A stretch of 24,000 nt of DNA from Spartinivicinus marinus. GTDB taxonomy: Bacteria > Pseudomonadota > Gammaproteobacteria > Pseudomonadales > Zooshikellaceae. Location: assembly GCF_026309355.1 (NCBI RefSeq), contig NZ_JAPJZK010000002.1, positions 93,485 through 117,484 of the forward strand, read 5' to 3'. Position numbers and translations under genes: made by a program. Below the pieces are notes generated by a model. It was not told the origin of the DNA and made no database searches. It was given only the letters and a program-made list of their open reading frames with translations. The first letter of the stretch is position 1; each line of letters starts with the position of its first letter. Of the stretch, positions 1 through 24,000 are shown in pieces.

Positions 1-2244
1 TAATGACATGTACGCCACCGTCAGCTGATCCTGGTAATCTTCCTTAGCCAACGTGCCTACCTCAAATATTGTCACATCCGCTTCAGGCCAATTTTCACCT
101 GGTCGATTAAAAAAGCGGCCCGCCATGCCTGTACAAAATATCTGTATAGCATTGGACATATCCTCGGCACGCTCTCTTAATTTTTCTGATGTTTCAGGGT
201 CTCTAGAACGTATCAGCAGTTCATTCGCCACATCCTCAGTCAACACTTGTTGCTGAACAGGGGTTGGTTTTTTACCTTCTCGTTCCAGTTGTTTGAGGGC
301 TTCCCATTTCCTTTTTGATGCATCAATAATGGCATTACGGATGATCATGCGATCCGCACGGGTCATTCTTTCTTCTTCTTTAAGGTCACCACCCGTAATC
401 ATTACCCTGGCAGCCAACTCCATTTCACCTAAATAATCTGGCTGTTCGGAATCATCATCTGCATCCTGAAATGCTTCAATCTCTTTATCCATCTCTTCAA
501 ATGGATCTTTATAATCTAATTCTTCTGACTTTCTATTTTCTTCCTCAATGGCCAGCATTTTAAAGGCATCGGCAAAGGGCGGTAATGACACATCAGATTG
601 CGGCGTCACTTTAATCGTATGAACTGTCAGCCCTAATTCCCTAAAATGTTCACCCAACAGTTTGAATGAGCCACCCTTTTCAATGATGAACAGTCGAGGC
701 CGATAAACAGCCATCATATGCCGTACCTTAGTCACCAGACTGGCTGATTTACCCGAACCTGGCGGTCCGACAAAAAAACCAAAGGCATTGTTGGTTCGAT
801 CCTCTTTGTTTAGGGGATCAACAAATAACGGCTCTGCTCCTCGATTAAAAAACGGCAACCCAGGATTACCCGTGCCTCTTGAACGGCCATAAAAAGGAAT
901 AATTCTGGCTAAATGAGAGACAAACATTAAACGCTCTAATCGAGCGGCTTTATCACGATGGTGCTCGTAATTCATCGGCAAGTGGCGTATATACGTATTA
1001 ATCGATAACTGCTGATTGCGCTCAGCAACCGGGTGAAACCCTTGTGAATGCAAAATGGCATTGGTGTCGTTAATTTTTATACGCAGATCCGATGGGTTTT
1101 TGCCTTTAACCAATACTGTCATGACGGTGGGGTAAAGCTTATCCCCATGCGCCATTAATTCTGAAGCCCTTTTCGCATCACTTTCGGCTAACTCCGCTTC
1201 AGCACCGCCACCTTTTGCTGAGTTTTCGATTTTTTTAACATGGTTTAATATGTCATCTTGGGGTTTGATCACAATGGTCATGATAAAAATGGTGTTCGAT
1301 GGCAATTGATCAAAAGGCGCTAGCAACTTATCCCCGATACGCCGTTCAGCGGTTAGGTGGCCTATGTCGGGTATCCGTTTGAGTGTGTCTATGGTGATGG
1401 CTTTATGCAGGTGGTTATCAAATACCAGACAATCGTTCTTTGTCTCAGGCTGTTTCAGTAACAACATTGCGCTGAAATCCAGGCCAATCGGCATTTCCTC
1501 GTCACCGGGATACGGTACCATTTCGACTAGTTTATCGAGGTCTTCTCCGGCCAACTCTGAGTTGGGATTAAACCAACGTAGCAGCCAGGTATAATAATCA
1601 ATCCCACCGCATTGCCGTAATGTAATGCCAGCCGAACGCGCTTGACTCTTCAAACGATCAAGCATTTCATTCAATTCTTCAACAGGATTATGCTCAGGCG
1701 CTTGATTACGCTGGCGACGATAGATGAATAACCGTGTTCTGCGAATTTTCCCAAACCAAGGGGTACCAGATACCGCCTCATCCAAGAAATAGCCTTTGGG
1801 ATTACAAACCCGACGGTAATGTGCAGCAAAGTCTTTTAGATAGTTTTGGGTATACTCTGTGTTACGAATATGCTCTGGAATATAGGCTTCAACCCCTTTG
1901 ATCACATCAGTAAAGCTATTATCATCTTGCGTATAACTCTGGACTATCCACGGATTATCCTCTTCAGGAATACAACTCAGAAATATCCGAATATTGTCCT
2001 CTGTGTCTTTAAAAAACTTTTCATTCTTCGCTTCTGTAGAAATAGCCGTCACTTCCAGCATCGCGGCGACAGAGATACCATCCTCTAATAAAAACAATTT
2101 ATGTTTAGAACCAAATTCTACCACGGGTAGATGATTGGCAAACGGTTCTGGCCGTTTATACAGTTCATCGACCTGCTTATTCGTCAGCGTATTAAATGAC
2201 TCGTGTGCTGTTTTTTTTCCGAATATTTGTTTAAATATCGACAT
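1..2244 (-). CDS. traC: Conjugative transfer ATPase, TraC/VirB4-like (PFL_4706-type), C-terminus beyond left edge
   Basis: Absent from the ORF track because it has no stop in the window. Manual minus-strand translation from the ATG at 2244-2242 gives an uninterrupted 748-codon frame (MSIFKQIFGKKTAHESFNTLTNKQVDELYKRPEPF...). Walker A FFVGPPGSGKSAS is encoded at about 745-770. It is the last gene of the conserved T4SS order. Confidence 0.9.
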   Translation of the reverse strand, partial: MSIFKQIFGKKTAHESFNTLTNKQVDELYKRPEPFANHLPVVEFGSKHKLFLLEDGISVAAMLEVTAISTEAKNEKFFKDTEDNIRIFLSCIPEEDNPWIVQSYTQDDNSFTDVIKGVEAYIPEHIRNTEYTQNYLKDFAAHYRRVCNPKGYFLDEAVSGTPWFGKIRRTRLFIYRRQRNQAPEHNPVEELNEMLDRLKSQARSAGITLRQCGGIDYYTWLLRWFNPNSELAGEDLDKLVEMVPYPGDEEMPIGLDFSAMLLLKQPETKNDCLVFDNHLHKAITIDTLKRIPDIGHLTAERRIGDKLLAPFDQLPSNTIFIMTIVIKPQDDILNHVKKIENSAKGGGAEAELAESDAKRASELMAHGDKLYPTVMTVLVKGKNPSDLRIKINDTNAILHSQGFHPVAERNQQLSINTYIRHLPMNYEHHRDKAARLERLMFVSHLARIIPFYGRSRGTGNPGLPFFNRGAEPLFVDPLNKEDRTNNAFGFFVGPPGSGKSASLVTKVRHMMAVYRPRLFIIEKGGSFKLLGEHFRELGLTVHTIKVTPQSDVSLPPFADAFKMLAIEEENRKSEELDYKDPFEEMDKEIEAFQDADDDSEQPDYLGEMELAARVMITGGDLKEEERMTRADRMIIRNAIIDASKRKWEALKQLEREGKKPTPVQQQVLTEDVANELLIRSRDPETSEKLRERAEDMSNAIQIFCTGMAGRFFNRPGENWPEADVTIFEVGTLAKEDYQDQLTVAYMSL

Positions 2245-2352
2245 AATTATTTTTCACAATTAATGATGTGTTAACGAGATTTTGGAGAGACGCTAACCTG
2301 TCGCAGGTACACCAGCGTGACGCCTGGGGAAGGCGTCGGAAATGAAGTCAGT

Positions 2353-2733
2353 TTATTCCCACCCCACAATCTCACCGGGTAGCGCATAATGATTTTTTTC
2401 ATATAAATCAAATGCCGTGGTATAGGCCGGTACTGCTGTCCCATTGCGTGTAATATGCGGAAATACATGCATAATTAATTCAGGGTTTGGTAGCTTTGGA
2501 AACGCTTTTTTATGTTTATGGAGTTTGGCATTGACATGCACCGAATTATCTCGAATATCTCTGGCAATTTGATGACGAATAGCTAACCCATCACCATATG
2601 CCTTGTTTTGATATACCTCCTTCATCGATTTCATGTCATCACCAAAAATATCTTCACTCGTGGTAACACAGCCTTGTAATACGACAACTGCACTAATCAA
2701 GGCCAATTTCACTAGCAGTGGCTGTCTGATCAT
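2353..2733 (-). CDS. Conjugal transfer region lipoprotein (TIGR03751-like by position)
   Basis: The ORF-track frame is 2353..2814. The preferred start is the ATG at 2733, preceded by AGGAAGG 6 nt upstream, giving MIRQPLLVKLALISAVVVLQGC with lipobox LQGC. It overlaps the 3' end of the upstream gene by 41 nt. Confidence 0.75.
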   Translation of the reverse strand: MIRQPLLVKLALISAVVVLQGCVTTSEDIFGDDMKSMKEVYQNKAYGDGLAIRHQIARDIRDNSVHVNAKLHKHKKAFPKLPNPELIMHVFPHITRNGTAVPAYTTAFDLYEKNHYALPGEIVGWE

Positions 2734-4048
2734 AGAAAACCTTCCTACCTTCTTTGTCATAATCAATTTCAATGGCATCTTCGACATGCACAATGACCTC
2801 TTTACCAGGTTCAACGGCCACTACATCAAATGACTTCTGTTGCCGTTCCAATAACCATTTGCTGACTTCACTGGTGGAGCTGCTGATAGCACTCCCCAGC
2901 GCATATTGATTGACGTTGCCTGACACGGTGGTACTGGTATTACCAAATGGCCCCGAGTTTTGTGTTGTTTGCTTGGCTTTATAGGCTTCACCAGCTGCCT
3001 GAAATGCTGCTAATGCCACCCGCTGAGAGATAAATGCCCCAGCATTGGTCTTCAATTTTCCTGCAATACACGGAACACCGCGCTTATCACTGATATAGCC
3101 AATGGGACTCTTGTTCTTAGCATCCTTAGTGACAATACGGCCATCCTGGAACACAAACGTCGCGGACGTGAGTCGTACACTCACACATTTTAGGTTCCAG
3201 TCACCCACGGCATGGCCTGACCAAATCATGCCTTGCAGACCCGGTATACGAATCCCATTGGCTGCCAGGTTGTCATTCCCCATCAACAGTTTGACAGGGT
3301 AAGGGTCTTGGGTTTGCCCATTAACCGGGATTCGGCCAATTAAGGCTGTCATCGCGGTTGCATCAAATAGCGTGGAGTTTTTCGGAATGGTGTATACCGG
3401 CACGACGGTTTTTTCTTCAGCGTTTTTTTCCTTTTTGCTGGATGAAAACGAATATTTTTTATTTAAAAACCGCTTTTGATCCGCCACGTTTCCTTTTTCA
3501 TCCAAGGGCGTTACATCAATGGGCTCAACCCAGTAGCCGCTCCCTGTCGCATCTGATTTCAGTTGACTACCATACTGATTCATATTTTCTTGGACCTGAT
3601 CAAACCCAAAATTGGCGGGGAGGCCATTTTTACCTATTTCAGACTTGGTATTGTCTAGGTCAGTATTAATATGGCTTAGCTGATTTTTTAATTGTTTGTT
3701 CTCACGGCGAAGTCGTTCCACTTCTTTTTGGTTTTTTTGCTGCACCACTCTCGCCTCTTTTTCAATCGAGTCCATCCGCTTGGAATAATTATGTAGCGTG
3801 GATTTGAGTGATTTATTATCATCGATCACCCGATTCATCGCTTCGTTGTTCTGTTCTGTTTCCGCTGTCAGTTGTCGTATTGTGTCAATGGTGCTATCAG
3901 CATCGGGTTCCCTTTTCGGTTTTGCCGCCCCTGACTCACCTTTGTGGACGGTAATTGCATCCCCTTTGTTGATAAAAACGACAACTGCCATTAATAATCC
4001 AACAGCGCCCAACCCGATGAGTAATTTATTCGCTTTTAATGCAGCCAT
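2693..4048 (-). CDS. ICE T4SS protein with N-terminal TM anchor and coiled coil (TIGR03752 / PFL_4705-like; VirB10-analogue position)
   Basis: 451 aa. N-terminal TM segment LLIGLGAVGLLMAVVVFI. Heptad-rich region (EKEARVVQQKNQKEVERLRRENKQLKNQL). 1-nt overlap with the upstream gene. Assigned by synteny. Confidence 0.75.
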   Translation of the reverse strand: MAALKANKLLIGLGAVGLLMAVVVFINKGDAITVHKGESGAAKPKREPDADSTIDTIRQLTAETEQNNEAMNRVIDDNKSLKSTLHNYSKRMDSIEKEARVVQQKNQKEVERLRRENKQLKNQLSHINTDLDNTKSEIGKNGLPANFGFDQVQENMNQYGSQLKSDATGSGYWVEPIDVTPLDEKGNVADQKRFLNKKYSFSSSKKEKNAEEKTVVPVYTIPKNSTLFDATAMTALIGRIPVNGQTQDPYPVKLLMGNDNLAANGIRIPGLQGMIWSGHAVGDWNLKCVSVRLTSATFVFQDGRIVTKDAKNKSPIGYISDKRGVPCIAGKLKTNAGAFISQRVALAAFQAAGEAYKAKQTTQNSGPFGNTSTTVSGNVNQYALGSAISSSTSEVSKWLLERQQKSFDVVAVEPGKEVIVHVEDAIEIDYDKEGRKVFYDQTATASEIGLD

Positions 4049-4830
4049 TAGAAATTTACCCCGCTGTACTCATGCTGTGAAATGACATACAACGTTGTTG
4101 TATCTCTCATGTCACCACGGGGGTATAACTGAAAATGTTGTAGTGTGGCCGCCAGCCATTGACCCCGAATTACATTAAAATCCAGATCAATCACTTGGTT
4201 TGATTGACTCTGCAACTTGATTGCCGTGACATAAAAGTTGCCACCCGACCAGGCTGCAATCGGGGTGGCTTTAACCCGCTCACCACGAATGATCGAGACA
4301 GGCGCTTTATTCACTGGCATACGCTGTATCGCGGGATCACTGGGCATTAACCGCTCAGGCGCATACAGGGCTTGGGAGGCATGACGTGTTAGCCGTACAT
4401 ACCAATCGACTTTCTTTTTCTGACTCAGCTTTGTTTGTTTTTCAATCGACTCTTTGGCTTCTTTTTCTACCACTTCAGGCGTCACGACTTGAATATCGCG
4501 CTGCCTGACGGCTTTTTTAGCCACCGCCGATAAATCCAATAAATAAATTTTATCTGTCTCAAGTTCATGTACACGAAAGCGGGTTTCTGAAAATGTTGCA
4601 GTAGCCGTGATATATAACACCCCATCCGCAATAGTGTGTTTAACCTTCCCGCGCAGATCATTGGGGAACCACACTTTTATTTTTTCAGGAAAACTTAATA
4701 ATTTTTCTTTTCCGACTGCCAATGTCACTTTGATGGGTTTTTTATCCCAAATCACCCGCATGGTTTCTGCTGCATTGACCTGCCAATTGACCGCCAATAG
4801 GAGAAGACACACTGCTAGCCGTTTATTCAT
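4048..4830 (-). CDS. ICE T4SS periplasmic protein with signal peptide (TIGR03749 / PFL_4704-like)
   Basis: 260 aa. Signal peptide MNKRLAVCLLLLAVNWQVNA. 4-nt overlap with the upstream gene. Assigned by synteny. Confidence 0.75.
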   Translation of the reverse strand: MNKRLAVCLLLLAVNWQVNAAETMRVIWDKKPIKVTLAVGKEKLLSFPEKIKVWFPNDLRGKVKHTIADGVLYITATATFSETRFRVHELETDKIYLLDLSAVAKKAVRQRDIQVVTPEVVEKEAKESIEKQTKLSQKKKVDWYVRLTRHASQALYAPERLMPSDPAIQRMPVNKAPVSIIRGERVKATPIAAWSGGNFYVTAIKLQSQSNQVIDLDFNVIRGQWLAATLQHFQLYPRGDMRDTTTLYVISQHEYSGVNF

Positions 4831-5474
4831 GATTTCCTCCGAAATGGCTGCTTTCTTTCGTCTTTTTTCAATTGTCTGGGGGCATCATGGAAGCAATCAA
4901 TCGCCAATTGCCAGGGGTTTTTAGCCACATCAATTTTGTATTTCACTACTTTGAGTGGGTATTGCACATAAATATGTTTTATCCGTTTGCCGTTGACTAA
5001 CTCTGTCACTTCAAAATCAATCCAGGTTTTCCACGTTGTCGAACTCACCTGTTGAACTCTTGCCGATTGATAGCCCCGCCCCTCGATTTCGGTAATAATC
5101 CGTTCACGCCCTTTCAGTTCTCCCCGCAGGGATTTACGGTTCATGTCTGCTTTTAATTTCTTTCTGCATTCTGGCGTAAAATAGCCCTGAAACCGATATA
5201 TATTGCTGCTATAGTCTTTTGCGCCATCGTTGGGCCAATGGTGAAGCTTTTGAAACAAACCATACGCAAAGTCATAAATATTGGGCTTGTAATTTTTACC
5301 GACCTGCAACACCCCACCCTCTCGAATATTAGGGGGTACGCTGAGTTTCTGGGTTTTTTCCGCTTCTGTGTAGCTGTAATACAGGACACCACAAGCCCCC
5401 ATTAAGAAGGCAATGACCACAAACTGTATTGTTGTTAATTTTTGATACCCACTGAGTGTGTCACGGTATTTCAT
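4827..5474 (-). CDS. ICE T4SS bitopic membrane protein (TIGR03746 / PFL_4703-like; VirB8-analogue position)
   Basis: 215 aa. Single N-terminal TM segment (TTIQFVVIAFLMGACGVLYY). Assigned by synteny. Confidence 0.7.
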   Translation of the reverse strand: MKYRDTLSGYQKLTTIQFVVIAFLMGACGVLYYSYTEAEKTQKLSVPPNIREGGVLQVGKNYKPNIYDFAYGLFQKLHHWPNDGAKDYSSNIYRFQGYFTPECRKKLKADMNRKSLRGELKGRERIITEIEGRGYQSARVQQVSSTTWKTWIDFEVTELVNGKRIKHIYVQYPLKVVKYKIDVAKNPWQLAIDCFHDAPRQLKKDERKQPFRRKS

Positions 5475-5476
5475 TG

Positions 5477-5845
5477 CTATTGCCTTCTGCCGGTGTCATA
5501 CGTTTTCTCTTCAAGCACAAAAATTTTTCGTTTAAACCCTGTTTTCTGTAGAAAAACATCAATCTTGATTTGTAAATATCCAACCGGGCGATTTCGTTTT
5601 ACTTTTTGTAATGTGCGCGCAAACAACGCCACGAATAAAATTGCAAATGGAATTGAACAACCGATACCACTGATAGCTGAGTCTAAAAATTTATAGGTCA
5701 GGGGAACACAAACAAACAATCCCGTTACAATCCCTATGCCACCCAGCATAAATATTTCTGAATAACACAAGCCTTTCAAGACCAACGGTTCTTCGTTTAA
5801 GCGCTGGGGAACTAAGTCCCCTACCTCCCGTTCCCCACTACTCAT
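5477..5845 (-). CDS. Conjugative transfer region small membrane protein (TIGR03750-like)
   Basis: 122 aa. Two hydrophobic segments (IFMLGGIGIVTGLFVCV and IGCSIPFAILFVALF). 2-3 nt gaps to neighbouring genes. Confidence 0.7.
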   Translation of the reverse strand: MSSGEREVGDLVPQRLNEEPLVLKGLCYSEIFMLGGIGIVTGLFVCVPLTYKFLDSAISGIGCSIPFAILFVALFARTLQKVKRNRPVGYLQIKIDVFLQKTGFKRKIFVLEEKTYDTGRRQ

Positions 5846-5848
5846 GCT

Positions 5849-6229
5849 TTAGGCCGCCGGTCCGGTTGTCAGTACACCTTGACCCAGGTTTACTAATAAC
5901 ACCCCGACAGCCATCACTAAGCCAGTCACAACAGCCGTTACCATGAAACCACCCCAATCTCGATTAGGGCTATTTACCGTTTCGTATAAGCTTTTAATTA
6001 ATACATAGGCACCAACCAAAAACATAGCCGCCCCGATAAAAAGAAACATTATGTCAAAGGCATCTTTACCGTAATTTCCAAAGGTTTGAACGTAGTTATC
6101 ACCATCTCCATCGCTCGGTTCACCGGCGTCTGGAATGTCAGCTATCGCTCTGGAGGTATTAAATAATACAAGTCCGGAAATGATGGGAATATTGGCTTTT
6201 TCCCACAGGTTGGGAACGATTTTTTTCAT
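5849..6229 (-). CDS. ICE membrane protein (TIGR03745 / PFL_4702-like; possible pilin-like subunit)
   Basis: 126 aa. Signal-like N-terminus ending AIA, then two hydrophobic helices (MFLFIGAAMFLVGAYVLI and FMVTAVVTGLVMAVGVLLV). Confidence 0.7.
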   Translation of the reverse strand: MKKIVPNLWEKANIPIISGLVLFNTSRAIADIPDAGEPSDGDGDNYVQTFGNYGKDAFDIMFLFIGAAMFLVGAYVLIKSLYETVNSPNRDWGGFMVTAVVTGLVMAVGVLLVNLGQGVLTTGPAA

Positions 6230-6238
6230 GTTTTTTCC

Positions 6239-6544
6239 TTATGATGCTAAGACTAAAATCAGTGTGACAATGAATGAAACTCTGCATAATGCGATGCCAA
6301 TATCACCCCATTTTGATTCTCCCGCGGATATTGTTTTTAATAATGCCATGCAAGCATAGCCACCCCATGCGAGAATTAATGCGGCCAGTAACGAGGTAAA
6401 AAGCCATTCAAATGCACTCATGTCAGCCCCGGTGGCAGCTGAAAATGCAGCTTCTTGAGAGGCAACGATTTCACCAACATCTTTGCCCTTAATGCTCACG
6501 CCGTCTAATGCACTACTGGCGGCTGCAACCCACGTAATTAACAT
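6239..6544 (-). CDS. ICE small membrane protein (TIGR03758 / PFL_4701-like)
   Basis: 101 aa, hydrophobic throughout. 1-nt overlap with the RAQPRD gene upstream. Confidence 0.65.
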   Translation of the reverse strand: MLITWVAAASSALDGVSIKGKDVGEIVASQEAAFSAATGADMSAFEWLFTSLLAALILAWGGYACMALLKTISAGESKWGDIGIALCRVSFIVTLILVLAS

Positions 6545-6834
6545 TAATAACCACCCTTAACGGGTTCAATATCACCTAGCTGGCGTGGTTCACGTAGTGG
6601 CCTATTTAAATACCGAGAAATTCCCCCTTTAATTTTGGCTATATCATTTTTCAAGGCTTGATAATCAAATCTAAAACGTGCCTCTTTTGAGGATAAGCGT
6701 TGCGCTTCTTTTATTTTGCTCTCAAGAAAAACCAGCTCTTTTTCTAGCGTACTTAATAATGCTCGCTCTTGGGCGCTGTCGGCGTAGGCAATAAAAGGCA
6801 CCGCTAATAATAGAATTAGCAAATAATTTCGCAT
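6544..6834 (-). CDS. RAQPRD-family integrating conjugative element protein
   Basis: 96 aa. Signal peptide MRNYLLILLLAVPFIAYA. C-terminal variant of the family signature (REPRQLGDIEP). First gene after the 89-bp gap that carries the conserved box. Confidence 0.75.
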   Translation of the reverse strand: MRNYLLILLLAVPFIAYADSAQERALLSTLEKELVFLESKIKEAQRLSSKEARFRFDYQALKNDIAKIKGGISRYLNRPLREPRQLGDIEPVKGGY

Positions 6835-6884
6835 GAATTTTTTCTCCTTCGGTCACTTAATTATCAGGACTGATAATATGAATG

Positions 6885-6925
6885 TCCATAGCGTTATCTT
6901 TCATTTTTCAATGCCGAATTCTTTT
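6885..6925 (-). promoter_or_regulatory. Conserved box upstream of the RAQPRD-to-traC operon (partner 13073..13113)
   Basis: gttatctttcatttttcaatgccgaattctttt (6893-6925) matches 13081-13113 with 1 mismatch in 33 nt. A looser match extends 8 nt further. It lies 58 nt upstream of the ATG at 6834. Confidence 0.7.
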
Positions 6926-7691
6926 AGAGATATTTCTTCATTTTCTCAAAGAGTTTGCGAACCACTAACCCCAGTGAAATCGCAAAAGGTACGAATATAA
7001 AGAAAGGGCTTACTGTCACCGGCAAGCTTAAATACAGCATTGTAAAAATAAAAATGACAGGCTTAAAGAATGATTTGGCAAAGCTGAACACCATACTGGA
7101 TTCACGGCCACCGCCCCATTTTCTGAGGTCTCGCTCAACAATGCCGTCAGTCATTCCAATCAATATGGCTAATAACACGGCGGGTATAGATAGGGTTAAT
7201 ATTAATAATCTAACAACAAATAATTGCGTGGATGAAAGCGCCGACTCAATATACGTTTGCCCTGTTGACGAGGCTGATTGTAAATTCACTTCACCGAACA
7301 GTGAAGCATCGCTCGCGTACTCATTGTATAGTGACTCAATATTGCCAAACAATTGATGACGCTGACTGAGTAAACCTTGCAAGCCACTCTCGATCACCAC
7401 CACCTGATAAATAGCCGATGCTTGGTGCATGACAAACCCTTTGGTATCCCCAAAAAATGGGTGTTGACCAATGGTGTCTTCTAAATAATTTAATTCGGCT
7501 ATTACCATTCCTTGCGCATGGTGCGGTTCGTTTGGCCACCAAAAAGCCATGCCAATCCACTCAATAATAATATTGATGAATAACGAACCCAATAAGGTGA
7601 GAAAAAGATAAAAAATAAAACTAATGGTTGAGCCAACCATGCCTTTGCGTTTTTTATCATAATCTTTGACATCCTGTTGTTCACTTGCCAT
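6924..7691 (-). CDS. ICE integral membrane protein (TIGR03747 / PFL_4697-like)
   Basis: 255 aa with several TM segments. The start abuts the traD stop (TAA at 7692-7694, ATG at 7691-7689). Confidence 0.7.
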   Translation of the reverse strand: MASEQQDVKDYDKKRKGMVGSTISFIFYLFLTLLGSLFINIIIEWIGMAFWWPNEPHHAQGMVIAELNYLEDTIGQHPFFGDTKGFVMHQASAIYQVVVIESGLQGLLSQRHQLFGNIESLYNEYASDASLFGEVNLQSASSTGQTYIESALSSTQLFVVRLLILTLSIPAVLLAILIGMTDGIVERDLRKWGGGRESSMVFSFAKSFFKPVIFIFTMLYLSLPVTVSPFFIFVPFAISLGLVVRKLFEKMKKYL

Positions 7692-9755
7692 TTATGCCGT
7701 CCTCACTGCGCCCCAATCTACGTTAGATTGGTAAGTTTTCTTCATGGCATCCATCAAATCCATTAAATTGGGTGGCATTGCTTCGCTGTCTTTTTTACTC
7801 GCCAATGGCATCCGGATTTTGTATAACTGGCTGCCATTGAGTAGCGCAAAGGCTTGGCCCTTCGGCAATGCATTAATATCGGCGGGCGTTAACATCGGGA
7901 CTTTTTCCGCACTGATCCGGTCTTGGTTATTACTGGTAAAACTGAATTCACCTGTCGCGGTATCATTGACGCCACTGACCGTCATCAAGCTTTTGACTTT
8001 GACGGTGGGTAACTTTTCAGTGATCACTTCAGCTGTCTGTGTGTCAGTTACCCGGAACATAATAATCGTGCCAATATTGCCAGCGATTTGCCCGGCTTTG
8101 AATTGATCCCCTAAACTGGCGGCAATATCATTCCATGTTTGGGTATACAACGTTAATTGATAACCGGCCCCACCAGACTTATTGACCAACGTAATAAATT
8201 TTGGTCCCAGTAAGTCACTGAACTCATCCCCATGAATAGAAATACTCGGCACTTCGCCTTTTTTCTTTTTATTTTTGAGGCCAGAATTATAGCCGTTTTT
8301 ATAAAAATACCCGGCGAGTGAGGTTAGATCACTGAACATCGACTCACCTACAACATTGGCTACCTCTGGGTCAGTTAAGGCATCCAGCCCGACATAGGCA
8401 ATCCCTCGCCGTTTAACCAGCTCTTCCCAATCCAGTATGTCGCGCTTATCGTGTTCATCGGTATAATTTGGCGCAATTAAGGGGGCAATCGTGCCTGTCG
8501 TGAGCTTTTCTAAAAAGGGTCCCAGCGCCACTGACAACTTATCAAAATAGGTTTTTTCCATTTTGAAGGCGAATATTAATCCTTCCAGGGTTGGGTCAAA
8601 AATATTATGTTGTTTAACAAAATTGACGATTGCAATTGCTCGGTCATTACGCCCCTTGAATTCGTCTTTATCTTTGTTGGTTAATTTTTGTTGTATCTCA
8701 CTCACCAAGCCTTCCCATTGATCACCAAACGCCTTGTGCTCAGATAAATACTTCTCACCATACTCAATCAGTAGTGGATCAATATCCCGAATATAACGCC
8801 GAATACTGGTATAGTTAGGCCGTTGGCCCAAGTCAGTTACGGCCACCGCAATGATATTCACAAACTGCCAGCCGAATTCCTTAAAAGCCGCTGAATTACC
8901 CCCACCGGGTAATTGGTTGGCAATCCGTGAAGCCACTTCGGTAATTCGCGAAAATGAACCCACCGCGTTATAGCGGCACGATAGTTCAGGATGCCCCAAA
9001 TGAAATACATAAAACTGATCTAAGCGACCCGCGCGCTTGGCTTCTAAATACATGCGCTTCAGTAAATCGGCATCGCCTTTAGGATCAAGGACAATCACCA
9101 CATCCCCACGATGAATATCTTGTGTAATCAACACTTCCGCACAACGCGTTTTACCCACCCGTGTTTTACCTGGCACAATGGTATGGCCGGTTCGCTCGCT
9201 GAGACTCATCATCACATCGGTTTCTTCTAAAGCACCGACACCGTGTAATGCCGGTTCACCACCAATGTCGGGTAAGGGTTTAAATGGATTGAATGGATGA
9301 CGTGATCGCAATAATTCAGCTAAGGGTTTTACGTGTTTTTTTTGTTCCCACTTTATTTCTTTTCTTCTGGCCCATTCGTAAGTCGCACTGGGTTTGGTGT
9401 AATCGGCATTATCAGTGTCTCTGACTTCATACATACGTTGGGTGTGCTTTTCTTGCCAGCGAAACCCTTTGCCTAAAAATAATTGGTAATTGCTGACGGG
9501 AATATCGCCCCCCGATATTTCCCAATACGGCACTTTCTGTAAGCCTTTCTGGTATCTCACAATCTGATAGCCTTGCCTCGCGCGATGTAAGGCCCATAGC
9601 GAGGTTGCCGAACCTAACCCATAGGCAACTTGGGTTGGCACCATAAATAAGGCAGGAGACGCCAGTAACACCGCTGATGAACACGCCGTGGTCAATGCTG
9701 AATATAACTCGACAGGGGGCCTCAACAACGTTTCAACCGTGTATTTATTGCTCAT
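7692..9755 (-). CDS. traD: Type IV coupling protein, TraD/VirD4 family (PFGI-1-class TraD)
   Basis: 687 aa. N-terminal TM segments. Walker A PGKTRVGKT. Walker-B-like VVIVLDPKGD. ATGA overlap with the upstream gene at 9752-9755. Confidence 0.9.
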   Translation of the reverse strand: MSNKYTVETLLRPPVELYSALTTACSSAVLLASPALFMVPTQVAYGLGSATSLWALHRARQGYQIVRYQKGLQKVPYWEISGGDIPVSNYQLFLGKGFRWQEKHTQRMYEVRDTDNADYTKPSATYEWARRKEIKWEQKKHVKPLAELLRSRHPFNPFKPLPDIGGEPALHGVGALEETDVMMSLSERTGHTIVPGKTRVGKTRCAEVLITQDIHRGDVVIVLDPKGDADLLKRMYLEAKRAGRLDQFYVFHLGHPELSCRYNAVGSFSRITEVASRIANQLPGGGNSAAFKEFGWQFVNIIAVAVTDLGQRPNYTSIRRYIRDIDPLLIEYGEKYLSEHKAFGDQWEGLVSEIQQKLTNKDKDEFKGRNDRAIAIVNFVKQHNIFDPTLEGLIFAFKMEKTYFDKLSVALGPFLEKLTTGTIAPLIAPNYTDEHDKRDILDWEELVKRRGIAYVGLDALTDPEVANVVGESMFSDLTSLAGYFYKNGYNSGLKNKKKKGEVPSISIHGDEFSDLLGPKFITLVNKSGGAGYQLTLYTQTWNDIAASLGDQFKAGQIAGNIGTIIMFRVTDTQTAEVITEKLPTVKVKSLMTVSGVNDTATGEFSFTSNNQDRISAEKVPMLTPADINALPKGQAFALLNGSQLYKIRMPLASKKDSEAMPPNLMDLMDAMKKTYQSNVDWGAVRTA

Positions 9756-10291
9756 TGCTCCACTCCATATTTGGACACAACCGCTGGGTAATGCCTAATA
9801 CCCAGCTCTCTGGCAAGTGAGTCACCTGATGCCACAAATAAATTAAGCCCCTGGCCGACGGCTTTTAAACGCTGCACGGATGCTTCGCTATTCGCATTGA
9901 CGATCAATCCAACCGCATGATTTTTTTTGAGTACGTCATAGTTTGCTTGCATCCACTGGGCTGATACGTTGTCGGTCCCTACAATAAAAAAAGGGGTTTG
10001 CAGCCAAAAGAAATTGGCTTTTTTTGGCGTTACGCGGCCTGGCGTTAACGATGCAGTGATAAAGGGGTAATTAATTGTAATCGTTTTATCGGCGTTCGAT
10101 TTAGCGATGGCCATGGCTCGGCCAATCGATAAATGGCGACTCATAATCCCTTCTATCGGCTGGGTAGGACCCACCTTGCCAATCACGACCATGCGATTGT
10201 TTGGCGTTTCTGTGGGTTTTTGTAAGAGTTCGGCTGATAATGACGTAGAGAGTATGCAGGTGAATAAACTGGTTAATACAATTTTTTCCAC
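9752..10291 (-). CDS. ICE protein with signal peptide (TIGR03765 / PFL_4695-like)
   Basis: 179 aa. GTG start at 10291. Signal peptide MEKIVLTSLFTCILSTSLSA. Sits between SLT and TraD as in the family. Confidence 0.65.
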   Translation of the reverse strand: MEKIVLTSLFTCILSTSLSAELLQKPTETPNNRMVVIGKVGPTQPIEGIMSRHLSIGRAMAIAKSNADKTITINYPFITASLTPGRVTPKKANFFWLQTPFFIVGTDNVSAQWMQANYDVLKKNHAVGLIVNANSEASVQRLKAVGQGLNLFVASGDSLARELGIRHYPAVVSKYGVEQ

Positions 10292-10809
10292 TGTTGTTTG
10301 AACCCCTTTAAATAAATGGCTGCATTTTTTAATTGTTTAGGTGTTTTTCCCGGTGAATGGTATTTCTTAACGGCTTGTTGCCAATCACCTGTCGTGTCAT
10401 GCATTTCTTTAAGGTACGTGGCCCCTGCCACTAGGTTTTTCATGGGATCCAGTGCGTCCCAGGCACTACGAAACCGGTATTTATGCCACCGCCAATTCAC
10501 CTGCATAATGCCTACATCACAACTGCAATTGGGATCATTTTTTAATTCATTAAGTAGATTTTGGTAGGCGGCTTGTCGTGTATGAAAACGTCGACTCTCC
10601 CCCCTTACATTCAACGTCCACGGCCAAGGACGACTGACATTGACATGCTTAACAGGTACCTTCCACCGGCTTTCTTGATTAGCAATGGCATACAGAACGG
10701 ATGCCGGTACACCCACCTTTTTCGCCACCTGCAGATAAGCCCCCGGTATATCTTCTGCGTGACACGGCGTAGCCATCACCCAGGCCACAATCAATACTCC
10801 AGTACGCAT
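10273..10809 (-). CDS. Lytic transglycosylase (SLT domain)
   Basis: 178 aa. Signal peptide. Catalytic-Glu motif LYAIANQESRW. Later GIMQVN motif typical of SLT family 1. Confidence 0.85.
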   Translation of the reverse strand: MRTGVLIVAWVMATPCHAEDIPGAYLQVAKKVGVPASVLYAIANQESRWKVPVKHVNVSRPWPWTLNVRGESRRFHTRQAAYQNLLNELKNDPNCSCDVGIMQVNWRWHKYRFRSAWDALDPMKNLVAGATYLKEMHDTTGDWQQAVKKYHSPGKTPKQLKNAAIYLKGFKQQWKKLY

Positions 10810-10811
10810 GG

Positions 10812-11576
10812 CTATAAATAGGTTTCAGGTAGGATTTCGACTTTTCCCCTGGCCTGTAGATACAGTTTATCGCCACCCAAGTGCGTTAATTTTTGATAAG
10901 TGCCATTATCAATATTTAAGGTAATTAATTTGCGATTAACTAACTCGGTTGGGATTTTCTGTTGAGTGGCCCAGTCAATAATCGTGCGTTTGTTTTTTGT
11001 GTTCAGAATGTAAAAATCTACACCGGATAACCACTGTGAGCCCGCTTTACGAATTAATTTTTGAATTGTGTAACGACAGTCTTCACAGGCTAAATCAACA
11101 AAATAAATGGCTCGGCCTTGTTCCTGGTATTGTCCTCCACTTAACATATTTTCAAGCGGAGATTTTAAAAACTTCGAATTATCAATGGGCAATAGATCTG
11201 GATACATTTCTTTTTGCGCTTGGTGAAAAGCACGCTGAAACGCTAACTCAGAGGATACCCGAGCCGACTCCACTTCAACCTGCAGCCTGGCATATTTCCT
11301 ACGTTCTTCGTCGCTCTTCGCGTCTAAACCCAGCACATGGGTGGGATCAAGTGTGGAGTACCAGGTTCCTTTGGGGCCTTGGAGAATTGTTTCATAACGC
11401 TGCCATTCTGAAAGACTTAATCCCCATTGCGTCGCTCTTATTTTTTTTTGCTCAAGGGTTTGTGTGGCAGAATATTGTCCATTCGATTGACTCATTTGTG
11501 ATTGAACCGCTTCCGTTGCATATAACGGCTGGGTTGCCAAGAGTAACCCGGCAATTAAAGGCTTTATAACATTCAT
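10812..11576 (-). CDS. ICE periplasmic protein with thioredoxin-like CxxC (TIGR03759 / PFL_4693-like)
   Basis: The track ORF is 10812..11666. The preferred start is the ATG at 11576, which forms an ATGA overlap with the upstream stop and gives signal peptide MNVIKPLIAGLLLATQPLYA. Contains the CEDC motif (FVDLACEDCRY). Confidence 0.7.
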   Translation of the reverse strand: MNVIKPLIAGLLLATQPLYATEAVQSQMSQSNGQYSATQTLEQKKIRATQWGLSLSEWQRYETILQGPKGTWYSTLDPTHVLGLDAKSDEERRKYARLQVEVESARVSSELAFQRAFHQAQKEMYPDLLPIDNSKFLKSPLENMLSGGQYQEQGRAIYFVDLACEDCRYTIQKLIRKAGSQWLSGVDFYILNTKNKRTIIDWATQQKIPTELVNRKLITLNIDNGTYQKLTHLGGDKLYLQARGKVEILPETYL

Positions 11577-12211
11577 AGTTTTACGCTCCGTTTTACCCGC
11601 TGCCCATTGCGTTGATGAATAAACGTCACTTGCATCTGTTGCATATTGACTGAACTCACCACCCACTGGTTAATCACACTGCCCACTTGCACCATCTGCA
11701 CGCCACCCGGTGTCATCACGCCGACATAGTGAGCATCCCCCCATCGATCAATGGCGCTCACCTGGTAGGGAAACGAATAACGAGGGGCTCGATAAGTTTT
11801 TTTAACGATTGTTGGCGTTGGTTGAGTGGCTGCCTTGGCATGTAATTTTTCTTGATTTTCTAACGCTTCCAATCTGGATTTTACGCTTTCAAATGCTTCA
11901 ATCTTTTTCGATAAACTGGTTAAATCTGCACGCAGGGTACCTAAATGGTTTTCTGCGGTAGTGACCGTTTGTTCTAGGTGTTGCAGTGCATTATCAACCG
12001 TTTTGAGCTGTGCTTGATGACTACCCTCTTGCTGTTTTAACTGCGCCACACCTACCGTGACATCATCAAGGGCATTTTTTACCTGGGTTAATTGCGATAA
12101 TTCAGCATATTCAGGTGTTGGTGCAGGGTTAGCCTCAACGGATTGCTCACTACAACCACTGACCAGGCAAGCGGACGACATTAACCACACCATTGATAGT
12201 TTATAATTCAT
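11573..12211 (-). CDS. Coiled-coil lipoprotein of the transfer region (function unknown; C-terminal beta-rich domain tentatively PilP-like)
   Basis: The track ORF is 11573..12256. The preferred ATG at 12211 (AAGGG 7 nt upstream) gives MNYKLSMVWLMSSACLVSGC with lipobox VSGC. Central heptad region present. Confidence 0.6.
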   Translation of the reverse strand: MNYKLSMVWLMSSACLVSGCSEQSVEANPAPTPEYAELSQLTQVKNALDDVTVGVAQLKQQEGSHQAQLKTVDNALQHLEQTVTTAENHLGTLRADLTSLSKKIEAFESVKSRLEALENQEKLHAKAATQPTPTIVKKTYRAPRYSFPYQVSAIDRWGDAHYVGVMTPGGVQMVQVGSVINQWVVSSVNMQQMQVTFIHQRNGQRVKRSVKL

Positions 12212-12215
12212 GCCA

Positions 12216-13016
12216 CTACCCTTGATTCGTCTTGTTTGCATTACGCCAGAGGGCAAAGTGCTCTTTCACAATCTTTTTCGCTTGCCCTTTCGTGTGTTGT
12301 TCTATTACAGCCACAGAAGGAATTGATAAGGTCACACCAGGCCGGAGGTTATTGAGGTTTTTACTGTAAAAAGCCATGGGATTGGCTTGATAAATAGCCA
12401 CTTGCACTTGATCCAATGATAAAAAACTCCGCACATACCGCTCTGCTATTTTTGACAGCGAATCCCCCGCGTTAACTAAATAGTGACGGCTATGTGGGGT
12501 ATAGCCCTGTTTTATAGGGATGGTTCCGCTTTCCACAATGGCAACAGGCATTTTTCGTCGTAAAGACCAACTGACCTTGGCTTTAGCGAGGGTATTTTTA
12601 TCAATAAAACGTTTAAAATCCGGTTTGATGGTGTAGCCAATTTCCCGAATAACAGGATTAATCGCCAACTGATAGCCATCACCTGCCAACACGTTTAATA
12701 CATCTTCTAATGTGGCTGGGCCAATTCGACGATGAATAGAGGGCAGTTTTAAACTATATAAACTAAATAAATAGGGATTATGTTCAGAAGGCTGTTCAAG
12801 ACGGTAGCCTGAACGCATTAATACCCATTCAAGTGCATCGCCTACCGTTTTCACTTGAGAAGGAAAACGCATATTGACCATGACCGATAATAAATGTTGT
12901 TGATCGGCAGTTGGCTCAGCTTTTTGAAGGGTATAACGGTCGAGTCGTACTACTTTGTCTGCATGAGATAAGCTAATGACGCAGCTCGCCATTAGCGCTG
13001 CTGCTATTTTTTTCAT
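12216..13016 (-). CDS. pilL: PilL-like conjugative transfer region protein (TIGR03748-like) with C-terminal LysM/FimV-like segment
   Basis: The track start at 13034 is a TTG. The preferred ATG at 13016 is preceded by GAGGAA and gives signal peptide MKKIAAALMASCVISLSHA. C-terminal segment GDSLSKIAERY...LRPGVTLSIP. First gene of the transfer operon. Confidence 0.7.
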   Translation of the reverse strand: MKKIAAALMASCVISLSHADKVVRLDRYTLQKAEPTADQQHLLSVMVNMRFPSQVKTVGDALEWVLMRSGYRLEQPSEHNPYLFSLYSLKLPSIHRRIGPATLEDVLNVLAGDGYQLAINPVIREIGYTIKPDFKRFIDKNTLAKAKVSWSLRRKMPVAIVESGTIPIKQGYTPHSRHYLVNAGDSLSKIAERYVRSFLSLDQVQVAIYQANPMAFYSKNLNNLRPGVTLSIPSVAVIEQHTKGQAKKIVKEHFALWRNANKTNQG

Positions 13017-13072
13017 TGCATTATGTTTCCTCAATTGTTGTTAACTTTATTATTTACAATTGATCAACAAAC

Positions 13073-13113
13073 ACAATAGAGTTATCTTTCATTTTTTAAT
13101 GCCGAATTCTTTT
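13073..13113 (-). promoter_or_regulatory. Conserved box upstream of the pilL-to-traD operon
   Basis: Partner of 6885..6925. It lies 64 nt upstream of the pilL ATG at 13016. Confidence 0.7.
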
Positions 13114-13169
13114 TGGCAAAAATTGATTCGACATCACGTCATTAAACTGTTTTATATAAGTCGTTGTCG

Positions 13170-13421
13170 TTAGCAACTACGAATAAGCGGTTTATATTCT
13201 TTCGTTTCTTCCATCACGGCATAAATACCCGCCAGTATACAAGCCTTAATGTCATCTGGTTGAGGTAAACAACCTAAGTCGTCAGCCGTTAATGACTTCT
13301 CTACCCATTGGCCACAATGGGTCCAATAGCGAATTAAAAATTCTTCAGACGCTATCTCAATACTGTATTCCCACGCTTTACCATTGATGCGCTGATCTTC
13401 TCTGGTCACTTGATGCCACAT
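13170..13421 (-). CDS. Small hypothetical protein, tentative fourth member of the local paralog family
   Basis: The track start at 13457 lies inside a terminator hairpin. The preferred ATG at 13421 is preceded by AGGAA. The N-terminus RINGKAWEYSIEIASEEFLIRYW resembles YRGKHWEYEFEDLSDALTMYH of the 15269..15661 protein. Confidence 0.55.
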   Translation of the reverse strand: MWHQVTREDQRINGKAWEYSIEIASEEFLIRYWTHCGQWVEKSLTADDLGCLPQPDDIKACILAGIYAVMEETKEYKPLIRSC

Positions 13422-13433
13422 AATTGTTCCTAT

Positions 13434-13460
13434 AAAAAAGGGGATGTTAATTAACATCCC
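13434..13460 (-). terminator. Rho-independent terminator after the GP88-like gene
   Basis: Perfect 20-bp palindrome GGGATGTTAATTAACATCCC (13441-13460), i.e. an 8-bp stem with a 4-nt loop. On the minus strand it is followed by CTTTTTTATA. It lies 10 nt downstream of the stop at 13470. Confidence 0.7.
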
Positions 13461-13469
13461 TAAATTAAG

Positions 13470-14114
13470 TTACACTTGCTTTAATTGTAATCGTTTTTTT
13501 TGACTAACACCATGCAGCCTGTAGGCTACAACAGGTACTGTCTTATCCCAACACGCTCGGCACTTTTGACACGTCCCATGTTGCTGAGAAGCAGGACAAA
13601 TATAGACACCTTCAATCGCATGGATAGTCTCATCATCAATAATGATAGATCCATGTTCTTCGTTATATTCACCGACAATAGAGTCACTGGAATAACGAAC
13701 GCAAACATTTTGCAATTGGTTAAGCTGCTCAAGGTATGTCCGTATTTTTGGAAATTTGTGAGACCGAGTAGGAATCCAGTGGCTTACCCAAGGTGTTCTT
13801 TGGCAAACCACTAGAATTTTCTTGGCCAGTTCAGGATGAAAAATGTCGCCTGAATCAAACCATCTAAAAAAACGGTCATTATCAAGCGCTTCCACCATAT
13901 CACTCACCCAGTCGTCTCGTTTCCAATCGATATAATTGTTCTGTCGAGTTGCTTTAACAGAGCCAAACCTATATCGGCCTTTACTCGCATAACATACTTT
14001 ACAAGCGTCTACTGTGTTACCATGATTATCTTTAGAACCGGGACAGGTATTAATCGCTTCTAATGACCAGCTTTTAATATTACCCAGTTTCTTAACAACA
14101 GATAATTTGATCAT
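13470..14114 (-). CDS. Cys-rich protein resembling the phage GP88 family (Pfam GP88-like), function unknown
   Basis: 214 aa. Motifs recalled from that family: N-terminal TCPGS...CKVCYASKGRY, central FRWFDSGDIF...WIPTRSH, C-terminal CPA...CQKCRACW. Assignment is from memory only. Confidence 0.5.
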   Translation of the reverse strand: MIKLSVVKKLGNIKSWSLEAINTCPGSKDNHGNTVDACKVCYASKGRYRFGSVKATRQNNYIDWKRDDWVSDMVEALDNDRFFRWFDSGDIFHPELAKKILVVCQRTPWVSHWIPTRSHKFPKIRTYLEQLNQLQNVCVRYSSDSIVGEYNEEHGSIIIDDETIHAIEGVYICPASQQHGTCQKCRACWDKTVPVVAYRLHGVSQKKRLQLKQV

Positions 14115-14203
14115 ATAAATACAATCTCAAATACAACAGGCACTGCGAAACAGCGTCACCCTCAACCATTGAGCCTATATGGTGACTTTTTCTACTTAGG
14201 GTG

Positions 14204-14572
14204 TTAACGATTTAAGGTACTCATGCCACTCTTGTCGTGCCGTTTTTTATACGCTTGCTTGCGTTTATGTTTATACGCCAATACTTCAGTATTGCTGGGA
14301 ATTGACATATAACCATCAAAACGCACTTTGCTGTAATCATTATCAGCTAACATAATTGCCGCCTCAAAATCCAGCACAAGAGATGGACTTGACTCTGTAT
14401 CAACTAAAAAAACCGGTATATTTTGCTCACCCTGTCTTTTCTCGATACTCACCTTATCACCCCATGAAAGTTCGCATTCCTGATACCAAGCTAACGCTTC
14501 CGCATAGGCATTAAACTCAAATACATAAAGTTCGTCGTCACTGTAACTATAAGCTTTAACAGCAAAGTACAT
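14204..14572 (-). CDS. Small protein, paralog family member (most diverged)
   Basis: 122 aa. ATG preceded by AAAGG. N-terminal domain MYFAVKAYSYSDDELYVFEFNAYAEALAWYQECELSWGDK...IPVFLV aligns with the two paralogs upstream. Basic C-terminal tail. Confidence 0.65.
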   Translation of the reverse strand: MYFAVKAYSYSDDELYVFEFNAYAEALAWYQECELSWGDKVSIEKRQGEQNIPVFLVDTESSPSLVLDFEAAIMLADNDYSKVRFDGYMSIPSNTEVLAYKHKRKQAYKKRHDKSGMSTLNR

Positions 14573-14590
14573 AATCGATTACCTTTATTG

Positions 14591-14623
14591 GGATAAAATA
14601 GCACTCAGCCGGATACGACTGAG
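14591..14623 (-). terminator. Terminator-like hairpin between two paralog genes
   Basis: ACTCAG-N10-CTGAGT (14602-14623), followed on the minus strand by GCTATTTTATC. A longer imperfect hairpin lies just upstream: AGTCGGGC...GCCCGACT (14631-14670), with inner CTG/CAG and TAGC/GCTA pairs. Confidence 0.45.
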
Positions 14624-14709
14624 TAAAATTCAGTCGGGCCGCTGATAGCAGAACGCTAACAGAGCCCGACTAAAAGAATGAAGGTAAATTCATACCACTC
14701 ATTAGTTGA

Positions 14710-15099
14710 TTAAAGGAATAACTCGTCAGGAAAATGACCTTTCAAACAACACACTGCATAATAAATCCGTTCTTTCCAGGTTAATTTTTCCTGTTCTAAC
14801 GGTCTATGCTGATTATTTAAAATATCATGTGACCTATAACACGTTTCCATACCACAGAAACTAAGCGTTTCATTCAGAACATCGGCTTGCAGTCTGGCTT
14901 GTTCCCAGCCTTCAACTCGCTCTGTTCCTACATAAAAACAAGGTACTTCATAAGGTCCAGTCATTTTTAACAATCTTTTTGTGTCTCCTGAAGACAACAC
15001 AATCTCATTGTATGCCGTTAATGCATCTGAGTAATTTTCATAAAAACAATTATGACACTTATACTCTTCATCATTTAAGACATGTAAGACCTGATACAT
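14710..15099 (-). CDS. Small protein, paralog family member
   Basis: The track start at 15105 is a GTG. The preferred ATG at 15099 has AAGGG 8 nt upstream. It shares YSDALTAYNEIVLSSGDTKRLL...EVPCFYVGTERVEGWEQAR and C-terminal LKGHFPDELF with the next paralog. Confidence 0.7.
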   Translation of the reverse strand: MYQVLHVLNDEEYKCHNCFYENYSDALTAYNEIVLSSGDTKRLLKMTGPYEVPCFYVGTERVEGWEQARLQADVLNETLSFCGMETCYRSHDILNNQHRPLEQEKLTWKERIYYAVCCLKGHFPDELFL

Positions 15100-15160
15100 A
15101 ATCACTACCCTTTTTTAGGCAAATAGAATTGAGTAGAAAAACTACTGAATTAGGAAAAGT

Positions 15161-15244
15161 CACCAACAACACAAGGTTATTAGTGGCTCACAATAATTAG
15201 CTAACAGGCAATACCTGAACGCTATAGACAAAAAATAATGGCAA
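15161..15244 (-). repeat. 84-bp intergenic repeat, copy A (partner 15708..15791)
   Basis: caccaacaacacaaggttattagtggctcacaataattagctaacaggcaatacctgaacgctatagacaaaaaataatggcaa matches copy B with about 5 mismatches. The offset between copies is 547 bp. Confidence 0.9.
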
Positions 15245-15268
15245 AGAGATTTATAGAAGATAATCCTT

Positions 15269-15661
15269 TCAACAGAATAACTCTGCAGGTAAATGTCCTT
15301 TTAGAACCCACTTGATCAAGTACAACCTTCTTGACCAAGACATCCTAGAACTCTTTTTATACAGTTCATTTTTCTCTTTGTTTAGAAGAGTATGCACTTT
15401 ATATCGAGTTACCATATGGCTAAAAACAGCGCCTGCATTTCTAGACTTCTCTAATTGCCTCGCTTTATCCCAGCCTTCAACACGTTTAGAACCAACATAA
15501 AAAACGGGTACTTCGTGTGGCTGCTCCACTTCTATCAGTTGTTTTATATCACCTGGGGATAGGAATATTTCGTGATACATAGTTAAAGCATCGCTTAAAT
15601 CTTCAAACTCATATTCCCAATGCTTCCCACGATAAAACTCATCCTGACAAACAAGATACAT
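15269..15661 (-). CDS. Small protein, paralog family member
   Basis: The track start at 15682 is a TTG. The preferred ATG at 15661 has AAAGG 8 nt upstream. Conserved segments LSDALTMYHEIFLSPGDIKQLI...EVPVFYVGSKRVEGWDKAR and C-terminal LKGHLPAELF. Confidence 0.7.
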   Translation of the reverse strand: MYLVCQDEFYRGKHWEYEFEDLSDALTMYHEIFLSPGDIKQLIEVEQPHEVPVFYVGSKRVEGWDKARQLEKSRNAGAVFSHMVTRYKVHTLLNKEKNELYKKSSRMSWSRRLYLIKWVLKGHLPAELFC

Positions 15662-15707
15662 AGTAAATACCTTTACAATCAATAATGATTGAATGAGGAC
15701 AGTAAGC

Positions 15708-15791
15708 CACTAACAACACACGGTTATTAGTGGCTCACAATAATTAGCTAACAGGCAATACCTGAAGGCTATAGACAAAAAATAATGACAA
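15708..15791 (-). repeat. 84-bp intergenic repeat, copy B
   Basis: See copy A. It starts 2 nt after the stop of the 15794.. ORF and ends 46 nt upstream of the ATG at 15661. Confidence 0.9.
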
Positions 15792-15793
15792 TA

Positions 15794-16135
15794 TTACGCC
15801 ATTGTTTTCATAGTCTGTGGGACTAATTGAATATATCGTTCATAACGAAATTCGTTATCAACCTGACGAAACGCCTGGTCAGGTCTGATATCATTAATAG
15901 TGGACTTATCATCTTTCACAAGATTTAGAGCCATTACTAACAGGTCCAGTGGTTGTGAATCAGAAACAACCCCTTCTCCTTTAATACAAACCAAATGCTC
16001 GTCAATGGATAAATCAATACTTCCTTCGACTAGTTTTTGGTTTACCTCAGTCACAATCGCTTTTAATAAAGTGGCTTGATGACTAGGTAGTTTGCCTGAA
16101 AAATAAATCCAACCGGATAGTTCAACAAAATACAT
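15794..16135 (-). CDS. Hypothetical protein
   Basis: The track ORF is 15794..16204. The preferred ATG at 16135 (GGAA 6 nt upstream) gives MYFVELSGWIYF.... No recognisable motif. Confidence 0.5.
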   Translation of the reverse strand: MYFVELSGWIYFSGKLPSHQATLLKAIVTEVNQKLVEGSIDLSIDEHLVCIKGEGVVSDSQPLDLLVMALNLVKDDKSTINDIRPDQAFRQVDNEFRYERYIQLVPQTMKTMA

Positions 16136-16496
16136 ACTAATTTCCAAATCAATACAGAAACTGCATACGCAATTGCACCCTCGAAATTGAGTCTGTTGGT
16201 GCATGGGTGCTGGGAATCCAGCGGGTACTTGTGAGACAGCACAAGCAACTGATGGAAATCAGCCAACATTCGTTGAATGATAGGAATAAACCACTATGAC
16301 CTCGCATGGTAGTTTATTGCTATAATTCAACTGACGTATGAATAGTTGTAACTAACGGCTACAAATTTTGATAAAAGGAATAAGCGCCAGGACGGTTTTA
16401 CAACAATATAGGTAAAACATTTGGCAAAGAAATAGAATAAGCGTAAAAGTGATTAACACTTTACGGGGAGTTGGAATAAATCAATTTTTGGAAGAA

Positions 16497-16528
16497 GAGC
16501 TATCTTTAAATAGCTTTGTTTTTTACTG
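16497..16528. terminator. Hairpin with T-tract, 45 nt beyond the recombinase stop
   Basis: AGCTAT-N6-ATAGCT (16498-16515). It is followed on the plus strand by TTTGTTTTTT and on the minus strand by CTTCTTCC. The T-tract fits a plus-strand terminator better, but the only adjacent gene end is on the minus strand. Confidence 0.4.
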
Positions 16529-16560
16529 TTTGAATTATTTTAAACCATCACTACTAAAAG

Positions 16561-17427
16561 TCAACGTCCTAAATACACCGCCGTAATTTGTTCACGACTA
16601 TGCCCCAATTCATGGGTAATGACCTGCCGTGCTAATTGGTCCCGCATTTTTTCTTCGGGGGTTAACTCCTTGCTACTCTTTCCACCGGCTGCCGGTGGCA
16701 CCATTCCCGTTAACTCAATATAGCGTTCTTGAGCATAATGGTGGCGTAAGCCGTGCATTTTTGAAAATCCAGCATTTTGGGTCAACCGTTCATAAGAACG
16801 TAAGTGTTGCCGGTAAGATTTATTTGCTGGAATCATCGAGCTAGAACCGGCATAAGCCTGTACTCTTTTTAGCACATCCCGTTGGTAATCATTGCGAATG
16901 GGGATATTTCTTGGGCGGCCCCCCTTTGTCCATGAATCCTTTAGCCGAATGTGATCGGCTTGAATGGCGAAAGAAGGTGTAAATTTTAAGCACTCTTCAC
17001 GACGCAGCCCAAAGGCACGCTGTAATTCTAATGACAGCTTAATTCCCATGTCTTTAATTGTATTGAGCTTGTCACTGTCTAATGTTTGCGCTTTTGATTC
17101 ATTGGTGACATAAACCCGTTTATCAATACCATAACTGTCGTTACTTCTTGCAATGACGGCTGCTTTATTCACTTTTTGCGCCCACCACCGTAAACTCGAC
17201 ATTCGGTCTTTGATTGTACTTACTTGTAAGTCTTCCTCTTTCCAACGGTTTACCAGCGCTTCAACATGCTTTGGTTTTATTGAGCTGGCATTCATTTTTC
17301 TAAAGCCCATCTCATGTAACTGGCTAGCGACTAGTTGTAGGGTATGATGACGCTTGCTTTGCGTGGAATAGGAGCCATCTCGATTGCGATCACATAGTTG
17401 TTTTAGTTCAAAATTCAGTTTTTTCAT
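16561..17427 (-). CDS. Tyrosine recombinase (phage-integrase family, short form)
   Basis: 288 aa. Catalytic signature elements: AFGLRREE (Arg), HGLRHHYA (His-x-x-Arg), LGHSREQITAVYLGR (His and the nucleophile Tyr). ATGA overlap with the upstream Toprim gene at 17424-17427. Confidence 0.85.
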   Translation of the reverse strand: MKKLNFELKQLCDRNRDGSYSTQSKRHHTLQLVASQLHEMGFRKMNASSIKPKHVEALVNRWKEEDLQVSTIKDRMSSLRWWAQKVNKAAVIARSNDSYGIDKRVYVTNESKAQTLDSDKLNTIKDMGIKLSLELQRAFGLRREECLKFTPSFAIQADHIRLKDSWTKGGRPRNIPIRNDYQRDVLKRVQAYAGSSSMIPANKSYRQHLRSYERLTQNAGFSKMHGLRHHYAQERYIELTGMVPPAAGGKSSKELTPEEKMRDQLARQVITHELGHSREQITAVYLGR

Positions 17428-18344
17428 GGTAACTGGCCAATAGACTTAACTGACTGCAACATTTCATTCCAGTCCATGTCATGCACTGGTGGTTTATCCC
17501 AAGAGATTGAACACCACCCCTCATTTAATTCCTTTAACTGCTGATAGTACCCCTCCCCTTCTTTATCATTATCGTAAGCGGCAATTAATAGAGCCCCTTT
17601 TGGCATCTTTTTAATCGCTGCCTGAATCAGTGATTTTTGGTTTGGATTTAATTTGCCCCCCGTTGACAAGTAACGGCGGTCTTCTGATGGTCGGCACTCA
17701 AAATGAGATAAGGCATCAATGGCTGATTCTGCAATCACCAAGCCCTTGTCTGATTTTTTACAGTGACTAACCCAGAGGGATTTAGTCCCTGCTGATGAAA
17801 ACCCGGTAAATTTCCGATTTTTAATTTCATACCCTGTCACCCCTGATTGATCAAAATGGGGAAACACGGCATTTGCATAAGTATCTTGGCGAATGCGGCC
17901 AAAAAATCGGGGATGGCCAAGCGTCGCAGGCGATAGCAATCGCGCTTTGATTAAATAAGGTGACGTGGCGGTTATGGGCATTTTATTTAATGCTTGTACC
18001 ACAGCCGCGATATCTTTGGTGATGGGTTGAACATCAGATACATAATGAGTCATTGGTACATTACCCATCCATTGTCGTAAATGACAACGCACATGCCCCA
18101 AGGAACTGCCTTGGCGGTGCTGAATAAAATCGATAATAGAGCCATTATCGGATTCATCACGAACACTGAAATACACCCAGTGTTGGTCTCTGTCACGGGT
18201 AACAATTAACTTGTCGTCACTCGCCTTATGGCGCATGACTATCGAATTCTTGCAACTTTCATGTCTATCAATGACATAGCCTTCAAAAGCCATGTATTCA
18301 GTCAAATTGATAGCGGTTTTAAAATGTTCTAATTCAGCATCCAC
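17424..18344 (-). CDS. DUF3991 + Toprim domain protein (TraC/primase-like)
   Basis: 306 aa, GTG start. N-terminal ELEHFKTAINLTEYMAFEGY is typical of DUF3991 as I recall it. Toprim Glu motif LVIAESAIDALSH. DxD motif AAYDNDKEGEGY. Confidence 0.8.
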   Translation of the reverse strand: MDAELEHFKTAINLTEYMAFEGYVIDRHESCKNSIVMRHKASDDKLIVTRDRDQHWVYFSVRDESDNGSIIDFIQHRQGSSLGHVRCHLRQWMGNVPMTHYVSDVQPITKDIAAVVQALNKMPITATSPYLIKARLLSPATLGHPRFFGRIRQDTYANAVFPHFDQSGVTGYEIKNRKFTGFSSAGTKSLWVSHCKKSDKGLVIAESAIDALSHFECRPSEDRRYLSTGGKLNPNQKSLIQAAIKKMPKGALLIAAYDNDKEGEGYYQQLKELNEGWCSISWDKPPVHDMDWNEMLQSVKSIGQLP

Positions 18345-18579
18345 TGAAATAATCTTTTTTCCTACTGCCCGTTTCTAGCCTAATACGTCTTGCAATGGCG
18401 TGCGACATTTCGCTAAGTGTTTACGCCCACATTGTAACCGTAGTTAGCAATGTTAACTCAAAGAGTTAAATGGACTTGGGACGCCAACCCCCGTAATAGG
18501 CATACCTAGATCACTAGGTCTTTCAAGCTTCTACTGTGTAGATAACGATTGAAAGTCATGTTTGAACGGTAAGTAATGT

Positions 18580-18885
18580 TTAGCTTGCAAACATTTTTGC
18601 TAAATAGGATTTAACGACTAACGGTGCATTTTCTTCCTTACATGCATTCACAACTAAGGCTGAAACTACGGCTGTTATGTCAGGTTTATATCCTTCCAGT
18701 TCTTTCCTCATTCTCTTTTGTAGTGCTAGTACTTCATCGAATGCATCATTCATCATCCTGACTTTTTTAAGGTCATCTGGATCTCTTTCTAGCTTTTCTA
18801 GTACTCCATTTTTATACGAATAGATTTCTCCATCTTCTAGTTCCTCTAAGGCTGCTTGGTCATCTATATCTACAACATTGCTCAT
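18580..18885 (-). CDS. Small protein with strongly acidic N-terminal half, unknown function
   Basis: 101 aa. ATG preceded by AAAGGAAA. 13 Asp/Glu against 5 Lys/Arg in the first 41 residues. First gene transcribed leftwards from the non-coding hub. Confidence 0.6.
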   Translation of the reverse strand: MSNVVDIDDQAALEELEDGEIYSYKNGVLEKLERDPDDLKKVRMMNDAFDEVLALQKRMRKELEGYKPDITAVVSALVVNACKEENAPLVVKSYLAKMFAS

Positions 18886-19060
18886 GGGTTGTTTCCTTTT
18901 GGTTATTGTCCATTCACATTCTCACTATTAACGATTGATCATGGTTATGGGTTAGTTTGCACTTCAGTTGTTTCCTTTTTTTCCTCATTTCAGTGATTGC
19001 TAGTAGTTTCATTCAGTGACTTTCCATTTTTCTAATAACCCACCTTGACTGGTTGGGCAC

Positions 19061-19521
19061 CAGACTTCAGTTAGCGTCTGAAGCAAGACATCGCTGTCAG
19101 TGAGTGGCAGGGGTACCGTCTGTTAACGTCCGAGGCGAGACGTAGTTGCTAATGATTCGCAACTAATTGCTTCTCTTTATCGTCTGAAGCAGTGGACGCC
19201 GTTGCTATAAAACCAGCAACTATGGGTGCTCCCGTTATAGTCCGAAGCAAGACTTTTCCACTCGACTAACAGACCTCAGTTATCGTCTGAGGCAAGACGT
19301 TGCTGCCAGCGGGTAGCAGGGGTACCGTCTGTTAACGTCCGAGGCGAGACGTAGTTGCTCAATGACTCTCACAACTAATTACTTCCCTTTATCGTCTGAA
19401 GTAGGACGCCGTTGCTATAAAAGCCAGCAACTATGGGTGCTCCCGTTATAGTCCGAAGCAAGACTTTTCTACCTACGCTGACAGCTATGGGAACCTCAGT
19501 TTAGCGTCTGAGGTGCACGAC
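19061..19521. repeat. Tandem ~209-bp non-coding repeat (2 full units plus a partial third) made of hairpins and GTCY-N6-RGAC mini-palindromes
   Basis: Unit 1 is 19061-19259, unit 2 is 19270-19470 and the partial unit 3 starts at 19491. Long identical blocks are present (e.g. ggggtaccgtctgttaacgtccgaggcgagacgtagttgct in both units). No ORF. Confidence 0.9.
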
Positions 19522-19610
19522 AAGAGCCTTCATTCTAGTCTGAAAAATAGTCTATTTCAATTGAATAGTTTGGCCATAGTTTGAAAAAAATGGCTCTTCT
19601 GCAGAGCCAA

Positions 19611-19661
19611 CGAGACGCGCAGCGCCTCGTCTCTACACCACTTCGTTTCGTAGAGACGAGG
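19611..19661. promoter_or_regulatory. Nested, mutually exclusive GC-rich inverted repeats
   Basis: GAGACG (19612-17) pairs with CGTCTC (19628-33). CCTCGTCTCTA (19625-35) pairs perfectly with TAGAGACGAGG (19651-61) across a 15-nt loop. The middle segment is shared by both structures. Confidence 0.7.
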
Positions 19662-19753
19662 CTTATATCTTCTAAATTATGCAAATGAAAATTACTACCC
19701 TTGCATGCTTATTGAGTATTTATTCAATTCAATCAATTGATGTCATAAACTAT

Positions 19754-19924
19754 CAATATATATTGTACATATATTGAATTATATACATTATACATAAGAA
19801 ATATATTGTATATATATTGAATCATACAACAGTACATTCAATTACAATTAAAAATAGGTTGATATTAAGTAAATTTATATTGTATTATAATTTTATACAT
19901 ACAATTTATATTGTCTGTATATTG
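19754..19924 (+). promoter_or_regulatory. parC: Iteron array upstream of the parM-like gene (candidate parC centromere/promoter)
   Basis: Seven direct TATATTG copies start at 19759, 19770, 19802, 19813, 19876, 19907 and 19918. Three pairs are exactly 11 bp apart. The 21-bp unit TATATTGTAYATATATTGAAT occurs twice. 12-bp palindrome CAATATATATTG at 19754-19765. Confidence 0.6.
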
Positions 19925-19951
19925 TAATACACACACAATTAAGGAAATACA

Positions 19952-20983
19952 ATGTCAAAGAAAATTGAAATAGGTGCAGACCTAGGTTGTGCAGGTAAGA
20001 AATTTGCTTGGGTTGAAAATGACAAGTTTGTTGAGTTTTGTAGGAGGTCTCTTGTTAAAGCAGGTAAATCAACAATTTCATTTTCTCGCGATACAGCTGC
20101 AACATCACTACTTGCAGGTGGTGAAGAATGGACTGTTACACCAGGCATGACAGATAGTGAAGATACAAGGTATGAAAGTTACCCATATTCACCTCATAAT
20201 CTTGCACTAACATATATATCTCTTTTAGAGGCTGGTTTTTCTGACCCAGAGTTAGAAATTGAGATTTGCTGTAGCTTGCCACTAAATCACTACTTTACTT
20301 CAACTGGTATTAATAAGGTTAATATTGAGAGGAAGAAGAAGCAGTTTGATATTGAGGTAAAAAATAAATCTGGAAACCCTCTACCAAAACTTGTTTGCAA
20401 ACTAATCACACCAGAAGCTTTAGCTGGATTTTATGATATTTGTTTCAATGTTAAAGGGGAGCGTGTACTTACACCTTCGCAACCGATAGGCGTTGCAGAT
20501 ATTGGGGGAAGAACAACCGACTCAGCTATTATTTTACCAGATATGAGCCTTGTGCCAGAAGCAACCGGTACAATCCCTCTTGGATATCTAGATATTATTG
20601 ACCAACTAAATCAAATTCTAAACCAGAGATATAATACAGGTAAAATTGACACATACCTGCTTGAACAAGTAATGCAGTCTGATGATAAAAAAGTTTCTTT
20701 TTTCATGGACCAAGAACCAGTAGATATATCAGAGGAAATTGAACAAGCTCATAAGTATATTGCTAACAAAATTATGAGAGAGATTGACAAAAAATTATTA
20801 TCAGCAAACAGGTCTCTTGGTGGCATTTGTTATTTTGGTGGTTCAGCTCAAGCGATGAGAGATGAACTTTTAAAAACCCAAAACTCCTTTATTCCAGAAA
20901 AACCTCAAGGCAGCAACGCAAGGGGTAATAAAATTATTCTATCATTAGAGCAGAATAACACTAAGGCTAAAGGAGAGAAGTAA
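19952..20983 (+). CDS. parM: ParM/StbA-family actin-like segregation ATPase
   Basis: 343 aa. AAGGA sits 7 nt upstream of the ATG. Actin-fold motifs: IGADLGCAG (phosphate 1), VADIGGRTTDSAII (phosphate 2), YFGGSAQ (adenosine). Confidence 0.8.
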   Translation: MSKKIEIGADLGCAGKKFAWVENDKFVEFCRRSLVKAGKSTISFSRDTAATSLLAGGEEWTVTPGMTDSEDTRYESYPYSPHNLALTYISLLEAGFSDPELEIEICCSLPLNHYFTSTGINKVNIERKKKQFDIEVKNKSGNPLPKLVCKLITPEALAGFYDICFNVKGERVLTPSQPIGVADIGGRTTDSAIILPDMSLVPEATGTIPLGYLDIIDQLNQILNQRYNTGKIDTYLLEQVMQSDDKKVSFFMDQEPVDISEEIEQAHKYIANKIMREIDKKLLSANRSLGGICYFGGSAQAMRDELLKTQNSFIPEKPQGSNARGNKIILSLEQNNTKAKGEK

Positions 20984-21399
20984 TGGCTGAGCGACGACTA
21001 ACTCTACTTCTTGATGATCAACAGGATAAAGATATACTTGAGGCTTTTGATAATGCAGGAAAAGGGGTAACTAAACTTGGTCGTCGCAGGCTTAATATAG
21101 CCTACTTAATTGAAGAGGCTGGTGTTTTTGACCAACTTGAATTTCTAATGAAACAGGGTATACATAAAAAGGCCAGTGCTTTTGAAGTTCTTGAAAAAGC
21201 TATTCAAATTACAAAGATGATCCAAGACACTAGTGAAACTTCTAGTCCAAGTAATGGGAACTCTATCACGAATCAAGTAGGAAAGAGCATAGATACTTCT
21301 AAGGTTGAATCAACATCAGTTGAAAAAACTGATGTCCAAACCACAGAAAGCAATTCTGCTGATAGTGTTATCCCAGGATGGTTAGGAGGTAGTAGCTGA
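20983..21399 (+). CDS. parR: ParR-like centromere-binding adaptor (putative ribbon-helix-helix N-terminus, disordered Ser/Thr-rich tail)
   Basis: 138 aa. TAATG overlap with the parM-like gene. N-terminal RRLTLLLDDQQDKDILEAF fits an RHH strand-helix pattern. Assigned mainly by position downstream of parM. Confidence 0.55.
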   Translation: MAERRLTLLLDDQQDKDILEAFDNAGKGVTKLGRRRLNIAYLIEEAGVFDQLEFLMKQGIHKKASAFEVLEKAIQITKMIQDTSETSSPSNGNSITNQVGKSIDTSKVESTSVEKTDVQTTESNSADSVIPGWLGGSS

Positions 21400-21406
21400 C
21401 ATTTCT

Positions 21407-21428
21407 AAACTTACGCTTGCGTAAGTTT
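21407..21428 (+). terminator. Palindrome 1, AAACTTACGC-TT-GCGTAAGTTT, followed by a T-run; probable parMR terminator and/or protein-binding site
   Basis: 10-bp arms, 8 nt after the parR-like stop, followed by TTTTTTT. It shares the TTACGC/GCGTAA core with palindromes 2 and 3. Confidence 0.55.
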
Positions 21429-21472
21429 TTTTCTTATATGTGTATTTTTTATTCAAAGAAAACTCTTATTTC

Positions 21473-21486
21473 TTACGCATGCGTAA
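21473..21486. promoter_or_regulatory. Palindrome 2, TTACGCATGCGTAA (candidate operator / parS-like site)
   Basis: Perfect 14-bp palindrome in the parR-parA gap. Confidence 0.5.
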
Positions 21487-21562
21487 TTTTCAGCTTATAC
21501 TAAACCTGTAGTAGGCATCTTTCTATGCCAGTGTAGTAAGCTAATACACCTTCTTCTTGAAA

Positions 21563-21586
21563 AAAAGTTACGCATGCGTAACTTTT
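21563..21586. promoter_or_regulatory. Palindrome 3, AAAAGTTACGCATGCGTAACTTTT (candidate operator / parS-like site overlapping the parA promoter region)
   Basis: Perfect 24-bp palindrome, 31 nt upstream of the parA ATG and immediately after a TTGAAA hexamer (21557-21562). Confidence 0.55.
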
Positions 21587-21616
21587 CTATTTGCCACCTT
21601 AGGGGCTAGTCCAACA

Positions 21617-22408
21617 ATGATTACCAAAGTTATTAGTATTACAAACCAGAAGGGAGGCGTTGGTAAAACAACAATCACTATACAGAAAGCTTTTTATCTA
21701 ACTGATATGGGTAAAAAAGTGCTAGTGGTTGATTTAGATGGACAGGGTAACACATCATCTCGACTAGGAAGAATTACCCCTGGAAAAGAACCTGTTAGGT
21801 TTACAGGTACAAAAACTAGTGAGCTATTTGATTCTGATTTAGATCAAATAGAAGTCACTCAATGTGCATATGGAATGGATCTTATACACTCACTTGAAAA
21901 TGATATAGACTTATACGAGCTTGAAGCTGAAAGCCTTGAGAAAGCAATAACTTTTACAAAGAAGCTAAACTCTATTAAAGAAAAATATGACTATATATTA
22001 ATTGATTGTCCACCTTCTCTAGGCAGAAAACTCGTTGCTGCACTGTCAATATCAACCCATATCGTTATACCAATTCAACTTTCAGGTTTTTCAACTAATG
22101 GTGTGAGGGGCTTGTTTGACTCCATAATTCAAGTAAAAAATACTCTTAACCCAACCTTGGAGGTAACAGGTATTATTATCAATGGGATGAATAACCGGTC
22201 AAAAACACATAAAGAATCTCTTTCAAAACTTGAAGAAATTGTTCCAGACTTAATTTTTAAAAATAGAATCGTTAATCGTGCTCCAATTGATAGTGCAACT
22301 GACTTAGGTGTCCCTGTTTGGAAAATAAAAAGTGGTGCTGCACGAGTAGCAGCAAAAGAGATTAAATCTGTTATTAAAGAAATTTTAGATCGAGTACAAT
22401 CAAAATGA
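21617..22408 (+). CDS. parA: ParA/Soj-family partition ATPase (short form, no N-terminal HTH)
   Basis: The track ORF starts at 21557, but that extension covers palindrome 3. The preferred ATG at 21617 gives MITKVISITNQKGGVGKTT (deviant Walker A). Also VLVVDLDGQGN and ILIDCPPSLG. Confidence 0.9.
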   Translation: MITKVISITNQKGGVGKTTITIQKAFYLTDMGKKVLVVDLDGQGNTSSRLGRITPGKEPVRFTGTKTSELFDSDLDQIEVTQCAYGMDLIHSLENDIDLYELEAESLEKAITFTKKLNSIKEKYDYILIDCPPSLGRKLVAALSISTHIVIPIQLSGFSTNGVRGLFDSIIQVKNTLNPTLEVTGIIINGMNNRSKTHKESLSKLEEIVPDLIFKNRIVNRAPIDSATDLGVPVWKIKSGAARVAAKEIKSVIKEILDRVQSK

Positions 22409-23466
22409 GTGGAATTTCCTCTTTACACGACCTGAAGGAATTATCAGGAAAAGCCAAAAGCGACTCTACTTCTGGGAAATTTTTAAAAGTACCTACCAAC
22501 CAACTTGAACCCAAGGATCAGGTAAGAAAAAACTTTAAAAATATAGATAAACTTGGGCAAACAATTGAAGAAGAAGGGTTCATACAACCTATTATTGTTT
22601 CTCCTCTGAATGAAAGAGGGAAGTATACCATTCAAAAAGGTGAAAGGAGGTGGAGAGCAGCTTGTCTAAAGAAAATTAATGAAGTAGATATAATAATTAA
22701 AGAACGTCCAGATTCAGAATTAGATGAAACAGCTGGCGAGTTGATTGAGAACATTCAACGTGAGAACTTAACCCCACTAGAAATTGCTAATGCTTTAAAT
22801 AAATTTAAGAGTGAAGGGTGGAAGCAAAAGCGTATTGCAGAAAGAATTGGCAAAACAGAGAGGTATGTATCAAGTCATTTAGCACTTTTAAATATTCCAG
22901 AGTGCATTAAAAATCTTCATGATGAAGAAGTAACTACAGATATAGAAATACTAAATTCTTTACGTCAAATATATGACTATGACATTAAAACTTGTAAAGA
23001 GCTTTGCAAAAAGGCTGTTGAAAACGGTATCACAAGATCAATATGCCGTTCGACACTTAAACAACTTAAATCTCCCATAAGTAACAACTCTGAAACTTCA
23101 TATAAGAAAACTTCAGCATTAACAAATGGCTCTGCAGAAAAAAGCACACAAGCTGATGAAGAAAAATTTGACAACACCTCATTATCTATAAACATACCAA
23201 ATGAACCAAGTGAGATGATGTCTAAAGATGCAAAGTCAATTTTTGAACAGAACAAATCTTCTTCTGAAAATTACAAACAAGGATGGAAAGCTGTTGATTC
23301 AAACAAGCAAAAGATTATTGTAACAGTCAATGAAGAACTCACGGCACTTCTGCTCAAAGACCGAATAGATGAAGACAAAAACTTTGGGTGGGTTGAAGAG
23401 CTAAATACCAAGAAGATAAGAAGAGTTCGGCTATCAGAGTTAACTATCAAGGAGATATCAATTTAA
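22405..23466 (+). CDS. parB: ParB-family partition protein (ParB N-terminal domain + HTH, low-complexity linker)
   Basis: 353 aa. ATGA overlap with parA. Motifs IQPIIVSP and KGERRWRAA (GERRxRA box). HTH KQKRIAERIGKTERYVSSHLALL. Confidence 0.9.
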   Translation: MSGISSLHDLKELSGKAKSDSTSGKFLKVPTNQLEPKDQVRKNFKNIDKLGQTIEEEGFIQPIIVSPLNERGKYTIQKGERRWRAACLKKINEVDIIIKERPDSELDETAGELIENIQRENLTPLEIANALNKFKSEGWKQKRIAERIGKTERYVSSHLALLNIPECIKNLHDEEVTTDIEILNSLRQIYDYDIKTCKELCKKAVENGITRSICRSTLKQLKSPISNNSETSYKKTSALTNGSAEKSTQADEEKFDNTSLSINIPNEPSEMMSKDAKSIFEQNKSSSENYKQGWKAVDSNKQKIIVTVNEELTALLLKDRIDEDKNFGWVEELNTKKIRRVRLSELTIKEISI

Positions 23467-23494
23467 ATATACTTAATAACAATACAAATTGAGG

Positions 23495-23553
23495 TATATT
23501 GTAATATTATCAATGTATATTCAATATATATTGAATATAATCAATATTACAAT
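23495..23553. promoter_or_regulatory. Second cluster of TATATTG-type motifs arranged as a large imperfect palindrome, downstream of parB
   Basis: TATATTG at 23495 and 23527. Perfect 20-bp palindrome TATTCAATATATATTGAATA (23518-23537). Outer inverted arms ATTGTAATATT (23498-23508) and AATATTACAAT (23543-23553). Confidence 0.6.
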
Positions 23554-23647
23554 CAACTTAAATTGATCAATTTATTAGGTTGATTTACTGAGCTGTAATA
23601 GATAATAATGAAACTGTGTGTATTACAACGGGCTCAGCCCATTGTAA

Positions 23648-23680
23648 AAGCACGAAGGCTACAAAGTAGCCTTCGTGCTT
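23648..23680 (-). terminator. Strong hairpin terminator (possibly bidirectional) between parB and the convergent gene
   Basis: 15-bp perfect stem AAGCACGAAGGCTAC / GTAGCCTTCGTGCTT with loop AAA. The minus-strand tail reads CTTTTAC. It lies 8 nt beyond the stop at 23688. Confidence 0.75.
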
Positions 23681-23687
23681 ATCATGG

Positions 23688-23999
23688 TTATTCACTTCTC
23701 TCAAAACCATACATCTCTTCAATTGACTCATCCCACCAGTCTCTATCTAGTTGAGAAGAAATTTTATTTTTATAACCTGCGTAATCATCCTTAATTGCCA
23801 TATGCAAGTATGGTCCAGGCTTTTCTACATCTCCAAATGTCATTTTCTCAACTAAATAATCAATATTTGCTGAAATTAATCCATCAGAATAGAAGCCTTC
23901 TTCAACTGATTTTACATACGTTTTATATAAATTTGGAGGCATTAGCAGCTCAAGAACTTCTTTCCAATTTAAACAATCTTGTATTTGCTCAACAGAGAT
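23688..23999 (-). CDS. Hypothetical protein, reading frame open to the right edge
   Basis: The track gives 23688..23942 (84 aa). The same frame continues without a stop upstream to the window edge (ISVEQIQDCLNWKEVLELL-MPPNLYK...), so the start is undetermined. Confidence 0.5.
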   Translation of the reverse strand: MSVEQIQDCLNWKEVLELLMPPNLYKTYVKSVEEGFYSDGLISANIDYLVEKMTFGDVEKPGPYLHMAIKDDYAGYKNKISSQLDRDWWDESIEEMYGFERSE

Positions 24000-24000
24000 A

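Follow-up and report, generated by a model that had tools for sequence, protein, structure and literature searches.

Leading-region anti-defence islands of conjugative plasmids consist of small, fast-evolving and mostly uncharacterised genes that share one orientation and lie near DNA-processing genes (Samuel et al. 2024, PMC11541004). Relative to oriT, the islands are on the leading side, which is opposite the relaxase gene, and within approximately the first 30 ORFs; they are transcribed towards oriT, with the transferred strand as template. By convention, the side that carries the relaxase gene is the lagging one (PMC11541004). That study included no MOB type M relaxases (PMC11541004). An atypical relaxase has been described for SGI1, MpsA, for which PF12835 is the signature used (PMC10484663). 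The gene cluster analysed here resembles the leading-region islands in the size, fast evolution, mostly uncharacterised nature and shared orientation of its genes and in their proximity to DNA-processing genes. Unlike them, it lies on the relaxase side of a candidate oriT, is transcribed away from this site, and has neither a Frpo/ssi-like element nor SSB, PsiB, Ard or methyltransferase genes as neighbours.

Two other types of gene cluster are comparable. In phage early-region ORFan clusters, which comprise genes for host takeover and anti-defence, small orphan ORFs follow one another with long structured spacers between them, as they do in the present cluster, which also includes a GP88-family gene; those clusters sit in phages, whereas this one sits on a plasmid. 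In integron cassette arrays, too, small ORFs all point the same way, structured imperfect inverted repeats lie between them, and one end of the array has a tyrosine-recombinase gene. Unlike integrons, however, the present cluster contains no attC site and no GTTRRRY/RYYYAAC core at a stem base, its recombinase is of the PF12834/PF12835 type, not IntI-like and not divergently oriented, and the structured element is present in only 2/5 gaps.

The paralog family and its genomic setting

The window, i.e. the whole stretch of DNA that was analysed (24,000 nucleotides of a Spartinivicinus marinus contig), belongs to a conjugative plasmid of the MPF_G type that also carries Rep3, ParAB and StbA genes. 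The cluster forms a low-GC islet of 3.5 kb with the gene order orf113, C, B, A, GP88 and orf83 (GC 0.36-0.39 in the islet vs 0.41-0.47 in the T4SS backbone). It is located between the gene of an MpsA-type relaxase candidate and the PilL/T4SS operon and is co-oriented with both; all features described below are on the minus strand, and coordinates are those of the window. In related elements, pilL and the T4SS genes follow within ~150 bp after the relaxase-candidate gene (L007), T4SS genes follow it directly (L008), or the same slot holds ~8 kb of ordinary cargo (L009 and L010); slot cargo in relatives includes genes for a TonB receptor, a sensor kinase and a diguanylate cyclase. These comparisons go most of the way to showing that the plasmid has a variable cargo slot, in which the A/B/C islet is an insertion, and the association with mobile elements that the preliminary description implied is evident, A, B and C being on a mobile element and inside a variable accessory slot.

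Sequence similarity places A, B and C in one protein family, as copies that have diverged. Paralog C (15269-15661; 130 aa) is acidic in its N-terminal domain and basic in its C-terminal half, which ends in LKGHLPAELFC; paralog B (14710-15099; 129 aa, 7 Cys) ends in LKGHFPDELFL; and paralog A (14204-14572; 122 aa, P0004) is the most diverged copy, in which the homology spans approximately the first 110 aa and the LKGH..ELF tail is missing. The paralogy proposed in the preliminary description was borne out by pairwise BLASTP with E values from 3e-5 to 8e-35 (B-C, 44% identity across 126 aa, E 8e-35; A-B, 29% across 96 aa, E 5e-8; A-C, 31% across 58 aa, E 3e-5). The shared features that it listed were also found: all three proteins start with MY, the motifs DAL..Y.E..LS.GD, (V/I)P.F and VEGW(E/D).AR are present in the alignment, LKGH(F/L)P.ELF occurs in B and C only, and AAAGG/AAGGG ribosome-binding sites are positioned 8-9 nt 5' of each ATG. 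Its characterisation of the proteins as partly acidic applies to the N-terminal 62 aa, which have a pI of 4.0-4.9 in 4/4 family members, but not to the C-terminal halves of A and C, which are basic (pI 9.6 and 10.3); that of B is acidic. Moreover, the N-terminal acidity is modest, with a net charge of about -8 over 62 aa, far from that of the DNA mimics ArdA and Ocr. No evident signal peptide or membrane segment was found in the A, B and C sequences, and the picture of soluble cytoplasmic proteins of ~125 aa that form one orphan family with differing C-terminal tails is largely established.

The family is extremely small: across 5.8 billion clusters and 1.84 billion representatives, only 4 members were found. 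Searching the 1.84 billion representatives exhaustively with the family profile returned the 3 window genes, 1 ocean-metagenome relative and 1 spurious match to a MucBP repeat. The relative is an orthologue of C (P0002; 66% identity), and the family is thus found in one plasmid and one ocean-metagenome fragment. Searches of Pfam, NCBIfam, PHROGs, PADLOC, PDB and BFVD, an AlphaFold model included, gave no match to A/B/C, so that the earlier statement that they belong to no known family or fold holds for every library searched. The model of paralog B has no fold neighbour in the PDB, and no match to known anti-defence families was obtained in Pfam, PHROGs, PADLOC, PDB sequences or PDB/BFVD folds; a likeness to AcrIF9 was rejected as noise (E 3.4, TM 0.24). 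The fold searches covered PDB and BFVD, and a fold relative may exist among cellular proteins. MucBP (PF06458), the sole non-family match in the exhaustive search, is an extracellular adhesin repeat and in this respect unlike A/B/C. The family segment EYEFED.S.A...Y......GD aligns with one repeat (hhalign probability 64%), but membership was rejected, as the whole-protein E value of 2e-20 is the sum over 8 identical repeats, and Pfam MucBP did not match A, B or C at E<=0.1. The match appears to be spurious and would at most be a hint about the fold.

Two independent AF2 models, of C (pLDDT 69) and of B (pLDDT 80.5; topology b-b-a-b-b-b-a-b-b-a), agree in fold topology, suggesting an acidic alpha/beta domain common to A/B/C with the predicted topology b-b-a-b-b-b-a-b-b; with 4 sequences, these models and the pair-covariation counts are weak. 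Synonymous divergence (dS) among the paralogs is saturated, and the comparison of C with its orthologue yielded a dN/dS of 0.37 (bootstrap CI 0.20-0.64), values that agree with the earlier description of fast-diverging tandem paralogs. The ratio points to selection on C that is purifying but relaxed and, hence, to real, fast-evolving proteins.

The other islet genes do not belong to this family. The acidic orphan protein encoded by the first gene, orf113 (15794-16135), shares the MY start, but comparison with the family showed its sequence to be unrelated. The ocean-metagenome contig encodes a conserved version of its C-terminus (RYERYI.L.PQ) 5' of the C orthologue, indicating that the orf113-C gene order is kept. 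The product of orf83 (13170-13421), a small acidic orphan located past the islet terminator, had been tentatively proposed as a fourth member, for which hhalign and hmmsearch against the family profile provide no support. In a single comparison with C, just a 19-aa stretch matches (E 0.003), the hhalign probability against the family profile is 0.15%, and orf83 was not reported at E<=10 when the family profile was searched against six-frame pieces of the window and the flanking plasmid DNA. The last gene before the terminator (13470-14114) encodes a Cys-rich, phage-type protein of 214 aa of the GP88 family (PF17338; E 3e-35), homologues of which are present in 16 phage records, where they lie in early regions, vs 1/72,556 plasmids. 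In the best phage match, MW202796, the GP88 gene is directly upstream of an ArdC gene, and this co-located gene is the sole hint of anti-defence in the islet. None of the phage ORFs neighbouring GP88 resembles A, B, C, orf113 or orf83.

Intergenic hairpins and the proposed islet transcript

Every intergenic gap contains strong stem-loops (z -6.3, -2.7 and -6.1). An 88-nt element of two hairpins occurs in the orf113-C gap (15704-15791; -41 kcal/mol, z -6.3) and, as a 94% identical copy, in the C-B gap (15157-15244). The B-A gap contains three stem-loops (14602-14703; -51.2 kcal/mol, z -6.1) that differ from the 88-nt element but share the motif CTGTTAGC with it. The B-A and A-GP88 gaps do not contain the 88-nt element, and no further copies were found elsewhere. 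The element is kept in L002 with compensatory changes, and in the metagenome relative the hairpin structure is kept with 3 pairs altered on both sides. The hairpins are more stable on the sense strand, including that of copy 2, than on the antisense strand (-41/-29/-51 vs -34/-24/-43 kcal/mol) because of G.U pairs. Their stems are at most 16 bp and contain no -35/-10 boxes. Being short and sense-favouring, they are best regarded as RNA-level elements and not as ssDNA promoters. A further noncoding motif, TGCACC..ACAGACTCAATT..GAGGGTGCA..ATGCAGTTTCTGT, located upstream of orf113 (16146-16203), is conserved; in the metagenome contig it recurs, there on the 3' side of the C orthologue.

The best sigma-70-like promoter (TTGACT-16-TAAAAT, 10/12; 16537-16564) is located right after the stop codon of the relaxase-candidate gene and is likely the islet promoter, which would give a leader of ~400 nt. 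The likely end of the islet transcript is an intrinsic terminator after GP88 (13441-13460), in which an 8-bp GC-containing stem is followed by CUUUUUUAU; both signals are consensus matches. The hairpin after GP88 is the only one with a proper U-tract, the others having weak or no U-runs, although 14625-14602 scored as terminator-like, and the gaps upstream of C, B and A contain no sigma-70-like promoter of at least 9/12. The earlier view that the genes are independent units split by terminators is thus only partly upheld.

Possible functions of the islet genes

We regard A/B/C as an orphan accessory family with a plausible role as inhibitors or in anti-defence. In the account that we prefer, an accessory islet would be transcribed as one mRNA from the promoter at 16564-16537 to the terminator at 13441-13460, and the stem-loops would probably work at the RNA level, setting the relative gene dose by partial termination, processing or 3' stabilisation. 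By analogy with phage early genes for anti-defence or host takeover, each of A/B/C might bind one protein of the host or of a rival element and inhibit it; duplication and rapid divergence might widen their target range; and they might act in the donor or once the second plasmid strand has been made, and not as leading-region genes expressed from ssDNA. The confidence in each of these last three steps is low, and the account taken whole is possible but rather doubtful. It is unlikely that A/B/C, possibly together with orf113 and the GP88 enzyme, constitute a new anti-defence or host-takeover family of marine conjugative elements, with an unseen alpha/beta fold and diversification by tandem duplication, in a cargo slot beside an MpsA-type relaxase. 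Against an anti-defence function are the lack of similarity to known anti-defence proteins and of PADLOC or Pfam matches, the association with ArdC in a single phage, the ordinary cargo in the same slot of relatives, and an acidity far below that of ArdA/Ocr. If A/B/C do inhibit host defences, a new fold would be added to the anti-defence repertoire, and counter-defence genes on such plasmids would need no canonical leading region; the exception would concern elements with tyrosine-recombinase-type relaxases, a class that the survey behind the leading-region rule did not include. Orphan accessory families like this one are common on mobile elements.

The position of the cluster, between and co-oriented with the relaxase-candidate gene and the pilL/T4SS operon, would also suit transfer accessory factors, i.e. 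regulators of the relaxosome or T4SS, chaperones, or proteins translocated by the T4SS to act in the recipient. Some T4SS substrates carry positively charged C-terminal signals, and the C-terminal halves of A and C, being basic (pI 9.6 and 10.3), resemble these; that of B, however, is acidic, and no Tra or Trb accessory family showed homology to A/B/C. Related elements with the same backbone are wholly without A/B/C, which argues against core transfer functions. We consider this explanation distinctly unlikely.

The rarity of the family, together with the low GC content of the islet and its dispensability in relatives, could alternatively mean that A/B/C are functionless hitch-hiking ORFans, remnants of a slowly decaying phage-derived fragment. 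Among bacterial genes, 0.37 is a high omega, yet it is clearly under 1 (bootstrap upper limit 0.64); the three ORFs are all intact, with good ribosome-binding sites, the AF2 model of B is confident, and the orf113-C order and intergenic structure are kept at a dS of ~0.6 in an independent element. Such remnants are, in our estimation, a quite improbable source of these genes.

Orphan immunity clusters are typically tandem arrays of diverged small cytoplasmic paralogs. The islet has this architecture, and its family is fast-evolving and very narrowly distributed, as might be expected of immunity- or antitoxin-like proteins protecting against polymorphic toxins or toxins of rival elements. We consider such a role very unlikely, given that the window and its readable flanks contain no toxin domain, Rhs/CDI/T6SS gene or TA partner and that no immunity or antitoxin family was matched.

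The relaxase candidate, the candidate oriT and the leading-region question

The upstream boundary of the islet is the gene of the MpsA-type relaxase candidate (16561-17427), a protein of the tyrosine-recombinase family with PF12834 (E 2.6e-17) and PF12835 (E 6.7e-12) domains in Pfam and with the motifs LRREE, HGLRH, LGH and VYL; the gene adjoins a Toprim gene. Upstream of the relaxase operon, an inverted repeat with 13-bp arms (GCCTCGTCTCTAC-13 nt-GTAGAGACGAGGC; 19624-19662) is a candidate oriT or relaxase-recognition site, and it is conserved upstream of the relaxase candidate in the 8 related elements in which the region was readable intact.

These assignments bear on the proposal that the cluster constitutes a leading-region island for anti-defence or establishment, with early expression from the single strand as it enters. 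In its favour are the small, fast-evolving, partly acidic proteins near DNA-processing genes of a conjugative plasmid and the adjacency of GP88 and ArdC in one phage; moreover, tyrosine-recombinase-type relaxases have no established transfer polarity, which leaves room for early entry. Given the candidate oriT and relaxase assignments, and as judged from the readable parts of the plasmid, however, the cluster does not lie opposite the relaxase gene among the first ~30 ORFs but on the relaxase side, which is conventionally lagging (PMC11541004), and all its genes run away from the candidate oriT, not towards it. The leading-region position and the "transferred-primase-type gene" invoked in the preliminary description are therefore not upheld. 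Should the repeat be oriT, the cluster would be last to enter or, were this side to go first, would come in as the non-template (coding) strand. Furthermore, the hairpins differ in architecture from Frpo, a single-strand promoter in the form of a long hairpin with -35/-10 boxes; they have stems of at most 16 bp, no -35/-10 and a bias to the sense strand. No Frpo-like element and no SSB, PsiB or Ard gene was found in or beside the cluster, ssb, psiB, ardA and klcA are not nearby, and Pfam, NCBIfam and PADLOC revealed no known anti-defence, SSB, PsiB or methyltransferase gene between 13 and 19 kb. Genes typical of leading regions, umuDC and a ParB-like gene, are located across the candidate oriT from the cluster. 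The islet is thus a poor fit to a leading-region island, a reading to which we assign little probability, and since the cluster appears to lie outside the leading region, an anti-defence role is a guess.

Least probable by far is a cassette array of gene plus 88-nt stem-loop units moved by integron-like site-specific recombination: two 94% identical structured repeats flank C while the flanking coding DNA is synonymously saturated, and a tyrosine-recombinase-family gene is immediately upstream, but attC architecture is absent (AAC/GTT is beside the loop and not at the stem base, without an R''/L''-L'/R' arrangement), the recombinase gene points the same way as the array, its product is of the MpsA relaxase family, and its counterparts in relatives adjoin T4SS/T4CP genes with no cassettes, two gaps (B-A and A-GP88) have no 88-nt element, and the element was found nowhere else.

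A by-product of this analysis may be more useful, namely the MpsA-like relaxase candidate, which is linked to T4SS genes of the MPF_G type and has a conserved inverted repeat upstream. As in the SGI1 mobilisation module, the relaxase-candidate gene has the PF12835 signature, and the inverted repeat of the relatives, several hundred bp upstream, matches the oriT-mpsA spacing of SGI1 (PMC9299015, PMC10484663). The likeness is drawn through this signature: SGI1 has a separate MpsB, whereas the candidate here has a fused N-terminal SAM-like domain, and, unlike in SGI1, orf101 and a DUF3991-Toprim gene lie between the repeat and the relaxase-candidate gene. Two further plasmids, pSIO1 (4.9 kb) and one from Pleionea, pair the candidate with a coupling protein (T4CP), and the candidate is present in 241 PLSDB plasmids, 145 of which are classified as non-mobilizable by MOB-suite.

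The paralog family and its relatives

Three small proteins encoded on the minus strand of the window, A (14204..14572, 122 aa), B (14710..15099, 129 aa) and C (15269..15661, 130 aa), form a paralogous family, and they lie in a region where this strand holds every gene from 18.9 kb to 2.3 kb. B and C are 44% identical over their full length (E 8e-35), the match between A and B spans 96 residues (E 5e-8), and A and C match over their N-terminal 58 residues (E 3e-5). The features that the preliminary description had listed for the three, namely a start with MY, a set of shared motifs and AAAGG/AAGGG ribosome-binding sites (8-9 nt 5' of the start codons), were all confirmed. A fourth, tentative member had been suggested, the product of orf83 (13170..13421, minus strand). 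Its sole local match to C is 19 residues long, hhalign against the family profile gives a probability of 0.15%, and a profile hmmsearch did not recover it even at E<=10 when run against every six-frame piece of the window and of the plasmid DNA that flanks it. The small proteins encoded by orf113 (15794..16135, minus strand) and orf101 likewise show no relationship to the A/B/C family. The earlier observation was largely right, with the family in the window having three members, not four.

The statement that the proteins belong to no known family was borne out: Pfam, NCBIfam, PHROGs and PADLOC returned nothing for A, B and C. We searched 5.8 billion protein clusters by a word-indexed method, using C and then a four-sequence alignment as the query, and recovered only the three window proteins and P0002, a protein that is 66% identical to C and comes from two ocean-metagenome contigs of ~950 bp each, one of them from TARA. 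When 1.84 billion representatives were searched with HMMER, without an index, the same proteins came back together with P0005, which consists of eight identical MucBP repeats. We treated P0005 as spurious because its E-value adds up the scores of these identical repeats, and a single repeat aligns to the family with an hhalign probability of only 64%. No match was found in a PDB sequence search with the family, in a megablast of the 12-19 kb part of the window against PLSDB and E. coli genomes, or, at E<=1, in tblastn searches of B against plasmids and C against phages; orf113 has no database relatives either. In viral contigs a 16-mer scan produced 10 matches, which were set aside because about this number is expected by chance, and scans of metagenomes for two DNA patterns (a conserved motif upstream of orf113 and an intergenic hairpin element) were both empty.

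The description of the proteins as partly acidic holds for the N-terminal 62 residues, whose pI is 4.0-4.9 in all four members; it does not hold throughout for the C-terminal half, which is basic in A and C and acidic in B. AlphaFold2 models built from the four-sequence alignment have a pLDDT of 69 for C and 80.5 for B, in which residues 20-100 reach 84-96, and the two models agree in a predicted topology of b-b-a-b-b-b-a-b-b followed by helices. Foldseek found nothing below E 0.1 for the C model in PDB and BFVD or for the B model in PDB, the best E-values being 0.17-1 and the TM-scores <=0.32.

The plasmid setting and the candidate oriT

The window lies within a 74-kb contig (JACCKB010000030.1) of GCA_013425485.1; a second assembly has the same genes on a contig of 176 kb. 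The plasmid carries replication and partition genes (Rep3, ParA/ParB-KorB and StbA/ParM), transfer genes for a PFGI-1/MPF_G-type T4SS (PilL (TIGR03748), the coupling protein T4CP, TraU, TraG_N and others), and other cargo. This cargo includes genes to the right of the window (locus L015, 13403-21062, corresponding to ~25.8-33.5 kb in window coordinates), where ParB-HTH, umuD, umuC and SRAP genes lie beyond Rep3 and the genes csy2, csy3 and csy4 belong to a plasmid-borne type I-F CRISPR-Cas system. Directly 5' of stbA/parM, AT-rich direct and inverted repeats (ATATATTGTATATATATTGA) at 19745-19933 probably constitute a parC-type centromere and operator.

Along the direction of transcription the gene order is orf101, a DUF3991-Toprim gene, a PF12834/PF12835 "integrase-like" gene, orf113, C, B, A, a GP88-family gene (PF17338), orf83 and pilL. 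The paralog stretch of 3.5 kb (~13.0-16.6 kb) has a GC content of 0.36-0.39, compared with 0.41-0.47 for the T4SS genes. We compared this slot with that in ten loci whose integrase-like proteins are 46-61% identical to the one of the window. The T4SS genes follow the integrase-like gene directly in L008, and pilL and T4SS genes follow it after ~150 bp in L007; in L009 and L010 ~8 kb of ordinary cargo lies in between (encoding a YegP-like protein, a sensor kinase and a TonB-dependent receptor), and in L005 signalling genes come next. As none of the ten loci encodes A, B, C, orf113, GP88 or orf83 and the content of the slot varies, the cluster is dispensable cargo rather than backbone.

The integrase-like gene itself (16561-17427, minus strand; relatives in loci L005-L014, L026 and L027) has the signature of MpsA-type atypical relaxases. 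PF12835 is the Burrus laboratory's signature for the "INT_DTR-like" class (PMC10484663), of which MpsA of SGI1, an atypical relaxase of the tyrosine-recombinase family, is the exemplar (PMC10484663; PMC9299015); MobK and TcpM are other described relaxases of this kind (PMC8152469; bioRxiv 10.64898/2026.01.13.699239). Relatives of the window gene are present in 241 PLSDB plasmids, many of ~5 kb, and 145 of these plasmids are non-mobilizable by MOB-suite typing. On the Vibrio plasmid pSIO1 (4.9 kb) the relative and a coupling-protein gene are the only large genes; on a Pleionea plasmid it directly adjoins a coupling-protein gene, and in two ICE-like loci it adjoins T4SS genes. Judged from its sequence and neighborhood, the gene would fit the role of a relaxase.

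A homologous inverted repeat (core CGTCAC...GTGACG), whose outer arm bases covary between elements, lies 490-725 nt 5' of the PF12835 gene in eight relatives, and in seven of these it is the longest perfect inverted repeat of its region. In L006 the repeat has a single mismatch; L005 has a degenerate left arm, which lies beside a transposase gene. In the window the repeat has perfect 13-bp arms (GCCTCGTCTCTAC-13 nt-GTAGAGACGAGGC, 19662..19624) and is a candidate oriT or relaxase-binding site; it lies 2.2 kb 5' of the PF12835 gene because orf101 and the Toprim gene are inserted between them. In SGI1 the oriT is located upstream of mpsA, and the repeat-to-gene spacing in the relatives is similar (PMC9299015). 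Between the candidate oriT and orf101, a tandem duplication of ~210 bp (19061-19472; pieces 90-100% identical) is dense in short hairpin motifs of the type YCAGACG.TAACTGRG and could represent iterons, accessory-protein sites or a single-strand initiation site.

The preliminary description had compared the paralogs with the anti-defence and establishment genes of plasmid leading regions. In the study that defined anti-defence islands of leading regions, the relaxase was assigned to the lagging region, the enriched genes are read from the T-strand as template, and MOB type M is not among the relaxases included (PMC11541004). If the repeat is the oriT, the paralog cluster is on its relaxase side and is transcribed away from it; with canonical polarity the cluster would enter last, and if the polarity were reversed, the coding strand would be the one that enters. 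The positional argument is therefore not supported and probably wrong, with the reservation that a second relaxase gene may lie in the ~34 kb of the 74-kb contig (~25 kb on the left and 9 kb on the right) beyond the sequence read. The umuDC genes are on the conventionally leading side of the candidate oriT. Upstream of the corresponding repeat, the ICE-like loci differ in their genes: L007 (23-8047) carries defence-type genes (nSTAND1-FGE-sulfatase, a reverse transcriptase and TIR-FGE-sulfatase) and L008 (5827-9216) carries AcaB, StbA/ParM and RadC genes; in both loci transcription of these genes runs towards the repeat, as would be expected for leading-region genes under canonical polarity.

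Transcription and intergenic structures

The paralogs had been seen as independent small units, at least some of them separated by terminator-like hairpins. In the islet from orf113 to orf83, the hairpin after the GP88-family gene (13441-13460) is the only textbook intrinsic terminator. The best promoter match (TTGACT-16-TAAAAT, 16564-16537) is just 3' of the stop codon of the relaxase candidate, and together these two signals suggest that the islet is one transcription unit with RNA stem-loops, which could act as partial terminators, processing sites or stabilisers. G.U pairs make the sense-strand folds of the intergenic structures (-41, -29.2 and -51.2 kcal/mol) more stable than the antisense folds (-34.4, -24 and -42.6 kcal/mol). 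We rejected the idea that these hairpins resemble Frpo, the single-strand promoter of leading regions, since their stems are too short, promoter boxes are lacking and the two strands differ in stability. For the hairpins, Rfam gave only two sub-threshold matches to miRNA models, which we regard as noise.

Two of the gaps contain copies (15704-15791 and 15157-15244) of an 88-nt two-hairpin element, and the B-A gap contains three hairpins of a different kind. The copies are 94% identical and the genes that they separate are synonymously saturated, which suggests gene conversion or a recent spread of the element. The element is retained in the metagenome relative, where 92% of the cells in a three-sequence alignment are standard pairs; three pairs are changed on both sides, which is weak evidence with so few sequences. 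The two copies form direct repeats around gene C, and homologous recombination between them could delete it. A stretch of 26 nt in the 400-nt leader (16368-16393, minus strand) agrees with the 3' end of B at 22/26 positions. Its E-value of 0.018 comes from a tiny search space, and the match is not significant as a sign of a decayed paralog.

Possible roles of the islet

Mobile elements commonly carry clusters of orphan small genes. With low confidence, we propose that A, B and C would be inhibitors that bind proteins and are diversifying, and that their genes, which are cargo, would be expressed from double-stranded DNA. Alternatively, the proteins may be accessory factors of the transfer process, next to whose genes they lie, or an immunity-like array. 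A further alternative is that they are functionless hitch-hikers. Paralog-to-paralog dS is saturated; for C and P0002, dS is 0.61, dN 0.22 and omega 0.37 (bootstrap 95% interval 0.20-0.64), and selection is therefore purifying but relaxed. Recombination cassettes are the last alternative; the geometry of the repeated element led us to reject an integron-like origin for it.

The proposed role as inhibitors, or in anti-defence, is suggested weakly, by a single trait: judging from its genes and their order, the islet has the look of a phage early region. Homologues of the Cys-rich GP88-family protein (PF17338/DUF7227; 13470-14114, minus strand) occur in 16 phage records and in 1 of 72,556 plasmids, and in Acinetobacter phages they are encoded in the early region among small ORFans. 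The best match (53% identity), in phage MW202796, is encoded directly 5' of a genuine ArdC gene (ArdcN + MPTase-PolyVal). The orf113-C gene order is kept in a metagenome contig, since the C-terminus of orf113 is conserved there just 5' of P0002. Some 10-70 nt 5' of orf113 lies a noncoding motif of 55 nt (16146-16203, minus strand), whose hairpin (TGCACC...GGGTGCA) is conserved. The motif recurs ~190 nt 3' of the gene for P0002, the orthologue of C, on the ocean-metagenome contigs (L002 908-964 and L003 864-920); it could serve in regulation or mark the edge of a module.
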